Assembly: GCA_027263115.1 (NCBI GenBank)
Contig: GCA_027263115.1_3656.1
Origin: a phage
Length of the DNA stretch: 64,000 nucleotides
Direction: 5' to 3' (one strand)
The notes below the pieces were generated by a model. The model was not told the origin of the DNA. It ran no database searches and saw only the letters and a list, made by a program, of their open reading frames with translations. Shown here one piece after another: positions 1 through 64,000 of the stretch; the first letter of the stretch is position 1, and the number at the start of each line of letters is the position of its first letter. A program made the translations under genes and the position numbers.

Positions 1-10
1 AAAAAAAAAA

Positions 11-37
11 AGGGGGGCCGTTTGGCCCCTTTCTTTT
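11..37. terminator. bidirectional intrinsic terminator hairpin
   Basis: GC-rich inverted repeat aggggggccgtttggcccct with an A-run upstream and T-run downstream; lies just past the stop of the leftward gene ending at 43. Confidence 0.6.
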
Positions 38-42
38 TATAG

Positions 43-243
43 TTAGTAATACTCCCAACATGCCCCATCTTCAGACGGCTTGACGCGCTTACCTTTATGG
101 TCAACATAGGTATAGCCACAACCTTCACAAATAACAGGTGCTGCATAGCCTTCCTTCCACTGATCCTCAGTGATCAGACCTTCCAAATCTTTGCAGTCAA
201 AGCCAAACAACTCTTCAGAGCAATCTTTACAAAAATCAGCCAT
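43..243 (-). CDS. hypothetical Cys-rich zinc-ribbon-like protein
   Basis: 66-aa ORF with two CxxC pairs; shares a GYAAPxxCExC motif with the ORF at 18873-19355. Confidence 0.5.
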   Translation of the reverse strand: MADFCKDCSEELFGFDCKDLEGLITEDQWKEGYAAPVICEGCGYTYVDHKGKRVKPSEDGACWEYY

Positions 244-246
244 TTA

Positions 247-693
247 TCAGTCCTCGCATTTAACAAATTTTTCTACAGATCCACCAAGCACAGCTTGTTG
301 TTTGATGGCACTTTCTTCATCATAGTGGATAGACTTATGTTCCGTACCTCCAAACTTACCTGTGTGGAAGGTGTGCACCCAAATCTCTTTAGGAAGGGAT
401 TTATTCTCTTCTTCCACCAACTCCCACATTCCCCATAAGTGATCTGTGATATCTCTGATGAAATATCCCTCGCCGAGGTTTGTATTCACACTATAAGCTG
501 ATTCGTGATCTCCACAAATATAACGGAAGGCGGTGTACTCTTTCCCTGGCGTGAAGTGGGTATCCATTAGTATAGCTGTTAAAGAATTAGGGTCTCGAAA
601 TCCCAAAAACTTTAGTTTAACAATTTCGACGTTCACATTTGCAAGATTATCCATGACGATCTCCTCTGTTTGGTTGGTGAGATAATCATACAT
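247..693 (-). CDS. hypothetical protein (weak metallophosphoesterase-like motifs)
   Basis: 148-aa ORF; GDHE and VHTFH motifs loosely resemble calcineurin-like phosphoesterase motifs, order incomplete. Confidence 0.45.
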   Translation of the reverse strand: MYDYLTNQTEEIVMDNLANVNVEIVKLKFLGFRDPNSLTAILMDTHFTPGKEYTAFRYICGDHESAYSVNTNLGEGYFIRDITDHLWGMWELVEEENKSLPKEIWVHTFHTGKFGGTEHKSIHYDEESAIKQQAVLGGSVEKFVKCED

Positions 694-818
694 AGATCTG
701 ATGTTGGGGTCAAGCTTAATTTTAAACGATTTTGGGGAGGTATTTTGTTCAGGAGGGTAATCACATAAGGTAGGGCAATTTATGAAGGCACAGGCCTCGT
801 TTGAGGCCTTAAAACAGA

Positions 819-1199
819 TTATGACGCTTTGACGTAGCGCTCTGACAAAGCTGGGAAGCCAAAAGCAGCACCTACACTACCGTACGCTATCCACCATTGA
901 AGTTCATCGTGACACCATTTTCCGATCAGAAAGGTGCTTGGGTAGCGGGTCAGTATTTTGGCATAAGCTTTAGGGTCTGCATCTTCTGGGATAATGATGC
1001 TTGGAACATCTTTGTTGTGACCACAGCAGCAGTTTAGAGTTTTCAATCCTGCTGCCCATAGACTCATAATAGGCTTAACCATGCACTTATCAAGGCACAC
1101 ACGTTTTTTGCCGTCACGGAGCTTTTTAGGCACATCAACGATAACATTTGGATGCTTGGCACCTTTCACTTTCCAATTATAGGATTTACACTTGCACAT
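819..1199 (-). CDS. hypothetical Cys-rich protein
   Basis: 126-aa ORF with CKCK and NCCCGHN motifs; no confident family. Confidence 0.45.
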   Translation of the reverse strand: MCKCKSYNWKVKGAKHPNVIVDVPKKLRDGKKRVCLDKCMVKPIMSLWAAGLKTLNCCCGHNKDVPSIIIPEDADPKAYAKILTRYPSTFLIGKWCHDELQWWIAYGSVGAAFGFPALSERYVKAS

Positions 1200-1502
1200 T
1201 TAATCAGTCTCCGTCTAGAAAGCTATGTAACTAAAAATGACGCACAAAACTACCTAGCAATGCAATCTTATACCTGCGGTGAGTTAAGTGCGCTGCAGGG
1301 GCTCCTGTTGCGTTTTAAGTCATATCTTACTTAAAGTCTTTATCACCTGCCACGATTGCATGAATCCACTCATTGTGATGCTCAATAGCGGTGAGATGTA
1401 GCATGATGTAGTGATCGTCATTGCCAAACATGGTATGATAGGCTTTGGCAGCATTTTGATATAACTTCCACATCAGGTAATGATATCTTCGCCTCATGGC
1501 TC

Positions 1503-1973
1503 TTACTCCGGTTCAGGATCTGGGTAATCTTCAATAATAAAGGGCCATCCGTTCCGCTTAGCCTCAGACTTATACTCGATCTCCTTCATTGCAAACTCTA
1601 ACTGATTCTTAGCCGGAATACATGCCGGAGAATCATCAATCCAGATATCTGGGTAGATATCAAACTGCGCCAGATAGGCTGCCTTCTGAACACCACCAGT
1701 ATAAAACACACCAACATTGAGCTCCTTGCGCCAATACTCGATGTCTACATTGTCTTGAGTAATGAATCGGAAAGTCACAAGGTAGACTGTCCACCCCTCT
1801 TTCTTCAGATCCCTGATCAGGCGGGAGAAGATGAAAGGGCTCGCATTAAACGTTCCATCAAAGTCAATGGCGATGATGTGCGTGCCGTGGCGAGTCTCAT
1901 ATGGATTGCTTGTGGTAAGATTGCTGTAGTTAAAAGGGACCTCTTCCCCGCAGTAGCTGTAGTCCATATTCAC
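1503..1973 (-). CDS. HAD-superfamily hydrolase, possible nucleotidase
   Basis: IAIDFDGT near N-terminus matches HAD motif I (DxDGT); 156 aa. Confidence 0.55.
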   Translation of the reverse strand: MNMDYSYCGEEVPFNYSNLTTSNPYETRHGTHIIAIDFDGTFNASPFIFSRLIRDLKKEGWTVYLVTFRFITQDNVDIEYWRKELNVGVFYTGGVQKAAYLAQFDIYPDIWIDDSPACIPAKNQLEFAMKEIEYKSEAKRNGWPFIIEDYPDPEPE

Positions 1974-2245
1974 ACCTTCTCGTTGATAAATTTACGGGCG
2001 GTTTGGTGAGTTGTTTCTGCTGTCTTCAGAATGATATTAATTTTATCGTCAAGATCATTCATCTCAGCAGTTAATTCAGGAATCTCTCCGGCATGCATGG
2101 TGAAATCATACATAGACATGCCCAGGATCTCATTGATGCGGCGGTTGCATTCTGCAGCACGCTGGTTCATTTTCCAAGCTAACACCAAAGCCTCCTGCGT
2201 AGCCTCTAGTGCAAAATCTAATACGTCGGCCTCTTCTTTCGTCAT
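1970..2245 (-). CDS. hypothetical protein
   Basis: 91-aa ORF, stop/start overlap with neighbour. Confidence 0.45.
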   Translation of the reverse strand: MTKEEADVLDFALEATQEALVLAWKMNQRAAECNRRINEILGMSMYDFTMHAGEIPELTAEMNDLDDKINIILKTAETTHQTARKFINEKV

Positions 2246-2302
2246 CTTAGTCTCTCCTGTTGTATTGTTGGTAGGTGTATGAATACCTTATAACTCACCT
2301 TT

Positions 2303-2869
2303 TTATTCAAACTGCAATAGTAAGTCCACCACCGCGCTAGGTCTGTCAACAAATTCCCCAGGTCCACATGCCCACAGAGGGTATCCGTCTACATACCGCC
2401 AAATCCAACCTGCAGTGTGGAGTTCGAGCAGGGCAGTACCGTCCTTACTGTCAACCACTCTTTCCCACAGTGTCGGGCAGCGAAGCTTGAGGATCGGATC
2501 CCCTCCCTTATACCCATCCATGTAGATACCCATTGCAAAGTTCAGCATCATCTTTTTGTGCACTGATCTTTTACTGAGGGTACTCATCACTTCCTCTTTG
2601 TGAATGTTTGTAAGCTTCTCCTTGGCTACCCGCAGATCGTTGCAACCATTGTTCAGCAGATCTTCCAGACACTTGATCCGAAGGTCGTGAATGTCTTTGT
2701 CGTGTACCGTTGGCACAGGGTCGTAGCGGTATAGCACTGTTGATACAAGGTTGCTCGGGTGTGGGTCTGACAGCAACCCATAACCCCAATACTCTTCTGT
2801 ATCTGAAAGGACAAGACACCCAATGTCTCTGTCAAGCTTTCCTGTGTTGTAAGCCACATTGACCGCCAT
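2303..2869 (-). CDS. hypothetical protein
   Basis: 188-aa ORF in co-oriented gene block. Confidence 0.5.
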   Translation of the reverse strand: MAVNVAYNTGKLDRDIGCLVLSDTEEYWGYGLLSDPHPSNLVSTVLYRYDPVPTVHDKDIHDLRIKCLEDLLNNGCNDLRVAKEKLTNIHKEEVMSTLSKRSVHKKMMLNFAMGIYMDGYKGGDPILKLRCPTLWERVVDSKDGTALLELHTAGWIWRYVDGYPLWACGPGEFVDRPSAVVDLLLQFE

Positions 2870-2871
2870 GA

Positions 2872-3117
2872 CTATAGCTCCACTAGCAAAGTGCTTTCAA
2901 AGTGCCGTTCATGCAAACCGTTGTAAGGGACCACTTCTACAACGCCATCACGGACATATGGGGCCATCATGGTGGTATAATCTCCAAACGGGTTGGTATT
3001 GTCACTAACCACAACCACCTTCTGCCCTTCCTTGGCAGAGTGCCAAATAGATCTGCACTTCATCAGGTGTTCGAGAGCTCCAGGTAAAATTTTGTTACGT
3101 TCTTTACGGGTCTTCAT
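2872..3117 (-). CDS. hypothetical protein
   Basis: 81-aa ORF, tight spacing with neighbours. Confidence 0.45.
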   Translation of the reverse strand: MKTRKERNKILPGALEHLMKCRSIWHSAKEGQKVVVVSDNTNPFGDYTTMMAPYVRDGVVEVVPYNGLHERHFESTLLVEL

Positions 3118-3563
3118 AACAGATATAGCTCCTTATGAAAGTGGTCTTTTAATTTCTCACTGAGAAACTTCTTGATACCTTCCTCTAAAGTGTTTTCGAT
3201 GTAGTCCAGCTTAACTGCTTCGATGGACATATCATAGATCGCCAGCTCTAAGCTGTCAAGTCCCATCATAGCATGAACCATAAGATTTTCATCTTCAGAT
3301 ACATTCAGGGGGCTTCCTATAACATCTGGAGGCAGAATAGTTTCCCAATTATTCTGGGCGGTAGTTCTCCCTCCCTCTACTTTACGGCGCAGTTCGAATG
3401 TGTTCTTAGTGTAGAACACTTCATAAGAAACGATACGACTGTCGCTCTCATAATAAACGAAGTTCAGGTAGGAGCCTAGCCGCAGTCGGCAAACTTCCAC
3501 CCCAAACCATTGTTTCTTATAAGAATTCAGGCTAATGCTGTCGCATTCACGTTTGCTCAACAC
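3114..3563 (-). CDS. hypothetical protein
   Basis: 149-aa ORF, overlaps upstream stop. Confidence 0.5.
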   Translation of the reverse strand: MLSKRECDSISLNSYKKQWFGVEVCRLRLGSYLNFVYYESDSRIVSYEVFYTKNTFELRRKVEGGRTTAQNNWETILPPDVIGSPLNVSEDENLMVHAMMGLDSLELAIYDMSIEAVKLDYIENTLEEGIKKFLSEKLKDHFHKELYLL

Positions 3564-3578
3564 GGCTCTCTCCTTTTA

Positions 3579-3812
3579 TTAATCTTCGTAAATCAGGATT
3601 TCTGCTTTAGGTTTTCGTGCTTTCAGGTCCAGCTCTATCCAGTGCACCATAGCTGTTTCAAGAAAAACAGCTTGGATGCATCCGTCCTCAGCGTGCCCCA
3701 CCAACATAACGAGATCTTCACCTTCGTCATCTGCATCACGAACATAAAGAATCTCTCCAGATTCAAAGTCTTTCACAACCTGATTGCTAGATAATTTACG
3801 AATTTTTGCCAT
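3579..3812 (-). CDS. hypothetical protein
   Basis: 77-aa ORF. Confidence 0.45.
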   Translation of the reverse strand: MAKIRKLSSNQVVKDFESGEILYVRDADDEGEDLVMLVGHAEDGCIQAVFLETAMVHWIELDLKARKPKAEILIYED

Positions 3813-3813
3813 A

Positions 3814-4077
3814 TCAGAAACCCTCTAAAAAGCTCTTGTAGAAAACAATCTCAGTATCCACACCAGTCACAATCTTGTCGTTCCTGATTTCATCGGTAAG
3901 ATAGGTGTCAAAACGCAGAACCTGTGTGGTGTTGTCACACATCCACTCAGCTGTGACCATTGCGAAAATCTTAGCATCTTCATTATCTGGTGTGAATGTT
4001 ACCACCTCACCGCACTTAAACTTTTCGATAGGTTGAGTGTTAGCTTTCGGTTCTGCGATAGTGATTTTTGTGGTCAT
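3814..4077 (-). CDS. small protein, tandem paralog 3 of 3
   Basis: 87 aa; same length as the two upstream ORFs, shared N-terminal pattern, ATGA overlap. Confidence 0.55.
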   Translation of the reverse strand: MTTKITIAEPKANTQPIEKFKCGEVVTFTPDNEDAKIFAMVTAEWMCDNTTQVLRFDTYLTDEIRNDKIVTGVDTEIVFYKSFLEGF

Positions 4078-4340
4078 TATTCTCCTCCTTCTTTTGAATA
4101 GCTTGTCTCTCCAAGGATGGTAATTTTGGTGTCAAGCTCTGTAACTTTCATGTTTGGTGGCAGATCGTACAACTCATTATTTTCTAAATCGAACCCCCAC
4201 ACACAATGTTCTCCTGTTTTGACAATCATAACTATGTTTTGAATGCCGTCTCCGTCGCAACTTACCACGGTCCCACACGGAAAGCTGTCTGCACGCTTTT
4301 TGTTCTTCACCTTAGAATTGAATACAATGCTGGTAGCCAT
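4077..4340 (-). CDS. small protein, tandem paralog 2 of 3
   Basis: 87 aa; MATxxxFxSxxKxKK start shared with the 4340-4603 paralog. Confidence 0.55.
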   Translation of the reverse strand: MATSIVFNSKVKNKKRADSFPCGTVVSCDGDGIQNIVMIVKTGEHCVWGFDLENNELYDLPPNMKVTELDTKITILGETSYSKEGGE

Positions 4341-4603
4341 TATTGTTCCTCCACCATAACTTCGCCAAGAATTTCTATGCAGGCATCCATTTCTGTAACA
4401 ACCAAACTGTGAGGTAGTTCTACAAACACCTTTCTGAACAGGTCAAATACCCCAACATATATGTTTGCAGGATGTGATTTTACAACAAGTGCTGTATTCA
4501 CATCCCCAAGTTCATCAACAAACATCACCACAGTGCCTGGAGCTACTGAGGACAGATACTTCTTAGTTTTACGGTTTGATGCAAATTTTAACTCTGTTGC
4601 CAT
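4340..4603 (-). CDS. small protein, tandem paralog 1 of 3
   Basis: 87 aa; first of three head-to-tail paralogs. Confidence 0.55.
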   Translation of the reverse strand: MATELKFASNRKTKKYLSSVAPGTVVMFVDELGDVNTALVVKSHPANIYVGVFDLFRKVFVELPHSLVVTEMDACIEILGEVMVEEQ

Positions 4604-4635
4604 AAATAACCTCCTCTCTTACTTAGCGTACTCGA

Positions 4636-6099
4636 TTAATTCCACAGTTTTCCCAAAGCTCGGGATATAATTTTTATTATACCCCTCAGTGAGGACCCAT
4701 AGAGTATCGTACTTTTCCACTTGTTGTCAACAACCTTTTGTTCAAAGTTATGCTCAAAGTATAGGTCGGTCAGGACGATGACATCTTTTGCATTAGGTAT
4801 GTTGGCATCCAGATACTCGAACACGCAAGCAGCTGTTGTGCCCCATGTTGAGTGGACCTCATAGTTGATCATCTCGTCTATGTTGCCGCGAGTGTATACT
4901 TTAACCTCTCCAACCTCAGTTGACCAACAGAACATTGTAACCTTAAACTCTTTATACAGATTGCACAATCCGGTGATTTCATTGAACATTTTCTTTAAAG
5001 TTCTTTGAGAGATCGAGCCAGAAACGTCTAAAGCCACCACAATATCTATAGTGTTTTCCGGATTACGACCAGGAACAATAACGTGCTGGTTCTTGTTTAT
5101 AGCCCCAACTTTTCGCATTGTGCTGGTCAAAGACCCAGATCGGCGACCAGGTTTTCTGTAGGTCAGTTCGGCCTTTCTTTTAGACAACATGCGTTGCTTA
5201 ATGATGTCTATATAGTTGATTACAGGTTTACCTCTGTTCTTGACAAACTCACGCACCGCCTCAGGGCAACGGCCTCCGGACGCTTGCATTGCTGCCTCCA
5301 GCATATCACCAGAGTCCTGCATGGCCTGATCTTTATCAGATTGGCTGATTACAGGTTGTGGCTGATCATACCCCATAGCCTTTCCAAGATTATCGCTGGT
5401 GCCACCGTTCCCACTCATGTGATCATCGGTTTGTCGCTTATCACTTTGAGAGTTCTCACCTTTACCGTTCTTACTTTTACCGTTATTCTGATCTCTTTGC
5501 TTATCAAGAACTGCATAAACGTTCTCAGCAATCCATCCATGAAACTTCATGTCGCAGTAGCAGCTGGCTAAGAAGCCAAAAGGCTTACCTTTCACGAACG
5601 TAGTGCTTTTCCCCTTCGGGAAGAAAACACAAGGAGGTTTGCTAAAGTCAACCACAAGGCCTGTGTTGATAACGTGATCACAAGCAATATTGAACAGTTC
5701 CGGCTCAAAGCTTTTACCACGGACTAGGTGATCACAGATAATATGCCCCACCTCATGTGACAGAAGGAAGGCCACCTCTTTCACAGATTTTGGGGAATAG
5801 AAAACTTCAGCCATCTCAAACTGCTCGTCAGTTAGAGAAGCCTTAAGAATAGCCTTGCGTTCATCAGCCAATCCCATAATGAACTCAGGACTGTAATAGA
5901 TGCGTTTATGGTCGGTTGCCATGGTGGAGCACCATGTGTGGTTTTCTACGAACTGCAACCCTGACAGTAGTGTGCCATAGAACGGCAGCTTTTCAAGGAG
6001 ATACATACGTGCAGCCTGCAACATTCTCAGGGCATCATCTTTCTGCGAGGCAATGATTTCTGAACTTCTGCTATCCATTAAAACTCCAGAAGGGGCCAT
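4636..6099 (-). CDS. vWA domain protein with N-terminal HExxH putative metallopeptidase domain
   Basis: HEVGH zinc-peptidase motif plus VVALDVSGSIS MIDAS-type vWA motif; real start may be the internal Met near 6078 preceded by GGAG. Confidence 0.65.
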   Translation of the reverse strand: MAPSGVLMDSRSSEIIASQKDDALRMLQAARMYLLEKLPFYGTLLSGLQFVENHTWCSTMATDHKRIYYSPEFIMGLADERKAILKASLTDEQFEMAEVFYSPKSVKEVAFLLSHEVGHIICDHLVRGKSFEPELFNIACDHVINTGLVVDFSKPPCVFFPKGKSTTFVKGKPFGFLASCYCDMKFHGWIAENVYAVLDKQRDQNNGKSKNGKGENSQSDKRQTDDHMSGNGGTSDNLGKAMGYDQPQPVISQSDKDQAMQDSGDMLEAAMQASGGRCPEAVREFVKNRGKPVINYIDIIKQRMLSKRKAELTYRKPGRRSGSLTSTMRKVGAINKNQHVIVPGRNPENTIDIVVALDVSGSISQRTLKKMFNEITGLCNLYKEFKVTMFCWSTEVGEVKVYTRGNIDEMINYEVHSTWGTTAACVFEYLDANIPNAKDVIVLTDLYFEHNFEQKVVDNKWKSTILYGSSLRGIIKIISRALGKLWN

Positions 6100-6112
6100 T
6101 GGCCCCTGTTAT
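6087..6112 (-). terminator. intergenic hairpin, possible leftward terminator or attenuator
   Basis: inverted repeat aggggccattggcccct between the 6112-7155 stop and the next gene; weak U-tract. Confidence 0.35.
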
Positions 6113-7155
6113 TATTTAACGTGTTTGAAAATACCTGCCAACTCGGTCATTGTCATGCGGGTGGTCTTCATAAGATCTGTCATAGCTTTCTCCATAATTG
6201 GAGATACTACCATAAAGTTTCCTTTAGTGAAACCTTTATTCCAGTCGGTCACCAACAGAGGTTTAAGTCCAGCTCCAAGACGTTCACCAGTTAAAGCACA
6301 GCATTTGCGAATATACGAACTCTTAAATTGGCTGAACGACAGATCAACTTTCATACCTACATCGTAGAACGTTTGACAATAGAAAGTGTAAGCTTTGGCA
6401 ATCTCAACATCATCAGGTAGTGCAGGAACCTCTTCTGTAAGCTCCTCTTCGACCTCCTGAGTCTCTTTTTCCTCTTCATGCACCTGTTGCGTCATTTCTT
6501 CAATCTCTTCTGTGATAGGCTCGTTTACAATGTCGGAAATGTGCTTCTTGGGTGCACGATAAGTAACTTTAGACATCGGTAGCATATCTTCCTCCTCTTC
6601 TTCGTCAAAGAGTGCTAGTTTATCCTCTTCCGTTCCATATTGCAAGATGAAATCTTCAAAAGTATAATCACCTTTCAATTTCTCCATACGCTCTTCGCTC
6701 AGGTGGAGCATCATCTGCTGGACAATTTTTCGATCAGTTTCGTCTTTAATCAAGACTGCAGTCTTTTTATCTACCAGACAGTCCTTTAGAGAGTTGCATC
6801 TCAATCCCACCACACAACAGTTATCAACCGCATAAGGACCTTCATCATCTATCCGCTCCAGAGATGGGTAGAAAGGATTTCCCAGCCCGTTTTCATCTGT
6901 GTGCATGTCAAAAGGTATAAGGGTATAGTCGCATACTCCATCTCCTAAAAGTTTTTTACCAAATAGGAGGTATTCTTCCCATGACAGGTCGAACTCTATA
7001 TCTCGTTTCCGTGCGTTATTCTGTTTGCGTCTATATTTTTTGAGCAAGCGCTCTAACTCTTCTGGTGTATAATATTTTTCAAGATTCATGAGTCGTCTCT
7101 CGTGCTCTGTAAGTGAAGAAATCGTATCAATTGTCTCAACAGATGTCAACATCAA
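6112..7155 (-). CDS. HNH-like endonuclease domain protein with acidic C-terminal region
   Basis: N-terminal region carries an SLERID...PY..DN....CN..K pattern typical of a phage HNH variant; possible internal start at MSKVTYRA (see inverted repeat finding). Confidence 0.45.
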   Translation of the reverse strand: MMLTSVETIDTISSLTEHERRLMNLEKYYTPEELERLLKKYRRKQNNARKRDIEFDLSWEEYLLFGKKLLGDGVCDYTLIPFDMHTDENGLGNPFYPSLERIDDEGPYAVDNCCVVGLRCNSLKDCLVDKKTAVLIKDETDRKIVQQMMLHLSEERMEKLKGDYTFEDFILQYGTEEDKLALFDEEEEEDMLPMSKVTYRAPKKHISDIVNEPITEEIEEMTQQVHEEEKETQEVEEELTEEVPALPDDVEIAKAYTFYCQTFYDVGMKVDLSFSQFKSSYIRKCCALTGERLGAGLKPLLVTDWNKGFTKGNFMVVSPIMEKAMTDLMKTTRMTMTELAGIFKHVK

Positions 7156-7162
7156 AAACGTG

Positions 7163-7191
7163 TTGACTTTACTCTAACTCCACAATATAGT
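7163..7191 (+). promoter_or_regulatory. sigma70-type promoter
   Basis: TTGACT-17nt-TATAGT in the divergent intergenic region upstream of the 7232 gene. Confidence 0.6.
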
Positions 7192-7231
7192 GCACCCATT
7201 CGAAAGAAAACTAACATAGGAGCACTTACTT

Positions 7232-8131
7232 ATGGCAAATCTTAACAGTTTTAGTACGCGGTGGAAACAGGACATAACAACCAATCTTTCAGCTGGGGAC
7301 ATCCTTTCTGCAATTTACGAGGCTTTAGATGATAAAGCTACTTCAAAAGCGGTTTGTACCAACCCACTAATTCCTGTAGTGATGAAGGTTATTGAGCGTA
7401 GATTGGTATCTGGGTCTGATAAGTGGACATATTTAGATAATGAAGGACACACCTATTCCAATGGGTACGTCGATATAAAAGTAGAATACGCGGTATCATA
7501 CCGCCGGAGCGGTTCTGTAACTTTCAACTTCTCTGGAGGTTTTCGATCTCTGGCTACCTCACCTTTTGTTTCCTCAGAGGAGAAGTATGAGCTGCCATTT
7601 CTTTGGATGATGGCTAACGCGACAGGAAAAACCCCCGTTAGCATCCGAGTAAAATACAACTACAACGGATCTAGTAAGATCTATGCCGAAAGTGTCTCAG
7701 CAAGTTTTTATTTTGTGATGGGGGATGGAATCCTCAAACATATAAAGATGTGCGATATGCATGATGTTATAAATGAAGTGACTGATAAGAATGTTCTAGT
7801 GAAAGACCTCAACAATTTTTATACACCCGGAGACTATTACGTCAGCCGTCCACTGTGCATCTTTAATGCCGCACACCCTCTAGGTGAGTATTTGATCGCC
7901 AATAGTGATATTGCCAATAACCGCTTCGAGGTAGCAAGAGTTCAGAATGAGGTATTGACATCTTGCAAGAGCGGTGATAAGTTTACCGAAGAAGAGATGG
8001 GTGTTTTAGAAATGATGGGATATAAGTGTAGCCTTTGGGTAGATGAGGTGTTTAATGATTGCATCTATGGACAGGATATTTACCCATTAAAGAAGTATAC
8101 TGATACAAGTTTAATTTATGCGAGGGTTTGA
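7232..8131 (+). CDS. hypothetical protein
   Basis: 299-aa ORF with TAGGAG RBS; first gene of the rightward block. Confidence 0.6.
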   Translation: MANLNSFSTRWKQDITTNLSAGDILSAIYEALDDKATSKAVCTNPLIPVVMKVIERRLVSGSDKWTYLDNEGHTYSNGYVDIKVEYAVSYRRSGSVTFNFSGGFRSLATSPFVSSEEKYELPFLWMMANATGKTPVSIRVKYNYNGSSKIYAESVSASFYFVMGDGILKHIKMCDMHDVINEVTDKNVLVKDLNNFYTPGDYYVSRPLCIFNAAHPLGEYLIANSDIANNRFEVARVQNEVLTSCKSGDKFTEEEMGVLEMMGYKCSLWVDEVFNDCIYGQDIYPLKKYTDTSLIYARV

Positions 8132-8406
8132 CTATGATGAAGGCATGTGGTAATGTATATTACGTCGGTGAACATGTTCAGGCAGACAGTGTGTGGAAAT
8201 CTATTAAGTCCACCACTGACGATGCCTTTCTGAGTGGACTATGTTTCCCCAATCCGGGAGACATCCTCCCTCATCCTGGAGATTTTGTTGTCAACAAGAT
8301 GGACGGTTATACCGTGTGCCTGATGGTTGAAAAAATCTTTTTAGACACTAGACACAATCACCGTCTTGTGTTAAAATTTCAAGAATGTAAAATGACAATT
8401 GCCTAA
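8128..8406 (+). CDS. hypothetical protein
   Basis: 92-aa ORF, ATGA overlap. Confidence 0.5.
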   Translation: MTMMKACGNVYYVGEHVQADSVWKSIKSTTDDAFLSGLCFPNPGDILPHPGDFVVNKMDGYTVCLMVEKIFLDTRHNHRLVLKFQECKMTIA

Positions 8407-8419
8407 GGAGACCTTACCG

Positions 8420-8776
8420 ATGTCTAAAGTTACTTATCGTGCAGCTATTTACTGCAATGAACACCCAATCAATAATGATGGTCACTGCCTTTTTAAAGAA
8501 AATCAATTGGGCTGTATTGTCCTCCCTGATGAAGGGGAAGGTTATCTGATTGCATTGACAGGGTTTGAACCTGAGGCTCTGGAAGCCAATCTGGACTACC
8601 TGGTAGAAGAGGGTGCTGCAGACCTGGTTGCCAATGGCCTCTCCATAAGCCTTGACGAAGTAGAGCGCTTCATGGGCAATTACCGTGTAGTGCGTGAGTT
8701 TACTATCGAGGTGGAAACTCCCGAGTGGGGTAGCCATGAAACTAATGCCGAAGAAAAAGAAGAGGAGGTAGAATAA
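8420..8776 (+). CDS. hypothetical acidic protein
   Basis: ATG preceded by AAGGAGA; track start 8399 is a TTG and less likely. Confidence 0.5.
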   Translation: MSKVTYRAAIYCNEHPINNDGHCLFKENQLGCIVLPDEGEGYLIALTGFEPEALEANLDYLVEEGAADLVANGLSISLDEVERFMGNYRVVREFTIEVETPEWGSHETNAEEKEEEVE

Positions 8777-9033
8777 TGAAAGTGCAGATCTTGACTAATG
8801 CCGAGAAGATGTTTATTGAAGATACACCTTTTGAAGCTGGTGAGCTACAGTTCGTTTATTTTGTTGACTTAGATAAGGTGTTTCCTGCACTGAATCTAGG
8901 TTTGGATGAAGTTCCTCATAAGGTTTTGTGCCAAGTTGTTCGTGCCTTAGCGGCAGAGGGGGAGTTCCACACCCTTCAAGATGTCCAGACCTACGGGTAT
9001 CTTGAACTACAACGAGAAGAAGAGGTGGACTGA
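8776..9033 (+). CDS. hypothetical protein
   Basis: 85-aa ORF, overlapping stop/start. Confidence 0.5.
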   Translation: MKVQILTNAEKMFIEDTPFEAGELQFVYFVDLDKVFPALNLGLDEVPHKVLCQVVRALAAEGEFHTLQDVQTYGYLELQREEEVD

Positions 9034-9035
9034 TA

Positions 9036-9416
9036 ATGGCTCAGTGGAAGACAACAGTTGACCTTCATGATCAGTGGTTAGGACGCATCACTGAAGACGG
9101 GAAGCTAGTGGAGTGGGACAATAAGCATGTTAGCGAGTTGGCAAGTATTGTGGCTGGCAAGTTACGCTCCAAGTTCCCTGAACAACTGGATCCTGATAGT
9201 TCAAAGTTCGATCCTGAGTTGGAGGATGTTGTATACTACTTCGATACCGTGGATGACTACGATGCGTGGTTTGCAGCACGGGAGCTTTACCCACAAGGCT
9301 CTGCTATGCGCCAGATGGAAGAAGATTATCCTCCGTGTGAGCAATTCAATAGTGCAATGACTTGCCTCTATGATTGGGCAGATAAGAACCTTGTCTGGAT
9401 TCGGACTGCATTTTAG
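9036..9416 (+). CDS. hypothetical protein
   Basis: 126-aa ORF. Confidence 0.5.
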   Translation: MAQWKTTVDLHDQWLGRITEDGKLVEWDNKHVSELASIVAGKLRSKFPEQLDPDSSKFDPELEDVVYYFDTVDDYDAWFAARELYPQGSAMRQMEEDYPPCEQFNSAMTCLYDWADKNLVWIRTAF

Positions 9417-9460
9417 TGGGCAGGAATGGCGGCAAGGATGCTGCTTAAGGAGTAGTAGAG

Positions 9461-9730
9461 ATGTTATACCAGCAATATGAACTTCGTGCAGAAAAAGAGT
9501 TAAATTTTGACAAAGATATTCACAGATATTATTATGGGAAAGTTAGAGGGCAAGCAAGAAAGTGTACTCCAACACTCTTTTATGCCAGCAGACGACTAGC
9601 GCCAGAAGAGGCAACAGCAGAAAGGGTTGCATACAACTGGGAAGTTGTGTACGATATTGACAGATCCGATGTGATATCTGTTTTGGAAAACTTTGAAAAC
9701 ACTTACACACAAGTAGAGGACTTTTACTAA
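9461..9730 (+). CDS. hypothetical protein
   Basis: 89-aa ORF. Confidence 0.5.
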   Translation: MLYQQYELRAEKELNFDKDIHRYYYGKVRGQARKCTPTLFYASRRLAPEEATAERVAYNWEVVYDIDRSDVISVLENFENTYTQVEDFY

Positions 9731-10914
9731 TGTCAAGAAACGTATTTGAAAGTGGTCAAATCACTGTCCGTGAGTTGCCAGCTATCATTCAGTTTGCCCA
9801 GCGTCATAACCGATCTGTCCTGATTTTAGGACCAATGGGTGTGGGAAAGAGTCAGGTGATGAAGCAGATCGCTGATAATATGTTCGGTGAGCGAGATGAC
9901 AACCTGGTTGACGTGCGGCTGTCAGATAAAGATCCTGCCGACTTATCTGGGCTACCTATCCCTGTAGAAGCGGATGGGACTACACGTACAGTGTTTGCAA
10001 TCCCAGAATTTTGGCCTGCGGATCCTGACTGGAGCGGAATTGTCTTTCTGGATGAGCTCACTCATGCAGATAACTACCTGCAAAAGGTTGCAATGCAGAT
10101 TATGCTCGACCACAAGTGCGGCACCTATGCATTCCCTAAGGGCTCTGTTTTTGTAGCTGCAGGTAACCGTTCTACAGATGGTGCTGTTCTTTCGGCGCTC
10201 GAAGCCCCTCTGGCTAACCGCTTTATCATTGTAGAAGTTACAAGCAACGCAGAGGTGTTTATTGAGGACTACGCATTCCTTAATGGGGTGCACTCCTCTG
10301 TAATTGGATATCTGAAAAGAGTTCCATCAGCTATTGATAATTATGAGGCCATGGCTGAGATTAATTGTCCATCTTTTGCCACACCGCGATCTTGGGTTGC
10401 TGCATCTGATATCTTGCACGATTTTGACAGCGGTATTATTTCTGACGCTATGGCCCGTGTTCTTCTACAAGGTGCTATTGGTCACACTGCAGCGGTAGAG
10501 ATCTGGACTTACCACACCAAGAAACGCAACTTACCGGAAATCGGTCGGATTATGGCAGGAGGTTGCAAAGAATACGTAGGCCCTAAACAGCCAGACATCT
10601 TGTGGATTCTTGGATCTGAAGGTTGTATCGCTATTCGTAATATGATGGAAAATGCAAGTATCTCCGACGAAGATCTTGTTAGCTGTGTGGCAAACTTCCT
10701 CGATTTCCTTTGGGAAAACTTCAAGGACGAGAACCGAGATTTTGTATTCTCAGTCTTTATGGCGATGATGAAACCTAATGCCTTAGGAAATGCCTTGCTT
10801 ATCGGTAAAGGTCGTGACAAGATTGTTGCTCAGCTGATCAAAGCATACCCAAACCTGATGAAGATTGTAAAAGAGTTTGGTGAAGAGTTTAGCGCCATTT
10901 TGGCTAAAGCTTAA
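9730..10914 (+). CDS. MoxR-like AAA+ ATPase (AAA_5 type)
   Basis: Walker A LILGPMGVGKS, Walker B IVFLDEL, and sensor region VFVAAGN typical of MoxR/CbbQ ATPases. Confidence 0.8.
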   Translation: MSRNVFESGQITVRELPAIIQFAQRHNRSVLILGPMGVGKSQVMKQIADNMFGERDDNLVDVRLSDKDPADLSGLPIPVEADGTTRTVFAIPEFWPADPDWSGIVFLDELTHADNYLQKVAMQIMLDHKCGTYAFPKGSVFVAAGNRSTDGAVLSALEAPLANRFIIVEVTSNAEVFIEDYAFLNGVHSSVIGYLKRVPSAIDNYEAMAEINCPSFATPRSWVAASDILHDFDSGIISDAMARVLLQGAIGHTAAVEIWTYHTKKRNLPEIGRIMAGGCKEYVGPKQPDILWILGSEGCIAIRNMMENASISDEDLVSCVANFLDFLWENFKDENRDFVFSVFMAMMKPNALGNALLIGKGRDKIVAQLIKAYPNLMKIVKEFGEEFSAILAKA

Positions 10915-10923
10915 GGAGGTTGT

Positions 10924-11304
10924 ATGGCTAAAGTAGGTAAGCGGGGAAACTACCTGGTGGTATTGACCGAGGAGCCGGAGAAGGAGTACGAATGCAGCTC
11001 CACTTGCGTGATCGATATCCGAGAAAAAGATGTAGATGAAATCTGGTTTAAAATATTGGACGCTTGCGATAGCAGTGATTATTTCTTCATCTATGTCAAC
11101 GATAAGGCTGGGTTCTTCCATGACGACGGAGAGTTGCCGTATGAAATCTATGAACTTGTAGAGGCTTGCCATCGTGGAGATGCGGAGTTGTTTGGCTTAC
11201 GGCTGAAAAGCGGTAAATTCTTCTATCAAGATGAGTGCATGAATCTTCATAACTTTGTAGAGGGAACTTGCAACGATGGAGAGATTTTGGCACACTACGA
11301 TTAA
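10924..11304 (+). CDS. hypothetical protein
   Basis: 126-aa ORF with AAGGAGG RBS. Confidence 0.5.
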   Translation: MAKVGKRGNYLVVLTEEPEKEYECSSTCVIDIREKDVDEIWFKILDACDSSDYFFIYVNDKAGFFHDDGELPYEIYELVEACHRGDAELFGLRLKSGKFFYQDECMNLHNFVEGTCNDGEILAHYD

Positions 11305-11352
11305 TTTCTAATACCACCCCGCTTCGGCGGGGATTTTCTATTTGGAGTTATT

Positions 11353-11853
11353 GTGAAAATTAAGATCTTTGCTATTATTTTGAGCGCATTTTTATCGCTG
11401 CCTGTTGTTGCAGCACCAAAACAAAAAGTATATCATACTTGCAAGCCCTCAGATACTAAGGAAAACATTTTGGCATGTAATATCTACAGGGAAGCTAGAG
11501 GGGATGGCACGATGGGTATGCTGGCATCTGGGTTTGCCACATTAAACAGGAAATCTCACCCTAAATACCCAGACACTATAAGAAAGATTGTCTACCAACC
11601 TAACCAGTTTTCGTGGACAAACCACGGCAAAACTTTTAAGGTGACAGAAAAAGATTCATGGGATCACGCTAAAAGTCTTGCAAAGATGCTTCTAAAGGTC
11701 TATAATAACAACCATGTTGCATACATGGCTATGGATATAACAGGTGGAGCAACACACTACCATACAACCAAAGTACGACCGAAATGGGCAAAAAAGATGC
11801 AGAGGACAGCTCAATTCGGGAGCCATATCTACTACAAGGAGCGCAATAAATGA
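11353..11853 (+). CDS. secreted cell-wall hydrolase, SleB/CwlJ family
   Basis: N-terminal signal-like peptide MKIKIFAIILSAFLSLPVVA; YREARGDG...LNR...YPDTI...QPNQFSW and ATHYH motifs match the Hydrolase_2 fold. Confidence 0.7.
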   Translation: MKIKIFAIILSAFLSLPVVAAPKQKVYHTCKPSDTKENILACNIYREARGDGTMGMLASGFATLNRKSHPKYPDTIRKIVYQPNQFSWTNHGKTFKVTEKDSWDHAKSLAKMLLKVYNNNHVAYMAMDITGGATHYHTTKVRPKWAKKMQRTAQFGSHIYYKERNK

Positions 11854-13832
11854 TTGTAAACAGTAATGAAACTAAAGCAGTGCTAACCGGAAATATGGAG
11901 GTCACCAGGGGCTCAATTTCTCTGAACAAAGAGACTTTTGGGCTAATCATTAAAGGGATTTACGAAGATAAGGTGCTGGCAAGCTGCCGTGAACCAATCT
12001 TCAACGCTGTAGACTCCCATGTTGAGTCTGGACGGGGTGATGTACCGATCATCATTCACTCTCCTACAGACCTTGAACCATACTTCTTTGTGCAGGACGT
12101 TGGATTGGGCATGTCAGAAGAGATGGTCCGCAACACGTTCATGAACCTTGGAGAGTCAACCAAGCGCAACAGTAACGCTCTGGTAGGTAATAAAGGTGTT
12201 GGTTCAAAGGCTCCGTTCAGCATGGTGGACACTTTCGATGTTATCAGTGTGCACAATGGTGTTGAAAGCACATATCTATTGTTCTTGGATCAGGGTATCC
12301 CAAACGTTACCAAGATCCGCGAGCGGAAGACTGAAGAGCACAACGGGGTAAAAGTTCAGTTTCATGTTAAGAAAGAGCATGTCCTGAAATATCGCACTGC
12401 TATTGCATCGTGCTTACGCTATGCGAAGTTTCCGTTCACCGTCACCGATCCCATGACCAGTAAGATGTTAGAAGGTGACAAGGTTGAGGCACAGTATCAT
12501 TACGAGAAGGATGGCTGGAAAATGACCATCCTGAAAGGTTATACCAGTTCTGATGAGAGCCGTGTTGTGATGGGTCACCAACCTTACCGCTCTAAGTTCC
12601 TGGAGACATTGACCGATTACCCTGCAATCTGCGTGGAAATTCCTATCGGGGATTGCAATATTAACCCTGGGCGTGAATGGACCATTGAGGGCCATGACGA
12701 CGGTGGATTCCAGGATCGCCTGGAGGCCTTTGTTAAAGAAGGTATACGTCTTCGCGGGGCAGAAGTTGTTGCAGAACTGGAGACGGCAAAAACCTCAGCA
12801 GAAGCACGTGAAATGATGAAGAATAGTGGGGTGTTCGGACACATCTTCGGCAAAAACTTTATGTGGAACCGTTGGGAAGAAACAGGGCTTGGCGACTTAG
12901 GCGATTGTGAAATTTTCGCTGGCGGCTTAAATAAAGGCCGCATAGGCTATGCTCGTTACGGAAAGTCGGAGTTCTTACGAGGTGTATACCTTGTATTTAA
13001 CGACGGAGACGGCAAATATAACCGAAATAAGTGTAACTACTTAAGCGAGATCACCGGACGCAACGTTTTCTATTGCCGTAACACGGATCTGGTGGAAGAG
13101 TTTAAAGAAGCGGCACACCACCCGTTCTTTGCAGATACGGTCAAATTGTTATCAGAGCTCCCTCGCCGACCTGCGAAGAAAGGTGAAACAAAAACTCATT
13201 ACGAGCCAGGTTATTGGGTTAAAAAGCTTGAGAAGGATGGTTACTTCCGTCGTGAACGTATTACTAAGGCAGAGTTCAAGAAGATTAAGCACTGCATTCC
13301 TTATGAGGGTGATATCCAACGTGGAAGTTGTTGGCTGGGACAGCTGAGTAACATCTACCAGCAAAATTATGACCGTGTGCGTGCGGCACTCCAGATTCCT
13401 GAAGGGGAAGACCTGTACCTGGTATCAGAATCCCGTCTGCTTTGGACTAATCCTGATTGCCAGTATGTTACAGAGAAAAATGTGGAACATTTGTTGAAAG
13501 AGGACGCCTGGAAATTCTTACTGACTCGCGCAGCAAATGAAACTTCATATGACAGCCTGTATAGACAATTAGGGAAAATTATCCCCATGCAGGATTTTGG
13601 AAATTATCGGCCACATTTCCACAAGTGGGAAGGTAACACCGCGTGGAAGCACAGTGAGCTAAATCATCGTGCCAAAATCTTAATCGCCAACCGGGTTAAG
13701 TGCGGGAAGGCCTATATTGCAAGATTGGAAAAGAAATATCCACTTTTGAAGCATGTGGGCTTGAAATATTGGGACACTCCTGCTATGATTGAATACCGTG
13801 AACTGATCGATACAAAGAATAACATCAAATAA
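11850..13832 (+). CDS. rIIA: rIIA-like protein with GHKL-type ATPase domain
   Basis: VQDVGLGMSEEMV and GNKGVGSKAPFSMVDTFDVISVHNG align with the T4 rIIA N-terminal ATPase-like region as recalled; followed by rIIB. Confidence 0.8.
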   Translation: MIVNSNETKAVLTGNMEVTRGSISLNKETFGLIIKGIYEDKVLASCREPIFNAVDSHVESGRGDVPIIIHSPTDLEPYFFVQDVGLGMSEEMVRNTFMNLGESTKRNSNALVGNKGVGSKAPFSMVDTFDVISVHNGVESTYLLFLDQGIPNVTKIRERKTEEHNGVKVQFHVKKEHVLKYRTAIASCLRYAKFPFTVTDPMTSKMLEGDKVEAQYHYEKDGWKMTILKGYTSSDESRVVMGHQPYRSKFLETLTDYPAICVEIPIGDCNINPGREWTIEGHDDGGFQDRLEAFVKEGIRLRGAEVVAELETAKTSAEAREMMKNSGVFGHIFGKNFMWNRWEETGLGDLGDCEIFAGGLNKGRIGYARYGKSEFLRGVYLVFNDGDGKYNRNKCNYLSEITGRNVFYCRNTDLVEEFKEAAHHPFFADTVKLLSELPRRPAKKGETKTHYEPGYWVKKLEKDGYFRRERITKAEFKKIKHCIPYEGDIQRGSCWLGQLSNIYQQNYDRVRAALQIPEGEDLYLVSESRLLWTNPDCQYVTEKNVEHLLKEDAWKFLLTRAANETSYDSLYRQLGKIIPMQDFGNYRPHFHKWEGNTAWKHSELNHRAKILIANRVKCGKAYIARLEKKYPLLKHVGLKYWDTPAMIEYRELIDTKNNIK

Positions 13833-13842
13833 GGAGACCAAG

Positions 13843-15048
13843 ATGATTTTCATCTACGAACATTTCAAAACTCGTAAAGAAGCACGTGACCGCCGTGCAG
13901 AACTTGAGAAGAAGGGTTTCACATGTGCCATTGAGAAAGGCGACACAACCTGGACACTGGCAGTTGGTGCCCCAGAGTTGTTCGATCCTGACCGTGACAG
14001 CGTCTGCTACACCCGTGAGGATTTTGAAACCCGTGAAGAGGCCCGTTTATTTAGATATGGGCTGGAAGATAACGGTAAGTACGCCATGATCTTAGACTTA
14101 GGCGAAGGTTCCGTTAAACGTTGGGGCGTGGTATACCCACTGTGTGTTGTTCACGGTGTGGGGTTTACTGGGGTAGCAATCAAGTCAGAAGAACCTTTAG
14201 TAGAAGTCAAAGATCCGGTGCTGGAAGTGGTGAGCAGTGTGTCTCAGCAACAGACTCGAAGCATCGAGCCTTTGGTAGTTATTTGCGGGGAACTCCTCCA
14301 GATCACCTGCAACGAAGGAATTTTTGAAATTCGCCGCAGCGAAAGTGAGGAAGTTTACCAGAAAGTCTTCGACCATATCTCTGTTCAGGAATATGATGAG
14401 GCAATTGGTGAAATCCTTGTCTGGCTGGAACGCAAGAGTGAGTTCACCACACTTGCAGACAACCTGATCATGAAAGATGGTAAGCTCTACTACTACGGTG
14501 TAGAGATGCGATCCACCATTGCAAAGAAAATTGAGAAAGATTATGCAGACGGAACGCTGGATGACCGCTATGTGAAATTCCTCGTTCGCCTGCTACGCAA
14601 TCCTTCTGCAAAATCTGTAAACATGCTCTACGATTTTATGCAGGCCAATGATATTCAGATTGCAGAAGATGGTCGAATCATTTGCTACAAAGGGGTTCAG
14701 TTTAACGGCAGCAAGTGGGTGGATTGGCACAGTGGTAAAGTCCCACAATACCAAGGTGCTTTTGTATCCATGCCTCGTAACTTTGTAGAGGATGATCCTG
14801 AAGCTGCGTGCTCCTATGGCTTACACTGCGCCAGCAAAGAGTATGCAAAGAGCTACGGCACTGTAATGACTGTCATGGTTGACCCTGCAGATGTAGTTAG
14901 TGTGCCATATCAACACAATAGCGCTAAGTGCCGTGCATGCCGCTATGAGATTGTGGTAGCTCCGGAAGCACGCAAAGATGGAGACCCTATTGAATATGTA
15001 GTTGATCGTGACGGTAACACTATCGACATTCTTTACGAGGAGGCGTAA
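13843..15048 (+). CDS. rIIB: rIIB-like protein
   Basis: LYDFMQANDIQIAEDG, CSYGLHCASKEY and SMPRNFVEDD resemble conserved T4 rIIB blocks as recalled; sits directly after rIIA. Confidence 0.8.
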   Translation: MIFIYEHFKTRKEARDRRAELEKKGFTCAIEKGDTTWTLAVGAPELFDPDRDSVCYTREDFETREEARLFRYGLEDNGKYAMILDLGEGSVKRWGVVYPLCVVHGVGFTGVAIKSEEPLVEVKDPVLEVVSSVSQQQTRSIEPLVVICGELLQITCNEGIFEIRRSESEEVYQKVFDHISVQEYDEAIGEILVWLERKSEFTTLADNLIMKDGKLYYYGVEMRSTIAKKIEKDYADGTLDDRYVKFLVRLLRNPSAKSVNMLYDFMQANDIQIAEDGRIICYKGVQFNGSKWVDWHSGKVPQYQGAFVSMPRNFVEDDPEAACSYGLHCASKEYAKSYGTVMTVMVDPADVVSVPYQHNSAKCRACRYEIVVAPEARKDGDPIEYVVDRDGNTIDILYEEA

Positions 15049-16418
15049 TGGAAAAAGGGCAGTATGATGTAGGCACAGATGCTGCCCTCGTTGCAATCAT
15101 GAGCGGTGAGAATGTCTTCGTTTCAGGACCTGCAGGTTGTGGGAAGACGTATCTCATCAACATGATCCAGTCAATGTATGGAGACTCTTGCATAACGGTT
15201 GCCCCGACAGGGGTAGCCGCTTTAAACGTTAATGGAGCAACAGCACACCGAACCTTCGATCTTGCAGCAGGTGTGAGCATGGAGTCAGACTGGACCGCAA
15301 TAAGGGCAAAAACAGCAAAGCCTTTGAAAAGCAAGGCATTTACCATCCTAATTATCGATGAAATCTCTATGATCCGTGCTGATAAGTTTATAGAGATGGA
15401 TAGGAAACTTCGCTTCCTTCGAAAAAATGACAAACCTTTCGGAGGCATACAGGTCATATTGTTTGGCGACTTTTACCAGGCACCTCCTGTTGTCTCTTCT
15501 ATGGAGAAGGAAGCCTACTTCAACTTCTACCATACGGACCTGTGTTGCTATACCGAATCTTGGAAAGAGCTTGACCTCCACAACATAGCCCTAGTAGATC
15601 AGTTCCGACAGGAGTCTATTCGATTTGCCACAATGCTCAACTGTGTTCGTGAGGGTCGTCGCATAAAAGAGGTTGTAGCAGAACTTAATGCTCGCTGTTA
15701 CAAAGGTGGTGTACCAACAGATGCTCTCACAATTTGCGCCACCAACAAACAAGCAGAGGAAGTAAACAGAAGGTTCTATGATGCCATCAACGCCCCAGAG
15801 AAGGTATACACTGGTGAAATGAAGGGTAAGTTTCCCTCCACCCTGCCAGTTGAGCAGGAGATGAAGTTGAAAATTGGCATGAAAGTTATGATAACCGCCA
15901 ACGATGTTGACCCGACGCACAAAGTACCTTATTATGTTAACGGAACACGTGCCACAATTGTTAAATTTAAGAACAAGGCGGTGGTGGTAGAGCTTGAAGA
16001 TGGAACACAGGTTGACATAGAGCAGAGGTTGTGGGAGAATAACGAGTATAAGCCCTCTCAGAGATACAATATTGCAGAAAGGAAGATGGAGAAGTTTATA
16101 GAGAGGGTAGTGATTGGGTCATACAAGCAACTTCCTCTGAAATCTGGGTACGCCGTAACATCTCATAAAAGTCAAGGACTTACGCTAGATTGTTACAACC
16201 TAGACCTTGGAAAGAACGGAGCTTTCTCTCCGGGGATGACGTATGTTGCTTTGAGTCGAGTTAAGACAATACAAGGAATAAACTTGTTGCGTCCACTAAG
16301 AGAAGTTGACATTATTGTTGACCCGCGAGTCGTAGAGTTTTACAATACAACATTCCCTGACTTAGACAAAATTGTCAGGAAAGATTTTGAAACCAGAGCA
16401 GAAGAGGGGGACGTATGA
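15048..16418 (+). CDS. dda: Dda-like SF1B DNA helicase (RecD/Pif1 family)
   Basis: Walker A VSGPAGCGKTY, motif Ia APTGVAA, Walker B LIIDEISM, and C-terminal SHKSQG and ALSRV motifs. Confidence 0.8.
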   Translation: MEKGQYDVGTDAALVAIMSGENVFVSGPAGCGKTYLINMIQSMYGDSCITVAPTGVAALNVNGATAHRTFDLAAGVSMESDWTAIRAKTAKPLKSKAFTILIIDEISMIRADKFIEMDRKLRFLRKNDKPFGGIQVILFGDFYQAPPVVSSMEKEAYFNFYHTDLCCYTESWKELDLHNIALVDQFRQESIRFATMLNCVREGRRIKEVVAELNARCYKGGVPTDALTICATNKQAEEVNRRFYDAINAPEKVYTGEMKGKFPSTLPVEQEMKLKIGMKVMITANDVDPTHKVPYYVNGTRATIVKFKNKAVVVELEDGTQVDIEQRLWENNEYKPSQRYNIAERKMEKFIERVVIGSYKQLPLKSGYAVTSHKSQGLTLDCYNLDLGKNGAFSPGMTYVALSRVKTIQGINLLRPLREVDIIVDPRVVEFYNTTFPDLDKIVRKDFETRAEEGDV

Positions 16419-16756
16419 GTTTGTGGAGAAATATCGTTAACTACGTGTGTGGCAATCCAACTCCTGAAGAGAAGGATGTTGTGATTCACGATTTTACTAA
16501 AAGATCTCGTGAAAAAGATCTACTGCTAACAAAGGTGACTGATAAAGATCCTGCAGTAGGGGACTGGGCAGGTTTTGCGTTTACATCGGACAAATACACC
16601 TTTAACAAAGGTGACTATCTTGTTGTGGATTTTAACGAAGACATCGAGGGTGCTGAACCTTACTATCAGACCCTTATCGTTGCAGGGTGTGTTGATCTCT
16701 CTGCAGGTATGCACAGTTTGATTCTTTTTGAGCTTGACTCTGAAGACCTCCAGTAG
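16415..16756 (+). CDS. hypothetical protein
   Basis: 113-aa ORF, ATGA overlap. Confidence 0.5.
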   Translation: MSLWRNIVNYVCGNPTPEEKDVVIHDFTKRSREKDLLLTKVTDKDPAVGDWAGFAFTSDKYTFNKGDYLVVDFNEDIEGAEPYYQTLIVAGCVDLSAGMHSLILFELDSEDLQ

Positions 16757-16817
16757 TAAGATGTAAGTATAAAGGGGAGGCACTCCTCCCCACAAAAACT
16801 AAGGAGAGCACCAAACG

Positions 16818-18143
16818 ATGAGTAAAACCAAATTAGAACTTACCTGGATAGGTAAAAACGAGCGCAAAAAGTTAGAGCCGCACATTTTGTTAGAAGATTC
16901 TAGCAAGTCTTACCACAGCCAGAAAGTGACCGAAAACGATATTTTTGATAATAAACTGATTTTTGGAGATAACTTATTAGCATTGAAGGCGCTAGAGCAA
17001 GAGTACGCAGGCAAAGTGAAGTGTGTTTACATAGACCCACCATTCAATACCGGGAGGGCTTTTGAGCACTACGATGATAGCCTGGAGCATTCCATTTGGC
17101 TGGGCTTAATGAGGGATAGGTTAGAAATAATTCGTAATCTTCTAAGTGATGATGGGGTAATATTCGTTCACTTAGATGATTGCGAAATGGCGTATTTAAA
17201 AGTTTTGATGGACGAGATTTTTGGTCGTGCAAATCAGTTAAATACCATATCGATGACCACAAATTCCCCTTCGGGATTTAAGGCAACGGGAGCCACAGTT
17301 TTCTCCACAGCAAACTTTTTGCTTGTATATGCAAAAGATCGCACCCAGAAACCGCTTAACAAAATCTATATACCTAAAGGGTATGATACCGGATATAACA
17401 AATACCTATTAAACCCGGATGATCATTATAAAAATTGGACGTGGTGCGGTATTGCCGATGCGTTTGCAAAGGCCAATGGCTATAAAGATGCAAAAGAAGC
17501 CAAGAAAAAACTGCCTGACACATTCGATGATGAATTAGCACAATTTGCAATTGATAATGCAGAACGTGTATTTCAATCTGTTGCAATTGGTGGTGGTGCT
17601 AAAATAAAGAGAAAAGAAACTATAGAGAAGTCAAAGAAAGATAGGGATAAGGTTTATGTACATCCAAATGAGGATGTTGAAGGATTTTATATCGCAAATG
17701 GTAGGCAAATGGTCTTTTACTCCAACAGGCTTTTGGAAATTGACGGTGATATGCAACCTGCGGAACTAATAACTGATGTTTGGACAGACATTAGTTGGAA
17801 TGGAATAGCAAATGAAGGCGGCGTTAGTTTCAAAAATGGGAAAAAACCAGAAGCGCTTTTGAAGCGGATTTTCGAAATGTGTACGCGAGAAGGTGATTTG
17901 GTATTGGATTCATTCGGTGGTTCGGGAACTACTGCCGCTGTAGCTCACAAGATGAAAAGACGTTGGATCTCCATCGAGATTGGTGATCATTGCCATACCC
18001 ATATTATTCCGCGCTTGGAAAAAGTGATCGATGGGGAAGATCAAGGTGGTATTTCTAAGTCTGTAAACTGGCAAGGTGGTGGTGGCTTCCGTTATTACAA
18101 ACTTGCCCCGACCTTAATTGCGAAAGATAAGTCTGATCAATAA
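16818..18143 (+). CDS. DNA methyltransferase, beta class (N6-adenine or N4-cytosine)
   Basis: DPPF motif IV early in protein and FGGSGTT motif I near the C-terminus (beta-class order). Confidence 0.8.
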   Translation: MSKTKLELTWIGKNERKKLEPHILLEDSSKSYHSQKVTENDIFDNKLIFGDNLLALKALEQEYAGKVKCVYIDPPFNTGRAFEHYDDSLEHSIWLGLMRDRLEIIRNLLSDDGVIFVHLDDCEMAYLKVLMDEIFGRANQLNTISMTTNSPSGFKATGATVFSTANFLLVYAKDRTQKPLNKIYIPKGYDTGYNKYLLNPDDHYKNWTWCGIADAFAKANGYKDAKEAKKKLPDTFDDELAQFAIDNAERVFQSVAIGGGAKIKRKETIEKSKKDRDKVYVHPNEDVEGFYIANGRQMVFYSNRLLEIDGDMQPAELITDVWTDISWNGIANEGGVSFKNGKKPEALLKRIFEMCTREGDLVLDSFGGSGTTAAVAHKMKRRWISIEIGDHCHTHIIPRLEKVIDGEDQGGISKSVNWQGGGGFRYYKLAPTLIAKDKSDQ

Positions 18144-18156
18144 AGAGTACAATCAA

Positions 18157-18462
18157 ATGATGAAACGTTATAAACCATACACTTTTGAAATAGATTTCGA
18201 ACTTGACGATATGTTCACTGTAGAAGCTCAGGCAGTTGTCCAGTTGCCAGACCCGGAGTGCCGTGATTCTGATGTTGACTATTACGGATTTAGACAGATC
18301 ACTGATGTGCATGTTTACCACAACGGTGAAGAGGTGGACTTCCACCAACTGCCAAACGATATTCGCCACTCAATTTACAAACGTGCAGCCCGTGAACTAG
18401 AGTCCTATCTGGATGCAGCGACGACAGCAGCTGCATTTGCCGAAGAAGTGGGAGGTTTCTGA
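18157..18462 (+). CDS. hypothetical protein
   Basis: ATG with AAAGAG RBS; track start 18118 overlaps the methyltransferase. Confidence 0.45.
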   Translation: MMKRYKPYTFEIDFELDDMFTVEAQAVVQLPDPECRDSDVDYYGFRQITDVHVYHNGEEVDFHQLPNDIRHSIYKRAARELESYLDAATTAAAFAEEVGGF

Positions 18463-18860
18463 TGATTACAGGTGTGAAGATTCTCCAATACCACTTAACC
18501 AAATTGGAAGATGCTGAAAAAGAGCTTGCAGAAGTTCTGAATAGTGGATATACTTTGCTATCATGCGCCTGCTCAGACACCTACGTTGTGTGGACACTTA
18601 TCCGGAAGGAAGAGCCTGCAGGGATCTTGGTGCCAAACCCTAAGATTATTAGTGAGGTGGATGACTATTCCCAGGACGGCCTGCCAGAAGGCTGGGAAGT
18701 ATGGGAAGGTGGTGAAAACCCTGCACCAGGTAAGTGGGTAAAATATAAACTACGTAGTGGTGCACAGTACGCTGACTACTCTGATGACCTAGACTGGAGT
18801 CATTCTTCACCAGGATCGTCTGCAAGTTCATATGATATCGTTGCTTTTCAGGAAGAATAA
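18462..18860 (+). CDS. hypothetical protein
   Basis: 132-aa ORF. Confidence 0.5.
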   Translation: MITGVKILQYHLTKLEDAEKELAEVLNSGYTLLSCACSDTYVVWTLIRKEEPAGILVPNPKIISEVDDYSQDGLPEGWEVWEGGENPAPGKWVKYKLRSGAQYADYSDDLDWSHSSPGSSASSYDIVAFQEE

Positions 18861-18872
18861 GGAGATAGTGTT

Positions 18873-19355
18873 ATGTCAGATTTTATGTGGAAAGTAGGTT
18901 ACGCAGCTCCTGAAATGTGTGAGGCTTGCTTTGTGAAAATAGGCCGCGAGGATATCGACAAAGTGATCCTTAAGTTTCGTGATGTGGCTGTGATCGGCAA
19001 CCGAGTGCTTAAGCACTTAAAGAATCTGAAGCTCACCAAAAAGAAATTCTTCGGGCTTTTCGAAGAGAAAGTTGATGCTTGGACCCATTGCATTCAGGAA
19101 GCTAAATCTCACTACAGTGCTATCGTTACCCCAGAACGGGTAGCCAAGATGGAAGGACTCATCAACAGCACAGAGTTTGAGTGTCTGAAAGCTGCACTCG
19201 ATAGTTATCCGAAATGCCTCAAGCACTTGGACAAGTATGTAGAAAAGGATGGGGAAATGTATCTCACCCTGGACGCATATTATGAGATGCAAGAAATTTT
19301 AAATTTAGATTTGACATTGGTATCCACCGAGTATACAATAGGTATCCGGGTTTAA
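18873..19355 (+). CDS. hypothetical protein
   Basis: 160-aa ORF with AAGGAGA RBS. Confidence 0.55.
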   Translation: MSDFMWKVGYAAPEMCEACFVKIGREDIDKVILKFRDVAVIGNRVLKHLKNLKLTKKKFFGLFEEKVDAWTHCIQEAKSHYSAIVTPERVAKMEGLINSTEFECLKAALDSYPKCLKHLDKYVEKDGEMYLTLDAYYEMQEILNLDLTLVSTEYTIGIRV

Positions 19356-19362
19356 CACTAGG

Positions 19363-19389
19363 CCCTGCCCGAAAGGGTGGGGCTTTTTG
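19363..19389 (+). terminator. intrinsic terminator
   Basis: gccctgccc-gaaa-gggtggggc hairpin with GNRA-type loop followed by TTTTT; identical hairpin recurs at 31012. Confidence 0.7.
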
Positions 19390-19396
19390 CATTAGG

Positions 19397-20171
19397 AGAC
19401 AGCAAATTGAAATTTATCTACAAAGAACACTACCACAAAGGTGTTGTGTGGAGCCTATTTGACGGATCTGGTGGTGCAGTCATTGACTGGGCAAAAGCTG
19501 GATATCTGTGCCTGTGCTTTAACGCAGAAGGTGCTGACCACGGCAGTTATGCAGAGGTGATCACCGATCATCCAAATATTCACTATGTAGATTATTGGAT
19601 TGATCCATGGTTCCCTCAGGAAACTTTCTGCATGTACCCAGCTCCGGACTTTGTTCTTGCATTTCCTCCGTGCACCCACTTAGCGGTGTCAGGTGCTGCA
19701 CACTTTAAGAAGAAGCTGGCTAAGGACCCGTTGATCCAGATTAATGCTGTAAAGGATGCTCGGGTTGCAGAAGAGTTGGGAGAGATTTACGATTGCCCGT
19801 GGCATGTAGAGAATCCTGTGGGTGTTATGTCCACACTGTGGCGCAAACCTGATTACCGTTTTCACCCTTCTGACTATGGCGGGTATTTACCGGAGGATGA
19901 TGTAAACCCCTGGTTTCCTGAATTTATAGCTCCACGTGATGCCTATCCAAAAATAACTTGCGGCTGGATAGGTAAGGGATTTATAATCCCGGCCACAAAA
20001 CCTGTCCCGCAAATAGTTGACGCGGTTAGCGGGTATTCCATGCAACACGCCAAGCTGGGTGGAAAGAGTGCAAGAACGAAGATGATCCGAAGCCTCACAC
20101 CACGTGGCTGGGCAAAAGCCGTATTCTTAGCAAACGAGCCTGTAGTAAGGAGCAGAATTAATGGGAAGTAA
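19397..20171 (+). CDS. putative DNA cytosine-5 methyltransferase-like protein
   Basis: FDGSGG (motif I-like), PPC...SG (motif IV-like) and ENPVG (ENV motif VI); probable TTG start 7 nt after AGGAGA, track GTG start lies inside the terminator. Confidence 0.55.
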
Positions 20172-22239
20172 ATTTATGGCATCTGCATACAACCGTTTCG
20201 GTGAGCCAAACCCGAAAGCAACTAAGTATAAAAGTGGGGGAAGTGTGAAACGAGACTATCGTGATGAAAAAGAGGTTGAAACTGTAGAGACTGTTTTAGA
20301 AAATACTAAAATTGTCCCTGTTCCACAACAAAATATCGGTCTGATGGCTGCACAATATTTTGGTGTGCGATCAGCATTGTCTCAAGAAGACGGTGTGACA
20401 GTTACTGCAACATATTTCCCATATTACGACCGCTACGGAAATCTGTCAGGTTTCAAAAAGCGTGACTGGACGATTCCTAAAGAGCAAAGGGGCCATTTCT
20501 CAGTTGTTGGCATAGTAAAGGCTAACTCCCAGATGTTTGGTCAAAAGCTGTGTGCATCTTCCAACAACCGTAAGCAGATTAATGTTTGTGAGGGAGAAGG
20601 TGATGTTATTGCAGCATGGCAGGCTGCATATCAAATACAAGTAAAAGGGATTCTCACCAACGCTAAAGCCCCGGCAAAGGTGAAACAGTGGGCTAAAGAG
20701 GTCCAGGACGGGATCGATGCAGTTATCAACGGGGGTGATTTGGCAGGAAAACCCTGCCTGCCTTTTGTCGGAATTAACTGTGGATGTGCAAACGCAGTAG
20801 ATACTTTTGCAAACAATGAGAAATTTATCCGTAGCTACGGAACAGTGGTCCTTGCAATGGACAACGATGCGGCTAACGAGGTAGAGAAGCAAAAACACGT
20901 TATCAAAGGTGTTGAAGCCACACATAATATTGCAGCATTTTTGATGGCTGACAACGTTTACCACGTGGAATATCCTGGCGAGGTAAACGACCCTGATGGT
21001 GTAAAAGATATCCGTGACATGCTGAAGGCTAAAAAGCTGGAAGATATTGTAAACATGTTCCGGCATCCTGTTAAGTATGTGCCTGATGCTGTGTCGGATT
21101 TAGAAGACTTCTCTATCGAATCTTTGCGGAAAAAGACTTCCAACGGGGTAGATATCAGCGCAGAGTTTCCAAAACTGCAAAAAATGCTAAAAGGCTTGCA
21201 CAAAGGGACACTCGTAATGCTTACAGGTCCATCAGGAGGTGGTAAAACAACTGTAGCCAAAAAACTGGAACACTGTATTGCAAGATACCTAATGGACCCG
21301 ACATGTCCAAAGGCCGATGACTACGAAGAGGATGATCGTCTATGCATGATTCATCTTGAGGAGGACCCAGAGGAAGCAATTAACTCCTTGTATGCAAACC
21401 AGTTAGGGTTTGATGTTAAAGAGTTTGTTGAAGATCCTAGCCAGTTTTTAACTGATCAAGAACATGCAGAGATTCACCAATCATGGGCAAAAGCTGGAAA
21501 AATCAAAGTGTTCAAACATTTCGGGTCTATTCCAGTGGACGAGTTGATTACCAAGCTTAAGCAAATGGTCTGCCTGTACCATTGTCGCTATATTGTGCTG
21601 GATCACCTGTCTATGGTAATTTCAGGGCTTAATGTTAAAGATGAGCGAAAAGAACTGGACATGGCTATGACTCAGCTGGCTGCGTTTTGTAAGCAGTTTA
21701 ACGTGTTTATCTTGGTGATCGCTCACCTCAAACGTACAGAGATTGTGCCTCCTAAGGACAAGGATGGTAACCCATTACCTTTCTGGTATCCTGTGCGAAA
21801 AGAGAATTTGCGAGGATCGGCTGGGCTTGAACAGTTGAGTTGGGTAGTCATAGGTGTCGAGGCCGAAGAAATGGTGGATCGTTCTCGTGGGCGTGTCCGT
21901 CTGGTAGGTCTTAAAAACCGTCCAGCAAAAACTTTAGGTATTGCTGACACTTTAGTTATGGACCCACATACAGGTAAGTTCCATGATGCCAGTAATTGGT
22001 ACTGGGACAAAGAAATGCAGATGTTTACAGACGGAGAAGGTGGGGAGGTTGTTTGGAGACCTCAGGCCATGTTTGAGGACCAAGAGCATGCAGTTGTAGA
22101 AACACCTATGGGCAAGGTTGTAGCCGATAAGGTTGTAACTCCTACTATTAAGCCTGTTGACACGCAGGAAGACCTCCAGTACGATGATCCATCCTCTGAT
22201 CCGGTCCCCGGTTTTGAGGGTGATGAAACACCTTTTTAA
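20161..22239 (+). CDS. DNA primase-helicase (Toprim plus DnaB-like helicase)
   Basis: Toprim-like EGEGD and MDNDAANE in the N-terminal half; Walker A GPSGGGKTT and Walker B IVLDHLS in the C-terminal half; acidic tail. Confidence 0.75.
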   Translation: MGSKFMASAYNRFGEPNPKATKYKSGGSVKRDYRDEKEVETVETVLENTKIVPVPQQNIGLMAAQYFGVRSALSQEDGVTVTATYFPYYDRYGNLSGFKKRDWTIPKEQRGHFSVVGIVKANSQMFGQKLCASSNNRKQINVCEGEGDVIAAWQAAYQIQVKGILTNAKAPAKVKQWAKEVQDGIDAVINGGDLAGKPCLPFVGINCGCANAVDTFANNEKFIRSYGTVVLAMDNDAANEVEKQKHVIKGVEATHNIAAFLMADNVYHVEYPGEVNDPDGVKDIRDMLKAKKLEDIVNMFRHPVKYVPDAVSDLEDFSIESLRKKTSNGVDISAEFPKLQKMLKGLHKGTLVMLTGPSGGGKTTVAKKLEHCIARYLMDPTCPKADDYEEDDRLCMIHLEEDPEEAINSLYANQLGFDVKEFVEDPSQFLTDQEHAEIHQSWAKAGKIKVFKHFGSIPVDELITKLKQMVCLYHCRYIVLDHLSMVISGLNVKDERKELDMAMTQLAAFCKQFNVFILVIAHLKRTEIVPPKDKDGNPLPFWYPVRKENLRGSAGLEQLSWVVIGVEAEEMVDRSRGRVRLVGLKNRPAKTLGIADTLVMDPHTGKFHDASNWYWDKEMQMFTDGEGGEVVWRPQAMFEDQEHAVVETPMGKVVADKVVTPTIKPVDTQEDLQYDDPSSDPVPGFEGDETPF

Positions 22240-22297
22240 TGTTTAACAAAGAGTGGGAGGGGTAGTACAACCGCCTCCCCTTTAAGGAGAACTGTAT

Positions 22298-24721
22298 ATG
22301 AGCATGTGGTCGTTCGACTTTGAGTCATCCGGTTTGCTGGAAGACCCAGATCTTTATTATCACTGCGGCCTGTTTAAAGAGCTGAATAAGAACCGTTTTA
22401 TGCTGTTCCTTCCTCTAAATGACCGCACACACTACTCCGAGGAGGATATAGAAAAGGCTAAGAACTTCATTCTGGCAAAGAAAACTCTTTATAAAGATTT
22501 TGAAGTTCGCATAGCAGATTTTTCAGAGTTGGAAGGTTGGCTTACAGGAAATTCTGACTGGTCACCAACAGCTTTGAACTGCCATAACTGCTACAGTTAT
22601 GACTTTATGCTGATGGAAAGATTATCTGGTATTCATTTTGATATGTTCCGTGATCCTAAATGTATGGGGACTATCAACGATCACCAGGTTAACCTGTTTG
22701 ATACGTTGGCGATGAGCCGAATCTTGTGGCCTGATCGCCCTTTACCAAAAGGTTGTCCGGACTCTGTATTCAACCCGGTTACTAAGAAAATGCAGCCTGT
22801 TGGTCCTCACGGCCTTATGGCATGGGGCTACGCCCTTGGTAACCAGAAAGTTCAAATTGATGACTGGCGCGATCTTCCGTTATGGAAGTATGTGGATCGT
22901 GTATTTGAGGACGTTATCATCCAGGAGCTGCTCTGGAAAGAGCTGGTAGCGGAATCAAAAGGTGTATTCTACGGCAAATCTGACATGCAGAACTTTATGT
23001 ACGATCCTGCCAAAGAGAAGCCGAAAGGGTTCAAGAAGATCACCTGGAAGAACGCATTACGTCGAGGCATGTTGCAGCACTTCCTGATGGAGCTGCAGGC
23101 CCGTCAGGGTGTATACTTCGACATAGATGGAGCTATTGCTTTACGTGACCGTTGCGATGCGTGGATGAAAGAAATCGCTGATCGTGTTGAACCACAACTG
23201 CCTTTAAAAGAGCTGTCAATGTCTCAGCGGCCCAAGTTCCCTGAAAAGCCGTTTAACCAAGATGGGACAATCTCTAATAATGGTTGGAAATGGTTAAAAG
23301 ATAAGCTTGGCTATCCTGTGGACATGAGTGCTTTAGAGTTCAAAGCCCCACCTAAGCGAGCATTTACCTCTACAGGAGATGTCAGTAAGATGGGGATAAA
23401 ATGGTGTGAAGAGATGGGCTGCAAAGACCACGATAAGATGGCTGATTTCTTGAGAGGCTATATTAAGGGCACCTCCACACCACAACCTTTACCTAAAGAG
23501 CTAATGGATCAGGCAATAAGTGATCTACAGCAGAAGCGAATGCCGGACTGCAAGATACCTATGAAAATCAGCAATCAGGACGACATTAAGCGATACCTGA
23601 TCAGTGCTGGTTGGCTTCCGACAATGTGGAGAACTAAGGATGTAACTAAAGACAGCAAGAAGAAAGCTTTACCTGATGCAGATGTTGATGCACGAGTATA
23701 TGCATATATGGACGAGCTTTTGGAGTCAGAGTATTGTGACCTAATTATCAACTTCTGGAACAAAACTGATGCTAAGTTCCAGACAACCGTGCACAAGTTC
23801 CGAAGCTTTCCTAACTCCGAAAGGATTAAAAAGGAAGTATTCGGGAAAATACGTAGAAAAGCTAGGGCACTTATTACTTCTCCGCAACTGAAAGATACGT
23901 TTGGACACCTGTGTCCGAATCTTGAAAAATTGAACGGAGAGATGGCTAAAGATATCGTCTTATGGTTATCATTGCGAAACCGCAGATCGGTACTTGATCC
24001 AATCAAGGAGGATAAGGTTGACACTGGTCTTCTTAATCACCCACGTTTGAAGATTGACCATAAGCTTCCTGCTAAAAGCTCTGGATTAACAAACACTTCC
24101 AGACAGAAACACAGTATTTGTGCAAACATGCCTAAACCCTCTCCTAAAGTGGTTATGGGTAAAGAGATGCGTAGCTTGTGGGGTGTTCCTCCAGGATACT
24201 TTGAGATCGGTATCGACGGGTCCAACTTAGAGCAGCTTATCGGGGCTTGGGGTGCCTTTGAGTTCGACAACGGCCTGTATTACGATGTTGTAAGTAACGG
24301 AGACGCACACCAAAACAATGCTGAGGCATATACAAAAGTAGCAGGCAGAGAGGTGTCCCGTAACGACGGTAAACCTATCACGTATGGGGTTATGTACGGG
24401 GCACAAAAAGATAAAGTTGCAGATATGCTGGACATCTCTCCAGAGTTGGGACAAAGGGTAATCGATGCGCTTTGGGATGCCAACCCTGGTCTTAAGGGCC
24501 GTAAAGAGGATCTGGAGAAATTCTGGGAAGCAACGGGTAAGAAGTTTATCTACTCTTTTGATGGTCATGCCATCTGGACCCGATCTAAACACTCTTTACT
24601 TAATGCATACCAACAGAATGGTGGTGCATCGCTGTGTGACTTGGTTGGGATACTTATGCACCACCAAATGGTGAAGCGTGGGTGGTACGATGAAGGTGTT
24701 CGTCGTATTATTTATTACCAT
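22298..24721 (+). CDS. family A DNA polymerase, exon 1 (3-5 exonuclease and polymerase motifs A and B)
   Basis: T7-like exo motif DFESSGLL...HCG, HGLMAWGYALG, motif B RNDGKPITYGVMYG; exon end placed at 24721 after His codon. Confidence 0.8.
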
Positions 24722-25564
24722 AAATAACATTGTGGCTTCATAGAGTGATCTATGTCGAATAACCTCTTTAATTGACGGGAAAGCTAAGTTGACTTTTACA
24801 CCTGAGTATGGTAAAAGCTCAATATGCTAATCCGCAGCGAAGACTAAAGGGGTGTAGTTAAAATGGCTAGAACAGCTGATTATCACGGGTATACCGTGTT
24901 TGATGATGGAACAATACCTTTATCGAAACGTGATCATACAACAATGTTTTGTTTTGATAATGGTAGAGGTTACCTTTGCGTAACCATGCTAATCGAGGGG
25001 AAGCAGTGCACAAAAGGTGTCCACCACCTGGTTGCTGAATGCTTTGTATCAAACCCAGATCCTGAAAGGCTCACATGGGTGAACCATAAGGATGGGAATA
25101 AGTACAACAATGCATACTGGAACCTGGAATGGACCACCCCTGGTGGAAATATCAAGCACGCCTATGATAATGACCTCAGAGTAAGGCCAGTTGGTGAGTA
25201 TAATGCCAACGCTGTGCTGACAGAAGATGAGGTAATAGAGATTTGCGAACTGTTGCAGAGTGGTCTACGACAATGCGAGATTAGGGATCTTGGATATCCT
25301 TATGAGACCGTCAGGGCTATAAAGCAAAGAAGACAGTGGAAACATATCTCTAAAAACTACACCTGGTAGTAACGTTCAGAGACTATCGAAAGCATAGCTC
25401 CAACACAGGTTGGTGTGAAGAAGCGAGTAGAGTAGGCCAGCAAGTGCGGTCGAAATGGGAGGTGCCTTGTTACCAAGGCAGTGAGGTAGTCCGATCCATA
25501 CAGGAAACTGTATGGCTATGCACGTAATGGTGCGGGGTAGCTTAACGACCTACCTGAACAGATG
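24722..25564 (+). mobile_element. group I self-splicing intron with embedded homing endonuclease ORF
   Basis: P element aattgacgggaaag (24770-24783), Q aatccgcagc (24839-24848), R gttcagagacta (25374-25385), S tagtcc (25487-25492); 5-prime exon ends in U, intron ends in G; 843 nt, multiple of 3. Confidence 0.75.
24863..25369 (+). CDS. HNH homing endonuclease (intron-encoded)
   Basis: HHLVAECF and VNHKDGNKYNNAYWNLEW match the HNH_3 family; own RBS. Confidence 0.85.
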   Translation: MARTADYHGYTVFDDGTIPLSKRDHTTMFCFDNGRGYLCVTMLIEGKQCTKGVHHLVAECFVSNPDPERLTWVNHKDGNKYNNAYWNLEWTTPGGNIKHAYDNDLRVRPVGEYNANAVLTEDEVIEICELLQSGLRQCEIRDLGYPYETVRAIKQRRQWKHISKNYTW

Positions 25565-25918
25565 GATGAGTACCAACTTCAGGTCCCTGACACGCCTAAG
25601 TATAAGACTGTGTACACCTTCGACACAATTGAAGAACTGGAAGCATTTAAGGCAGAGCAGGAAGCCAAACTTCATGTGTTCGACGGTCATAAGTACAAAA
25701 AGGCACGCAAGGATGAGGACGGAAACGAAGTGGTTGACAGAGATGGAAACACGGTGTACGATCCTATCCTGAACGATGACGGAAAGCTTGAACTTATCTG
25801 GAGCCCTGTGGGTGAAATGGTGGTGCATTGCTTCTGGCAAGCTTCTAAAATGATGGGCGTCCCGTTCCAGATCACAGGTGAATACCTGTGTGGTCGTAAT
25901 TGGGGGGATTGTCACTAA
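25565..25918 (+). CDS. family A DNA polymerase, exon 2 (motif C Asp-Glu and C-terminus)
   Basis: begins DEYQLQV giving spliced ...YYHDEYQLQV (motif C); ends GRNWGDCH like T7 GPNWAICH and Pol I GENWDQAH as recalled. Confidence 0.7.
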   Translation, partial: DEYQLQVPDTPKYKTVYTFDTIEELEAFKAEQEAKLHVFDGHKYKKARKDEDGNEVVDRDGNTVYDPILNDDGKLELIWSPVGEMVVHCFWQASKMMGVPFQITGEYLCGRNWGDCH

Positions 25919-25967
25919 TGTAAACTATCAACACATGGAAGTGTTGTTGAGCAAAGAGGAGACTTTT

Positions 25968-26285
25968 ATGGTAGTAGAACCAACAAAAACATTTACATCC
26001 ATGACTATCCCTGTTATTATGCAGGTGGAGTGTGTTCAGGTATCTCAAGTGTGGCCAGGCACTAAAATCCCAACAGGGCCTGATTTCTTTCAGGTTGGGA
26101 AAGTGTACAATGTCTGGAAGGCACCAGATTGTCACCCTTTCATTAAAGAGAAGGCACCAAATTGCTACCCTTTCATCAAAGATGACCGTGGAATGCTGTG
26201 GTATCTTGGAAATGATTTGACACTGCACCTTGGGAATGCTATTATTGCAGTATTCAGACTTAACAAGAAGGAGACTGATCAATGA
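25968..26285 (+). CDS. hypothetical protein with internal tandem repeat
   Basis: AAAGAGGAG RBS; KAPDCHPFIKEKAPNCYPFIKDD internal duplication. Confidence 0.5.
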   Translation: MVVEPTKTFTSMTIPVIMQVECVQVSQVWPGTKIPTGPDFFQVGKVYNVWKAPDCHPFIKEKAPNCYPFIKDDRGMLWYLGNDLTLHLGNAIIAVFRLNKKETDQ

Positions 26286-26509
26286 CGACTTTGGTTAAAG
26301 CTACCTTTGTAGAAGAAAAGATGACAGACCTGTCATTCTTTAAAGAAGGAAAGACCTACGAGGTTTATTACGATAAAGCTCGTGCAAACAAGATGATTAA
26401 AGACGAGGAAGGGATTGCCTGGTTTATCTCCCATCTGGCAAACGGTGAGTATCATATCTACGGAACCACCCTGCTTGCCAAGTTTGTAGCTGTTGAAGAG
26501 GACCTATGA
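26282..26509 (+). CDS. hypothetical protein
   Basis: 75-aa ORF, ATGA overlap. Confidence 0.5.
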   Translation: MTTLVKATFVEEKMTDLSFFKEGKTYEVYYDKARANKMIKDEEGIAWFISHLANGEYHIYGTTLLAKFVAVEEDL

Positions 26510-26700
26510 AAGTAAAGTATCTGGCTGAGGGTATGAGTAGGTATTTCACCCTTGGTGAAGAATATTGGCCCTTTACAAGCAACGGCGATGTCTACGTGAA
26601 AGATAATTTCGGCACGCCGTGGTTTCTGCACCCTAATGGGCTGGGATACTCCATTTACTGCGGTGCAGTGAACAACACAACACTTGCAGAGTTTGTATAG
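26506..26700 (+). CDS. hypothetical protein
   Basis: 64-aa ORF, ATGA overlap. Confidence 0.5.
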   Translation: MKVKYLAEGMSRYFTLGEEYWPFTSNGDVYVKDNFGTPWFLHPNGLGYSIYCGAVNNTTLAEFV

Positions 26701-26710
26701 AGGAGGTAGA

Positions 26711-27082
26711 ATGTTAGTAAAAGGTACCCACACAGTCAAACAACGTATTGAAGTTGAGATTGATGACTGCGAGCTGAAGCATATTTTACGGTCATGCTCC
26801 AACGTTTTGCTCCTTAGCATTCTTCAGGAGCGAGCAGAGAACGAGTTCTTAAATGCACTGGCAGGCCGTCCTGGTGACTTCTGTGTGCGTAAGCGTGGTG
26901 ACAACAAGTCATGGCTGTGGGAAATCGATGCCGACTGGGATTACCACAAAAATGAGGGTATAGATGAGCCTATTCGTGAACTGACTGACAAAGAGATTCA
27001 GATGTACAATGAAGTTTGTCATTGGGCAACACGCCAACAAATTTACCTAGACCCTGTGTGGCTGATTGAAAATAGCCATTGA
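26711..27082 (+). CDS. hypothetical protein
   Basis: ATG after AGAGGAGG RBS; track start 26684 less likely. Confidence 0.5.
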   Translation: MLVKGTHTVKQRIEVEIDDCELKHILRSCSNVLLLSILQERAENEFLNALAGRPGDFCVRKRGDNKSWLWEIDADWDYHKNEGIDEPIRELTDKEIQMYNEVCHWATRQQIYLDPVWLIENSH

Positions 27083-27107
27083 CAAGAAGTAAGATTAGAT
27101 ATAAGAT
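27079..27107 (+). promoter_or_regulatory. sigma70-type promoter
   Basis: TTGACA-17nt-TAAGAT upstream of the 27159 gene. Confidence 0.5.
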
Positions 27108-27158
27108 GCTTCGCACAAACAGAGTGTTGATTTTTAAATAACTAAGGAGACTGCTAAG

Positions 27159-27413
27159 ATGAAAATTACTTTGAAGTCAGAATGCGTTGCAAATGACCGA
27201 GCTTTTAAAGATTGCACAGTCGGTGCAATTTATGAAGCAGAGTTTTGTGAGAACCCTCTGGTAAAAGCCCTCCTGGAAGAAGGGGCCCCTTTATCACAAG
27301 AAGAGATCGATGAGCTGGAAAACTCAGCACAGTGCCTTACCTTTAAAGATGATGAAGGAGACTCTGTCTGGTGCACTGTTAATGAAGTAGTTTTTGTAAA
27401 ACCTGAACATTAA
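27159..27413 (+). CDS. small protein, paralog of 27478-27737
   Basis: 84 aa; shares AFKDCT and DDEGDSVWCT-type motifs with the next gene. Confidence 0.55.
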   Translation: MKITLKSECVANDRAFKDCTVGAIYEAEFCENPLVKALLEEGAPLSQEEIDELENSAQCLTFKDDEGDSVWCTVNEVVFVKPEH

Positions 27414-27416
27414 TAC

Positions 27417-27445
27417 TTGACAACAGTGATGGAGCCTAATATAAT
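27417..27445 (+). promoter_or_regulatory. sigma70-type promoter
   Basis: TTGACA-17nt-TATAAT; lies inside the track ORF 27417-27737, indicating the real start is the downstream ATG. Confidence 0.65.
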
Positions 27446-27477
27446 GGCCCTATCAAAACGAAAGGGGACCACAGCAA

Positions 27478-27737
27478 TGACCAAACAATACCAACGAATT
27501 AAAGCCAAGGTTAAGCCAGACTATCTGGAGAAAGACTCTGCTTTTCGGGACTGCACAGCCGACAAAGTTTACACAGGGGCTGTCCTGTTGAACGATAAAC
27601 TTGAAGTAGATGTGCTGGGTAAAGAGGCCGTTATCGAGGATGACAACGGTGACTGTGTTTTCTGCACCACACGGGAGCTAGAAGTCTTAGAATACTTCGG
27701 TGAAATCTTCAACTCTTTAGACGACGAGGAAGCGTGA
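27478..27737 (+). CDS. small protein, paralog of 27159-27413
   Basis: ATG after AAAGGGGA RBS; AFRDCT and DDNGDCVFCT motifs. Confidence 0.55.
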
Positions 27738-28126
27738 TGAAAAATATTTGGGATATTGATATCTTTGAAGCCTCTAAGCTTGACGGTGCTGATGGAGTTA
27801 TTATGGTGTCTGATGGCAAGGCAACACTAACTTCCGGAGATATCATCTATGCCTTGGACGAGCTGGCGCTTCTGAAATCTACCGGTAACACTTTAGAGGA
27901 GCGTCTTCAAGGCTTCGCCTTCAAAGAAGGCACAAATACCGCCATGATGTGCACCACACGGACAGTTCAGGTTGGTAACGGTGTCTATATGATCATTGCG
28001 GTGTGTCCTAAATTCAGCAACGTCAATAAAGATGATGCTGACGCTGTCAACGATGTGGTTGTTCTCTTCGTAGGTGACGCTATGGCAGACCTGATGAATG
28101 CAGGAGAAGCGGCAAATGAAGACTGA
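27734..28126 (+). CDS. hypothetical protein
   Basis: 130-aa ORF, ATGA overlap. Confidence 0.5.
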   Translation: MMKNIWDIDIFEASKLDGADGVIMVSDGKATLTSGDIIYALDELALLKSTGNTLEERLQGFAFKEGTNTAMMCTTRTVQVGNGVYMIIAVCPKFSNVNKDDADAVNDVVVLFVGDAMADLMNAGEAANED

Positions 28127-28418
28127 AAACATTACCCCAGCAGGGTTCTTAAAAGTATACCGTGAACTGCTATATACTACAGAGGACAGTGTTCTAGAGT
28201 ATCCAGAATATCTTTTGCTGTATAAGTATCTGCAGGAGGCTGGTGAAAATCTGCCAGTTAGTGCAGAAGGTGGTCCGAACTGGATATACAGCGCATGGAG
28301 AAAGGTTGACATTCTCCCAGATCCAGGTAAAGATATGGTAGTTTGGCAGCTTATCAACAACATTGGGATTCCAATCTTTGATGAAGCTGTTAAAATCTAT
28401 TTTGAACTTGACGATTAA
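28116..28418 (+). CDS. hypothetical protein
   Basis: ORF; start uncertain between 28098 and 28116. Confidence 0.45.
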   Translation: MKTENITPAGFLKVYRELLYTTEDSVLEYPEYLLLYKYLQEAGENLPVSAEGGPNWIYSAWRKVDILPDPGKDMVVWQLINNIGIPIFDEAVKIYFELDD

Positions 28419-28435
28419 TATCAGGAGACCTTAAG

Positions 28436-28681
28436 ATGACTGAAGTAGTTGCTCGCGCAGGACAGAAAGTACGTTGTGTTGAAGTAGGTTTTGGTGGCAA
28501 AGGGTGTCAAAACTTGACTCAAGGTAAGGAATACGCTGTTATTTCTGGTGGTGGCGACGAAAGTATTGTGTTCGAGGGCCACATCCTGGATGCTGAAAAC
28601 TTTGAAATCTTTGACGACGATGGGGATCCGATCACCTGCCTGCTGGACGGGAATTGGGGAACTTTCGAAGTGATTGGCTAA
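28436..28681 (+). CDS. hypothetical protein
   Basis: 81-aa ORF with CAGGAGA RBS. Confidence 0.55.
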   Translation: MTEVVARAGQKVRCVEVGFGGKGCQNLTQGKEYAVISGGGDESIVFEGHILDAENFEIFDDDGDPITCLLDGNWGTFEVIG

Positions 28682-28764
28682 CAAATACCTATTGTAATTT
28701 GCAGAAGGGGATGCTAAAATAGTGTCTCCTTCTATGTTGTTCAAATAAAATCGGAGATTCCATA

Positions 28765-29130
28765 ATGGAACAAATGAACGATCAAGCGTCGGTTGCGATG
28801 AACGAGCAAGAACAACCTCAAGAATTTTTCTTAGGGTTAAGTAAAGATCAAGTGTCTCTTCTACTAGTGCTTTCTTCTTTCATGGGAAGACTTCAGGAGC
28901 TCACACAACAACCAGAGGCTGAACAATTATTTCAAGCTCTGCGTGAAGAAGAAAAATATCGTCGTTTGGACTATGCCTTAGGTTGGGTAGCTCAACAACG
29001 AGATATGCTGATGGCCCTCTCTGGGACCACAAGTTTTGCAATGGGGCTGTTGGCTCAAGTTCAGGACAAATTAATTCAAGCAGGGTTTGCACACACGGCA
29101 AACACTAACGAAGAACAAGGAGACAAATAA
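28765..29130 (+). CDS. hypothetical protein
   Basis: 121-aa ORF. Confidence 0.5.
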   Translation: MEQMNDQASVAMNEQEQPQEFFLGLSKDQVSLLLVLSSFMGRLQELTQQPEAEQLFQALREEEKYRRLDYALGWVAQQRDMLMALSGTTSFAMGLLAQVQDKLIQAGFAHTANTNEEQGDK

Positions 29131-30401
29131 TGAGCGTTATTCAACAATTCGCTAACCCGATGAATCCGCGTGAAACTGTTTTACTGGCTCACGGCATGAT
29201 TAAACGTGTCAGCATCAAGCCTATCAAAGGTGCTGATCCTACAACAGGTATTAAAACCACTGTGTGGCAAGGTAAGAAAATTGAATCCAGCCACACCATC
29301 TCTTTACTGATTTCTGAACTGGATTCCTCTGATAACCTGCTTCAAGGTGGTGAAGAAGTTTGGATCAGCATGGGTGATAAGCTGCTTAAACCGGGGCATC
29401 AAGACTCTGTCTCTGTTAAGATTGATGACAAGTGGGAAACCGTAACGCCAGGATGGATCGTAAATATTCCTTTGAAGGCAAACGAGCATAACGGTAAGAC
29501 CTATTACAAAGGCTCACTGGCTAAGATGGTTAAGCTGGGTGTAGGAGAGGCTCCAGCAGCGACTCAGCAGCAAAAACAGCAACAAGGTGCACAATCACAA
29601 GGCCAGAAGCAGAAACCTCAGCAGAATGCCAATCAGGACGTTTTACGCATCTATGGTGATGTGACTCAGATTGTTGGCAACGTGGTTACTGTTAATGACC
29701 ACAAGATTGGCGAAGGTGCTATGGTTGTAACTGATGAGCAGCTTAAAGACCTGGTGGTAGGTGGTCGTGTTGCAGCCATTGTTGACAAAGACACCGGAAA
29801 CATTATCAGTGGTTTCAAGGCCTATCCTCCTAAGGCAGAGAACGGCACTCAAGGCTCTGGTGGCAAGCGTAAATCCTCTTACGACCCTATCGGTGTGGAA
29901 ACGGGGCATAGCATCAATGCGTTGCAAATCATCCTGGATCGCGGGTTTAAGGTAGACGACCCACTAGGAGTGGCTAAAACACTACACGTAGTCACTATTG
30001 AGCTTAAGAAAGAGTATGCTCAAGCCACCAACCGAACTGAAGATGAAGTAGGTGCCAGTGTCGGTAATGCGGTGTTGAACGCTTGTCGCCGTATTGACAA
30101 GAAAACTAAAGTTGATGATTTTGCAGCGGCAATTACTGCAGAAGCAAAAGATGTCTTGACTAATCTGGCTGAGCCGTTGTACGATTGGATCAAGAACGGT
30201 GCTGGGTCAACTGACCATCAAGAACCTCAGGCTGCCAAACAGGAAGCAGCTCCACAGCAAAACACTGTAGACGCTCCTCCTGTAAATGATGAGGAAGATG
30301 ACCCAATGGATCAGAATCCAGCACAGTATGACTTCTGTGATGACATACCTTTCGCTCCAGTGGGTTTGCAATATGGCAAAAGTAGAATCCACGCATTGTA
30401 A
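29130..30401 (+). CDS. putative ssDNA-binding protein (SSB-like acidic tail)
   Basis: Gln-rich linker and near-C-terminal YDFCDDIPF resembling the E. coli SSB tip MDFDDDIPF, followed by 15 extra residues; OB-fold not confirmed. Confidence 0.4.
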
Positions 30402-30996
30402 GAGGTGCATCAAGTGCGGAGAGGTGAAAAACCTCTCCGAGTTCTACAAACACCCAAAGATGTCTGACGGTCATCTTAATAAGTGCAAAGAGTGTTGTAA
30501 GAAGGCCAGTAGGGAGGCTGACCAGTTTTCCCACGACTCTTCAGAAAAAGGTGTAATACGCGTGTTGTACAAGGCTCAAAAGTGCAACAGCAAGCAAAGA
30601 GGTCACCCTCCTCCGACTTACACCAAAAAAGAGTTTAAGGAGTGGCTATACCTGAACGGTTACAAAGAGTTGTATGACCAGTGGGTAGCCAGCGGATACG
30701 ACAAAAGGAAAAAGCCTTCTTGTGACAGGATAGATGATTTCAAAGGGTACTCTTTTGATAATATCCGTTTAACGACCTGGGGAGAAAATAAAGACAAGCA
30801 GACGGAGGATATTCTGTTGCATAGAAGCACCAGCGGTAGACGGTGTAAAAATGTAAGGAGGCTGGACATGAATGGAAACGTTCTTAAAGAATGGGTATCC
30901 CACAATTCTTGTAGAAGAGAAACCGGAATATGTGTTGATTACTACATTCATGAAAAAATTCCAGCCCCCGATGGATACCTCTACGAATACTTTTAG
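30372..30996 (+). CDS. HNH-like endonuclease with N-terminal zinc ribbon
   Basis: CKRCIKCG...CKEC ribbon and [19 protein letters not shown]...EN motif; start taken at internal ATG 30372. Confidence 0.5.
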
Positions 30997-31011
30997 CACC
31001 TAGTTAACATA

Positions 31012-31040
31012 GCCCTGCCCGAAAGGGTGGGGCATTTTTG
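31012..31040 (+). terminator. intrinsic terminator
   Basis: same gccctgcccgaaagggtggggc hairpin as at 19363, followed by ATTTTTG. Confidence 0.7.
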
Positions 31041-31058
31041 TATAAGGAGATCTAAAAA

Positions 31059-31475
31059 ATGACATTAGAAGATATCATTGTTAAACCTGAGAACTATGAC
31101 CAATACAACCTGTCAACTCAATCTGTAGACCTTGGATGCGCCACGGTCAGTGCGTGGCTGGTTAACGGAAAAGAGCTGGATAAATGCTTAGAAGCTCACA
31201 TGTCTATTAACAAGTTTCTGGATGAAAATACTCACTGGCTTGAGGGTGCAGGAGTATATGCTTCATGGTTGGAAAGTATGGGATTCGACTACCAATCTGA
31301 AGAAGGGTGGTGGAGCTATTTAGCTATCTGCCCAGAGACGCTGCAATGCTTCATGAAATATTCTGAAGATTTGGAGTACCGGGCGGTGGTTGATAGTGCT
31401 ATTGCCCGTTATAGCCGTAAACCTTTTTCCCACGACATTAAAACTGTGGAAGAGTTTGTTGAAGTTTTCTGTTGA
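31059..31475 (+). CDS. hypothetical protein
   Basis: 138-aa ORF with AAGGAGA RBS. Confidence 0.55.
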   Translation: MTLEDIIVKPENYDQYNLSTQSVDLGCATVSAWLVNGKELDKCLEAHMSINKFLDENTHWLEGAGVYASWLESMGFDYQSEEGWWSYLAICPETLQCFMKYSEDLEYRAVVDSAIARYSRKPFSHDIKTVEEFVEVFC

Positions 31476-31500
31476 CACAGGTGGAAAGGTGTGCAATTAT
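31472..31500 (+). promoter_or_regulatory. sigma70-type promoter
   Basis: TTGACA-17nt-AATTAT. Confidence 0.5.
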
Positions 31501-31571
31501 AACTTCATAGAACGGGAGGACGTGATGAACGAAGAAAACTGGGATGTATAACTAACAGGAGGCCACTGCCC

Positions 31572-31769
31572 ATGATTTATCGAATCCGTGTAAGAGAAGA
31601 TGCACCAGGCTGTTACTTTGACTGGCGTGGGTGGTGGTTTCTCCACCCAATGGATGGACTCACAGATAGAATGCTGGATGCTGCCCTTTATACAGATACC
31701 GACATAGAATATAATCTCTATCTGAAGGACGGTATAGATAACGGCCTGTTTGAAGCAATTCCTGTGTAA
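31572..31769 (+). CDS. hypothetical protein
   Basis: 65-aa ORF with AGGAGG RBS. Confidence 0.5.
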   Translation: MIYRIRVREDAPGCYFDWRGWWFLHPMDGLTDRMLDAALYTDTDIEYNLYLKDGIDNGLFEAIPV

Positions 31770-31837
31770 GAGACTGTGATAGCTATGTTTTATGATCTTC
31801 CTGTAGCACCACCACCTGTTGAACCCGGAGAACTAAG

Positions 31838-32263
31838 ATGATCTATGAAATGCCAAAACTGATTCGTGACGATGCCCAAAACGCCCACACCTTTATCATG
31901 GGCAAGCGCATGGATATTATTTGTCATAAAGATTTCTGGGAAGGTAGTTACTTCACAGAATATTTTGGTAAACTGGATAATGGTCTGCTGATCCAGTTCT
32001 ACACCGATGCGGAAAACAATATCTGCTGGGAGTTCGAAACTGAAGATATCCATAAACTTTTCACCTTCCTAGGTATTAAGGTTGAGGCCAAGTTTGAAGA
32101 AGGCGAGTGCGACGATTGTGGATTCTACGAGGTAACAGATTTCTATCTCCCAAGTGGTGAGAACCTTTACTATGAAAGCCACTTCGGCAACTCAAATATG
32201 CCACAAGGTTGGGATGAGTTTTTTGAAATTGCGGAAGAGGAGCTGACATACCGTGATTATTGA
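31838..32263 (+). CDS. hypothetical protein
   Basis: 141-aa ORF. Confidence 0.5.
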   Translation: MIYEMPKLIRDDAQNAHTFIMGKRMDIICHKDFWEGSYFTEYFGKLDNGLLIQFYTDAENNICWEFETEDIHKLFTFLGIKVEAKFEEGECDDCGFYEVTDFYLPSGENLYYESHFGNSNMPQGWDEFFEIAEEELTYRDY

Positions 32264-32711
32264 TACTGTAGCGGGAGATTTAATCTCCCTTTTTAAGAGC
32301 GGTGCTGGTCACCTGATCCACGGTTGTAACTGCTTTCATACAATGGGTGCAGGCATAGCGAAAGATATTGCCCGTGAGTTCCCTCAAGCACTGGCAGCCG
32401 ACAAAGAGACTGCCTATGGTAATCTGGACAAGCTGGGTATGTTTTCTTGTTGGGAGCATTTTGCCAAGAACAGGGTCGTATATGGAATCAACCTGTATAC
32501 CCAGTTCTACCCAGGGCCCAATGCTGAATACTTCTCAATAATGAAAGGTTTTGAGCGAGTCAACGAGGTATTCAAAGGTGTGTCATTGCCGTTCTACATT
32601 CCTAAAATTGGATGCGGTATTGGCGGTCTAAAGTGGGAACATGTAGAAGATGTAATTAATCTTGCAACCACAGATATTGATGTGGTTGTAGTAGAGTACA
32701 AAAAGTGTTGA
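32253..32711 (+). CDS. macro-domain protein (ADP-ribose binding or hydrolase fold)
   Basis: GDLISL...LIHGCNCFHTMGAGIAKDI..FP and later IPKIGCGIGGL resemble the macro-domain N-A-A-N / GGGV and ISTGIYG blocks. Confidence 0.6.
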   Translation: MIIDTVAGDLISLFKSGAGHLIHGCNCFHTMGAGIAKDIAREFPQALAADKETAYGNLDKLGMFSCWEHFAKNRVVYGINLYTQFYPGPNAEYFSIMKGFERVNEVFKGVSLPFYIPKIGCGIGGLKWEHVEDVINLATTDIDVVVVEYKKC

Positions 32712-32961
32712 CGACCATCTTCTGAGGTGATATAGTTTCCACAACAACTAAGAGAGGAGAGCACTGTGGAGACTAAAATCTTAATTCTTGCTGTGGTAGA
32801 TACAACCGAAGGAGCTATATTCGAATCTGCAGGGGGGTATTTCTACCTACCATACGGAAAAAGAACTTCCGAGCCAAGTAAAGATTCAATCCTCAAGGTG
32901 TTCCCGTGTGCTTTCTGGCTGGAGATTTTGGTATAAGATTGCAGAGGATTTGGGAGAGAAT

Positions 32962-33157
32962 TATGAGAAACAAGAAAGAGCTTTACTCTGGTGAGTGGAT
33001 CAACGATCAACAGGTGGGAGAGGTAACCTGCTTCAGATGTTTTACCAGGTACAATCTTAAAACTGCACCAAAAAGTGTTCCAAAGACTGATGGTTATTAC
33101 ATAAAAGAACCTCATTGCCCAAAATGTAAATGCCGATTGTACTGGAGCAATCTGTAA
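32962..33157 (+). CDS. small zinc-ribbon protein
   Basis: CFRC...CPKCKC; ATG start at 32962 within track ORF 32906-33157. Confidence 0.45.
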
Positions 33158-33161
33158 GAGG

Positions 33162-33189
33162 TTGACATCTGAAAACTGCAGTGTATAAT
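33162..33189 (+). promoter_or_regulatory. sigma70-type promoter
   Basis: TTGACA-16nt-TATAAT. Confidence 0.7.
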
Positions 33190-33220
33190 ATACGCATAAA
33201 CTAACAGAGAGCGATGTATT

Positions 33221-33412
33221 ATGGTAATTTTTAACCGGGATGGTATCATAGTTAGACAGCACCCGTTCCTTGAATACTATCAAATTGAGCAATGGTGCTA
33301 CGGGGATTGCAATCACTCCTATGGGCAAAGTTGGGGATATCGTACAGTTTTTGAATCAACAGATCTTGACAAAGTAAGACAGAGAGTTTTAGAACTTATT
33401 AACAACAAGTGA
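33221..33412 (+). CDS. hypothetical protein
   Basis: 63-aa ORF. Confidence 0.5.
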   Translation: MVIFNRDGIIVRQHPFLEYYQIEQWCYGDCNHSYGQSWGYRTVFESTDLDKVRQRVLELINNK

Positions 33413-33419
33413 GTATGAT

Positions 33420-33755
33420 ATGGTAACATTAGAAAGACGTAAAGCTATCGCCGCCACACTGGCAGACATCTTTTGGGAGTGCAATTTAAAAGATACCCGA
33501 TATTGTGGCGCATCTGTAGATGCATTATTCCCACGGCCCACTATTGTTGCAATGGGAAACCTGTCAAACGTGGTGTATGGAGCATGGGACAAAGAAGGTG
33601 GATTTTATATCTGGCAACCTGACTACGGGACCTGGAAAGAGGTAAGGGGTGCGGATGACTTTGGGCCTGCAGTTGCCAAAACGATGGATGGCTGGCAAAT
33701 TTATGTTGGAAATGACATGAAGCTGAAAGGCGAGATTGTTTACTGGTTACCTTAA
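33420..33755 (+). CDS. hypothetical protein
   Basis: 111-aa ORF. Confidence 0.5.
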   Translation: MVTLERRKAIAATLADIFWECNLKDTRYCGASVDALFPRPTIVAMGNLSNVVYGAWDKEGGFYIWQPDYGTWKEVRGADDFGPAVAKTMDGWQIYVGNDMKLKGEIVYWLP

Positions 33756-33775
33756 GAAAGTGCAGGAGATAAAGT

Positions 33776-34021
33776 ATGAACAAAGGGTGGACATTTGTAG
33801 ACGGCGTTGAAAACATGCCTCTAGGAAAGTATATTGTAGCCATGGCAGATGAGAATGGCAAGGTTGATTTCGGAGCTTGCGAGATTGTTCTTGCAGGATC
33901 TGGTGACCATGTGCACAAAACTGGGATAATTAACGGTCATTTCTACTTTGATTACAACCCTGTTGTGGCGTATATGGCTATGCCAGAGTTAGAGCTCCCA
34001 AAGGAGGGTGCAGATGTTTAA
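33776..34021 (+). CDS. hypothetical protein
   Basis: 81-aa ORF with GCAGGAG RBS. Confidence 0.5.
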   Translation: MNKGWTFVDGVENMPLGKYIVAMADENGKVDFGACEIVLAGSGDHVHKTGIINGHFYFDYNPVVAYMAMPELELPKEGADV

Positions 34022-34211
34022 GCTTAAATCTGCATGGAACATCGCTGTGGGGGACGAGATCCGCATCCCAGGTGGAAAGACCATTATGAAGATATCACGT
34101 ATCGAGTATGAAGGTGATCGTGTATTTCATATCTTTGCAGAAGATGGTCGAGAAATTTATATACAGGCAGGCTCTCACATCTATATCCATAAGAAAGGGG
34201 ACGACAAATGA
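34014..34211 (+). CDS. hypothetical protein
   Basis: ATG after AAGGAGGG RBS. Confidence 0.45.
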   Translation: MFKLKSAWNIAVGDEIRIPGGKTIMKISRIEYEGDRVFHIFAEDGREIYIQAGSHIYIHKKGDDK

Positions 34212-34540
34212 CAGAGATCATCGTTTCAACTGCAGGGTATGTATTCCTGACAATCATTGCGTTGGCTATTCTGGTGGCGGTGTATGGATTTGTTATCCTG
34301 CCTATTCTTGAGACATTTAGCTTGTGTCGGTGTTGGAGAAAAGCTTACGGACCACAACCGTGGAAAGACTGGTTTCATTTGGTGCGTATAGCGTTCTCTT
34401 ATGCCTATGATCACTCCAGCAGTGCATGCGTAACCGGGTACCATGCCTACAACTGGAACTGGGAAGGGCTGGGGAGATGGACTGTTACAAAAACTATACC
34501 CTTACGGTTGTATAAAGGAAAGAACACACTGGGAGCCTGA
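34208..34540 (+). CDS. hypothetical membrane protein
   Basis: N-terminal hydrophobic helix VFLTIIALAILVAVYGFVILPIL. Confidence 0.5.
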   Translation: MTEIIVSTAGYVFLTIIALAILVAVYGFVILPILETFSLCRCWRKAYGPQPWKDWFHLVRIAFSYAYDHSSSACVTGYHAYNWNWEGLGRWTVTKTIPLRLYKGKNTLGA

Positions 34541-34570
34541 TATTTTAAGTTATCAGGTTGCCAGAGATCA

Positions 34571-34605
34571 GGAGGATTTCTAAAATGGATTTCCTCCTTT
34601 TGATA
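34571..34605 (+). terminator. intrinsic terminator
   Basis: ggagga...tcctcc hairpin followed by TTTT. Confidence 0.5.
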
Positions 34606-34839
34606 TTTTACCTACCAGGATATTTTAAAATCCTTAGAAAATCAGAAAATGGATCGAAAACTAAAATGGATTTTTCAGAGCAGGCACGACGAGATGAACC
34701 ACTCATCCTATCGTCTGCACCATATTCCAGACCACCATTACAGATTTCCCGCACATGCTCACACCCTTCTACTAGAACTTCCCCCACTTACCCTTGACCT
34801 TTTATAGTAATAATCCAACCACTACCTTGAAGTTGTGGC

Positions 34840-35110
34840 GCAGCTTTCCAAGTACTCGATCTGTTTTTCGTTTCAAAGATTGAATTTTCTGAAAATTTTT
34901 CTCGATAAATTTCTCAGTACTCGATCTGTTTTTCGTTTTCTGAATCTGATTTTCTGGAAATCGTTCCGGCTCTCGACCTGAAATTTTTGGGGACGAAATC
35001 GATTTTTCGTTTTCAGAAATGGATTTTTAAAATTTCTATATGGGAATATTTTAGTGGATACTATTTTATAGGAAATTGTTACGGAGGGTAATTAGCGTGC
35101 TAATTAAATT
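34840..35110. repeat. non-coding direct-repeat region
   Basis: 23-bp direct repeat agtactcgatctgtttttcgttt at 34851 and 34916; tttttcgttttc motifs; palindrome taattagcgtgctaatta at 35089-35106. Confidence 0.6.
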
Positions 35111-35175
35111 TATTAAATGCGAGGAGTTCTCATTTAGAATTTTGAATGATAATCATTCTCGTTTGCAGAATAACG

Positions 35176-35198
35176 GGCAGGCCCGGTGATTGTCTCCC
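35176..35198 (+). repeat. copy A of palindromic ggcaggcccggtgattgtctccc element
   Basis: 23 bp identical to the reverse complement of part of 44620-44662. Confidence 0.6.
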
Positions 35199-35314
35199 GG
35201 CCCCTACTGCCCCGGCTTGTTATTATAGTAACACACAGGACAAAGAAAGCAAGAAGTTTTTGCATAAATTTTTAGACGATAATGATAATCGTTCTCATTT
35301 CATGCAGCGCCCAT

Positions 35315-35351
35315 CCCCGGTGGTTGTCTCCCCCGTCACCGGTGCCTGCCG
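35315..35351 (+). repeat. copy B of the same palindromic element (right half)
   Basis: ccccggtggttgtctcccccgtcaccggtgcctgccg, about 90 percent identical to the reverse complement of 44620-44662. Confidence 0.55.
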
Positions 35352-35554
35352 TCCTTTCGATAGGTATATTTTGCCACCTGGCGGGGCCGCTGTCAACACT
35401 TTTCAAAAAAATTTCTAACCTGATGCGCTGACCGCTGCAACCTGGCGGGGCCAGCCTGGCAGGGCCTAACTGACCAGGTAGGAGAGAATGAAGGCTTGCA
35501 AACCTGGTGGGCCTATGCTATAGGATAGGTAACAATTGAAGAGGAGGTACAAAA

Positions 35555-35731
35555 ATGGAAGGTAATATGATCCCCCTGGAAAATGTAGCTATTAATGACG
35601 CTGAGGCTATCGCCCTGGTTGAAAAGGCTATGGCGGGAGCGTTGGAACATAAAGAAGAGTACGAAAAAATGATGGTTAACCTGGCAGGGGCGGCGGCTGG
35701 AGAATTCTACCCAAAAAATAATTTTAACTAA
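35555..35731 (+). CDS. small hypothetical protein (58 aa)
   Basis: ATG 8 nt after GAGGAGG; below the ORF-track length cutoff. Confidence 0.45.
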   Translation: MEGNMIPLENVAINDAEAIALVEKAMAGALEHKEEYEKMMVNLAGAAAGEFYPKNNFN

Positions 35732-35734
35732 TGG

Positions 35735-35763
35735 TTGACAGCTCGGACAGTTCTTGTTATTCT
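35735..35763 (+). promoter_or_regulatory. sigma70-type promoter
   Basis: TTGACA-17nt-TATTCT. Confidence 0.5.
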
Positions 35764-35816
35764 TATCCTCGCAAGGTGAACAACACCACACTAATTAACA
35801 GAGAGGATAAAAAATC

Positions 35817-36014
35817 ATGAACGCCTACGGAATTAAAGTACGTCGCAACACTCGCCAGGTGGTCACCAATCAAGTGATTTGCCGGGTGGATGTAACCATC
35901 AACAACGGGCAAGGCCTTTATAAATTTCGTCGCGGTCATAGCTATACCCTGCAACAGCTTAACCGTTGCGCCCTGACAAAAGGTCAGATCAACCACTGGT
36001 TTAATAAAAAATAA
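35817..36014 (+). CDS. hypothetical protein
   Basis: 65-aa ORF with AGAGAGGA RBS. Confidence 0.55.
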   Translation: MNAYGIKVRRNTRQVVTNQVICRVDVTINNGQGLYKFRRGHSYTLQQLNRCALTKGQINHWFNKK

Positions 36015-36016
36015 TG

Positions 36017-36045
36017 TTGACATATGGTCTGACACAAAATACACT
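36017..36045 (+). promoter_or_regulatory. sigma70-type promoter
   Basis: TTGACA-17nt-TACACT. Confidence 0.55.
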
Positions 36046-36077
36046 GAAATCGCAAAAGACACTAAGAGGATAAAATC

Positions 36078-36476
36078 ATGAAAACCACTACCTTTAATTT
36101 TGATAATGCGGACTTTTCTTTTTCTGATGTCAAGAACTGCCGCCGTGATCGTGGATTTTACAAGGCTTATAATCTGGTGGGCCTGGACGATGACAATAAT
36201 TTGCACGAAGTAGCTGAGATCCGGTATTATGCCGCCGCCAGTGGTAACACTCACTACTGCGTGTTTTGGATTCACGACAACAAGAACAATAAGTACGGTT
36301 ATACTGGCGGCAAGGCGAGCGGTCACGGTTACGATAAAGCTAACGCAGCACTTGAGAGTGCATTAAATGCTATGGGGATCACTGCCGACGGCTGGATCTA
36401 CGAAGAAGAGTTTTTGTCGGCACTTGCTGACCACCTGGGCTATAAAAAGCACATTGTGACATGCGCCCACGAATAA
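36078..36476 (+). CDS. hypothetical protein
   Basis: 132-aa ORF with AAGAGGA RBS. Confidence 0.55.
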   Translation: MKTTTFNFDNADFSFSDVKNCRRDRGFYKAYNLVGLDDDNNLHEVAEIRYYAAASGNTHYCVFWIHDNKNNKYGYTGGKASGHGYDKANAALESALNAMGITADGWIYEEEFLSALADHLGYKKHIVTCAHE

Positions 36477-36483
36477 AAATCAT

Positions 36484-36511
36484 TGACACGCTGCAAAATT
36501 TAAGTAAACTA
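36484..36511 (+). promoter_or_regulatory. sigma70-type promoter
   Basis: TTGACA-16nt-TAAACT. Confidence 0.55.
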
Positions 36512-36558
36512 GACACAAAAGGCGGGGATGTTTCCCGCCAGCACAAAGGAAAAAGATC

Positions 36559-36954
36559 ATGAATAAGAACGTACGCCGCATCATGAACGAACTGGCAAAC
36601 GATGAAAAAATTATTGACATGCATTTATTCAACATTTGCCGCCGTTGTGTAACATATAACAACCGCGCCGCAAAAGCGCGTGAGATGAATGCGAAAGGCA
36701 CCTTAAAGCCCTTTCAGGTGGTTGTAAAATCTATAACCAGTGCAGCAGGCCAGGCGCATGACCACAACAACGAGAGCGCTAATATTGATCCGTCTTACGT
36801 AATGAAACGGATCCGGACTTGCAAGAATAAAGAGCAGGTGTATAACGTCATAGATTGGCTGGACTCCCTGGGTGATGTGGTTTACAATAGGTTTTCTGCA
36901 GCTATCGAGATCCAGCTTGACAGATTGGACGGGAAAGTACTGAAAACTTACTGA
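36559..36954 (+). CDS. hypothetical protein
   Basis: 131-aa ORF with AAAGGAAA RBS. Confidence 0.55.
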   Translation: MNKNVRRIMNELANDEKIIDMHLFNICRRCVTYNNRAAKAREMNAKGTLKPFQVVVKSITSAAGQAHDHNNESANIDPSYVMKRIRTCKNKEQVYNVIDWLDSLGDVVYNRFSAAIEIQLDRLDGKVLKTY

Positions 36955-37002
36955 GTTTATTTTTAGATGGCCTTGACTCCAGGGCCATCAATAAAGTAAA
37001 CT
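36955..37002 (+). promoter_or_regulatory. repeated palindromic promoter-like element, copy 1
   Basis: tttatttttagatggccttgactccagggccatcaataaagtaaac; 7-bp stem gatggcc/ggccatc with TTGACT in the loop and TAAACT about 18 nt downstream. Confidence 0.5.
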
Positions 37003-37033
37003 AACCACAGTTGAGCGGAAAGGGGGCTTAAAG

Positions 37034-37153
37034 ATGAGTACTACACGCCAGCACACAAAGGTAACTATTATCGTTTGCATCATTGGTTACATCCTGGCGC
37101 AAATGTTGATGGGTAGCGCCAACGGTATCGCAAAATTTTTCTTAAACTTTTAA
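37034..37153 (+). CDS. small hydrophobic peptide (39 aa)
   Basis: AAAGGGGG RBS; predicted single TM helix; C-terminal SANGI motif shared with the 43512 peptide. Confidence 0.4.
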   Translation: MSTTRQHTKVTIIVCIIGYILAQMLMGSANGIAKFFLNF

Positions 37154-37181
37154 TTGACAAGCTAACTTAGATCAGTATACT
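37154..37181 (+). promoter_or_regulatory. sigma70-type promoter
   Basis: TTGACA-16nt-TATACT. Confidence 0.65.
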
Positions 37182-37231
37182 AAACACATAAACGGGAAAA
37201 CTTCCCAGAACACACAAAAGGAGAAAACACC

Positions 37232-37573
37232 ATGACTACTATGACCGCCGCAGAAAAAGCTATGCAGATCGCCGCGCTGAAAAAACAGATCGCAGACCTT
37301 GAGAATAAGATCGATAACTTTGAAATCGACGAGGACAAGTACGACGAAAACTATGATGAATGGTTAGACGAGATCTACGGCGAAATTATGATCGGAAACA
37401 TTTCTTTTCTTCCGTCGCGTATCCTCAAGGAGCTAGATCCTATCGCTTACCGCTGCGGATTTAGCGACTACATCGACAGCTTGGATATTGAGGACGATGA
37501 AGAATACCAGGAATTGCATACAGAGCTTGAAGAAGTGAAAGAAGAGCTTGCAGAACTGGAAGAAAACGAGTAA
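37232..37573 (+). CDS. hypothetical acidic coiled-coil protein
   Basis: 113-aa ORF with AAGGAGA RBS. Confidence 0.55.
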   Translation: MTTMTAAEKAMQIAALKKQIADLENKIDNFEIDEDKYDENYDEWLDEIYGEIMIGNISFLPSRILKELDPIAYRCGFSDYIDSLDIEDDEEYQELHTELEEVKEELAELEENE

Positions 37574-37620
37574 ATTTATTTTTAGATGGCCTTGACTCCA
37601 GGGCCATCAATAAAGTAAAC
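37574..37620 (+). promoter_or_regulatory. repeated palindromic promoter-like element, copy 2
   Basis: identical to the 36955 element; immediately follows a stop codon. Confidence 0.5.
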
Positions 37621-37662
37621 TTTATACTGTTAACACTGAACTAATGCATAGGAGTTAAAACC

Positions 37663-37908
37663 ATGGCAGCACTAATCACCAAATATTATGCCCCTACCAA
37701 CACCAAAAGCGCCCGTATCATGGTAAAAGGCTTCGGACGTAAAAAGGTTTACACCTGGGATTATGCCTTAGACACGGAAGACAACTACACCAACGCGATG
37801 ACCGATTTTATTAATGACCTGAACACGCGGATCTTGACAAATTATCAAATTACCGATATTGCCTATATAGGGGAAGGCGGGATCTGTTTTGTCGGTATCG
37901 TCAAATAA
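37663..37908 (+). CDS. hypothetical protein
   Basis: 81-aa ORF with TAGGAG RBS. Confidence 0.55.
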   Translation: MAALITKYYAPTNTKSARIMVKGFGRKKVYTWDYALDTEDNYTNAMTDFINDLNTRILTNYQITDIAYIGEGGICFVGIVK

Positions 37909-37983
37909 GCTGGTTTTTCGGTGGTCCTGGTAGCAGGGCCATCTATAAAGATAGTTTATCAACACAATGAAAGGAGAAAGTAC

Positions 37984-38331
37984 ATGATCAGCGGGGCTAG
38001 TTTTATTATTGGCGCTATTGCTACGGCTTTAATTGTAAACAAGATCCAGGATAAAAAGGAAAGTACCGCCCTTGCAGAATATCCATTTTGGACATTCAAC
38101 GATAATGAAGATTATATTATAAAGTATAAAAATAAAGAAGGTGACCAAGTAACACCGCGACCGATCCCGGCTTACAAAATGCAGGAAACACTGTACCGCC
38201 TGGAAGCGGGGGGCGCAAAAATTGTAGACTTTTGGGGATACGATCACACAGATCAGGAAGTTATAAAGCGCCGTATCCGGGCTATTCAGGCCAATATTGA
38301 AGTTAGCAAGGGGGGAATATATGAAGATTAA
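37984..38331 (+). CDS. hypothetical membrane-anchored protein
   Basis: ATG after AAAGGAGA; N-terminal hydrophobic helix; track start 37921 less likely. Confidence 0.5.
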   Translation: MISGASFIIGAIATALIVNKIQDKKESTALAEYPFWTFNDNEDYIIKYKNKEGDQVTPRPIPAYKMQETLYRLEAGGAKIVDFWGYDHTDQEVIKRRIRAIQANIEVSKGGIYED

Positions 38332-38518
38332 TTTTGAGAAGATTGTAAAGCGATCTCATGATTCCGAAGATCTGCCGGAACGACGCCAGCGTAACAATAA
38401 ACTGAATAAGCCAAAAAGATTTGGGAAGATCTGGCGAAATCATTATGATCGTAAACTGCCGGGCCTGCTTTTGGAACGTGAACGACAGGCGGAACGATAC
38501 CGCCACAAAGACAAATAG
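38321..38518 (+). CDS. small basic protein
   Basis: ATG after AAGGGGGG; Arg/Lys-rich. Confidence 0.45.
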   Translation: MKINFEKIVKRSHDSEDLPERRQRNNKLNKPKRFGKIWRNHYDRKLPGLLLERERQAERYRHKDK

Positions 38519-38526
38519 CAACCAAC

Positions 38527-38551
38527 GCCCCGCCATTGTGCGGGGCTTTTT
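38527..38551 (+). terminator. intrinsic terminator
   Basis: gccccgc-cattgt-gcggggc hairpin followed by TTTTT. Confidence 0.7.
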
Positions 38552-38698
38552 ATTTCTATCCCGCCGATAGCGCCCCTGGTTGGCCCTACAAGCGCCATAA
38601 AGGCCCCTACCTATGCAATCCCCTTTATTAACCTGAAAACATCGCCCAGGGCCGTTTTATGGTGTTAAAATATTATTGATAGTTATTTTATTTAAAGC

Positions 38699-38727
38699 TT
38701 GACACCTTGGAATAGTCCGGATATACT
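38699..38727 (+). promoter_or_regulatory. sigma70-type promoter
   Basis: TTGACA-17nt-TATACT. Confidence 0.65.
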
Positions 38728-38762
38728 AACCACATCAAAGCAAGAAGGAAGGAGTAAACGCC

Positions 38763-39032
38763 ATGCGTAAATTAAAAAATTTTGATAAAGTTGATATTGT
38801 CCTGAATAATTTTTACTACTGCAATAACAAGGCCGTTTGGTGGCGTGATAGTTCCACCGATAAAGTCAAGGCGCGCTTTCTCCAGGGGCACTGGCAAGGC
38901 CGCCCAGTGATTAAAATCATGGGGCAATTGGTAGCGTTTAAAAATTGCCGCCGTGTTGATGACGTTGAAGAGATTTTAAACATTTTGCGCCACAATAATT
39001 TAAAAATAGTGTTGACAAGTAAATCTCAATAA
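38763..39032 (+). CDS. hypothetical protein
   Basis: 89-aa ORF with AAGGAAGGAG RBS. Confidence 0.55.
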   Translation: MRKLKNFDKVDIVLNNFYYCNNKAVWWRDSSTDKVKARFLQGHWQGRPVIKIMGQLVAFKNCRRVDDVEEILNILRHNNLKIVLTSKSQ

Positions 39033-39039
39033 GTATAAT
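39012..39039 (+). promoter_or_regulatory. sigma70-type promoter
   Basis: TTGACA-16nt-TATAAT, overlapping the 3-prime end of the preceding gene. Confidence 0.65.
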
Positions 39040-39096
39040 TAAAAACACAGGCGGGAAAACTTACCGCCACTAACAAAGAAAACAGGAGAAAATATC

Positions 39097-39720
39097 ATGA
39101 CCACCGTTAACATTACCACAGGTTGCAATTTATCTTTCGACGTGCTGACCGACGAACAAAAAGAAAAAGCTATTGAAATGGTCCGCGAAAGAGAAGAACA
39201 CAGCGGAGAGGATTTTTTCGCAGAAAGTGTAATTGAATATTATAAAGAACAAGTTTTTCCAGAGTACGGCCTTGAAGATACCGATGTACATTGGTCCGGC
39301 TTTTGGTGCCAGGGTGACGGCGCGTCAATCAGTGCTGAAAACGTGGATTTAGAAAAATTCTTGCGTAAAGTAAAGGCCCTGACCAAGTTCCGATCAATTC
39401 GTCACTTGTTTGGCACAATGCACGATGGCGAGTTATCAGCCAGTATTGAACGCGACAAGTACAGCCATTACAGCCATGAAAACACTGTAAGCGGATACAT
39501 TGATACCACCTGGCTAGATCTGACCGCCAAACAAGAAAACAAAGTGGAAGACCTGGAAGAGCTGATCACCGAGACGGTACGGGAGCTATCCCGCAAGGTT
39601 TACGTAGACCTGGAGGAGGCCTATCTAGAACAGTTCACTACCGAAAACCTGATCGGCCTTATTGAGGCCAATGATTGGCGGTTTGATGTGGATGAATATG
39701 GAGAGATGAGTTTTTCATAA
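39097..39720 (+). CDS. hypothetical acidic protein
   Basis: 207-aa ORF with CAGGAGA RBS. Confidence 0.55.
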   Translation: MTTVNITTGCNLSFDVLTDEQKEKAIEMVREREEHSGEDFFAESVIEYYKEQVFPEYGLEDTDVHWSGFWCQGDGASISAENVDLEKFLRKVKALTKFRSIRHLFGTMHDGELSASIERDKYSHYSHENTVSGYIDTTWLDLTAKQENKVEDLEELITETVRELSRKVYVDLEEAYLEQFTTENLIGLIEANDWRFDVDEYGEMSFS

Positions 39721-39809
39721 ATAAAGTGTTGCAATAATCTAAAAACCTGCTATATTAAAACTCAAGGGGGCAAGACGTTTGCCCCACACAAAACAAAGAG
39801 GAAAACATT

Positions 39810-40190
39810 ATGAAAAACACTACTAAAGCTATTGACACCGTTATGTTTAACCTGGTTACCTTTCGCGAGGATATGAAAGATCTTCCACGTGAAACAGTGT
39901 GCGATCACATTGAAAACTATCGCAAACTAATCAAAGAGTTGCCTTTAAAACGTGACCAGTATGCGGCTAACGCTATGCTCAACGCCATGATCAAAAAGAT
40001 GATTCAGTGTGATTTAACCCTGGCCTATGATTATGCAGGTGGTCGTTTTGCAGTATACAATCAGCCCGTGCCTGGTATGGGCACCACCGAAGAATTGCAC
40101 GCGCTCAATCTAAAACAAGACGTGTGGGATAGTATGCCCCGCGTGGTGGTGTGGGCAGAAAGCGGAAAGATTTACGGCGATAATTTTTAA
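39810..40190 (+). CDS. hypothetical protein
   Basis: 126-aa ORF with AAGAGGA RBS. Confidence 0.55.
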   Translation: MKNTTKAIDTVMFNLVTFREDMKDLPRETVCDHIENYRKLIKELPLKRDQYAANAMLNAMIKKMIQCDLTLAYDYAGGRFAVYNQPVPGMGTTEELHALNLKQDVWDSMPRVVVWAESGKIYGDNF

Positions 40191-40197
40191 TCAGGTA

Positions 40198-40228
40198 ACA
40201 GGCGGCATATTTGCCGCCTTATTGTTAA
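40198..40228 (+). terminator. intrinsic terminator
   Basis: ggcggcatatttgccgcc hairpin followed by TTATTGTT. Confidence 0.6.
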
Positions 40229-40254
40229 ACAGAACTGCAAAAGAGGTACATAGA

Positions 40255-40626
40255 ATGGAATTTATTATTTTGGCCGTATTAGTTGCCTTGTTTAACGCCT
40301 GGATCGCTGGCAAGATGGGTAGATCCGCCTTTTTATGGTTTATTATATCTATTTTCCTGGGGGTGGTTTCAACTATTGTACTTGTTATCCTTGCAATTGT
40401 TGACAAAGGTGATAATAGAAAGGGTAAAGTATTTTCCGACCTGTATGACGCGCAAACATTTGTCAACGCCTATTATAGTGATCTTCCAGTCTCCCTACGC
40501 TGCAGCCTTGCACAACAGGTTTTCGATGAAGCTAAAACCAGAGATCACGCCCATGAGATTTGTTTAACTGAGGCGGATCGCCTATTTGAGAGGAATAGAA
40601 AATATGTGGGCCAGCCGTTTAAATAA
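40255..40626 (+). CDS. hypothetical membrane protein
   Basis: start at internal Met of track ORF 40222-40626 after AAAGAGG; two predicted TM helices. Confidence 0.5.
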   Translation: MEFIILAVLVALFNAWIAGKMGRSAFLWFIISIFLGVVSTIVLVILAIVDKGDNRKGKVFSDLYDAQTFVNAYYSDLPVSLRCSLAQQVFDEAKTRDHAHEICLTEADRLFERNRKYVGQPFK

Positions 40627-40849
40627 TACCACGTTAATTAATCCCTTTGATGAAGATTTGAAGCCAGCCGCCTGGCGTGATGGATTCAATAACGAACGCT
40701 TTATTTTCAGGCCTGATCTTAAGGAATTTTATAACAATGGATCGAACAACGACAGAGATAATTTTTCTTGTGATGTGCGTGGTGATGGTACTCCTGGGGG
40801 CCATTGTAAACCACGTCACTACTACCAGGATGAAAGGGGGAGACGATGA
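40604..40849 (+). CDS. hypothetical protein
   Basis: ORF; start uncertain between 40586 and 40604. Confidence 0.45.
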   Translation: MWASRLNNTTLINPFDEDLKPAAWRDGFNNERFIFRPDLKEFYNNGSNNDRDNFSCDVRGDGTPGGHCKPRHYYQDERGRR

Positions 40850-40965
40850 CAACCAAGGATAAGCCCCGCACCGATAAGGTGCGCCGGGTTATGGTATGGC
40901 TTGAGATCATCGCCCTTGAAATATTGTTAGGCGTAGGGATGTATTTTATCGCTGTAAGTAACTGA
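40846..40965 (+). CDS. small hydrophobic peptide (39 aa)
   Basis: ATGA overlap with upstream stop; predicted TM helix. Confidence 0.4.
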   Translation: MTTKDKPRTDKVRRVMVWLEIIALEILLGVGMYFIAVSN

Positions 40966-40968
40966 TAA

Positions 40969-41010
40969 CGGCCCCCGATCCCTGGGGGCCTAACTTTTTA
41001 AAATTTTTTT
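40969..41010 (+). terminator. intrinsic terminator
   Basis: ggcccccgatccctgggggcc hairpin followed by a T-rich tract. Confidence 0.65.
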
Positions 41011-41106
41011 TCTCCCTGAGTGTTGCAATCCGATCCAGAATATGGATAATAATAATCAACGGGGAGCTAATCCCCACCAACACAAAAACCAGAAAGGAGA
41101 AACAAA

Positions 41107-41307
41107 ATGAGCAACAATATCCGCGTTATTAACTTCAAAAAAGAAGAAAAAATTGCCGTGCTGATTGACGGTCAAGAAATCTTCAAGGGCTATTATGAAG
41201 ATCATCAAACGGCGATTAGTATCACTCGCGTGATTGGTTACCATAATTTTTACCCCCAAGGCGCTGAGGCGGCGGTTAAACGAATCAAAGAGATTGTAGG
41301 CCTGTAA
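41107..41307 (+). CDS. hypothetical protein
   Basis: 66-aa ORF with AAAGGAGA RBS. Confidence 0.55.
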   Translation: MSNNIRVINFKKEEKIAVLIDGQEIFKGYYEDHQTAISITRVIGYHNFYPQGAEAAVKRIKEIVGL

Positions 41308-41355
41308 AATTTATTTTTAGATGGCCTTGACTTCAGGGCCATCAATAAAGTAAAT
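41308..41355 (+). promoter_or_regulatory. repeated palindromic promoter-like element, copy 3
   Basis: variant of the 36955 element (ttgacttcagggcc); immediately follows a stop codon. Confidence 0.5.
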
Positions 41356-41400
41356 TTAAACCCTGTTAAAAGACCACGCAGTTAACAAGGAGTGATAGAC

Positions 41401-41700
41401 ATGTTTATCCAGGCTAATAATCTTTATTTCTTTGATGGTCAGATCGTAGATGGTGTGGAAGTGGAGATCACCGGGTGCCCTGGCGGTCAGGCTATGACTT
41501 TTCGGAATAATGCCTTTGATGATTCTCATATCGTTATGAGAATGGAAGTTACGAAGCTGGACGACAAGAAAACACTTATTGACTATTCTGTGAAAGATCA
41601 TCCAGACTACCACATGATCTATGGTGATTTGTGCGTTGTTGACCGTGACAAGGTGGGCGGCATTGTGATCGCTATTGTGAACGATGTTTTCTCAAACTAA
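41401..41700 (+). CDS. hypothetical protein
   Basis: ATG after AAGGAGTG; track start 41392. Confidence 0.55.
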   Translation: MFIQANNLYFFDGQIVDGVEVEITGCPGGQAMTFRNNAFDDSHIVMRMEVTKLDDKKTLIDYSVKDHPDYHMIYGDLCVVDRDKVGGIVIAIVNDVFSN

Positions 41701-41717
41701 TTTCAGCAGGTGATTTT

Positions 41718-42068
41718 ATGAAAATAAAACTATATTACCTTAATGAGCTTAACCCCCTTGCCCAGGTCCGCGCCATAGCTAATACCTTGATTTGTGAGAA
41801 ATCTGTATATTGTGTTGAGCTTAACGCCATGCGTGAACGTCTCAAAGGTGGTTACTTTGACATCCATACTGCAATCAACGGCCTGAATATGGAATTTATA
41901 CGCTTACGTAACAGCCGCTGGAATCTGGCAAGAATGGAACAAGATCCGGCCTACCTTCGTAAGCTGGTTATTGAAAATCATCTGATGTTTAATGCCGAGG
42001 GTGATTATTACCATTTTCACCGCAGACGCTGGTACCGTGGCGGCAATACAGGCAAGAATGCAAAATAA
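41718..42068 (+). CDS. hypothetical protein
   Basis: 116-aa ORF. Confidence 0.55.
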   Translation: MKIKLYYLNELNPLAQVRAIANTLICEKSVYCVELNAMRERLKGGYFDIHTAINGLNMEFIRLRNSRWNLARMEQDPAYLRKLVIENHLMFNAEGDYYHFHRRRWYRGGNTGKNAK

Positions 42069-42103
42069 GGCCCCTAGCAGGGCCTGCAGCAATATAATCA
42101 CAT

Positions 42104-42136
42104 AAAGGCCATGCAACCGCATGGCCTTTATTATTT
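42104..42136 (+). terminator. intrinsic terminator
   Basis: aaaggccatgcaaccgcatggccttt hairpin followed by ATTATTTT. Confidence 0.65.
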
Positions 42137-42270
42137 TGGCGTTACAACGGCATACGGGGCGCTTAAAAAATTTTTAAAGAAGTACTTGCATCATTCCCGA
42201 CAATATGGATAATAAGAGTTGTCGAGGGGGAGGCCCCCAATCGTTGACCAGATAGATAGGAGTTAAAATC

Positions 42271-42555
42271 ATGGCTATTGTTACCGCTGGCGATGTAGTA
42301 GAAATGGAAGCAAAATACTTAAAAGCGGGTATGCACATCCTACGGAATGATCAAGAGTTATTATTAACGATGGTTGACTATAATCCCGGCCAGGATTATC
42401 CAAGCATCGACTACTTTTTTGAGTATGTTGATGAAGAGTTGAAAGAGGATGAGGCATATTGCGGTGAGTTCTGCAACTTCTTTTGTCCTGATGAGGTTGT
42501 AAAGGTTATTTATCAACCTGGCGTACCTTTCCCACTGCACGCTATCAATAAATAA
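42271..42555 (+). CDS. hypothetical protein
   Basis: 94-aa ORF with TAGGAG RBS. Confidence 0.55.
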   Translation: MAIVTAGDVVEMEAKYLKAGMHILRNDQELLLTMVDYNPGQDYPSIDYFFEYVDEELKEDEAYCGEFCNFFCPDEVVKVIYQPGVPFPLHAINK

Positions 42556-42609
42556 ACCTGGCGGGGCCGAAAAGGCCCCAATTATGAAAATAAAGAGAGG
42601 TAAATCATC

Positions 42610-42843
42610 ATGATGGAACAAATTAAACGCGCTGAGGCTATTAATGGCAATGTGATCTATTTTGTCAGCAAAAACGAAAAAGGCGTACCATATGCGGCGG
42701 TAATAGTACAACCTGACGGCGATTATTGGTTTACTGTGTACGGCGCTTATTCTTTTGGGCGTCCAGTGCATGATAAAATTTTGAAAGTAGCGAACCCTAC
42801 CGGGAAGAATATCACAGCAGAAAAATTTTTTGAAAATAGTTGA
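42610..42843 (+). CDS. hypothetical protein
   Basis: 77-aa ORF with AGAGAGG RBS. Confidence 0.55.
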   Translation: MMEQIKRAEAINGNVIYFVSKNEKGVPYAAVIVQPDGDYWFTVYGAYSFGRPVHDKILKVANPTGKNITAEKFFENS

Positions 42844-42868
42844 CATGACCATATAAGACTGTAATATA
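42840..42868 (+). promoter_or_regulatory. sigma70-type promoter
   Basis: TTGACA-17nt-AATATA. Confidence 0.5.
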
Positions 42869-42918
42869 TAAATCAAAGGGGGCAACAAGCCCCACCAACC
42901 ACAAAGAGGATAAAAATC

Positions 42919-43098
42919 ATGGCTATTATTGCAAAGACTGAGATCGTAGGCTTAGATTCTATTCTACTCGCATATGAGGAAGCTATAGAAATGTATGTGG
43001 TTTCCTACGGTGAATATATCCGTGAATATAAATCTATTGATCTAGCTTTTGAATGTTATATTCGCCAGGTCAATAAAGCATATGATGATTATCGTTAA
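42919..43098 (+). CDS. small hypothetical protein (59 aa)
   Basis: ATG after AAGAGGA; below ORF-track cutoff. Confidence 0.45.
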   Translation: MAIIAKTEIVGLDSILLAYEEAIEMYVVSYGEYIREYKSIDLAFECYIRQVNKAYDDYR

Positions 43099-43189
43099 AA
43101 TAGTTTGACAACAAACAACCATCTAACAAAGCATAATACATAAGGTGGTAGAATGATCCGCCACCTGGAACAAAGAAGAGGTAAACACC

Positions 43190-43435
43190 ATGAAAAGCAA
43201 TAAAGGTTATAACGGTTACAAAAACAAAACTCATTGGAATGTAAGCCTTTGGATTAATAACGATGAGTCATTGTACCGGTTGGCCCAAGGCTTTATTAAC
43301 GCCAATGCTAATCGTAATGATGCGGCGCGGGATATGATGCTTTTTCTGGAGCTAACCGGACAAGATAAGACCCCGGACGGCTTCAAGTACAGCACTACGG
43401 CGATCCGTGCCGCGATGGTTGGAATGAAACACTAA
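43190..43435 (+). CDS. hypothetical protein
   Basis: 81-aa ORF with AAGAGG RBS. Confidence 0.55.
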   Translation: MKSNKGYNGYKNKTHWNVSLWINNDESLYRLAQGFINANANRNDAARDMMLFLELTGQDKTPDGFKYSTTAIRAAMVGMKH

Positions 43436-43511
43436 AAGCATATAGCCGCCTTACCCTGGGGCCGCTGCTACGGCCCCATGAATAAGGTTACTAACAGAAG
43501 AGAATAAACAC

Positions 43512-43616
43512 CATGAAACAAAAATTAATTGATGCTGTGATCCTGGTTATTGCCTTAGGTATTGGCCTGATTGCAACCATGGCTAATGTGATCTTGTCTT
43601 CCAACGGTATCGGGTG
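43512..43616 (+). CDS. small hydrophobic peptide (34 aa)
   Basis: predicted TM helix; C-terminal SSNGIG similar to the 37034 peptide. Confidence 0.4.
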
Positions 43617-43626
43617 AGGTTGACAA

Positions 43627-43842
43627 ATGATCACTAACAAAACAGGAAAAACAGAATTTTTACGCAACTTACAGATCGGCAAGCCTGAGATCTGGCATTG
43701 CACTAAAACACCACGTGACGAAATGAAAGACTTCACCGCCACGCTGCAACGGGTAAAGATATCCATCACGCAGAAAAAGGCCTTGCTAGTGGTGGAAGGT
43801 GAGATCCCCCAAACCGTTGTTATAGTTGAGCGTACAGCATAG
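43627..43842 (+). CDS. hypothetical protein
   Basis: 71-aa ORF. Confidence 0.5.
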   Translation: MITNKTGKTEFLRNLQIGKPEIWHCTKTPRDEMKDFTATLQRVKISITQKKALLVVEGEIPQTVVIVERTA

Positions 43843-43933
43843 TTTAATTTATAGAGATACCTGAAAATTAACCAATAAAGCATAAACAGGCGGTTACCGC
43901 CGCCTTAAACGTAGCAGAAAGAGGATAGACACA

Positions 43934-44218
43934 ATGAAAAAGATGATCGCAGTGGTTGCCCTAGTTGTTGGACTTAATGCGCCTGTAATGGCTAAAGAGC
44001 TGGCAAAAGAGGTTAATCTAACGGATATTCATGCCGTCAATCAAATCGGGGTTACTTATCGCTTATGCCTTGCCGCTAAAACTTTTAATGACGGCACAAC
44101 AGAGTACTACGGATTCGAGGGTATCCGGTGCGGTGAGCTTGCTCGCGACCTTAAGGAAGATCCAGATCTGGAAGATCTACCCATCACCGTAAACGGTAAA
44201 GCTTACGTAAACCGTTAA
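43934..44218 (+). CDS. hypothetical secreted protein
   Basis: signal-peptide-like N-terminus MKKMIAVVALVVGLNAPVMA; AGAGGA RBS. Confidence 0.55.
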   Translation: MKKMIAVVALVVGLNAPVMAKELAKEVNLTDIHAVNQIGVTYRLCLAAKTFNDGTTEYYGFEGIRCGELARDLKEDPDLEDLPITVNGKAYVNR

Positions 44219-44220
44219 CC

Positions 44221-44355
44221 ATGAGAAAGATAATCATCACCTTGGGGATTGTGGTAGCAATACTGGCGCTCTTTCCCCTTATGGTTAGGTATGTGCTGAT
44301 CAGTGTTGTCCTGATAGTCAGCGATCTATTGGAAACGGTTGGCACCTTGTTTTAA
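44221..44355 (+). CDS. small hydrophobic peptide (44 aa)
   Basis: two hydrophobic segments; begins 2 nt after upstream stop. Confidence 0.4.
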   Translation: MRKIIITLGIVVAILALFPLMVRYVLISVVLIVSDLLETVGTLF

Positions 44356-44368
44356 AGAGCGATAAAAA

Positions 44369-44560
44369 ATGAATATCGAACAAGTTAGAAAGGTATTAGC
44401 GGTACTGCGTTATCATAATCATAGAAAGGTCATAGACGATCCTGATTATGTTGATTCAAGTCTAGAAGAGGATACACTACAAGCCATAAGTAACATGCAA
44501 GAATTGCTAAAGCGCATGACAGAGAAAAACAGACCGGACTACATAGGCGAAAAAATATAA
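44369..44560 (+). CDS. hypothetical protein
   Basis: 63-aa ORF. Confidence 0.5.
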   Translation: MNIEQVRKVLAVLRYHNHRKVIDDPDYVDSSLEEDTLQAISNMQELLKRMTEKNRPDYIGEKI

Positions 44561-44578
44561 TATTTATAAACTACAAAA

Positions 44579-44606
44579 CAGGGCTTGCAATGGCCCTGTT
44601 TTTGTT
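44579..44606 (+). terminator. intrinsic terminator
   Basis: cagggc-ttgcaatg-gccctg hairpin followed by TTTTTG. Confidence 0.7.
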
Positions 44607-44619
44607 ATACTTATTCTAC

Positions 44620-44662
44620 GGCAGGCACCTGGCGACGGGGGGAGACAATCACCGGGCCTGCC
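44620..44662 (-). repeat. copy C (inverted, complete) of the palindromic ggcaggc...gcctgcc element
   Basis: reverse complement begins ggcaggcccggtgattgtctccc (identical to 35176-35198) and continues like 35315-35351. Confidence 0.6.
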
Positions 44663-44687
44663 TGTCATACAAGAACTATAAAAACCG

Positions 44688-44716
44688 TTGACATCTGCCA
44701 TGGGGTGGGGTAACAT
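44688..44716 (+). promoter_or_regulatory. sigma70-type promoter
   Basis: TTGACA-17nt-TAACAT. Confidence 0.6.
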
Positions 44717-44770
44717 TTATCTTGAAGGGGCAAAAGTGCCCACACAACAACCAGGAGAGAGGAAAACATT

Positions 44771-45043
44771 ATGTCAAGCTGGATTAATCAAGAAGTCGAA
44801 TCACGTTTTAATGCTATATGGGATCTCATCGAAAAAGAGGACGGAACATCAAGCCCCTACCTCAACAATTTGGAATTCCATTTTGTGGAAGCGATGAACG
44901 CAGAACATGATCACGAAGGTGGCGCGGATGAGTTCGCTAAAGGTTATGGCTTTAACAATGCCAACGAAATGATCGAGGCGGTTGTACTCCAGGCTGAGGA
45001 AGATTATCAATTAAAAACGCTTGAATTCTGCCGCCGTAAGTAA
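44771..45043 (+). CDS. hypothetical acidic protein
   Basis: 90-aa ORF with AGGAGAGAGG RBS. Confidence 0.55.
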   Translation: MSSWINQEVESRFNAIWDLIEKEDGTSSPYLNNLEFHFVEAMNAEHDHEGGADEFAKGYGFNNANEMIEAVVLQAEEDYQLKTLEFCRRK

Positions 45044-45103
45044 TAAGATAATGACACGGGCCAAAAGGCCCACTAATCAGAACCACACAAAGGGAGAAAG
45101 AAA

Positions 45104-45322
45104 ATGACAACCCGTAAAATTAAAGTTGTTTGCATTGAATCGACTGGGGGCGCTTTTGTAGTTGGTCAGGAATATAATGCGGTTTTAATGGGTACGGATT
45201 GGAAGGTTAAAGGCCTTAATGGTTACGAGTACGGCACTACTTGCGGCTTGCGTGGTCGAATCGGATACGTGAGTTTAGACAATAAAGAAAAATTTGTTTT
45301 CGACACCCTTGTGAGTAAATAG
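45104..45322 (+). CDS. hypothetical protein
   Basis: 72-aa ORF with AAGGGAGA RBS. Confidence 0.55.
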   Translation: MTTRKIKVVCIESTGGAFVVGQEYNAVLMGTDWKVKGLNGYEYGTTCGLRGRIGYVSLDNKEKFVFDTLVSK

Positions 45323-45400
45323 CATGAATTGCTAAAGACTGATCTGCGAACTGCTGTATTATCAACTAATCAAAACGAACCACATAAAGAGGTAAACATC

Positions 45401-45664
45401 ATGAAACGTCTTGATCAGCTCAAACTAGTTCAGTACATGGCCTACAGAATTCTTGAAGTCCAAAAAGGTAGCAAAAAAGAGGTTTGCGAGAAAGCTTATA
45501 AGATCTTTACCCGCAAAAAAGATGACTGGATGCTACGCCAGACCAAAAAGGCTGACATCTTGGGGTACCTGGAAGAAGAGATCCGCCTTGAAGAGCAAGA
45601 AGAGATCCGCCGCAGTGAAGCAGATTATCAGGCAGCTTGGGAAAACTGGATGAATAACAAATAA
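45401..45664 (+). CDS. hypothetical protein
   Basis: ATG after AAAGAGG; track start 45329 less likely. Confidence 0.5.
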   Translation: MKRLDQLKLVQYMAYRILEVQKGSKKEVCEKAYKIFTRKKDDWMLRQTKKADILGYLEEEIRLEEQEEIRRSEADYQAAWENWMNNK

Positions 45665-45728
45665 TACAACAAGTTACGGTCAGGGGGCAATAAAGCCCCT
45701 TGATCACATAAAAATTATGCTATCCTTA

Positions 45729-45757
45729 TTGACAAGGATCGGCAGTTTTGCTATATT
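45729..45757 (+). promoter_or_regulatory. sigma70-type promoter
   Basis: TTGACA-17nt-TATATT. Confidence 0.65.
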
Positions 45758-45806
45758 CTTTTTTAAAGGGAAGTTGTAAGAAAATTAACTAAGAGGTAAA
45801 AACACC

Positions 45807-46226
45807 ATGAACATTAAATCTAATAATCCGGCATATAGCTTTGATAACGCTTTTTGTCACGGTCCGGCGGCGAAAGGATTCGAAATCGATGGTAAACTAA
45901 TTATTGTCAATGTTGACGGGGAAGAGGTTGCAGTATATCCGGTGGCAGACGTAAAAAGCCGTTTACAATGCCGCATTGATGTTACCGCCTATCAGCTTGA
46001 TCCGGTCCGCATAGTTGCCCTGGTCCTGGAAGAAGAAATTAAAGCCATGCACCATAGCAACAGGTTTATTGGTGACGCTCAGGATAATATGAAGGTGTGC
46101 CGCCATAAAGTTAATGAAGTGCTTAAAGAGTACGGCTATAAAGATCTTATGATCAAACGTGATGAAAAATTCCGGTACCGTAACGACCTGGCAAATCGAA
46201 TCTATGAAATATACGAATCATTATAA
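45807..46226 (+). CDS. hypothetical protein
   Basis: 139-aa ORF with AAGAGG RBS; last gene of the rightward block. Confidence 0.55.
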   Translation: MNIKSNNPAYSFDNAFCHGPAAKGFEIDGKLIIVNVDGEEVAVYPVADVKSRLQCRIDVTAYQLDPVRIVALVLEEEIKAMHHSNRFIGDAQDNMKVCRHKVNEVLKEYGYKDLMIKRDEKFRYRNDLANRIYEIYESL

Positions 46227-46244
46227 TTTTTTAACTGAATTATC

Positions 46245-46269
46245 AAGGGGCTTAGGCCCCTTTCTTTTT
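46245..46269 (+). terminator. intrinsic terminator
   Basis: aaggggc-ttag-gcccctt hairpin followed by TCTTTTTG. Confidence 0.7.
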
Positions 46270-46880
46270 GTCTGATCTTCCCCCTACCATAAACGGCCCT
46301 ACCTGGCAAGTGGAATAATTGACGAGCCATCAACCCCACACACTGTACAAATATACATGTAAAATAACTATTGCATAACTTTTCATTGTGTGGTAGCAGG
46401 GCTATTTTTACCCGTTTTTCCTTCCAAAATTGCACGTAATGCAGCTATTGCACAAAATTTAACCTGATGCATATCTTCAGTGTCTTGTCAACAACTAAAA
46501 ATCTTTATAAGTCATGCACTTACATAACCACAAAAGCGTGCTCTACGTGAAAAATCGAGTATAACTATAGCCGCCAGATCTCAGAATTTACGTACGCTCA
46601 CCATTCTATAGTCTGCTAAGTATTTATTCCAACCATAGAATAACGGAATAGTCAATACCTGCATAAAATAATTATTCGTGTAAACTGCATAACATAAATC
46701 AGCTTAGGTGTCAACATTTTTCGTAAACAGTCTGAAATTATCACGATGAGTTATCATAAACAGAGAAATCTTTAGTCGTCTAATGTTTACTGTACGTTAC
46801 TATACTAACTGAAATCATTAGATGACTAATAGAAAGATAAGAAATAATTAACAATACAATTATTTTATCTGTAACAATAA

Positions 46881-47166
46881 GGCAACTATGCAAACGAATG
46901 GCATGGCGCGACGGAGTCGCGACATAATATAAAAGCAGTAACCATCACCCCCGTGATAGTTTGTCTGCAATCTATTAATCAGATCATAGTTGCCTTGTAT
47001 TTAGTTAATCATGACATAACAAGCAAGGCAACTATAGATCTGCTAATAGTTGCCCTGCTTTTATATTATGTCATAGGAACGCCCGAAGGGGTGACCTAGT
47101 CACCTGGCATAGCCAGCGAAAGATTATTAACTTGGTAATAGTTATCATGCAAACGAATGGCATGGC
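46881..47166. repeat. nested inverted-repeat structure flanked by 20-bp direct repeats
   Basis: direct repeat atgcaaacgaatggcatggc at 46888 and 47147; 18-bp inverted repeat gacataatataaaagcag (46921) vs ctgcttttatattatgtc (47055); 12-bp inverted repeat atagttgccttg (46986) vs caaggcaactat (47024). Confidence 0.6.
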
Positions 47167-47177
47167 TTATCATCTCT

Positions 47178-47300
47178 GTGTAAACAGTCAATCATGTAAA
47201 CTATTAGATATGTAAACAGTAAAGGGCGTGAACAGTAAGCGAGGGAATAGTAATAGCGTGAATAGTGACAGCGTAAACAGTGACAGCGTAAACAGTCAGG
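47178..47300. repeat. iteron-like GTAAACAGT repeats
   Basis: at least six copies of GT(A/G)AA(C/T)AGT, including two tandem 15-bp units gacagcgtaaacagt at 47267-47296. Confidence 0.6.
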
Positions 47301-47400
47301 CATGTCAATTATGTCATATTGTGTCACCATTATGTCACTATTGTGTCACCAGTATGCCCAGTATGTCAATTGAGTCTAAAGTGTCAAAGGTGTCAGACAA
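47301..47400. repeat. 10-bp-periodic TGTCA tandem array
   Basis: about ten units (catgtcaatt, atgtcatatt, gtgtcaccat ...) each containing TGTCA or a near variant at helical-turn spacing. Confidence 0.6.
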
Positions 47401-47859
47401 GTTTTTCTCCTCTTTGTCAAGTGCTGCATGAAAAATTTACAAGCTTGTATGGTAGCATTTTTGCGGCCCGTTTACATTCAGTGATGTATGTATAACCCTT
47501 GTTGTGTGGGAGTTTAGACGTCTAGACGGTTGGAAGTCTGCAGGTCAATATCTAATCTATCGGCTGCTAACTATATCCCACACAAATAGTAAGAAATATA
47601 ATTGTTATATGTGTAAACAGTAACTCATGTTATCAATCCCTGTATGGATCGCCAGTGGTGCGCATAATGGGTATTATGTTAAATTGCCCGTAATGATAAC
47701 AGTTCTCACAATGATAGGTATTCTCATTCATCCACACAAAATAGGTTGCAAATGTTGTGCCACTGTGTGAACGGCCTGGCCTATTAATTTCTCTCACTGC
47801 CTCGATATTTGAGGATTGTTATAAGAATGAGAAGTATTCCCATTCCGTCCGCCTGGCAG

Positions 47860-48180
47860 CGCTCCTGTAGGTCCTGCAAGGACTCTAGCTGAAAGCTAGA
47901 CCCTTCGGGCCTCCCTGTAGGTCAGGTCAAAATCGTGGCAGAACTGAGCCTGTTCAGATATTTCTGGCTGACTCTTCAGGTCTGTGTGGGAAAAGCCAAC
48001 CTCTCCGGCGGGGCAGGGGAGGGAGGTAAATTAAAAAATTTACGTGGTGTATGAAGCGCTCTTCAGGTAAGGCAGGTATTATGTGATGAAACCCTCTTCA
48101 GGCAATGATATTTGTGGGTGTGATATTTGCTGGAAAGCCAGATATGACGGGACTCCCGGCGGGGCAGGGGTAGTACAGAC
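47860..48180. repeat. G-rich direct repeats
   Basis: CCGGCGGGGCAGGGG at 48004 and 48155; CCTGTAGGTC at 47864 and 47914; CTCTTCAGG at 47972, 48059, 48094 (also 48508 and 49156). Confidence 0.5.
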
Positions 48181-48866
48181 GGGGGAAATATGGGGATGTA
48201 GTTGGGGAAATTGATCAGGCAGGTAGAGTATGGAATATGTTACAAGTATGTTAAATATGGAGGTTGAATATCTGTAGGATTTGTGTGTAAAATCAAAGAC
48301 TTAAGTGGTGTTGTGGTATTTTCTATAAATAATTCAAGTTTAATAGGTAATATTTGCCTCTATCCACTTTGTGTGGTAAACAGATTCAGATGAGATTAGT
48401 TTACAAGTGTATACATAATATACAAATTAAAGATACAAGAAACCCCCCTCCCCCCTTCGGCTACCATTCACCTTTTCCTCTGACTGGTACTTAAACACTT
48501 ATTCAGACTCTTCAGGTTATCACCCATATATCATATGGCAGTGACTGGTGTCCTCCGGCCCCTCTTTCGTCACCCGTCCGCTTCGCCATGCTAATGCCAT
48601 AGCTAATGGTTCGGTTGTTCACCCTGTTCACTCAGGTGTATCTCTATACCCCTTCAAACCGAAGAGAACAGAAAACCCGAATTACTCGGTAAAAGAAAAG
48701 AGAAGAACTTAATTTTATCAGGATAGGCAAGAATGTCAAGGCATGACTGCTCACTAAACAAGCAAACAGTCATGTGTGGGAGGTAAGTGATTGTGGTGGT
48801 AGGAAATTTAGTTGAAAGATGTGTTATAGGTGCTTCCAGCACTTTAGCCGGGCAGCTAATTGTGTG

Positions 48867-49082
48867 TCAGTCCAGCGGTTCATCCTCTACTTCACTGAAA
48901 TCAATGTTCATGGTCTCTTCCCAACCATCGATCTCAGCACAAGAGTGGAGTTCTTTAGGGTTTACTCCCAAAGCCTCAGCAACAGAGTCTATATTTAACA
49001 CCTCTGGCAGGTATGATTCATCGAATTCAAGGTAAATCAGGCCACGAGTGTTGTCAGCTCCACCAAATATCTCTATCTTCAT
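48867..49082 (-). CDS. small acidic protein
   Basis: 71-aa ORF, last gene of the leftward block. Confidence 0.55.
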   Translation of the reverse strand: MKIEIFGGADNTRGLIYLEFDESYLPEVLNIDSVAEALGVNPKELHSCAEIDGWEETMNIDFSEVEDEPLD

Positions 49083-49203
49083 AAAATCTCCTCTGGGAAT
49101 GAAAGTGTGAACAGGGTTTTATACGTTCTAATGCACAGGAATTATACACGTTTGCCTCTTCAGGCCATGCTTTAGCATGAGGAACCTGTGTGGGCTCGGT
49201 GCT

Positions 49204-49416
49204 TCATAGTCTACCACCTCTGAACTCTTCGTGCTCAGGCATAATAGAGAACCAGATATCTACGATGTCCTCCCACGTCAGGTCATCAGCCTCAGGATCT
49301 GTCTGGGACGAAGATGAAGAGTCCTCAGAATCTAAGTTTTCCTCTTTAACTGGCTCATCCAAGGGACATATGGTCACTCCTTCGGATGTCTCTTCAGATG
49401 CATGTGTGTTGATCAT
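49204..49416 (-). CDS. small acidic Ser-rich protein
   Basis: 70-aa ORF. Confidence 0.5.
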   Translation of the reverse strand: MINTHASEETSEGVTICPLDEPVKEENLDSEDSSSSSQTDPEADDLTWEDIVDIWFSIMPEHEEFRGGRL

Positions 49417-49776
49417 GTTCCACCCGTGAGTATTCCGGCAACAGCCGCTATGGAAGTAATGATCATCAGGATCACCACTAAAACTTCAGACAATGTTCTC
49501 ATTGTGTATTCCATATTCTCCAAACTGTGTGTGGATACTATCACGGGAGCGGTAATGTGTCAACAGCAACGCCGCGAGGGTTTGGTTAAAATCCGAGCGT
49601 ATGGTGATTTGGGTCAAAACGGACGTGCGTTCTCGCTACGCTCGAAAGAGAGACTTGTTTGTAGAAAGCTCTTAAACGCTCTGTAACGAGATTATCTGTC
49701 CAAGGTATGCAATCGTGCACCAGATAAAGAAAAGGACGCCACAGAGCGTCCTAGGTGTCTTAAATTTGATATTTTG

Positions 49777-50088
49777 CTATACCCATGATGGCTTATCAAG
49801 GTTGGAGTAGCTGAAAGGTGTCAAAAGGTGACTGTCAAAATCTCTCAAACTATCCAGATCTTTTTCCTCGTCCTGACACCATCTGTGCCTGCATTTATTG
49901 TTGTAGTGCATAGAATGCATGGCGTTCTGCAACTTAACAGGCACAAGTGATTCCGGAGTAGATAGTATTGTTGGGTATGCCAGAACCACCTCAAACAGTG
50001 GAAACACATCGAAACTAAAATCTACCTCTGCAGAGGTTGATGGCATGTAGGAGTATTTAGCCGTCTTTGTAGACATAATCCACCTCAC
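49777..50088 (-). CDS. hypothetical protein
   Basis: 103-aa ORF. Confidence 0.5.
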   Translation of the reverse strand: MRWIMSTKTAKYSYMPSTSAEVDFSFDVFPLFEVVLAYPTILSTPESLVPVKLQNAMHSMHYNNKCRHRWCQDEEKDLDSLRDFDSHLLTPFSYSNLDKPSWV

Positions 50089-50411
50089 ACAGGTTTGATA
50101 ATACCTTTACCGAATAATTCTTCGTATCTAATCTTATCCGGATCCCACTCTTGGATAATTTCGAAGACAATATCCAACCCAGGGATAATCACTTCTCCAG
50201 TGTCAAGTTTGGCAAGAACAAAACCAGAAGGCTGAATGGTTTCCCAGTTGCGCCGATTGGAATAGAAGACCTCGAAAATATCGCCGACCTTTATCTGTTG
50301 ATCAAGATGTTCAAGATTCTCTTTCATATAGACGCAGCGGATTTTTCGTGCAGGCCATAGACCACCTGCATCACGTTCATTTAGCTCTTTTACAGTAATC
50401 GGTATACCCAT
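50085..50411 (-). CDS. hypothetical protein
   Basis: 108-aa ORF, ATGA overlap. Confidence 0.55.
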   Translation of the reverse strand: MGIPITVKELNERDAGGLWPARKIRCVYMKENLEHLDQQIKVGDIFEVFYSNRRNWETIQPSGFVLAKLDTGEVIIPGLDIVFEIIQEWDPDKIRYEELFGKGIIKPV

Positions 50412-50434
50412 CTCAAATCTCCTTCATAGATAGT

Positions 50435-50462
50435 AAAAAGAGGGGCCCAAGCCCCCCCTCTT
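50435..50462 (-). terminator. intrinsic terminator (leftward)
   Basis: on the minus strand, hairpin agagggggggcttgggcccctct followed by TTTTT, just past the stop of the 50468 gene. Confidence 0.6.
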
Positions 50463-50467
50463 TGTCA

Positions 50468-50773
50468 TTATTCTACAGAGCGTTTGAACAGAATGTCTGC
50501 CTCAGACATGTGCTCAACCTCTTCTTCGATTTTAGCGCGACGTTTTTCAGCCTCATAGCGAATATCGAACTCGGTAGCCACCAGAGATTTGATGAATTTA
50601 GGAGAATACAGGTGATCCTGCTTCTCAACGAGAATGATATCCTTAATGGCATCTTTCAGATCTTTAATCTGAAGTTGGAGTTCTACCAGTTCTTCGATTG
50701 TTTTGCGAAGGCGATCACGCTCTGCAGTGTCAGAAGGAAGAGAGGTGAACAGTTCAACTTTAGATTTAGCCAT
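50468..50773 (-). CDS. hypothetical coiled-coil protein
   Basis: 101-aa ORF with AAGGAGAC RBS. Confidence 0.55.
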   Translation of the reverse strand: MAKSKVELFTSLPSDTAERDRLRKTIEELVELQLQIKDLKDAIKDIILVEKQDHLYSPKFIKSLVATEFDIRYEAEKRRAKIEEEVEHMSEADILFKRSVE

Positions 50774-50801
50774 AGTAAGAGTCTCCTTATGTTGTTTTAA
50801 A

Positions 50802-51053
50802 TTAACGTTCTACAAAAATACCGTTCAGTTCAATAACCAGGAATTTCTGGTCTTCACTATCGTCTCGTGCCAGCACCTCACAGACGTATCGGTCATCCCC
50901 ATCATCATCGCAGTCAAATACAAGACTGAGGACTTTATCATGGTAAACCTTCGCCACTACCGCCTCGTAAGTATTGCCGATTGTGAATCCAAGATAATCT
51001 CCGATGCATTTGACAACAACATGGTCTCCAGCATTTAAGTCAATCTTCGTCAT
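50802..51053 (-). CDS. hypothetical acidic protein
   Basis: ATG after AAGGAG; track ORF 50802-51119 extends upstream. Confidence 0.5.
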   Translation of the reverse strand: MTKIDLNAGDHVVVKCIGDYLGFTIGNTYEAVVAKVYHDKVLSLVFDCDDDGDDRYVCEVLARDDSEDQKFLVIELNGIFVER

Positions 51054-51208
51054 TACTGCGCTCCTTGGGTAATAATACTGTATGTAAAACTTTAACCAGA
51101 GATGTGAATAACGCCCCAAAACACACCGATAGCGCTAAAACAGACAAGGCCATCATTAAAGCTTCAGTAAAATCAGTCATTCCTCACCTCTTGTTAGTCA
51201 CTATACTA

Positions 51209-51472
51209 TCATTTATCCTTGTCGTCAAGAACTTTTTTAAATCTTTCAGGGATATCTCCCGTTCTTAGATAGTTCATGACCTCGCAAGGTTCCCACTTGA
51301 ATTTCTTACAGAGCAGGGCGGCTGAGATTGTTTCATTGCGAAAAGAAAGGATATTAATATCCCACTCTGAGAACCCCAACTTCCGAAGGGTAGCTACAGA
51401 AATCCTCACCGCAACCCAGCAGCAAAAACATGCAACAAACGCCACTGCTACAACCCACATCAGGATGTTCAT
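51209..51472 (-). CDS. hypothetical membrane protein
   Basis: N-terminal hydrophobic segment ILMWVVAVAFVACFCCWVAV. Confidence 0.5.
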   Translation of the reverse strand: MNILMWVVAVAFVACFCCWVAVRISVATLRKLGFSEWDINILSFRNETISAALLCKKFKWEPCEVMNYLRTGDIPERFKKVLDDKDK

Positions 51473-51561
51473 ATAAGCACCTTACTGAAATACAAGACAC
51501 AGTGTTAAGGTTACTGACCAGCAAATAATTAACAGTGCCGTTGCAACCTTGGCAAGATTTA

Positions 51562-51849
51562 TCATAGTGCCTCTAAGATTTCATATCCTTCGGGTCGGAA
51601 TACAAGCCACTCCGTGGCTCCGTTTGGTCGATACGCTTTATACAGAACAACCTGGTCTCGGCACATGCACATGGCTACATAGTTTTCATCCACACCTGCA
51701 GCCTGCATTGCATCTTCTTCTCCGGCAACTGCTTTGCTTACAACTTCCTTGGTAGGCAGGTGTGCGATCAGCTCGTCACCATCATTAATTCCAAAATGGC
51801 TGAGTTCGCCGTTGGTATCTTTAATCTTAATCTTAACCAGATCTTTCAT
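51562..51849 (-). CDS. small acidic protein (possible distant member of the MKVK family)
   Basis: 95-aa ORF, ATGA overlap. Confidence 0.5.
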   Translation of the reverse strand: MKDLVKIKIKDTNGELSHFGINDGDELIAHLPTKEVVSKAVAGEEDAMQAAGVDENYVAMCMCRDQVVLYKAYRPNGATEWLVFRPEGYEILEAL

Positions 51850-52178
51850 TAGTCTTCCCCCAGGTTCAAAGGTCCTAAGATTTCATATGCCAGATTAGAA
51901 GTTACAAGAGGGTCTTCTGCGTCTTTAGTATTATACCACCCGTGAATAACCAGAGTCCCACTTTGTTTCATGTCCAACTGGAACTCTTCTGCCGTTTCCT
52001 CATCCAGCTCCAAGATTTCCATAAGGTATTTGATGTTAGGGAGGTATGCAGCTGTTACAGTCCCCTCTACCAGACCTTCAGGCCAACCTACATCTGGATG
52101 ACAAGTAGGAACCAGGTTGGTCAGCTTAATGGTGTACGCTTTTTCTGCACGAGCCTTCAGTAACGGGTCAATCTTCAT
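51849..52178 (-). CDS. small acidic protein
   Basis: 109-aa ORF, ATGA overlap. Confidence 0.5.
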   Translation of the reverse strand: MKIDPLLKARAEKAYTIKLTNLVPTCHPDVGWPEGLVEGTVTAAYLPNIKYLMEILELDEETAEEFQLDMKQSGTLVIHGWYNTKDAEDPLVTSNLAYEILGPLNLGED

Positions 52179-52528
52179 TATTCGTCCTCCTCTTCGGTAC
52201 CTGCTTCCAGTAATAAGTTAAGAATATCTTCTGCACAAGGTTCATAGAACTCTTGGCCTTCATTATCGATGATTTTGTAGTCATCTCCACGAATAATCAG
52301 GGGATCACTCTCAAAATTATCGAGACCTTTAACAACGACAACACGATCGATTGCCATCATTGTAAGAACTTTATCGACATCTTCCTCTGCTACACCATAC
52401 TGCAGCAGAATGTCTTTGGTAGGAGGAACAGCATCCACCACAACGCCGTTACCAAAACCTTCTGGAAGTTTAGCTAAAATATCTTCCGGAACCACATTCA
52501 CATCAAAACCGGTAATTTCTACTTTCAT
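52178..52528 (-). CDS. small acidic protein (MKVE start, family-like)
   Basis: 116-aa ORF, acidic C-terminus. Confidence 0.5.
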   Translation of the reverse strand: MKVEITGFDVNVVPEDILAKLPEGFGNGVVVDAVPPTKDILLQYGVAEEDVDKVLTMMAIDRVVVVKGLDNFESDPLIIRGDDYKIIDNEGQEFYEPCAEDILNLLLEAGTEEEDE

Positions 52529-52789
52529 TTACAGCACCTCTTCGTCAACTACTTCATAAAAATGGCCTGGGATTGCAATAGCGTTCTCACCTTCACCTAC
52601 AAACACAGTTCCGTCAAGAATCAACATCATAAGAATTTCTGTAATATCCTCTTCCGGAACGTTGCCAAAACCTTTAATCAGCTCGTAGGTTGGAATATTT
52701 ACCTCTAAGATGTCACCATCTTTAGAACGGAAATCAACACCGTCCTGAATCTCTGCCGTTTCAAGGTTTTTCAATTTAATCTTCATCAA
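52529..52789 (-). CDS. small acidic protein (MKIK start, family-like)
   Basis: 86-aa ORF ending ...VVDEEVL. Confidence 0.5.
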   Translation of the reverse strand: MMKIKLKNLETAEIQDGVDFRSKDGDILEVNIPTYELIKGFGNVPEEDITEILMMLILDGTVFVGEGENAIAIPGHFYEVVDEEVL

Positions 52790-52865
52790 TCGGTCCCCTG
52801 TCTTGTTAAGATGAAGGTATTATTTCACACAGGGTTGGCGTTGTCAACACCTGTGTGCAAGAAAA

Positions 52866-53261
52866 TTACTGAAACAGTGCGGATAAATTACCTTCTGGTG
52901 GGAACTTATCTGCCAAAAACGGTGTTAGCACAGTAGCCTTCTGAAGATCTGGGGTCCACTCGTTGTTCAGAACATCCCAGTAGTACGCAATGTTGCTGTG
53001 TGGGTGCCGCATTACGAACTTTTTCCCTTCGTAGTCATCTGAAACCTCTACAGAAGAAATAACAACAGAATCTTCAAGGGTTTCTTCATAGAAAGATCCA
53101 CCTTCAAATTTCCAACGAGATGCAAGAGCCCCTGCCTTGAACGCTGCAGATAACGGACTGTCGGCAAGAACATACATTTCTTGCACTCTGTCGCTGCGAT
53201 CTTTGCTTCTTACGTTGTATACAGTATCTGAGCTATACTCAACACGGTATAGGCTTACCAT
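52866..53261 (-). CDS. hypothetical protein, paralog of 55068-55466
   Basis: RHPHSNIAYYWDVLNNEWTP vs HPDSRVKHYWNARTKTWTP in the paralog. Confidence 0.55.
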   Translation of the reverse strand: MVSLYRVEYSSDTVYNVRSKDRSDRVQEMYVLADSPLSAAFKAGALASRWKFEGGSFYEETLEDSVVISSVEVSDDYEGKKFVMRHPHSNIAYYWDVLNNEWTPDLQKATVLTPFLADKFPPEGNLSALFQ

Positions 53262-53620
53262 TACCGCACCTCCTCAATAACTTCCACATCTGAACCTACC
53301 ACAAATGCAAAAGGACAGGTTTCATGAAAGATATCCGGATCGCCGCCAAGCTTGCTAACAATTTCTCCACCACTAATAAACACAAGCTCACCGATATTCA
53401 TCAGATTGCTGAAATAGTACCCATAATGATTAAAGAATGCAGCAGGGTCAGGTAGACTAGTAGCCTCAAGCACTACATCGGTTGAGGTTACTTTCTTATC
53501 ATAACCTCTCGCCTTTTGAGATGCAAGATCTGCAGAATCCTCAGGCGACCGGAGATGCATAGGAATTGTTTCACCAATAAAGCGTACTTTCATATTATCA
53601 CCCAACAACCATAGCTTCAA
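53261..53620 (-). CDS. small acidic protein, MKVK family
   Basis: likely starts at internal MKVRFIGE; ends ...DVEVIEEVR. Confidence 0.5.
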   Translation of the reverse strand: MKLWLLGDNMKVRFIGETIPMHLRSPEDSADLASQKARGYDKKVTSTDVVLEATSLPDPAAFFNHYGYYFSNLMNIGELVFISGGEIVSKLGGDPDIFHETCPFAFVVGSDVEVIEEVR

Positions 53621-53861
53621 AAGGAGTCATGAACGAATAAACGGCATCATCATCTGCTTCAGGGAATGCTCCCAAAGACTTCATATCTGAGCCCTTGACA
53701 AATACAAGGTTTTGATCAAAGGCTTCTTGGGGGTCAATCCGATACATATTTCGTAAAATATCGCTTACCTCCTCATCAAGAGGTGAGTATGCTGTGCACG
53801 TTTTTCCGATCAAGCTTTGAGAATCAGGGTATCCACCTGAAGTTTTAAAATAAACAATCAT
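53598..53861 (-). CDS. small acidic protein, MKVK family
   Basis: GYPDSQSLIGK...VFVKGSDMKSLGA resembles the 59276 and 55479 members. Confidence 0.5.
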   Translation of the reverse strand: MIVYFKTSGGYPDSQSLIGKTCTAYSPLDEEVSDILRNMYRIDPQEAFDQNLVFVKGSDMKSLGAFPEADDDAVYSFMTPFEAMVVG

Positions 53862-53952
53862 ATAGTATCACCTCTGGTAAGAGATTGGGACTCCTTTCCC
53901 ACAAATAATTACAAATCTTCCTTAGCGAGGAAGTATGCTAATCCAAGCAGGA

Positions 53953-54222
53953 TTATTCCTCTACAATCTCATACACATCAGGAGTTACAATCAACTCTTC
54001 TCCGTTACCCGGTGCAACAAACACCACCAAACCTTCAGGTGTGTGCTTTTTAGCCATCTCGATAACATCTTCTCGCAGAGCTGGCTCCATCAGATCAAAA
54101 CCTTCACCTAGGGCATCACGAACCACCTTCATATAGTCCACTGGTTGTGCTTCAACAATCATGCCTTCAACCAGTCCACAATTTTTGTCTGCCAGCTCAG
54201 TTTGGAATAATTTAATTTTCAT
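53953..54222 (-). CDS. small acidic protein (MKIK start, family-like)
   Basis: 89-aa ORF ending ...YEIVEE. Confidence 0.55.
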   Translation of the reverse strand: MKIKLFQTELADKNCGLVEGMIVEAQPVDYMKVVRDALGEGFDLMEPALREDVIEMAKKHTPEGLVVFVAPGNGEELIVTPDVYEIVEE

Positions 54223-54248
54223 TTAGAGGTCTCCTCAATTATTTGATA

Positions 54249-54350
54249 TTAATAGCCGTAACCTAACACATTAACTACAACTGCGATTGCAAACATAATT
54301 TCAAAGCATGCAATCTCTACACTTGGGACTAATTTCTTAATCACGCCCAT
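54249..54350 (-). CDS. small hydrophobic peptide (33 aa)
   Basis: ATG after GAGGTG; hydrophobic core. Confidence 0.35.
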   Translation of the reverse strand: MGVIKKLVPSVEIACFEIMFAIAVVVNVLGYGY

Positions 54351-54359
54351 TGTAGCACC

Positions 54360-54677
54360 TCATTCTCCAAAGTCAATCTTTACTTTTCCTTTCCCTTTAC
54401 CTTTCTTTCCACCGCATTTAGCCAGCTGACGTGCTGCAACATCTACCATACGGTCAGTTGCCTCGTAAGCATCACTGCCTTTAGCTTTGGCAATAACTTC
54501 TTTTCCAGAAGTGTCAAAAATGAACGCCATAACTTCCTGGTGATCATTTTCAACTTTTACACTTACACGTGCATGATTTACAGAAGGATGTAGACGCTCC
54601 AGTTTTGACATTTTGTGGGAAATGAAAGACACCATACCTTCGGTGATTTCTACGTTGCCAGTAATCTCAATTTGCAT
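54360..54677 (-). CDS. ribosome hibernation factor, RaiA/HPF (YfiA) family
   Basis: MQIEITGNVEITEGM...KLERL...V.VKVE...A.GSDAYEA.D...D...RQLAK aligns with E. coli HPF/RaiA as recalled; Lys/Gly-rich tail. Confidence 0.8.
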   Translation of the reverse strand: MQIEITGNVEITEGMVSFISHKMSKLERLHPSVNHARVSVKVENDHQEVMAFIFDTSGKEVIAKAKGSDAYEATDRMVDVAARQLAKCGGKKGKGKGKVKIDFGE

Positions 54678-54759
54678 AACGTGTTCCTTTTAAAGAAGAG
54701 AGAATAACTCTCTCTTTGAAAACAATAATACTATAACTGAAGCGTTGTGTCAACAGTTT

Positions 54760-55050
54760 TTACAGATTGTTGTCGATAGTATTTAAAATATCTACAGCAA
54801 GATCTGCCATTTTTCGAACATACTCTGCAAACTCAACAGGATCCTTGATCAAAGAATTCACAGGGTCGTACCCTAGAGCGTTTAAAATGGCTGCAGCATC
54901 TACAACCTTCTCATCATTTGCGAAGATCTCTCCGTCAAACTTGTAGGTCCATTTTGAGTCAACCTTAGCAGAGCAGGGTTTGTCCATGCTTGTTACACCA
55001 TCGTCTTTAAACTCTCCTGCGTTATCAATATTTAGAATTAAATCCATCAT
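54760..55050 (-). CDS. hypothetical protein
   Basis: 96-aa ORF. Confidence 0.55.
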   Translation of the reverse strand: MMDLILNIDNAGEFKDDGVTSMDKPCSAKVDSKWTYKFDGEIFANDEKVVDAAAILNALGYDPVNSLIKDPVEFAEYVRKMADLAVDILNTIDNNL

Positions 55051-55067
55051 GGTGACACCTCACTGTT

Positions 55068-55466
55068 TCAGTTTAGCTTTTCTTCAACAACCCCATAACT
55101 TGGGGCAGAGTCAAGAGCTTTCTGGTTTAAAAGTGGCGTAGCAGAATCTGCAAACGGTGTCCAAGTTTTTGTTCTGGCATTCCAGTAATGCTTCACTCTG
55201 GAATCTGGATGCACTATAACAAAAACTTTTTCACTTGTCAACACATTAATTTCTTCTACACCCTTGCTGATAATTTCTCCGTCATAGCCCCCAGTCTGGT
55301 ATCCTTCGTACCAGGTTCTTGCATAGGCATAGCCAGCCTGCCAGCATGCAGCCTCCTCCGAGGTGGAGACTACGTAGAAGTCTTTCTCAAATTCTGGAAT
55401 ACGCCCTTGCTTTACGCTCCAAGCCCCGCGAATTTTCATTGTAACTTTAAACAGTTTATTTTTCAC
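55068..55466 (-). CDS. hypothetical protein, paralog of 52866-53261
   Basis: 132-aa ORF; see paralog. Confidence 0.55.
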   Translation of the reverse strand: MKNKLFKVTMKIRGAWSVKQGRIPEFEKDFYVVSTSEEAACWQAGYAYARTWYEGYQTGGYDGEIISKGVEEINVLTSEKVFVIVHPDSRVKHYWNARTKTWTPFADSATPLLNQKALDSAPSYGVVEEKLN

Positions 55467-55478
55467 AACGGTTACCCA

Positions 55479-55733
55479 TCACAGCTCTACAATATCTGCA
55501 TCTGACCCTACCCCAAAGGCATAGTAGGACTCTTCCCCGAAATAATATTCAGGTGCACCAGCGGTGATCAGGTCTGATCCCAAGATAAACACCACGTTGT
55601 GGCCTACATAACTGTGATGTTGCCGCACAGGATCATCCCACGGCAACCCTTCAAAGTATACCGCAGGAACGACCTTTCCATTCAGGAAGGATTGTCCCAA
55701 GTAGACGTTAGAATCAAGAATTTTAACCTTCAT
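55479..55733 (-). CDS. small acidic protein, MKVK family
   Basis: MKVKILDSNVYLGQ...LITAGAPEYYFGEE. Confidence 0.55.
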   Translation of the reverse strand: MKVKILDSNVYLGQSFLNGKVVPAVYFEGLPWDDPVRQHHSYVGHNVVFILGSDLITAGAPEYYFGEESYYAFGVGSDADIVEL

Positions 55734-55950
55734 GATCGTCCTCCACTACCTCTACATCCTCACCTAGGGCAAAGTTATAGGTCCACTGACTGTCAAAGCA
55801 TTCCTGAGATGCACCAGCGGCAATAAGATCTGCTCCTTTTATTTTTAAAAGGTCAGGGTAATCTTCGTTAGGGACAGCAGTAAACACTTTTCCTACTAAA
55901 GGCTCCTGACCAATATAGAAGCTTGAATCTAAAACTTTAACTTTCATCAA
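55723..55950 (-). CDS. small acidic protein, MKVK family
   Basis: MKVKVLDSSFYIGQ...LIAAGASQECFD. Confidence 0.5.
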   Translation of the reverse strand: MMKVKVLDSSFYIGQEPLVGKVFTAVPNEDYPDLLKIKGADLIAAGASQECFDSQWTYNFALGEDVEVVEDDHEG

Positions 55951-56234
55951 CGGTCTCCATCAGGTGGTTGTGGGACGTAAACACTGTTACGAATATCGTC
56001 AGCAGTGTAGTAATAAGTGGTTCCAACCCTGTCTCGGGCTGCAATGTACTCTGCTATACCAATAAGTGCCATTGATTTGGTGGCGTATCTTCCCAACTCG
56101 TTAGCTCCCCAGTAGAATTTAGACCAGTAGGGAATAAGACCGAACAAATATACCTTTTGACGAACTTCCCAGTAAGTGCCTTTTCCGACAAGTTTAAACT
56201 CTACTTCACTACTGTTAATCTTTTTCATTATCAA
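55947..56234 (-). CDS. hypothetical protein
   Basis: 95-aa ORF, ATGA overlap. Confidence 0.5.
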   Translation of the reverse strand: MIMKKINSSEVEFKLVGKGTYWEVRQKVYLFGLIPYWSKFYWGANELGRYATKSMALIGIAEYIAARDRVGTTYYYTADDIRNSVYVPQPPDGDR

Positions 56235-56527
56235 TCTCCCTCTACCGTGGTCGGATTGTCAGTAAGAAATTGAGCATTGGCTGGAGGCACGCCTGACATT
56301 TTCCACACAACCATAAGTTTGTAACCAGGCACTCTATTAAGTGCAGATCGAGTAGAGTTTGTGCACGTATACTTTCGCTTTCCAAACCCGTTCTCCATCA
56401 TAATCCAGTACCCAGTATCTTTGTCACCAGGTATCGGTAGACCACCTTCATCAACCCACTGAATGGACCACGGCACGATGGCTACAGCTTTATATTTAAA
56501 CTTTTTAAACCACTCAAAAAGTTTCAT
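56231..56527 (-). CDS. hypothetical protein
   Basis: 98-aa ORF, ATGA overlap. Confidence 0.5.
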   Translation of the reverse strand: MKLFEWFKKFKYKAVAIVPWSIQWVDEGGLPIPGDKDTGYWIMMENGFGKRKYTCTNSTRSALNRVPGYKLMVVWKMSGVPPANAQFLTDNPTTVEGD

Positions 56528-56712
56528 AATTCAGCCTCGCTTGGCAACTCTTCTACCTTAACATGCCGAAAAGTGTTACCGTAATGGTTGATCCATGACA
56601 TCAGCTCGCTTTCTTGCTCTTCCTCTGGGATGAACTCTCGAATGCTGACAAGTTTTAAGAAAACCCAATCACAATCTGCACCCATTCTACCAGACAGGCA
56701 ATAGTGCTTCAT
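56524..56712 (-). CDS. hypothetical protein
   Basis: 62-aa ORF. Confidence 0.45.
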   Translation of the reverse strand: MKHYCLSGRMGADCDWVFLKLVSIREFIPEEEQESELMSWINHYGNTFRHVKVEELPSEAEL

Positions 56713-56730
56713 AAAACCCTCCTGCCTGGT

Positions 56731-56925
56731 TTAGAATATTGCTTCTTCCATTGCGCCTGAGAGCAACAAAGAGGTGATCTGGCTAACATTCATCTCAGAC
56801 TCTACTTCCTCCCCTTTGAAAGGTTCGCGGCAGAATAGGACTGTTTCAGGACTTTTACTTCGAACAATATAATACAAATCATTCAATGTGTTGTAGTAAT
56901 AAGTGTTAAAACGTAAGTTTTTCAT
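56731..56925 (-). CDS. hypothetical protein
   Basis: 64-aa ORF. Confidence 0.45.
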   Translation of the reverse strand: MKNLRFNTYYYNTLNDLYYIVRSKSPETVLFCREPFKGEEVESEMNVSQITSLLLSGAMEEAIF

Positions 56926-57209
56926 TTTCTAGTCCTCTTCTTAGATTTTTGGGGAGAAACGCTTTCTGCAATACGAGACAGACGTTCTTCTGAAGCCTTA
57001 CCTACTCCAGGTTTTTTGAGTGGATTATCTTTATGACCACAATCCAACTGGATATTGGATACCTCTCCAACTTTGTAAGTCAATTCTAGCAAAAGGTTGT
57101 CGTCCTTGTCAAATGTTTTTACGATAAATTTTTTATCGTTCTCCTGAACTTCATATCTGGTACCTGCAGTATACAGCATGGTGCCATCAGCATAGGATAT
57201 CCAGATCAT
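56922..57209 (-). CDS. hypothetical protein
   Basis: 95-aa ORF, basic C-terminus. Confidence 0.5.
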   Translation of the reverse strand: MIWISYADGTMLYTAGTRYEVQENDKKFIVKTFDKDDNLLLELTYKVGEVSNIQLDCGHKDNPLKKPGVGKASEERLSRIAESVSPQKSKKRTRK

Positions 57210-57553
57210 TGAGCCTCCTTTTGCTGCAACAGCATTAACTCTTTGTTAGAGATCTTTACTGCTGTTTTTATTGTTCCATCTTCACGAAACCACGACCAGA
57301 ACTCTACAGTGTCACCACTATCAAGTAAAGCATGCCCATGGTAAAAATCTTTGTCCTTAGACAGTTTCTCATCTATATCTGCATCAACACATTCGTGATC
57401 CATAGCATTTTGCCTGAACGCATCGGTTATGCCAATGCACGCCTTGCTCTCAAGACTGGTATATCCGATATCTTTTAATTCAGTTTCCCAAGTCCAGTAC
57501 CCTATAAAAGCTAAAACAGCTACCCACAGTAATAACGTTTTAATCTTTGGCAT
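57206..57553 (-). CDS. hypothetical protein with N-terminal signal or TM segment
   Basis: MPKIKTLLLWVAVLAFIGYWTW hydrophobic N-terminus. Confidence 0.5.
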   Translation of the reverse strand: MPKIKTLLLWVAVLAFIGYWTWETELKDIGYTSLESKACIGITDAFRQNAMDHECVDADIDEKLSKDKDFYHGHALLDSGDTVEFWSWFREDGTIKTAVKISNKELMLLQQKEAQ

Positions 57554-57615
57554 TCTCTCTACCTCTTTCTTAGTTTATTTCACTATGGCACATCCTTTGT
57601 GCCATATCTCAACTA

Positions 57616-58086
57616 CTACTTAAATAGTAGTTCAAAATAGTGCAAAATTAACAGAAGTTGAACTACACCTAGTGCAACGGCGAGTATGTTAATCTTAGAA
57701 TCGAAAAACTTCTTAACTTTTACTCTAAAAGGTTCCTTAATGTCCTTTACGATCCTATCTATAGATGACCTCATATCTCTGATTACCATCCTGAACATTA
57801 AAGACGGATGCTCCCCCATCTCTGTAACGGAATCGAAAACATACTCTCTTCGGTCATAAGGGCCGCCAGCTCTGCGTATTAACCTCTCCACAGAGACCTC
57901 GAACGTCACACCTGTAACGTAATCATCTATAACAAGTCGTGACGGGTCTTTACCTTTACTATCAAGAGGTATCAAAGTTATCTTTCCAGATTTTGTTAAA
58001 ATTTCCCCTTTTTCAAGCAAGGTGTACCAATGCTCTCTGCCAAGACTGTTGAGGCACGTTTTTACATATTTAACAAACATCGTCAC
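57616..58086 (-). CDS. hypothetical protein with C-terminal TM segment
   Basis: 156-aa ORF; C-terminal LAVALGVVQLLLILHYF. Confidence 0.5.
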   Translation of the reverse strand: MTMFVKYVKTCLNSLGREHWYTLLEKGEILTKSGKITLIPLDSKGKDPSRLVIDDYVTGVTFEVSVERLIRRAGGPYDRREYVFDSVTEMGEHPSLMFRMVIRDMRSSIDRIVKDIKEPFRVKVKKFFDSKINILAVALGVVQLLLILHYFELLFK

Positions 58087-58286
58087 CCCTCATCGCACGT
58101 CTGATATAACCACTCTATAAAATCTTGATACCATTCGCCCTCTGAGCGCTCCGTAGGCCAATAATCTTCACCCTCTCGTGCATTAAAATCTGAGTATTCA
58201 ACTTTCCACTCCTTTACCAGCTCGTGGAGAAGGTTTTCAGCCTGCTCTAAAGATTTATTTTTTACCATTGCTGTCTCCTTTTTCAA
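58083..58286 (-). CDS. hypothetical protein
   Basis: 67-aa ORF, ATGA overlap. Confidence 0.45.
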   Translation of the reverse strand: MKKETAMVKNKSLEQAENLLHELVKEWKVEYSDFNAREGEDYWPTERSEGEWYQDFIEWLYQTCDEG

Positions 58287-58487
58287 GATAGTTATACATC
58301 AGAACTGCACCACCTAAGATGGCTACCAGTAACAATATCCCAGATAGCATCTCAATAAACATGGCTTGAAACACTGGAAGGTCTCCCTAAATTAACGCAC
58401 CATTTTAAATACATGCTCTTTTCCCATAAAGGTGCCTGGCTAAGATCTGCGTAGAACGCAATCTCTTTAAGAACAGTATAGATAGTT

Positions 58488-58715
58488 TTAGGTGCGGTCT
58501 CCATCCCTACTCTCCTTCCTGATATTCTTGTAGTAATCAACTAGGCACATTATTACGATGAAGATAACAACAGGCCAAAAAGGTGCAGCAGTGATGATGG
58601 TGATAAAATCATCAAACTTCACCCTTCGTCTGGACACGATGCATACACCTGTCAAGAATACCGCTGTTATAACGGACATTACCAGGTAACCTATTAGCAC
58701 AACATTTATACTCAT
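58488..58715 (-). CDS. hypothetical membrane protein
   Basis: two hydrophobic helices. Confidence 0.5.
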   Translation of the reverse strand: MSINVVLIGYLVMSVITAVFLTGVCIVSRRRVKFDDFITIITAAPFWPVVIFIVIMCLVDYYKNIRKESRDGDRT

Positions 58716-58745
58716 TGGTCCTCCCTTTGTAGGTTAAATTGTATA

Positions 58746-59279
58746 CTACAAATGGTCGCTGAGGGTGTCAAGAAAATTATCCCGTTCTTTCTCAGAGTTT
58801 TCATGTGTGTAGCTGAAAAACATATCGAGAATAACCTTATTGATATATTCCAGCTCCTCTGTGTTCAGATGCTTAGCAGGATCTACAATGACATCCCAAA
58901 TATCATACAGACCACACTCATGATACCCATAACGCCACTCAATTGTCAAGCTGAGCGGCAAATCTTTACCTTCACAAACAACCTTCCATCTACATATGTT
59001 GGTATCTGGTCGTACCTGTGCACGGTACACCTGCACAAAATCCAATTTGAATTTGAGGTACTCGTCATACAATTTAAGCACAAAGCTCTCGATTTGTGGA
59101 GACACTTTTGCAGCAAACTGTGCGTATTTGTACTTGCACTGGATGATCTTTCTGCGTTTTGCAGTTAAATTTTTTGCCGCCAGTTGTTCTTCAGTGTATC
59201 TCCACCTACGATCAACAAACGCAACAGGGTCTTTGTCCCCATAGAGGTCTTCCCAGTTAATCAGAAGCATACCTGTCAC
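58746..59279 (-). CDS. hypothetical protein
   Basis: 177-aa ORF. Confidence 0.55.
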   Translation of the reverse strand: MTGMLLINWEDLYGDKDPVAFVDRRWRYTEEQLAAKNLTAKRRKIIQCKYKYAQFAAKVSPQIESFVLKLYDEYLKFKLDFVQVYRAQVRPDTNICRWKVVCEGKDLPLSLTIEWRYGYHECGLYDIWDVIVDPAKHLNTEELEYINKVILDMFFSYTHENSEKERDNFLDTLSDHL

Positions 59280-59509
59280 TCCTCCACAACTTCAAGGCCT
59301 TTACCGCCTCGCTCTGGCAGATTACTTAAAGATAGGTAATACATATAATCAGGAGAGATCCTGCCAGACTCTGCACCTGCAGCTAGTAAATCCTTCCCTT
59401 TAACCAGGACAACATTCTCGTTTGCAGATAGCCGTTTTGCTTCCACAATTTTACCAACACAGTCAACCAAGGAAGGGTACCCTAAATCTGTAAGAAATTT
59501 AACTTTCAT
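59276..59509 (-). CDS. small acidic protein, MKVK family
   Basis: MKVKFLTDLGYPSLVDCVGK...LLAAGAESG...EVVEE. Confidence 0.55.
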   Translation of the reverse strand: MKVKFLTDLGYPSLVDCVGKIVEAKRLSANENVVLVKGKDLLAAGAESGRISPDYMYYLSLSNLPERGGKGLEVVEE

Positions 59510-59546
59510 GCTACCTCCTACCTACCGTCCCTGGTAAGATAAATTA

Positions 59547-59945
59547 TTACTGAACAGAGCGCGGTGCTGGGAAGGATAACTCTTCTAAAGAGAAGATTTC
59601 ATTTCCTACCACCCAAGTTGCTGGGTCATCTGGATCAACAGGTTGGATAATCATTACCTCATCCGCCTCGCACACACGTTTCCCACCCATAGTAGCGTCA
59701 GCCACTAACATACGCGGCTCTTCAGAAATGCACAGGTAGCCACCTCGGCCCACTGTTCCTTCCACGGGATCCTGCCCTTTGACCACAATGAATACCTTCT
59801 CTCCTGTGGAGATATTACTTTTCACACTAACAGTTTGACCAACTTTAGATGTACCGATCTTGGTGGCTTCAAACATTAAATCCCGAATTACTGTTGCATA
59901 GTTGCCGGACACTTTCTTACCTTCTTTAGTAATCTCAATCTTCAT
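59547..59945 (-). CDS. hypothetical protein
   Basis: 132-aa ORF. Confidence 0.5.
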   Translation of the reverse strand: MKIEITKEGKKVSGNYATVIRDLMFEATKIGTSKVGQTVSVKSNISTGEKVFIVVKGQDPVEGTVGRGGYLCISEEPRMLVADATMGGKRVCEADEVMIIQPVDPDDPATWVVGNEIFSLEELSFPAPRSVQ

Positions 59946-60217
59946 AATCTAGGCTCCTTAAATGAATCTATGTAATCAATTAAATCCCAAGCATCGCGAT
60001 GGGCTGTCAGAGGGTATACTTCTCCGAGAGGGATCATAGCAATAAGTCTATCAAAAACCCAGTCTGGACGCAACATTTTATGGTGATATTCCCACTCACC
60101 TTCCACAGATTTTTTCTGAGTGATCAGGATCTCTGTGTAGTGTTTCGCCTGTCTTGAGTAGATTGAAAATGACTTGTACATAAATGACCCCCTCTTGTTG
60201 AAAACAACAATACACAA
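59942..60217 (-). CDS. hypothetical protein
   Basis: 91-aa ORF, ATGA overlap. Confidence 0.5.
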   Translation of the reverse strand: MCIVVFNKRGSFMYKSFSIYSRQAKHYTEILITQKKSVEGEWEYHHKMLRPDWVFDRLIAMIPLGEVYPLTAHRDAWDLIDYIDSFKEPRL

Positions 60218-60532
60218 CTACCAGGTTACTGTCAAGTAGGCAACCGTATTATTTTTCTCTGGGGAGATGCCAACAACATCTACCTGCAGACCTCCTGCCC
60301 TTAAATCTCCAACAATGTGCGGGAAGTAATCTGAGAGATGCGAGGGTAGATTTATCGAAAATCCGCACCCCAGAAAGCCTGCTAACGCTTTATTTTGTAT
60401 CTCCCCTACAATCGCATCATAAATGGAGTTAAGCTCGTCAGGGAGCGTTACAGGGCGTTTTAGCGCTAGCTGGTGTAATTTGTCCTTAGCACTCATTTTC
60501 ATTTCAGGTCTACCTCTGGGGGTGCCAACCAC
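60218..60532 (-). CDS. hypothetical protein
   Basis: 104-aa ORF. Confidence 0.5.
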   Translation of the reverse strand: MVGTPRGRPEMKMSAKDKLHQLALKRPVTLPDELNSIYDAIVGEIQNKALAGFLGCGFSINLPSHLSDYFPHIVGDLRAGGLQVDVVGISPEKNNTVAYLTVTW

Positions 60533-61032
60533 ATAAACGGCGGCAAGTCTAAACGGTTTTTCTTATCCCACACAAAATATGCATATGCTTGCCCGTCAGT
60601 TCTGCCGTTTGATTGAAATGATGGACGCTTAGATATTGTGATCACAGTAGTAGGTGCATTATCAAGCCACCATTCAAATCTGGCTTTGCTTTCCAGAAAA
60701 TTAAGACGCAAAAGCATAATAACTACGTCAGCATCTTTCAACGCCTTGTCTACAAACTCACGAGCCAGGCTGTATGGTGGGTTGGTGATAATACAGTCAA
60801 CATGGTTGTATTCTGTATTCAGATAGTCAACACCTTCTTGTATTTCTCCCCATGCAGATCCTAACGGCATACGGGAGTAGAACACACCTGAGGCACTATT
60901 CCTGCAAGGCTCTAAGTAGGTCCAGTCTTCTGGGAACGGAATAAGGTCATACAGCCCTTCTGCACACCACTCCGGTGTCACATACTCATCGTAGGCGTTA
61001 CGTTGTTCATCAGGTTTTCTAGCACAAGTCAT
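60499..61032 (-). CDS. small Dam-like DNA N6-adenine methyltransferase
   Basis: IITNPPY motif IV (NPPY); 177 aa, typical of compact phage Dam-family enzymes. Confidence 0.65.
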   Translation of the reverse strand: MTCARKPDEQRNAYDEYVTPEWCAEGLYDLIPFPEDWTYLEPCRNSASGVFYSRMPLGSAWGEIQEGVDYLNTEYNHVDCIITNPPYSLAREFVDKALKDADVVIMLLRLNFLESKARFEWWLDNAPTTVITISKRPSFQSNGRTDGQAYAYFVWDKKNRLDLPPFMWLAPPEVDLK

Positions 61033-61083
61033 GCAAATCTCCAGATCATAAAAGCCCTCCGAAGAGGGCTTTAGAATTAATGT

Positions 61084-62133
61084 TTAAGCTTCTTCGACAA
61101 TTCCTGCACCCAGGATTTTTTCATTGAGCTCTTTTGCTGTTTTAATAATATTGTCCACCAGACGCTTGCGAGTCTTATCTTTCACCTTAACCTCTTCACC
61201 GCCGTTCAGAGTAGTCTTCAATTGAGACAGAATATCCTGAAGTTCAACGACAGAGAATCTCTGCAGATCTTCTGAAGTAATCTCACTCAGGGCAATTCTG
61301 ACGGTCTCGCCACTTTCCATCTGCAGATTCAGGAACACAGTGTGAACATCACCTTTCGAACCACCCGCTTTTGCAGATTCAACAGCATGAACTAACTCAT
61401 CTAAAGATGTGCACTGGTGAATCTCCGGAAGACCTGCTTCACCTAACACGCCTTCTTCATCACCTTTTGCCAGAAGCTTTTTCGGTTTTTGTCCGTTCTG
61501 GATGCGTTGTATGTTGCCTTCATCCAGAATAATAGCTCCAGTGCGTGCTGCCAGCTCTTCTCCGTCCAACCACACTTCGCCACCAGCTGTGATGGATGCG
61601 ATCTCATCTTCTGTCAGCACCCCACCGTAGTATTTTTCGATCAGGCGTTCAAAACGTTTTTTCCAGTAGCTGACCTGAGTATTCATGTTCACACCGTTAC
61701 CATAAGTGCCACCTTGATAGTAGTGGAACATAAACTCTGTGTCCGGAGCCACAGTACGTTCTTTACAACCAAGCCATAAGATTGTTCCAGCAGAGCAGCA
61801 CATCCCTTCAGCATGTGCAACAACGCTTGCCTGAGACTCTCGGAATGCCTGCAGATAAGCCATTGCAATGTGCACGCAACCCCCAGGGCTATTGATGATC
61901 ACCCGAATGCTTTCTTCCGGCTGAGCCATACGGATCGTCTGCAGACGAGACATATGATCTTGTAAGTCTTCCAAATCGTCGATATAAAGAACGTGGTCAA
62001 CAACAGGTGTTGGGTAGCTGTATGTTTCCATGATACCGCCCGGCATACCAAACATTTTATTACTCATAGGTTCGAAACCGTTCTGTTTTTCTTTCATGCC
62101 GTGTACCATGGTGCTGCGAGGTGTTAAATTCAT
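61084..62133 (-). CDS. ClpP-like serine protease (S14/S49 fold)
   Basis: INSPGG, catalytic Ser context GMCCSAG, His in FMFHYYQGG; long C-terminal extension. Confidence 0.7.
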   Translation of the reverse strand: MNLTPRSTMVHGMKEKQNGFEPMSNKMFGMPGGIMETYSYPTPVVDHVLYIDDLEDLQDHMSRLQTIRMAQPEESIRVIINSPGGCVHIAMAYLQAFRESQASVVAHAEGMCCSAGTILWLGCKERTVAPDTEFMFHYYQGGTYGNGVNMNTQVSYWKKRFERLIEKYYGGVLTEDEIASITAGGEVWLDGEELAARTGAIILDEGNIQRIQNGQKPKKLLAKGDEEGVLGEAGLPEIHQCTSLDELVHAVESAKAGGSKGDVHTVFLNLQMESGETVRIALSEITSEDLQRFSVVELQDILSQLKTTLNGGEEVKVKDKTRKRLVDNIIKTAKELNEKILGAGIVEEA

Positions 62134-62193
62134 GAGAAATCCTTAATATTGGAAGTTGAAAGCTATTTATTTAAACCTGATTCACATTTACCT

Positions 62194-62505
62194 TTATTTA
62201 GCAATCACTATGGAATACTTACGATTGTCAGAAGCATCACAGCTCAATGATTGCCAGTCTACCACATACCACGTATCATTGTCAACAATTACTTTATCGC
62301 CTGTTCTGTAGCAGGTGCTGCTTTCAATAATCCGAGACTCGATAAAGAATCTGTGTCGGCGCTCACGTAGCAACGCTAAGTTGATTATATTACCACCACT
62401 GTCCTTGATCCACACATTCTTGGATCCTTTATTTGCCAAAATTGTCTCGCCGTTATAGACAAACAGGCAGTATATTTTATTCAGTCTCTCTTGTATTGTA
62501 GCCAT
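62194..62505 (-). CDS. hypothetical protein
   Basis: 103-aa ORF. Confidence 0.5.
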   Translation of the reverse strand: MATIQERLNKIYCLFVYNGETILANKGSKNVWIKDSGGNIINLALLRERRHRFFIESRIIESSTCYRTGDKVIVDNDTWYVVDWQSLSCDASDNRKYSIVIAK

Positions 62506-62535
62506 ACTATCTCCTTCTCCTTGTCTTGTCCGATA

Positions 62536-62564
62536 ATAATATCTAAAGCTTACCTGTTTGTCAA
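62536..62564 (-). promoter_or_regulatory. sigma70-type promoter (leftward)
   Basis: minus-strand TTGACA-17nt-TATTAT between phoH and the downstream gene. Confidence 0.55.
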
Positions 62565-62608
62565 CAACTGTTTTAGATATTTAAGGGTGGAATAACCACC
62601 CTTCTGTA

Positions 62609-63397
62609 TTACTCGGAAACAGGGGTCCAAATATGATTTGCACGATCCTCAATAAGATTGAGTGCAATCTGACGACCCAACCCGGAACGAACAACATCGT
62701 CTGGACTATCAAAGCTGATCATTCCAACCTCAGGGTCTGGATGACGAGTAAAGAAATCCGTCACCCATGCAAGGCCAGATTTACCAGGGATGTCACGTTG
62801 GCTATTATCGCCCATAATTACAAGGGTGGCCTGATCAGAGATCCTTGTGATAATTGACAACATTTCTTCAGGGTTAGTTTGCTGTGCCTCGTCAATCAGG
62901 ACAAAGCATCGCTCATCGAAACTACGACCACGAATGCTTTCAACCTCACAAATCTCGATACGGCTGTTCTGACCGTCTCCCAGCATTGCGGCAAAAGCAC
63001 CTTTGCCAACACGACGACAAATCGTGTCCATCATGCTTCGAAGATAGGGCCACAGTTTCTGCATTGCATTTCCAGGTTTAAATCCTGAAGTCTTTCCTGT
63101 CTGAACGTAAGGACGTGCAACAATGATCTTATCAATCTCGTTCTTACGCAGAAGATCACCTGCATATGCAGATGCCATGAATGTCTTACCGGATCCAAAC
63201 ACACCGTTTACAATGATAATCTTACGTGACCCTAGATAATCAAGATACTTTTGCTGCTTCTTATTCATTGGTCGGAGAGCTGGAGCGGTGTGCTCTCTTT
63301 CGTCAGCAAATTTCTCAGCAGCCTTGCGCAGGCGATCAGATTTGCGAGCCTCTCTAGCTTCATCACGCATGCGTTTTGTTTCTTTAGCTCGACCCAT
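62609..63397 (-). CDS. phoH: PhoH-like ATPase
   Basis: Walker A GVFGSGKTF, Walker B CFVLIDEAQ, IMGDNSQRD block; matches the PhoH family pattern. Confidence 0.85.
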   Translation of the reverse strand: MGRAKETKRMRDEAREARKSDRLRKAAEKFADEREHTAPALRPMNKKQQKYLDYLGSRKIIIVNGVFGSGKTFMASAYAGDLLRKNEIDKIIVARPYVQTGKTSGFKPGNAMQKLWPYLRSMMDTICRRVGKGAFAAMLGDGQNSRIEICEVESIRGRSFDERCFVLIDEAQQTNPEEMLSIITRISDQATLVIMGDNSQRDIPGKSGLAWVTDFFTRHPDPEVGMISFDSPDDVVRSGLGRQIALNLIEDRANHIWTPVSE

Positions 63398-63435
63398 GTT
63401 GGGACTCCTTTCAGATTGAGATGTGCCAAGTACTT

Positions 63436-63786
63436 TTACTGCAACAGTTTTTCAATAGCCGCTTCCATGCTGCTTGCAACAGCCTGAACTCGGATATTCA
63501 TCTCTTCTTGGTGGATCAGCTCCTTAAGCTCTTTAATGGTAAATTCTTTAGAGAAACCTTCCACCATAATCTTGTGTAAGGCTTCTTGCGTATCTACTTG
63601 CAAGAACTTTTCCAGTTTGTTGGCAGAGGCTTCTAAATCAGCCCGAATGCGAGGGTCATCTGTGCGATTCAGCATTAGGCGTAAGCCATCAAGATTAGTA
63701 GAAATAGCGTCTGCATGTTGAGTAACTAACCGTGGCAAAATGAGATCTACAAACTTATTAGCCAAATCGATACGTTCTTGTGTCAC
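63436..63786 (-). CDS. hypothetical protein
   Basis: 116-aa ORF, GTG start overlapping upstream stop (GTGA). Confidence 0.5.
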   Translation of the reverse strand: MTQERIDLANKFVDLILPRLVTQHADAISTNLDGLRLMLNRTDDPRIRADLEASANKLEKFLQVDTQEALHKIMVEGFSKEFTIKELKELIHQEEMNIRVQAVASSMEAAIEKLLQ

Positions 63787-63896
63787 TGTTGCACCCCCTC
63801 TTCATCCTCATGATGTTTCTTTTCACGCTTGTGTTTTTTCTTGAGCTCAAGCGCAATTTCTTTTTTGTACGCCTTCTTCAAGGCTTTTTTAGCCAT
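63783..63896 (-). CDS. small basic protein (37 aa)
   Basis: ATG after GGAGGTG; Lys-rich; below ORF-track cutoff. Confidence 0.35.
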   Translation of the reverse strand: MAKKALKKAYKKEIALELKKKHKREKKHHEDEEGVQQ

Positions 63897-63927
63897 TTGG
63901 CACCTCCTCTGCTTTCATTTTACGATA

Positions 63928-63957
63928 ATTATACCTATCTAAACAAAGCTTTGTCAA
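63928..63957 (-). promoter_or_regulatory. sigma70-type promoter (leftward)
   Basis: minus-strand TTGACA-18nt-TATAAT upstream of the small basic ORF. Confidence 0.6.
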
Positions 63958-64000
63958 CAGCTAGTCTACCTGAACCCAACCGCCTGATACTTTTTTAAAC

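Follow-up and report, generated by a model that had tools for sequence, protein, structure and literature searches.

The locus at positions 46881–47166 of our window, by which we mean the whole 64,000-nucleotide stretch of phage DNA analysed here, raises the question of what a set of nested inverted repeats is doing in DNA that encodes no recognisable gene. The window belongs to an rV5-like coliphage of the genus Vequintavirus and is 90–99% identical to approximately 120 GenBank records. The element lies in about 2.6 kb of DNA without ORFs (46227 to ~48830), on which two gene blocks converge, each with its own terminator-like hairpin at the edge (46245–46262 and 48689–48677). On the published map of rV5, the 2.6-kb stretch between genes 163 and 164 is a grey box labelled 'non-coding'; the authors expected a bidirectional terminator in this stretch and did not find one, and they reported skew changes at 104425–105475, inside it (Kropinski et al. 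2013, PMC3606486). We found no description of the element in the rV5, BASEL or Septuagintavirus papers, or in any other paper that we could search. A sequence-only reading of the window had suggested either a MITE-like insert flanked by a target duplication or a symmetric protein-binding site, such as an origin or a resolution site. Our comparisons suggest a different emphasis: the element is most likely a previously undescribed example of the genome-end and packaging signals of phages. More specifically, we put at roughly 45% the probability that it is a cis signal at the junction of genome copies, acting in packaging or end processing.

A coding function was rejected: there is no ORF longer than 48 amino acids at the element, only ORFs of 30–48 amino acids overlap it, and the indels among relatives are not multiples of three. 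Searches for known features returned no tRNA or tmRNA in the window, no Pfam domain in the 10 flanking ORFs, and no covariance-model match in Rfam 15 at E values up to 1 across 45800–49400. Sigma-54 and tRNA-like readings of the conserved core described below were dropped on inspection by eye. An analogy with the pseudo-ToxI locus of PhiTE was also rejected, the phiTE locus being in a different region, near tRNAs and the terminase.

The 20-mer ATGCAAACGAATGGCATGGC occupies 46888–46907 on the + strand, and an exact second copy is found at 47147–47166 on the same strand. These are its only two matches in 64 kb when up to three mismatches are allowed, the chance expectation being 0.01. The 3' end of the left copy overlaps the start of a conserved core, GGCGCGACGGAGTCGCGACA (46905–46924, + strand), within which the palindrome gcgcgacggagtcgcg falls (46906–46921). 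The 18-bp inverted repeat (IR) is perfect, with its left arm GACATAATATAAAAGCAG at 46921–46938 and its right arm CTGCTTTTATATTATGTC at 47055–47072. No other perfect IR in the 64-kb window reaches 14 nt when gaps of up to 300 are allowed; the longest IR in 200 block shuffles of the window was 15 nt. Just inside the left arm is a small hairpin, AACCATCAC-CCCC-GTGATAGTT (46940–46961), followed by an inner quasi-palindrome (46962–47054) that holds four AAGGCAACTAT boxes and a perfect 12-bp IR (46986–46997 and 47024–47035), the latter sitting inside the loop of the 18-bp IR. What had been listed as ggcaactat/atagttgcc pairs are four AAGGCAACTAT-type boxes of alternating orientation, at 46879 (+), 46986 (−), 47025 (+) and 47046 (−). 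To the right of the IR comes variable filler (47076–47146; conservation profile, 0.33–0.73), which is swapped or deleted in relatives and contains a 44-bp module of three small hairpins (47080–47123) and a second short palindrome, ggtgacctagtcacc (47090–47104). Directly 5' of the core, a tract at 46600–46880 is AT-rich, its composition profile giving a GC content of 0.29–0.31. All the repeats and palindromes of the sequence-only reading were thus recovered where it had placed them. Its description of the element as bounded by direct repeats needs correction: the repeats are real, but they do not abut the IR, ending 13 bp before the left arm and starting 74 bp after the right arm. Single-stranded 46884–47075 folds into one long branched hairpin with z of about −10 on both strands, so that the element is indeed hairpin- or cruciform-capable, as had been proposed.

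Two arrays of short direct repeats are located to the right of the element. The first consists of five copies of GTRAACAGT with a 15–16-bp period (47179–47296, + strand), the copy number varying among relatives; extra boxes of this kind are found at 46723 and 47613. Seven of the ten matches to GTRAACWGT in 64 kb are inside the ORF-free region, all on the + strand, and GTRAACTGT is present in non-coding DNA of PVP-SE1 and EspYZU15 as well and, in KPP-1, between the IR and the terminal repeat. The second array, ATTRTGTC(AC) with an 11-bp period (47308–47395, + strand), reaches the boundary of the terminal repeat (see below), which falls between GGTGTCA and GACAAG. The IR arms carry this box too, as their outer 8 nt: GACATAAT in the left arm is an inverted ATTRTGTC box, and ATTATGTC in the right arm is the first direct copy. 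Exact matches to ATTRTGTC number 11 in 64 kb, six of them within 46921–47347. The variant of the box tracks the genus (ATTATGTC, ATTGTGTC or ATAGTGTC), with the arms and the extra copies changing together, which is the pattern expected of binding sites for a co-evolving protein.

The 20-mers can be understood in similar terms. In L018, a diverged vequinta-like contig, the two flanking repeats share one sequence, ATGCAACGATAACATGGCGC, which is not that of the 20-mer of the window; this is concerted change and not independent decay. The equivalent repeat in Seunavirus and Mydovirus is TCGTTCGCGTnATCGTGG, again in two copies, the first directly before the core and the second within the IR loop. 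Because of these arrangements, we regard the 20-mers as a putative functional box that is repeated, its first copy being fused to the core; judged by the same arrangements, they are not a target-site duplication.

Within the genus, an alignment of 12 phages revealed a sharply delimited pattern of conservation. The block 46875–47074 is 96–100% identical, and the remaining left-hand non-coding DNA is 84–97% identical. The zone 47075–47400 contains many indels and copy-number changes (identity, 0–0.7), and conservation returns sharply at 47400; the hypervariable zone stops at the boundary of the terminal repeat. Two phages lack parts of the region. V18 lacks 47100–47390, including the right 20-mer and the GTAAACAGT array, and keeps a few TGTC boxes. 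FV3 has a single 20-mer and lacks all 239 bp separating the two copies. The search of related phages for an empty site, which the sequence-only reading had proposed as a check, returned this one-copy junction from FV3 only among the approximately 120 records; the nearest relatives of FV3 (YP-6, ECP2303 and SYGMH1) all carry the unit. A G-to-T SNP in the right 20-mer of SYGMH1 and EPFV3 is also present in the single copy of FV3. Since the nearest relatives are filled and the SNP of the right copy is retained, FV3 represents a derived loss, through what looks like a deletion between direct repeats or the loss of a long palindrome during cloning or sequencing, and its site is not ancestrally empty. 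The loss of long palindromes on cloning in E. coli is a familiar problem. If the FV3 and V18 assemblies are correct, parts of the region are dispensable. FV3 is a propagated phage despite missing the whole unit. A 44-bp hairpin module 100% identical to that of the window is found in another relative (L012) at a different place and in inverted orientation.

More distant relatives were reached via the neighbouring gene for a 139-amino-acid protein, which led to phAPEC8-like and Septuagintavirus-like phages and then to further ones. All these cross-genus relatives have an ORF-free region of 1.5–2.6 kb. Convergent gene blocks flank it everywhere but in phAPEC8-like phages, whose downstream genes are on the same strand. 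BLAST of the window against the non-coding regions of other genera found nothing similar except one short core. Its general form, GGCGCGASCGNAGSGAGCGACA (20–22 nt, GGCGCGAC..GCGACA), of which the core of the window is the Vequintavirus version, is a single-copy feature of the genomes of at least six rV5-like lineages: Vequintavirus, the Septuagintavirus-like phages A73 and W70, Avunavirus Av-05, the Seunavirus phages PVP-SE1 and EspYZU15, Mydovirus KPP-1, Pseudaeromonas phage KLEP7 and 10 IMG/VR contigs are all carriers. The IMG/VR matches are single-copy and exclusively on contigs of 83–148 kb; a looser pattern, TGGCGCGACN{4,10}GCGACA, matched only unrelated GC-rich sequences in IMG/VR. In every carrier genus the core is in the same ORF-free region, and in the phAPEC8-like phages it is present only as a diverged equivalent. 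An AT-rich tract 5' of the core is likewise present in L018, PVP-SE1, Av-05 and KLEP7.

In every lineage a perfect IR of 16–21 bp begins at the terminal GACA of the core and encloses an interior of 73–188 nt. The arms vary by lineage, even among close Seunavirus-like contigs, and their complementarity is perfect. Among 11 distinct sequences, which share ancestry, the 18 pairs of the IR are 99% Watson-Crick, compared with 28–53% when the partner is slid; double changes occur in 11 of the 18 pairs, and there are no one-sided changes. None of 500 shuffles reached the observed values. The IR is selected for pairing. There are no G-U or G-T pairs in the 198 cells of the same 11 sequences, and this complete lack of wobble speaks for a constraint that falls on double- or single-stranded DNA (or on both strands) and not on a single RNA. 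The small hairpin inside the left arm behaves in the same way, its stem being kept with a different sequence in every lineage: GATAA/TTATC, GCGA/TCGC and CGATA/TATCG in Seunavirus-like contigs, CTCAATA/TATTGAG in KLEP7, and AATAACAC/GTGTTATT in L018.

The element was also placed relative to the genome ends. Many GenBank records begin or finish within about 1 kb of it. Terminal redundancies of 458 bp have been reported for the vequintaviruses EdH4 and HdK5 and of 328 bp for the phAPEC8-like phage Schickermooser (Korf et al., PMC6563267), and terminal repeats of 459 bp for phage Gotham (PMC7471380) and of 514 bp for Mydovirus KPP-1, where the repeat is at 116316–116829 and PhageTerm indicated T7-type packaging (PMC9862379). 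Older papers and one PhageTerm run have described rV5-like phages as circularly permuted (PMC8407724, PMC3475682). The HdK5 record carries a 459-bp repeat at both ends, and this maps to 47396–47853 of the window with 94% identity, the ends of the homologue in the window being defined purely by homology. The boundary of the repeat is directly after the last TGTC box, where GGTGTCA is followed by GACAAGTTTTTCTCC, and coincides with the end of the hypervariable zone; the terminal repeat of Schickermooser opens with a similar sequence, AGCAAGTTCTCTT. From the mapping of the HdK5 repeat, and thus from homology, virion DNA would run from 47396 around the genome to 47853 in the orientation of the window, which would put the element a short way in from the right end of the linear virion genome. 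The right IR arm and the terminal repeat are separated by ~320 bp in the window; the corresponding gap is ~200 bp for HdK5, 209 bp for Schickermooser and 309 bp for KPP-1. The order of core, IR, gap and terminal repeat is constant in Vequintavirus, Mydovirus and Phapecoctavirus, as is their orientation. We interpret the element as the core of a conserved, non-coding cis element of rV5-like phages that would act at the level of DNA, 200–320 bp before the short direct terminal repeat. The protein-binding site suggested by the sequence-only reading survives in this form, as a conserved cis element with arrays of boxes; it appears to be tied to the genome terminus and not to be a resolution site.

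We envisage that the element would function in the concatemer of joined genome copies that arises during replication. The core and the boxes (the 20-mer, AAGGCAACTAT, GTAAACAGT and ATTRTGTC) would bind the terminase and accessory packaging or end-processing proteins, and the Watson-Crick palindrome would be extruded, or would fold back, as a DNA hairpin while the DNA is cut or the terminal repeat duplicated. The proteins involved, the hairpin in vivo and the role in packaging are what we infer from the arrangement of the sequence. Several observations count against packaging: the element is distant from any terminase gene that we identified, rV5-like phages have been described as circularly permuted, FV3 and V18 manage without the whole unit or a part of it, respectively, and the resemblance to T7 set out below goes no further than layout.

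An origin of replication would predict largely the same anatomy and is the main alternative; we consider it possible, if rather doubtful, and it may not be exclusive of a role in packaging, given that an origin could be coupled to the genome end. The box arrays would then be iterons, the 46600–46880 tract would be the site of unwinding, and the palindrome would form a hairpin upon unwinding, as in oriS and oriL of herpesviruses. The two periods of the arrays (11 bp and 15–16 bp), the 29–31% GC of the neighbouring tract, the strictly Watson-Crick covariation of the IR and the location of the rV5 skew changes in this region all fit such a function, and L018 has three perfect DnaA boxes (TGTGGATAA, 5845–5884) in the same non-coding region, probably within its terminal repeat. 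The window itself contains no cluster of DnaA boxes, however, no gene with an initiator domain adjoins the element among the 10 flanking ORFs searched with Pfam, and the genes point towards the region and not away from it. The incomplete regions of FV3 and V18 weigh against an origin as well, and an origin does not predict that distance and orientation should be fixed with respect to the terminal repeat. A function at the RNA level is unlikely. It would involve two face-to-face intrinsic terminators sharing the A/T-rich arms of 18 nt, which would halt transcription in both directions between the gene blocks, or a structured non-coding RNA of ~150–190 nt. In the window, both strands do have a hairpin and a shared T-rich arm: there is a terminator-like hairpin with a T-run on the − strand at 46961–46925, and the hairpin at 47021–47060, with TTTTATATTAT after it, carries a terminator annotation in phage Murica. 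The stems are A/U-rich and one loop measures 10 nt. The near-invariant block stops just past the T-run at 47075, folding as RNA is strong on both strands (z of about −10), two mismatches in the stem are C.A on the + strand and G.U on the − strand, and a bidirectional terminator was expected here by the rV5 authors. Against this, terminators for both gene blocks are already present where the region borders on them, the sequence after the hairpin is not U-rich in other genera, where the loops measure 73–188 nt, and the complete absence of G-U pairs from the covarying IR is difficult to reconcile with an RNA. Nor would RNA explain the extra boxes, the core outside the stem or the link to the terminal repeat. 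There is no Rfam match, and a scan and inspection by eye for a sigma-70 promoter of a small RNA produced only weak, unconvincing candidates.

A mobile insertion, whether MITE-like, as the sequence-only reading favoured, or derived from IS200/IS605 (PATE-like), with the 20-mers marking the insertion, is the least probable explanation and is already largely refuted. It draws on the precise one-copy 'empty' configuration of FV3, on the 44-bp sub-module moved or copied in L012, and on bacterial matches to the general core motif. These bacterial matches are heterogeneous. About half of the matches to the 22-mer pattern are single ones in very GC-rich genomes and could be due to chance; several Bacteroidota have intergenic copies, Nocardioides has the motif in REP-like repeats, and in a Eubacteriales metagenome-assembled genome it is found at the left end of a multi-copy element that is inserted just past terminators and encodes an IS200/IS605-type transposase. 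No Rfam family was found at the motif in the bacterial loci, and the different taxa have nothing but the 22-mer in common. The phage unit, by comparison, has one copy in the window and one in each relative, is in synteny in the different genera and is evolving under purifying selection. Its 20-mers lie 13 bp and 74 bp from the ends of the IR, their copies change in concert in L018, and the only empty site is that of FV3, nested among filled relatives; the target duplication proposed by the sequence-only reading can hardly be maintained. We found no TnpA or other transposase by tblastn in the window or the phage loci. A host MITE or REP sequence was ruled out by the lack of any copy of the unit in 5,426 E. 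coli genomes, where only weak 50-nt matches to the variable module were seen. The occurrence of the 22-mer in IS200 and REP contexts leaves a slight possibility of a relationship between the phage module and the single-stranded DNA hairpin ends of such elements. That the core and hairpin are an IS200/IS605/REP-type module for single-stranded DNA recognition, co-opted by rV5-like phages for genome-end processing, we regard as improbable, though less so than a mobile insertion; if true, it would be a mechanism of end formation or packaging unlike those described for tailed phages.

To our knowledge, the packaging or end signals of phages with short terminal repeats have been characterised in detail for very few members, essentially T7 and T3. 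For the rV5-like myoviruses, which are widely used in therapy and biocontrol, we found no such signal described in the literature. A defined cis signal would allow the construction of packaging-competent plasmids and transducing particles for this group, and would tell those engineering the genomes what must be left undeleted. It would also provide a reason for keeping a costly ORF-free region of ~1.5–2.6 kb. The Watson-Crick covariation across subfamilies makes a prediction, namely that breaking the pairing of the arms should be rescued by compensating changes.

Comparison with known systems starts with the published 'non-coding' box of rV5, which is the region that holds the element; the motif, the IR, the box array and the link to the genome end are absent from that paper (PMC3606486). 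The element resembles MITEs and PATEs in being a short non-coding hairpin unit with a one-copy state in one relative, and its core resembles the left end of one IS200/IS605-type element of Eubacteriales, the resemblance being confined to the 22-mer. It differs from MITEs and PATEs in being single-copy and syntenic, in having neither the geometry of a target-site duplication nor a transposase that we could find, and in its function-like covariation. Direct repeats with near-helical spacing and an AT-rich neighbour are reminiscent of iteron origins (lambda ori, P4 ori/crr, plasmid oriV), and arms bearing inverted copies of a repeated box are reminiscent of palindromic origins (HSV oriS/oriL). 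In contrast to both types of origin, no initiator or DnaA boxes were found, the element keeps a constant place with respect to the genome end, and viable relatives lack parts of the region.

The closest parallel to the proposed packaging or end-processing signal is the genome junction of T7 and T3, where the short-repeat arrays SRL and SRR flank the terminal repeat, with a pacB region and a hairpin-forming IR to the left of the repeat. Processing of T7 DNA reportedly needs pacB and a hairpin intermediate, findings that are attributed to Chung, Nardone and Hinkle (1990) and to White and Richardson (1987). In the T7 sequence, we found an imperfect IR at 39568–39608, an array of short repeats at 39606–39730 and the terminal repeat from 39778. 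T7 and the rV5-like phages both have a short, exact, direct terminal repeat, and on the inner side of one end, the right one in T7, both show the succession of IR, array of short direct repeats and terminal repeat. The match is one of layout alone, there being no sequence similarity. The IR of the rV5-like phages is of longer range than that of T7, with perfect arms of 16–21 bp and an interior of 73–188 nt, and is joined to a core of 20–22 nt; and, unlike T7, the phages that carry it are myoviruses with genomes of ~137 kb.

The 44-bp module GCCCGAAGGGGTGACCTAGTCACCTGGCATAGCCAGCGAAAGA, which comprises three small hairpins and lies at 47080-47123 in the window, varies in presence and absence across the relatives. 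One IMG/VR vequintavirus (L012) carries a second site, at 1164-1207, where the module is inverted and 100% identical; this extra copy is located outside the non-coding region, upstream of a minus-strand gene. Small E. coli plasmids give weak 50-nt matches to the module. Mini-hairpin cassettes of a similar 'GCATAGCC' type are found in rV5, as a 33-bp insertion within the loop of the 18-bp inverted repeat, and in SYGMH1, also as an insertion. In phage V18, the equivalent of window 47100-47390 lacks the right copy of the 20-mer direct repeat and the GTAAACAGT array; 12 consecutive T residues stand in their place, together with a few TGTC boxes. The replacement reflects either a real deletion or a homopolymer assembly problem.

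The general pattern of the phage core, GGCGCGASCGNAGSGAGCGACA, whose Vequintavirus version is at 46905-46924 in the window, also occurs in bacterial genome contigs. In a Eubacteriales metagenome-assembled genome (L177, 1740-2062) it lies at the left end of a multi-copy element of the IS200/IS605 family and is followed by a TnpA fragment. Nocardioides carries it within REP-like repeats, and Kaistella, Chryseobacterium and other Bacteroidota in intergenic DNA. The sequence common to the Eubacteriales, Nocardioides and Bacteroidota carriers is limited to the 22-mer.

Of the six copies of CTCTTCAGG in the whole window, four (47972, 48059, 48094 and 48508) are on the plus strand in the right, G+C-rich half of the non-coding region; a second motif, CTCCGGCGGGGCAGGGG, has two copies (~48003 and ~48155). 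CTCTTCAGG is also present in the non-coding regions of FV3, PVP-SE1, EspYZU15, A73, KPP-1 and a vequinta-like IMG/VR contig (L018). A near-consensus sigma-70 promoter on the minus strand (48739-48712; TTGACA, 16-nt spacer, TG, TAAAAT; 11/12 matches) faces left, towards the interior of the non-coding region, with a terminator-like hairpin at 48689-48677, ~20 nt downstream. A 40-bp stretch of the L018 non-coding region (5845-5884) holds three perfect copies of the DnaA box, TGTGGATAA, and a fourth, relaxed match lies at 6029; these boxes probably lie inside the L018 terminal repeat. The window contains no such DnaA-box cluster.

Nineteen unannotated GenBank records (MG0656xx), titled 'Campylobacter phage' with C. 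jejuni as the host, share 93-96% identity with E. coli rV5-like phages over this region, and appear to be coliphages that were either mislabelled or present as contaminants. Among the vequintavirus records in GenBank, several are linearised at other places or described as circularly permuted. Given that HdK5 and Gotham have a 459-bp direct terminal repeat whose counterpart is window 47396-47853, the physical ends of the genome probably lie within the window.

Follow-up and report, generated by a model that had tools for sequence, protein, structure and literature searches.

Sub-terminal repeat arrays beside a short direct terminal repeat (DTR) are a known kind of phage element, of which T7 is the example. 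In the T7 genome, a 160-bp terminal repeat (positions 1 to 160) is followed, after a gap of 14 bp, by 12 CCTAAAG units at positions 175 to 343 with a period of about 13 bp, and further CCTAAAG copies are found on the other flank and inside the terminal repeat. To our knowledge, the role of these arrays, SRL and SRR, was never settled. The small terminase of T7 recognizes the packaging signals, which are located at the concatemer junction (PMC9860248). It is acknowledged that the packaging of DTR-type DNA is poorly understood.

Ends of other kinds are also well described. The cos site of phage lambda comprises the nicking site cosN and the element cosB, which contains three 16-bp R sites for the small terminase (R3-R2-R1) plus an IHF site and adjoins the terminase genes; the resulting cohesive ends are 12 nt long. 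The pacL and pacR sites of SPP1 and the pac hexamers of P1, which contain repeated small-terminase boxes, serve headful systems, with permuted, terminally redundant DNA and imprecise downstream cuts. For the Vibrio phage ICP1, a putative rolling-circle origin and a pac signal were both placed in a 1.3-kb ORF-less space, and the PhageTerm positions 431 and 891 of this phage are 460 bp apart, equal to the DTR length of Vequintavirus phages (PMC7145576).

Here, we describe two repeat arrays in a window of 64,000 nucleotides of phage DNA (the whole stretch that was analyzed). The source phage is a Vequintavirus, i.e., an rV5-like Escherichia coli myovirus, and the 3-kb region around the arrays matches 122 GenBank phage records with 90-96% identity. 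The DTR of rV5-like phages is already known from the literature and from GenBank annotation, and brief published statements from two laboratories agree on it. In our literature search, neither the arrays nor their position relative to the DTR edge were found to be described for rV5-like phages.

Two arrays of different period lie in an ORF-free region

The arrays are located in a stretch of about 2.6 kb that was drawn as a grey "non-coding" box without ORFs in the rV5 genome paper (PMC3606486). This box is the meeting point of two gene blocks transcribed towards each other. The last gene of the plus-strand block (positions 45807 to 46226) is a homolog of rV5 ORF 164 (locus tag rv5_gp159), and the block is closed by an intrinsic terminator, which is annotated at the same place in Murica and Schickermooser. 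The features of the region are as follows.

46245 to 46262, plus strand: intrinsic terminator at the left edge of the ORF-free box (7-bp GC-rich stem, then a T run)
46888 to 46907, plus strand: copy 1 of the 20-bp direct repeat ATGCAAACGAATGGCATGGC, 100% identical to copy 2 and 259 bp apart from it
46921 to 47072, no strand assigned: nested 150-bp palindrome with perfect inner and outer arms (single-stranded DNA fold)
47147 to 47166, plus strand: copy 2 of ATGCAAACGAATGGCATGGC, the conserved left anchor of the variable array interval
47180 to 47296, plus strand: array A, 8 direct units with the core GTRAAYAGT and variable 6-8-bp spacers (pattern matches and spacing)
47303 to 47395, plus strand: array B, 10 direct TGTCA units, 8 of them exact (pattern matches and spacing)
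47391 to 47399, no strand assigned: 9-bp palindrome TGTCAGACA across the predicted end-forming cut between 47395 and 47396 (exact sequence match)
47396 to 47853, no strand assigned: putative DTR of 458 bp, GACAAGTTTTT...CCGTCCGCC (homology to the terminal repeats of relatives)
47613 to 47621, plus strand: solitary array-A motif GTAAACAGT inside the DTR, with flanks as in the array units (motif match)
47854 to 48170, plus strand: repeat-rich, G-rich far flank of the DTR (repeat finding; GC skew +0.44)

Array A contains six exact matches to GT(A/G)AA(C/T)AGT, starting at 47180, 47212, 47228, 47258, 47273, and 47288, and two degenerate units (GTAAACTAT at 47197 and GGGAATAGT at 47243). This agrees with the earlier note on this DNA, in which at least six such motifs within about 220 bp were reported, and the tandem 15-bp units mentioned there are present as two copies of GACAGCGTAAACAGT. 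The start-to-start distances are 17, 15, 16, 15, 15, 15, and 15 bp (period 15-17 bp), corresponding to about 1.5 helical turns; a period of 15-16 bp puts neighboring sites on opposite faces of the helix. In the 64-kb window, the GTRAAYAGT-type pattern was matched 10 times (2.3 expected), a number reached by none of the shuffles, and the clustering of 6 matches in 117 bp has a Poisson P of about 2.5e-16. The information content was 0-0.8 bit at spacer positions versus about 2 bits in the core, the latter value being partly circular, since the units were picked by this motif.

Outside array A, the motif GTAAACAG occurs at 46723, 47613, and 48376, and seven of its nine copies in the window, all on the plus strand, are found within 1.7 kb around the arrays. 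The sparse additional copies claimed previously are thus real at these three places, but the site near 49110 reads GTGAACAGG. The solitary motif at 47613 is conserved in the DTRs of Gotham and ECP2303.

Array B consists of exact TGTCA units at 47303, 47312, 47322, 47333, 47344, 47364, 47382, and 47391, all on the plus strand, and of two degenerate units, TGCCC at 47355 and AGTCT at 47373, which occupy the double-length gaps. The expectation of roughly ten consecutive 10-bp units with TGTCA or a near variant was therefore borne out. The period is 9-11 bp with a mean of 9.8 bp, and 10-11 bp in the central part (11 according to TRF). A placement of TGTCA on one face of the helix, as proposed earlier, holds approximately; at 9.8 bp per unit, the motif drifts by about 220 degrees across the array. 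No other 101-bp stretch of the window contains more than two TGTCA copies, compared with eight in array B (P about 1.6e-12). The longer pattern TRTGTCAY shows no window-wide enrichment, and the signal of array B is its local concentration. Within the 64-kb window, both array motifs are locally concentrated; an equal frequency throughout the genome was the outcome that the earlier note had named as speaking against its reading.

The conserved cores and variable spacers point to candidate protein-binding sites. Judged from the spacing, both array A and array B would fit cooperative binding by a putative oligomer.

Some GenBank records annotate ORFs in the array interval, but inconsistently, and we rejected a coding potential. 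Since the length differences between genomes are not multiples of 3, the interval is not coding. An Rfam scan of positions 45800 to 49600 at E <= 1 gave no match, and thus no known RNA family that would explain the region. Similarly, a Pfam scan of the 10 flanking small ORFs gave no match at curated thresholds, and relatives annotate only hypothetical proteins beside the arrays. The label "DNA translocase FtsK" on the navn homolog of 45401 to 45661 is without Pfam support, and we therefore dropped a link between FtsK and two KOPS-like GGGCAGGG motifs (48011 and 48162).

Array B ends exactly where the DTR begins

The final unit of array B stops at position 47395, and the DTR begins at 47396. 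We assigned the DTR boundaries of the window by homology, via identical boundary sequences in relatives. Exact terminal repeats are present at both record ends in Gotham (459 bp; Portugal), YN3 (458 bp; China), and EdH4 (459 bp; Germany), which come from three laboratories. In all three, the boundaries read ...TGTCA^GACAAGTTTTT and ...CGTCCGCC^TGGCAGC (the caret marks the cut), corresponding to positions 47396 to 47853 of the window. The window contains the DTR once, and its sequence reads through a concatemer-type junction.

Further records are opened at the same boundaries. Pr121LW and ECP2303, which come from different countries, both start exactly at TGTCA^GACAAG (between 47395 and 47396). 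The other boundary (between 47853 and 47854) is the start point of seven records, including those of four bov phages. Some of these start points may copy earlier records, but the three DTR-bearing records carry their own sequences, and the opposite orientations of Pr121LW and ECP2303 run counter to copied start points.

In the original rV5 description and in some later papers, genomes of rV5-like phages were called circularly permuted or headful packaged on the basis of PhageTerm or assembly (PMC3606486, PMC8407724, PMC13211470). The conflict between these calls and fixed ends is real, and we give more weight to the ends that agree to the nucleotide in independent records. Permuted or headful calls are often due to collapsed short DTRs.

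At the near boundary, the left half of the palindrome TGTCAGACA is the last unit of array B, and the remainder is formed by the first bases of the DTR. It is the single exact copy of this 9-mer in the 64-kb window, which is not significant by itself. On the opposite strand, the far DTR boundary reads GCTGCCA^GGCGG. In 16 of the 18 genomes compared below, TGYCA^GRC is common to the two predicted cut sites, which lie on opposite strands, and a match at this fixed register has a P of about 0.004-0.01 according to our own analytic estimate. Mangalyan, Schickermooser, and rV5 itself lack this similarity. The likeness of the two cut sites is suggestive only.

Among the described types of ends, the closest likeness is to those flanked by SRL and SRR in T7, a comparison that is based on the T7 sequence itself and on general knowledge of this phage. 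In both systems, the ends are fixed and carry a short, exact DTR, and about 10-12 short direct repeats begin at the inner DTR boundary or no more than 14 bp from it, in non-coding DNA. The likeness is less clear for the repeats elsewhere: T7 uses one heptamer throughout, whereas the far-flank repeats of the rV5-like phage are of different motifs, and single array-A motifs occur within its DTR (47613) and on the far side (48376). The rV5-like phage has two arrays on one flank and an unrelated G-rich family (CTCTTCAGG and others) on the opposite one. Moreover, its cut-site palindrome includes the last array-B unit, and it is a 137-kb myovirus with structural genes unrelated to those of T7. Distinctive traits of the locus are the two periods on one flank, the terminal unit that makes up half of the cut-site palindrome, and an extreme turnover of copy number.

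A lambda-type cos site was considered and rejected. As in lambda, where such a cluster positions the terminase, a dyad-symmetric cut site is adjoined by a one-sided cluster of repeats. In contrast to the 12-nt cohesive ends and the three R sites of lambda, the ends here carry a duplex repeat of 458/459 bp, and the arrays comprise 8 + 10 units. Furthermore, cosB is located beside terminase genes, and the arrays are not. A headful pac site was rejected as well. It is known from SPP1 and P1 that short repeated motifs, some of them helically phased, flank the cleavage region, and in this respect the locus is similar. Unlike in these phages, the positions of both ends agree to the nucleotide among the three independent records.

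The arrays are retained in relatives despite strong copy-number turnover

A scan of IMG/VR with the conserved right anchor yielded only two loci, and therefore the comparative material was drawn from GenBank phage records. In an alignment of 18 genomes, the DTR was gap-free with 92-97% identity. Between 47060 and 47395, identity was 0.39-0.78 with many indels, and at 47860 to 47960 it was 0.45-0.74. The switch between conserved and variable sequence took place within the 50-bp bins into which the DTR boundaries fall.

The array interval, measured from copy 2 of ATGCAAACGAATGGCATGGC to the conserved CTCTTTGTCAAGTGCTGCATG just inside the DTR, ranged from 161 to 292 bp among the 18 genomes. The number of array-A units varied from about 2 (navn and FFH2) to about 12 (JES2013), and that of array-B units from about 4 to about 11. 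Despite this gain and loss of units, both arrays were present in all 18 genomes and in one orientation. The spacing was also kept (15 or 16 bp or multiples thereof in array A; 9-11 bp in array B), and the cores were conserved and the spacers variable. In each of the 18 relatives, array B ends with TGTCA^GACAAG, and TGTCA^GACAAGTT across the near cut is invariant.

The heavy turnover, together with the two units left of array A in navn and FFH2, could suggest that the arrays are minisatellites without a function, which arise through slippage or recombination at recombinogenic ends and are tolerated in non-coding DNA. In line with this, there are obvious recent duplicates such as the GACAGCGTAAACAGT pair, and both DTR flanks are hypervariable. 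Such neutral repeats are nevertheless hard to reconcile with the retention of both arrays in one orientation in 18 of 18 genomes, with cores conserved beside diverging spacers, and with an invariant terminal unit and cut site. They also do not account for the solitary array-A motifs conserved inside the otherwise unique DTR, or for the survival of the array-A motif in a distant relative in which the flanking DNA is no longer alignable (see below). We consider the minisatellite explanation very unlikely.

This distant relative, locus L004 from IMG/VR, shows no DNA-level alignment at the locus, but the architecture is retained. It has a paired direct repeat, a large palindrome, and GAAAC/TAGT-type units at about 16 bp. 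These are followed by a second array of AAGTATGCCTA units that ends at a sequence resembling the DTR start, ACAAAT...CTCTTTTTGTCAA. The minor TATGCCC variant of the Vequintavirus arrays is therefore the major unit in L004. Since its non-coding region gave no megablast match in GenBank phages, the DTR boundaries of L004 were placed by alignment only. In Schickermooser (Phapecoctavirus), a 329-bp DTR is found at the syntenic place, following a palindrome and short, weaker repeats.

A packaging role is favored for the arrays

The T7 analogy and the running of array B into the cut site led us to propose that the arrays are sites for the packaging machinery. We give roughly an even chance to this reading, in which they would be sub-terminal cis elements for concatemer cutting and packaging. 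It is favored over a replication origin because array B ends exactly where the DTR begins. The earlier note had offered both possibilities, initiator iterons and terminase-binding arrays; the position of the arrays argues for the latter, and an origin finds little support (see below). The arrays and their statistics, the exact contact with the DTR boundary, the turnover of units around conserved cores, and the T7-like layout are observations; protein binding, the identity of the protein, the polarity of the nicks, the direction of packaging, and the role itself are inferred.

According to our model, the arrays would be the sub-terminal repeats of a linear phage chromosome with fixed ends, and in the concatemer, one DTR copy would be located between array B and the G-rich repeat region. 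Arrays A and B would be cis-acting sites for the small terminase subunit or for an accessory DNA-binding protein. Cooperative binding along the TGTCA and GTRAAYAGT units would position a nuclease on the last array-B unit, the left half of the palindrome TGTCA^GACA that extends into the DTR, and the cut would be made between 47395 and 47396. A second cut would be made on the other strand, between 47853 and 47854, at GCTGCCA^GGCGG. Such staggered nicks would leave the 3'-OH ends recessed, with 5' overhangs of 458 nt. Fill-in synthesis, which duplicates the terminal repeat in the classical Watson model for T7, would then provide each daughter end with a full DTR copy.

Several points speak against a role in packaging. 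The arrays have no terminase genes beside them, those of Schickermooser are weak, and array A, which is not obviously related to the cut site, could have another function. Further points are the permuted or headful calls for rV5-like genomes, the lack of cut-site similarity in some phages including rV5, and the unsettled role of the T7 arrays.

A variant of this model concerns the identity of the bound protein. In it, the arrays would be a two-part, copy-number-tolerant positioning device for a phage protein other than the canonical small terminase. This protein would polymerize along the phased TGTCA half-sites to the terminal palindrome and would license the staggered TGYCA^GRC nicks at both DTR edges; nicking might be coupled to replication from the neighboring palindrome. 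We view this variant as quite unlikely. If it were true, the rV5-like phages would be the first large myoviruses in which the cis elements that generate a DTR are fully defined.

Coming back to the packaging reading as such, the placement of the arrays gives a concrete candidate packaging signal for the rV5-like group, with a cut site defined at the nucleotide level (TGTCA^GACAAG). Since DTR packaging is poorly understood, we see the locus as a useful experimental handle and not as a surprise. The relatives, in which array A has 2 to 12 units and array B has about 4 to 11, constitute a natural variant series in which the number of repeats needed can be tested. In practice, the boundaries also provide a rule by which Vequintavirus records can be oriented and completed and synthetic or rebooted genomes can be designed.

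Possible binding of proteins with other roles at the chromosome end

Phased direct repeats with conserved cores would also be expected if the arrays bind a different protein with a role at the chromosome end. The candidates include a factor that protects the end, one that acts in DNA ejection or halts it (a role proposed for the repeat-rich terminal region of T5), a nucleoid-organizing or centromere-like factor in the style of ParR/parC, and a transcription factor or RNA polymerase sink. In line with a centromere, array B resembles R1 parC, which is composed of about ten 10-11-bp direct repeats. For such a strictly lytic phage, there is no evident need for partition, and we found no par, regulator, or end-binding gene recognizable nearby. 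A ParR/parC-type centromere was rejected, the neighboring ORFs containing no parM/parR or parA/parB domains.

Transcription was considered, since TGTCAA reads TTGACA on the minus strand, where promoter-like matches are located at 47387 and 47369, and since the T7 SRL array contains the leftward E. coli promoter A0, which is annotated in the T7 record. Only three of the ten array-B units have the form TGTCAA, and the 14 promoter-like matches in the region are not significantly above the 9.0 +/- 3.0 obtained in shuffles. None of these roles predicts that an array exactly abuts the cut site. Altogether, we consider a protein of this sort improbable as the ligand of the arrays.

The neighboring palindrome and the question of a replication origin

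Upstream of array A, the ATGCAAACGAATGGCATGGC pair brackets the large palindrome. The outer arms (46921 to 46938 and 47055 to 47072) are 18 bp long and the inner arms (46986 to 46997 and 47024 to 47035) are 12 bp long, and both pairs are perfect. Several ATAGTTGCC motifs in both orientations are present within the palindrome. The predicted fold as single-stranded DNA has an energy of -63.2 kcal/mol (z = -8.6). Two copies of ATGCAAACGAATGGCATGGC are found in 17 of the 18 relatives, and an analogous pair is present in L004. The outer palindrome is kept at the same place with other arm sequences in L004, in a second locus (L006), and in Schickermooser.

These elements raise the question of whether one or both arrays, most plausibly array A, could be iterons that bind a replication initiator. 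Replication of the theta or rolling-circle type would then start beside the genome end and might be linked to packaging, a coupling that was proposed for ICP1. The large palindrome is in the vicinity, the direct repeats lie within a large ORF-free region, and an AT-rich stretch (GC 0.33) at 46600 to 46900 is 300-500 bp away from the arrays. Furthermore, L004 contains three perfect DnaA boxes inside its DTR equivalent. With its tandem direct repeats in non-coding DNA and an AT-rich segment in the neighborhood, the locus resembles the iteron origins of lambda (ori), P1 (oriR), plasmids with RepA, and PLE (RepA iterons).

In other respects, the locus differs from iteron origins. No adjacent initiator gene is recognizable: the 10 neighboring small ORFs have no recognizable initiator and no significant Pfam match. 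DnaA boxes occur at chance level in the window and are absent from the arrays. The cores are 9 and 5 bp long, in contrast to the 17-22 bp typical of iterons. Moreover, transcription is convergent and not divergent, and the cumulative GC skew is at a local maximum where the gene blocks converge, which is the opposite of the usual origin polarity; in the rV5 genome paper, skew changes were described as linked to transcription only (PMC3606486). Finally, the arrays are locked to the DTR edge, and an origin gives no account of array B stopping exactly there.

The comparison with ICP1 is similarly divided. Like the rV5-like phages, ICP1 is a large lytic myovirus, and its T7-type replisome genes resemble those of rV5 (PMC3606486). 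Its genome terminus or pac signal is also located in a long ORF-free region, which harbors the putative origin as well (PMC7145576). Tandem arrays comparable to those described here were not found in the ORF-less space of ICP1, and there is no nucleotide similarity between the two loci. In summary, we regard initiator-binding iterons as an unlikely explanation, and the packaging reading is retained.

Repeats on the far flank of the DTR

Inside the DTR, AT-rich repeats resemble Fur boxes; no match to the Fur consensus at <= 3 mismatches was found in the window. Beyond the DTR, the G-rich flank contains a hypervariable segment (47860 to 47960) with two copies of CCTGTAGGTC. It also contains two copies of CCGGCGGGGCAGGGG, at 48005 and 48156. 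Copies of CTCTTCAGG are located at 47972, 48059, and 48094, and more are found at 48508 and 49156. In the window, CTCTTCAGG occurs six times (0.55 expected), with five of the six copies on the far side of the DTR, and the motif is also present in L004.

A dispersed motif family to the right of the direct terminal repeat

The motif CTCTTCAGG was found six times in the window, against 0.55 copies expected, and five of the six copies lie to the right of the direct terminal repeat (DTR). Three copies are also present in L004, a distant relative. Read on the - strand as CCTGAAGAG, the motif is followed by -10-like hexamers 8 to 10 nt downstream, and the copy at 49156 precedes TGTATAAT on that strand. 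The family may represent a phage-specific promoter element, with transcription aimed at the DTR. Sequence features noted in the window and in L006 are the following.

26117-26182: 33-bp tandem repeat, 2.0 copies, 87% identity, TRF score 104
35261-35300: GATAATGATAATCGTTCTC, a Fur box close to consensus, differing from GATAATGATAATCATTATC at 2 positions
47516-47529: AGACGTCTAGACGG, inside the DTR, resembling two tandem MetJ "met boxes" (AGACGTCT)
47690-47735 and 47820-47850: AT-rich AATGATAA...TTCTCATT dyads, near the far DTR end
47972, 48059, 48094, 48508 and 49156: CTCTTCAGG, + strand
48011-48023 and 48162-48169: CCGGCGGGGCAGGGG, two copies, each containing the FtsK KOPS consensus GGGNAGGG
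L006, 7451-7470 and 7626-7652: AT-rich dyads of the same type

Other motifs of the terminal region

The AT-rich dyads recur near the far DTR end of Vequintavirus and Phapecoctavirus (DTR of Schickermooser), one is annotated as a repeat_region in the record of the rV5-like relative navn, and another lies in the ORF-less space of the Vibrio phage ICP1, at 930-950 of ICP1. They bear a loose likeness to the Fur box; for the DTR dyads of the window, similarity to the Fur consensus does not reach the 3-mismatch level. In the rV5-like relative Gotham, AGACGTCTAGACGG is kept with one change; its met box likeness could be due to chance. Across the window, the KOPS motif occurs 8 times versus 4.7 expected, an enrichment that is not significant. 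L004, a Vequintavirinae-like IMG/VR genome, carries three perfect DnaA boxes (TGTGGATAA, complement of TTATCCACA) within 40 bp (7846-7885) inside its inferred DTR-equivalent, and such a cluster was not found in the window.

Ends of ICP1

For ICP1, PhageTerm gave two "pac" positions on opposite strands (PMC7145576), corresponding to 431 and 891 of the L028 record. Since their separation of 460 bp matches the Vequintavirus DTR length, ICP1 may have a short DTR instead of a pac site. Tandem arrays are absent from the flanks of both positions.

A Fur-box-like sequence at 35 kb

No match as close as GATAATGATAATCGTTCTC was expected from shuffled sequences. The box overlaps a promoter-like TTGCAT-N17-TGATAAT, in a segment with a weak coding signal and a doubtful 90-aa ORF downstream. 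This segment may be an iron-regulated phage promoter.

Database records of the terminal region

Nineteen GenBank records (MG0656xx, some UNVERIFIED) are labelled "Campylobacter phage" with C. jejuni as host. In the terminal region they show 93 to 96% identity to E. coli Vequintavirus DNA, and the phages behind them were probably mislabelled or are contaminants. Two stand-alone records, OR845197 (2105 bp) and OR844887 (2036 bp), comprise the terminal region only, as would be expected if the DTR, with its doubled coverage, and the repeat flanks assemble as a separate contig.

What the first reader, a model, noticed from the sequence alone, without database searches (positions are those of the whole stretch)
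47860..48520. G-rich direct repeats with possible G-quadruplex potential and a recurring CTCTTCAGG motif
CCGGCGGGGCAGGGG occurs twice (48004, 48155) within runs of three or more Gs that could form G-quadruplexes on the plus strand; CCTGTAGGTC occurs twice (47864, 47914) flanking small hairpins including a cccUUCGggg tetraloop; CTCTTCAGG occurs five times across 47972-49156. None lies in an ORF. These could be processing or regulatory sites or parts of a structured RNA.
Basis: seen in the sequence. Interest (0 to 1): 0.45.

Follow-up and report, generated by a model that had tools for sequence, protein, structure and literature searches.

The report
Conserved motif cluster beside phage genome end
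The repeats are real and sit in a gene-free stretch just outside the 458-bp terminal repeat that marks the physical end of an rV5-like E. coli phage genome, so they are most likely DNA signals used when the genome is cut, packaged or copied, not an RNA gene.

Summary
All three motif sets exist and exceed chance. The window is an rV5-like phage (Vequintavirus). The exact 459-bp terminal repeat of phage HdK5 maps to window 47396-47853, so the finding starts 7 nt outside the genome-end cut site (CCGTCCGCC|TGGCAGC).

The CCTGTAGGTC pair only flanks a strain-specific 50-bp insertion in an indel hotspot next to the cut site. CTCTTCAGG (4-5 copies, all on the + strand), the G-rich boxes, a C6TC6 tract and a further motif, GATATTTG, are different. 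They are kept in 19 Vequintaviruses, in an uncultured lineage that matches the window in only two short patches, and partly in Septuagintavirus, which has the same cut-site motif.

The three strongest G4Hunter peaks in the 64 kb all lie here. However, G-runs are no better conserved than their loops, and no canonical short-loop quadruplex motif exists. There is no Rfam hit, no convincing fold signal and no conserved ORF.

Best reading, at about 0.37: oriented cis-acting DNA signals for end recognition and packaging. Rivals are a transcription-primed replication origin, Rho-dependent transcription insulation, and a non-coding RNA. This is a new variant of a known kind, of moderate interest.

The parts
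47396..47853 (.). Single (collapsed) copy of the direct terminal repeat (DTR) of the phage genome. Boundaries are GTGTCA|GACAAG on the left and CCGTCCGCC|TGGCAGC on the right.
   Evidence: The exact 459-bp repeat at both ends of HdK5 (MK373780.1) maps to 47391-47853. Record ends of YN3, ECP2303 and EcoIv14a_Aya fall at 47395/6, and those of bov11CS3 and bov25_3 at 47853/4 (coordinates). DTRs of 458-459 bp are reported in PMC6563267 and PMC7471380.
47851..47860 (+). Right DTR boundary motif GCC|TGGCAGC, the presumed terminase cut site.
   Evidence: The same 10-mer lies exactly at the end of the 462-bp DTR of Septuagintavirus UPEC06 and in A73 and W70. In the L145 lineage it reads GCC|TGCCTA.
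47804..47811 (+). GATATTTG copy 49 nt inside the DTR end.
   Evidence: GATATTT(G/T) lies 46-50 nt inside the DTR end in the window (-49) and in Septuagintavirus UPEC06 and A73 (-50), and 46 nt inside the putative end in L145. All copies are on the + strand.
47864..47923 (+). Strain-specific 50-bp insertion carrying three small hairpins, bounded by the CCTGTAGGTC direct repeat (47864-47873 and 47914-47923).
   Evidence: Present only in the window, navn, CM1 and ev147. Murica, B9-1 and HMD-6 have a single copy and no insert. Others carry a different insert flanked by GCAGCACTCC repeats. Hairpins.
47957..47964 (+). GATATTTC copy, 15 nt upstream of CTCTTCAGG copy 1.
   Evidence: The L145 homologue is GATATTTG, 27 nt upstream of its copy 1.
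47972..47980 (+). CTCTTCAGG copy 1, followed by TGTGTGGG.
   Evidence: Exact in 18 of 19 Vequintaviruses and also present in L145/L148 and in A73/UPEC06 after the DTR end.
48005..48026 (+). G-box 1 (CCGGCGGGGCAGGGGAGGGAGG). Its core GGG(G)AGGG is kept across lineages. An indel hotspot lies at its 3' edge.
   Evidence: The G-box reads GGGGAGGGG in L145/L148/L149 and GGCGGGAGGGTA in Septuagintavirus. G4Hunter 1.88.
48059..48067 (+). CTCTTCAGG copy 2, part of the 20-nt repeat ATGAAGCGCTCTTCAGGTAA.
   Evidence: (D11).
48086..48169 (+). Most widely conserved patch. It holds ATGAAACCCTCTTCAGG (copy 3), two GATATTTG copies 15 nt apart (48107, 48122), the palindromes CTGGAAAGCCAG and GGGACTCCC, and the start of G-box 2.
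   Evidence: This is the only part of the finding that still matches the divergent lineage by BLAST, at 75-79%. Alignments.
48149..48207 (+). G-box 2, six G-runs. The only long-loop G4 motif is 48149-48185.
   Evidence: G4Hunter 2.04. The motif is kept in 18 of 19 relatives with CA/AT/GT variation between the GGGG runs. G-runs are not less variable than loops.
48221..48442 (.). AT-rich spacer (GC about 29%) with one IHF-consensus site at 48291-48303 in an invariant stretch. It is partly hypervariable (48346-48440) and is the site of an HNH gene insertion in L145.
48443..48455 (-). C6TC6 tract, which reads G6AG6 on the - strand.
   Evidence: G4Hunter -2.0. Kept in all 19 relatives with length polymorphism. 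It reads C5TAC5-6 in L145/L148/L149. In Septuagintavirus it reads C5TC5TC5 in A73, LTH01 and W70 (C5TCTC3TC5 in UPEC06) and lies just inside the DTR end.
48508..48516 (+). CTCTTCAGG copy 4, inside the highly conserved block.
48440..48770 (-). Highly conserved non-coding block (pi about 0.01). On the - strand it holds a sigma-70-type promoter (-35 at 48739-48734, -10 at 48717-48712) and a terminator-like hairpin (48689-48677) with a U-tail.
   Evidence: conservation; promoter 11/12 with TG, plus terminator. The same layout occurs with a different sequence in L145: TTGCAA-17-TATAAT, and hairpin 7829-7811 with altered stem pairs.
49156..49164 (+). CTCTTCAGG copy 5, in the intergenic space between two - strand genes.

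Best explanation
The finding is one arm of the gene-free 'terminal region' of a Vequintavirus (rV5-like) genome.

What is there. In replicating concatemers, a single 458-bp terminal repeat (window 47396-47853) is flanked by non-coding DNA. The repeat must be cut at GTGTCA|GACAAG and at CCGTCCGCC|TGGCAGC, and it must be duplicated to give virion DNA. The CTCTTCAGG copies, the GATATTTG copies and the G-boxes lie within a few hundred bp of the right-hand cut. One GATATTTG copy sits about 49 nt inside the repeat. The C6TC6 tract lies on the opposite strand. Together they form an oriented constellation of short DNA elements.

Proposed mechanism. I propose that these elements are cis-acting DNA signals that the packaging and end-processing machinery (terminase with accessory or host bending proteins) recognises to find and process the genome end. 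The closest analogies are the repeat arrays and pac signals flanking the T7/T3 terminal repeat, lambda cosB, and herpesvirus pac1/pac2. The G-tracts may act as protein-binding or structure-prone (G4 or R-loop) elements. The CCTGTAGGTC pair is not part of the signal. It marks one of several alternative insertions in an indel hotspot created right beside the cut site.

Shown: the position relative to the terminal repeat, strand orientation, non-coding status, and conservation across lineages.

Inferred: binding by terminase and any role in cutting or packaging.
For: 1. The DTR maps exactly next to the finding (record ends, PMC6563267, PMC7471380). The same boundary motifs bound the exact 462-bp DTR of Septuagintavirus UPEC06.
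2. The region is not protein-coding. It lies between convergent operons that end in intrinsic terminators.
3. All CTCTTCAGG and GATATTTG copies in the region are on one strand, in every lineage examined.
4. All four CTCTTCAGG positions are exact in 14 of 19 Vequintaviruses; the other five lack an exact match at one copy. Motif columns vary less than background, 4/27 against 121/373, p=0.08.
5. An uncultured lineage (L145/L148/L149) matches the window by BLAST in only two patches. It still keeps 4-6 CTCTTCAGG copies, 4 GATATTTG copies, both G-boxes and the C-tract in the same order.
6. GATATTT(G/T) lies 46-50 nt inside the demonstrated or putative DTR end in all three lineages.
7. In Septuagintavirus A73, GCCTGGCAGC and CTCTTCAGG are collinear with the window, with shuffle P about 0.01-0.04.
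8. The patch 48086-48169 has paired direct repeats 15 nt apart and short palindromes, which is typical of protein-binding DNA.
Against: - There is no direct evidence that terminase binds here, and no sequence resemblance to any characterised pac or cos site.
- The distance from the cut site to CTCTTCAGG copy 1 varies from 69 to 137 nt within the genus because of the indel hotspot. That argues against a rigid cut-site complex.
- Profile search finds no significant homology between genera for this segment (nhmmer), so part of the cross-genus evidence rests on short motifs.
- Phapecoctavirus shares the flanking 139-aa gene, but none of these motifs was found in the one phAPEC8 locus examined.
- The same features (iteron-like 9-mers, an AT-rich segment, an IHF-like site, a conserved promoter pointing into the region) fit a replication origin equally well.
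- The strong GC skew fits a Rho loading site.
Confidence: 0.37

Rival explanations
1. Replication origin primed by transcription (R-loop or G-quadruplex type). The conserved - strand sigma-70 promoter (48739-48712) would send RNA through the G6AG6 tract (48455-48443), about 250 nt downstream, into the AT-rich segment (48221-48442). The G-rich + strand boxes would mirror this arrangement from the other side. G-rich RNA with a C-rich template would give a persistent hybrid that the phage's T7-like polymerase could extend, as at ColE1 RNA II or mitochondrial CSB II. CTCTTCAGG would then serve as an initiator iteron.
For: - The promoter scores 11/12 with an extended TG and has no gene to express.
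- The promoter is kept, with changed sequence, in L145 (TTGCAA-17-TATAAT). A C-tract lies about 270-285 nt downstream there too.
- The AT-rich segment has GC 0.29.
- One IHF consensus site and one relaxed DnaA box lie in an invariant stretch.
- The top three G4Hunter peaks of the window flank this segment on opposite strands.
- rV5 encodes a family-A DNA polymerase and a gp4-like primase-helicase (PMC3606486).
- From my own knowledge: C6TC6 resembles human mitochondrial CSB II (C7TC5), and G-run/C-run pairing is needed for the ColE1 RNA II hybrid.
Against: - A terminator-like hairpin lies only about 20-30 nt after the predicted start, so most transcripts may stop there.
- IHF and DnaA-box matches are at chance frequency for the window.
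- In Septuagintavirus the C-tract sits inside the DTR end, not downstream of a recognisable promoter.
- The rV5 authors found only transcription-linked skew changes here (PMC3606486).
- No initiator protein is identified.
Confidence: 0.2
2. Transcription insulation. The G-richness of the + strand simply makes - strand read-through RNA C-rich and G-poor. That would be a Rho loading (rut) zone that stops transcripts from the convergent - strand operon before they reach the terminal repeat and cut site. The individual motifs would have no separate role.
For: - GC skew reaches +0.3 to +0.59 over 47996-48370, opposite in sign to the skew of the adjacent - strand genes.
- The equivalent segment of Septuagintavirus UPEC06 is also G-skewed on the same strand (+0.12 to +0.39) despite unrelated sequence.
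- The zone lies downstream of the - strand intrinsic terminator, in untranslated RNA.
- G-runs are not more conserved than loops, so composition rather than structure may be what is kept.
Against: - A rut site needs composition only. That does not explain exact 9-mers kept in number, order and strand across lineages that otherwise match only in patches, nor the 75-79% conserved patch 48086-48169 with paired repeats and palindromes.
- Between the terminator and the C-rich zone, the - strand RNA would first be G-rich (48440-48600).
Confidence: 0.15
3. Structured non-coding RNA or RNA processing sites. The motifs would be parts of a transcript that folds or is cleaved at them.
For: - A conserved promoter and terminator pair exists on the - strand just to the right.
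- The - strand of 48430-48790 folds slightly better than shuffles, z = -2.1.
- A few stem pairs change on both sides between the window and L145.
Against: - No Rfam family matches at gathering score or at E<=5.
- 47854-48440 folds no better than shuffles on either strand, z = -0.4 and -0.7.
- The exact predicted - strand RNA 48708-48428 has z = -1.1.
- The covariation rests on one divergent lineage.
- No convincing + strand promoter lies upstream of the G-boxes.
- Frequent indels of 1-70 nt occur inside the region.
Confidence: 0.08
4. No function. The motifs would be leftovers of local duplications and compositional drift in dispensable DNA beside the genome end.
For: - The CCTGTAGGTC pair is exactly this kind of by-product.
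- The exact 15-mer duplication of the G-box occurs in only 5 of 19 relatives.
- The region tolerates many indels and even HNH gene insertions.
Against: - Nucleotide diversity of 47946-48170 (about 0.02-0.06 outside the 48020 indel spot) is as low as or lower than in the neighbouring genes (0.04-0.07).
- The motif families survive in lineages where the flanking sequence is no longer alignable.
Confidence: 0.08

Closest known systems
Concatemer junction of phages T7 and T3: a short terminal repeat flanked by arrays of short repeats (SRL/SRR) and the pacB signal (from my own knowledge; Dunn & Studier 1983, Chung & Hinkle 1990, Hashimoto & Fujisawa 1992)
   Same: A short exact direct terminal repeat is flanked on both sides by gene-free DNA full of short, same-strand repeated motifs. 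Cutting happens at fixed sequences, and the repeat must be duplicated during packaging. A transcription signal lies nearby.
   Different: There is no sequence similarity. The repeat is 458 bp against 160 bp. The motifs are dispersed 8-9-mers and G-tracts, not tandem 7-mers. The host sigma-70 polymerase is used rather than a phage polymerase. The host virus is a large myovirus. Function is untested here.
Herpesvirus pac1/pac2 cleavage-packaging signals in the terminal 'a' sequence
   Same: G/C homopolymer tracts lie around an AT-rich element close to the genome-end cleavage site. G-quadruplex motifs are enriched in terminal repeats that carry cleavage and packaging signals (PMC5117502). The terminase is of the same lineage as in tailed phages (my knowledge).
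   Different: Herpesvirus signals lie within tens of bp of the cut. Here the tracts lie 150-600 bp away in Vequintavirus, and only in Septuagintavirus does the C-tract lie within about 30 nt of the end.
Lambda cosB and SPP1/P1 pac sites: repeated small-terminase binding boxes with an IHF site (my knowledge)
   Same: Several short oriented repeats lie beside the cut site. One IHF-consensus site lies in an invariant stretch.
   Different: There is no homology. The spacing to the cut varies from 69 to 137 nt. No small-terminase binding data exist.
Mitochondrial CSB II and ColE1 RNA II R-loop origins (my knowledge; Wanrooij et al. 2010/2012, Masukata & Tomizawa 1990)
   Same: A G6AG6 tract lies in the RNA-like strand about 250 nt downstream of a promoter and next to AT-rich DNA. 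The replisome is T7-like (PMC3606486).
   Different: The polymerase is the host sigma-70 enzyme. A terminator-like hairpin intervenes. There is no evidence of R-loops or of initiation here.
Phage T5 non-coding repeat-rich region at the inner edge of the long terminal repeat, the proposed injection stop signal (my knowledge; Wang et al. 2005)
   Same: A kilobase-scale gene-free, repeat- and palindrome-rich region lies adjacent to a terminal repeat.
   Different: The T5 repeat is 10 kb and coding, and two-step injection is documented for T5 only. Nothing suggests stepwise injection here.

Membership tests
Vequintavirus genome terminus (short direct terminal repeat) | An identical sequence at both ends of end-resolved genomes maps onto the window. 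| tested here: met
   The exact 459-bp repeat of HdK5 maps to window 47391-47853 at 94% identity.
Vequintavirus genome terminus (short direct terminal repeat) | Independent records start or end at the same two boundaries. | tested here: met
   YN3, ECP2303 and EcoIv14a_Aya fall at 47395/6. bov11CS3 and bov25_3 fall at 47853/4 (coordinates). UPEC06 has an exact 462-bp DTR with the same boundary motifs.
Vequintavirus genome terminus (short direct terminal repeat) | Physical ends of this phage's own virion DNA (read starts, doubled coverage). | not testable with these tools
   No reads are available. The window holds one collapsed copy.
Canonical G-quadruplex motif | Four runs of at least 3 G with loops of 1-7 nt. 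| tested here: not met
   None in the whole window. Only 48149-48185 qualifies, with loops up to 12 nt.
Canonical G-quadruplex motif | High G4Hunter score (at least 1.5). | tested here: met
   Scores of 1.88, 2.04 and -2.0, the three highest in 64 kb. Kept in relatives: G2 at least 1.6 in all 19.
Canonical G-quadruplex motif | G-runs under stronger constraint than loops. | tested here: not met
   10/24 G-run columns are variable against 16/38 others, p=1.
Canonical G-quadruplex motif | Folding in vitro (CD, ThT, K+-dependent polymerase stop). | not testable with these tools
   Needs experiment.
Known structured RNA family (Rfam) | Covariance-model match. | tested here: not met
   0 hits at gathering score for the window. 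Only two chance-level hits at E<=5, outside the finding.
Structured RNA in general | Folding energy better than shuffles, and covariation. | tested here: inconclusive
   z = -0.4 and -0.7 for 47854-48440. z = -2.1 and -1.1 for the - strand block. A few two-sided changes appear, but from one divergent lineage only.
Terminase recognition (pac/cos-type) region | Lies beside the cut site, is non-coding, and has repeated oriented motifs. | tested here: met
Terminase recognition (pac/cos-type) region | Co-conserved with the cut-site motif across lineages. | tested here: met
   Vequintavirus, the L145 lineage and Septuagintavirus share the boundary motif and the motif set. None of these motifs was found in the Phapecoctavirus phAPEC8 locus examined.
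Terminase recognition (pac/cos-type) region | Specific binding by terminase, and a requirement for packaging. | not testable with these tools
   Needs EMSA or footprinting and a packaging or transduction assay.
Replication origin | An AT-rich unwinding segment with flanking repeated sites. | tested here: met
   GC is 0.29 at 48221-48445. Repeats.
Replication origin | Enrichment of DnaA boxes or IHF sites. | tested here: not met
   One site of each kind lies in the region, and window-wide counts are at or below chance.
Replication origin | Mapped initiation of DNA synthesis. | not testable with these tools
   Needs marker-frequency analysis or 2D gels.
Rho-dependent terminator (rut zone) | C-rich, G-poor untranslated RNA downstream of an operon. 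| tested here: met
   GC skew of +0.3 to +0.59 on the + strand makes the - strand RNA C-rich. Septuagintavirus shows the same.
Rho-dependent terminator (rut zone) | Rho-dependent 3' ends. | not testable with these tools
   Needs Term-seq with and without bicyclomycin.

The most novel reading that the evidence does not exclude
The paired G-tracts on opposite strands (G-boxes 48005-48207 on +, G6AG6 48455-48443 on -) flank an AT-rich core, and a conserved sigma-70 promoter feeds into them. Together they could form a transcription-driven R-loop or hybrid-quadruplex device beside the genome end. It would be a phage counterpart of mitochondrial CSB II, in a virus with a T7/mitochondrial-type replisome. 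It would either prime DNA replication or stall RNA polymerase to couple transcription to cutting and duplication of the terminal repeat.
Probability: 0.15. Interest if true: 0.75.

Novelty: new variant of a known kind. Interest (0 to 1): 0.45.

Why it matters
rV5-like phages are widely used as typing and therapy candidates. Their 2.6-kb 'non-coding' box has stood unexplained since the rV5 genome paper (PMC3606486). How myoviruses with short terminal repeats recognise, cut and duplicate their ends is barely studied outside T7 and T3.

This analysis places the box at the genome terminus and defines both cut-site motifs. It also gives a short list of conserved, oriented elements that can be mutated directly: CTCTTCAGG, GATATTTG, the GGGGAGGG-type boxes and the C6TC6 tract. 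If the elements are packaging signals, they would allow engineered transducing or packaging vectors and correct genome-end annotation for more than 120 deposited genomes. If the G-tracts act through R-loops or quadruplexes, this would be a rare bacterial-virus example of such structures with a defined role.

Tried and rejected
- **Rfam.** Searches at gathering score and at E<=5 found nothing relevant.
- **tRNA/tmRNA.** None found.
- **Protein-coding reading.** The ORF 48086-48214 and the MKRSSGK mini-ORF are frame-broken or lack a start codon in some relatives, and show no codon-position bias.
- **Host origin.** 47854-48800 has no match in 5,426 E. coli genomes.
- **G-box scan of IMG/VR.** The exact 15-mer gave almost only chance hits in GC-rich contigs, so the scan was wasted.
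- **CTCTTCAGG (read as CCTGAAGAG) as a promoter element.** Only two of five copies have a -10-like hexamer 9-10 nt downstream. The extra copy at 16463 lies inside a coding ORF. Rejected.
- **Chi-like protection from RecBCD.** By my own reading of the sequence the G-rich strand has the wrong orientation for the nearby end. No Chi-motif search was run. Set aside.
- **Fixed distance of CTCTTCAGG copy 1 from the cut.** The values of 119 and 120 nt in the window and UPEC06 are a coincidence. The distance ranges from 69 to 137 nt within the genus.
- **Homology between genera by profile search.** Only a DTR-internal block reaches E about 0.01.
- **Phapecoctavirus gap.** phAPEC8 shares the flanking gene, but none of the motifs was found in the locus examined.
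- **G-box 1 as a conserved hairpin with the preceding CCTCTCC.** The arms do not co-vary consistently.
Full report
**1.

The 15-mer CCGGCGGGGCAGGGG occurs exactly twice, at 48005 and 48156. No other copy exists even with two mismatches, against 0.01 expected. CCTGTAGGTC occurs exactly at 47864 and 47914. CTCTTCAGG occurs five times on the + strand (47972, 48059, 48094, 48508, 49156), plus once on the other strand at 16463. That is 6 against 0.55 expected. The copy at 16463 lies inside what reads as a protein-coding ORF and looks accidental. Three small hairpins lie between the CCTGTAGGTC copies.

The region has only short ORFs. The longest candidate is frame-broken or truncated in several relatives and shows no third-position bias.

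G-quadruplex propensity is the highest in the window. The three top G4Hunter peaks of all 64 kb are 47998-48037, 48157-48217 and, on the opposite strand, 48427-48474. No motif with loops of 7 nt or less exists, and only one exists with loops up to 12 nt.

**2. Context: the window is an rV5-like phage**

The window belongs to Vequintavirus. 122 phage records match 47000-49200 at 85-99% identity. The finding lies in a gap of about 2.6 kb without genes, between convergent gene blocks. The + strand genes end at 46226 with a terminator at 46245-46262. The first - strand gene ends at 48867. The rV5 genome paper marks this stretch only as a grey 'non-coding' box and notes a skew change there (PMC3606486).

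**3. The terminal repeat maps next to the finding**

I fetched both ends of HdK5. They share an exact 459-bp repeat that maps to window 47391-47853. The boundaries are GTGTCA|GACAAG (47395|47396) and CCGTCCGCC|TGGCAGC (47853|47854). Several other records begin or end at exactly these two points (coordinates). The finding therefore starts 7 nt outside the genome-end cut site.

**4. Conservation within the genus**

I aligned 19 sequences.

- **CCTGTAGGTC.** Directly after the cut site lies an indel hotspot. The window, navn, CM1 and ev147 carry a 50-bp insert bounded by the CCTGTAGGTC duplication. Murica, B9-1 and HMD-6 have one copy and no insert. Others carry a different insert bounded by a GCAGCACTCC duplication. 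This pair and its hairpins are therefore a strain-specific by-product.
- **CTCTTCAGG.** All four positions in the gap are exact in 14 of 19 phages; the other five lack an exact match at one copy. Motif columns vary less than the background, 4/27 against 121/373, p=0.08.
- **G-box 2.** It keeps its long-loop G4 motif in 18 of 19 phages, with CA/AT/GT changes between the GGGG runs.
- **G-box 1.** It is more variable and borders an indel hotspot.
- **G-runs versus loops.** G-run columns are not less variable than loop columns, 10/24 against 16/38.
- **Overall diversity.** Nucleotide diversity of 47946-48170 is 0.02-0.06 outside the indel spot. That is similar to or lower than the neighbouring genes at 0.04-0.07.

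**5. Conservation beyond the genus**

The flanking 139-aa gene led to Septuagintavirus (A73, LTH01, W70) and Phapecoctavirus.

*Septuagintavirus.* UPEC06 carries an exact 462-bp terminal repeat. It starts GACAAAAC and ends GTCGCCGTGCC|TGGCAGCAG, the same boundary motifs as in the window. Beyond the cut the sequence is again hypervariable, and W70 has an HNH endonuclease gene inserted there. CTCTT(C/T)AGG follows about 100-120 nt after the cut. A GGCGGGAGGGTA box follows at about 180-205 nt. A C5TC5TC5 tract sits just inside the repeat end in A73, LTH01 and W70, and UPEC06 carries an interrupted version of it. Profile search shows significant homology only for a block inside the repeat. A shuffle test of collinear exact words gives P of about 0.01-0.04.

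*An uncultured lineage.* The more telling case is a lineage from IMG/VR (L145, L148, L149). Only two patches still match the window by BLAST: 48086-48169 and 48610-48723, at 75-79%. It nevertheless keeps all of the following, in the same order:
- 4-6 CTCTTCAGG copies, all on the + strand;
- four GATATTTG copies;
- a GGGGAGGGG box and the second G-box;
- a C5TAC5-6 tract.

*A further motif.* GATATTT(G/T) lies 46-50 nt inside the demonstrated or putative repeat end in all three lineages.

*Phapecoctavirus.* None of these motifs was found in the phAPEC8 locus examined.

**6. RNA tests**

- No Rfam family matches.
- 47854-48440 folds no better than shuffles on either strand.
- The adjacent block 48440-48770 is the most conserved stretch in the neighbourhood, with pi about 0.01.
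- On its - strand this block has a strong sigma-70-type promoter, a CU-rich stretch and a terminator-like hairpin.
- The same layout recurs in L145 with a different sequence and changed stem pairs. This suggests a real, very short transcription unit or an attenuator.
- Its fold z-scores are weak, at -2.1 and -1.1.
- The covariation rests on one lineage.

**7. Interpretation**

*Shown.* The motifs are non-coding, strand-oriented, placed beside the terminal-repeat cut site, and kept across lineages that otherwise match the window only in short patches.

*Inferred.* I rank the possible functions as follows.

1. **Cis-acting DNA signals for end recognition, cutting and packaging, about 0.37.** The constellation travels with the cut-site motif, and one element sits at a fixed place inside the repeat end. 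The closest analogies are the T7/T3 concatemer junction, lambda cosB and herpesvirus pac signals. In herpesviruses, terminal repeats are also enriched in quadruplex motifs (PMC5117502).
2. **A transcription-primed origin, about 0.2.** A conserved promoter points at a G6AG6 tract and an AT-rich segment, and the phage has a T7-like replisome (PMC3606486).
3. **Rho-dependent insulation of the terminus, about 0.15.** The strong GC skew is also seen in Septuagintavirus.
4. **A non-coding RNA, about 0.08.**
5. **No function, about 0.08.**

The variable distance between the cut and the motifs, 69-137 nt, and the lack of any binding data are the main weaknesses of the leading model.

**8. Novelty**

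The non-coding box and the terminal repeat were each reported before. In the papers I read, neither the position of the box at the terminus nor the motif set was described. I class this as a new variant of a known kind, repeat-rich cis-acting DNA flanking a phage terminal repeat. It is of moderate interest. Interest would be higher if the G-tracts prove to act through R-loops or quadruplexes.

Noticed in passing
window 48440-48770 (- strand: promoter 48739-48712, hairpin 48689-48677): This is the most conserved non-coding block in the neighbourhood, with pi about 0.01 against 0.04-0.07 in nearby genes. A strong sigma-70 promoter is followed within about 15-30 nt by a CU-rich stretch (UCUUCUCUUUUCUUUU) and a terminator-like hairpin. 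The same layout, with changed sequence and stem pairs, occurs in L145 (7877-7849 and 7829-7811). It could be a small RNA of about 40 nt with an anti-Shine-Dalgarno-like seed, or an attenuator.
   Followed up: partly
window 46263-47395: The other flank of the terminal repeat has its own repeat families. GTAAACAG(T) occurs 7 times, all on the + strand (46723, 47180, 47212, 47273, 47288, 47613, 48376), against 2 copies in the other 61 kb. There are also ATGTCA(C)/TGACA units with 11-bp spacing (47317-47356) and GGCAACTAT inverted pairs (46881-47054). The stretch 47200-47390 is not alignable among relatives.
   Followed up: partly
window 47854-47923; L148, L145, JEP1, EmilHeitz homologues: The first nucleotides outside the cut site are an insertion hotspot in all three lineages. 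Two different inserts are each bounded by a 10-bp direct duplication at adjacent positions (GCAGCACTCC and CCTGTAGGTC).
   Followed up: partly
window 47079-47122 and 47901-47916; L148 (about 976-1021 in reversed orientation): The insert in L148 is 87% identical to window 47079-47122, which lies on the other side of the repeat. Window 47901-47916 is the inverted copy of 47075-47090. This hints at a small hairpin element that moves within the terminal region.
   Followed up: partly
L142 (W70) 5591-6073; L145 6767-7486: ORFs whose translations read like HNH-type homing endonucleases (judged by eye, not confirmed by a domain search) are inserted in the non-coding terminal region in two lineages, at different places: just after the cut site in W70, and in the AT-rich spacer in L145.
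   Followed up: no
window 47391-47399 and 47851-47857: Both terminal-repeat boundaries fall at the centre of short palindromes, TGTCaGACA and GCCtGGC.
   Followed up: no
L137 (Shigella phage CM1) 544-1051 and 1067 onward: The CM1 record carries two tandem copies of the terminal repeat region (window 47351-47853) in the middle of the record. This is probably an assembly artefact of the repeat.
   Followed up: no
window 48291-48303 and 48284-48292: A perfect IHF consensus (AATCAAAGACTTA) overlaps a relaxed DnaA box (TTTTACACA, - strand) at the edge of an invariant stretch. Window-wide counts of both patterns are at chance level.
   Followed up: partly
search results: Nineteen records named 'Campylobacter phage' (marked UNVERIFIED in the two I opened, A147 and C7) are ordinary Vequintaviruses at 85-97% identity. 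They are probably E. coli phages carried along in those preparations.
   Followed up: no
window 45807-46226; L139 (phAPEC8), L147: The 139-aa gene next to the gap is about 90% identical in Phapecoctavirus, a different subfamily. None of the motifs was found in the phAPEC8 locus examined. This suggests exchange of the gene but not of the terminal signals.
   Followed up: partly
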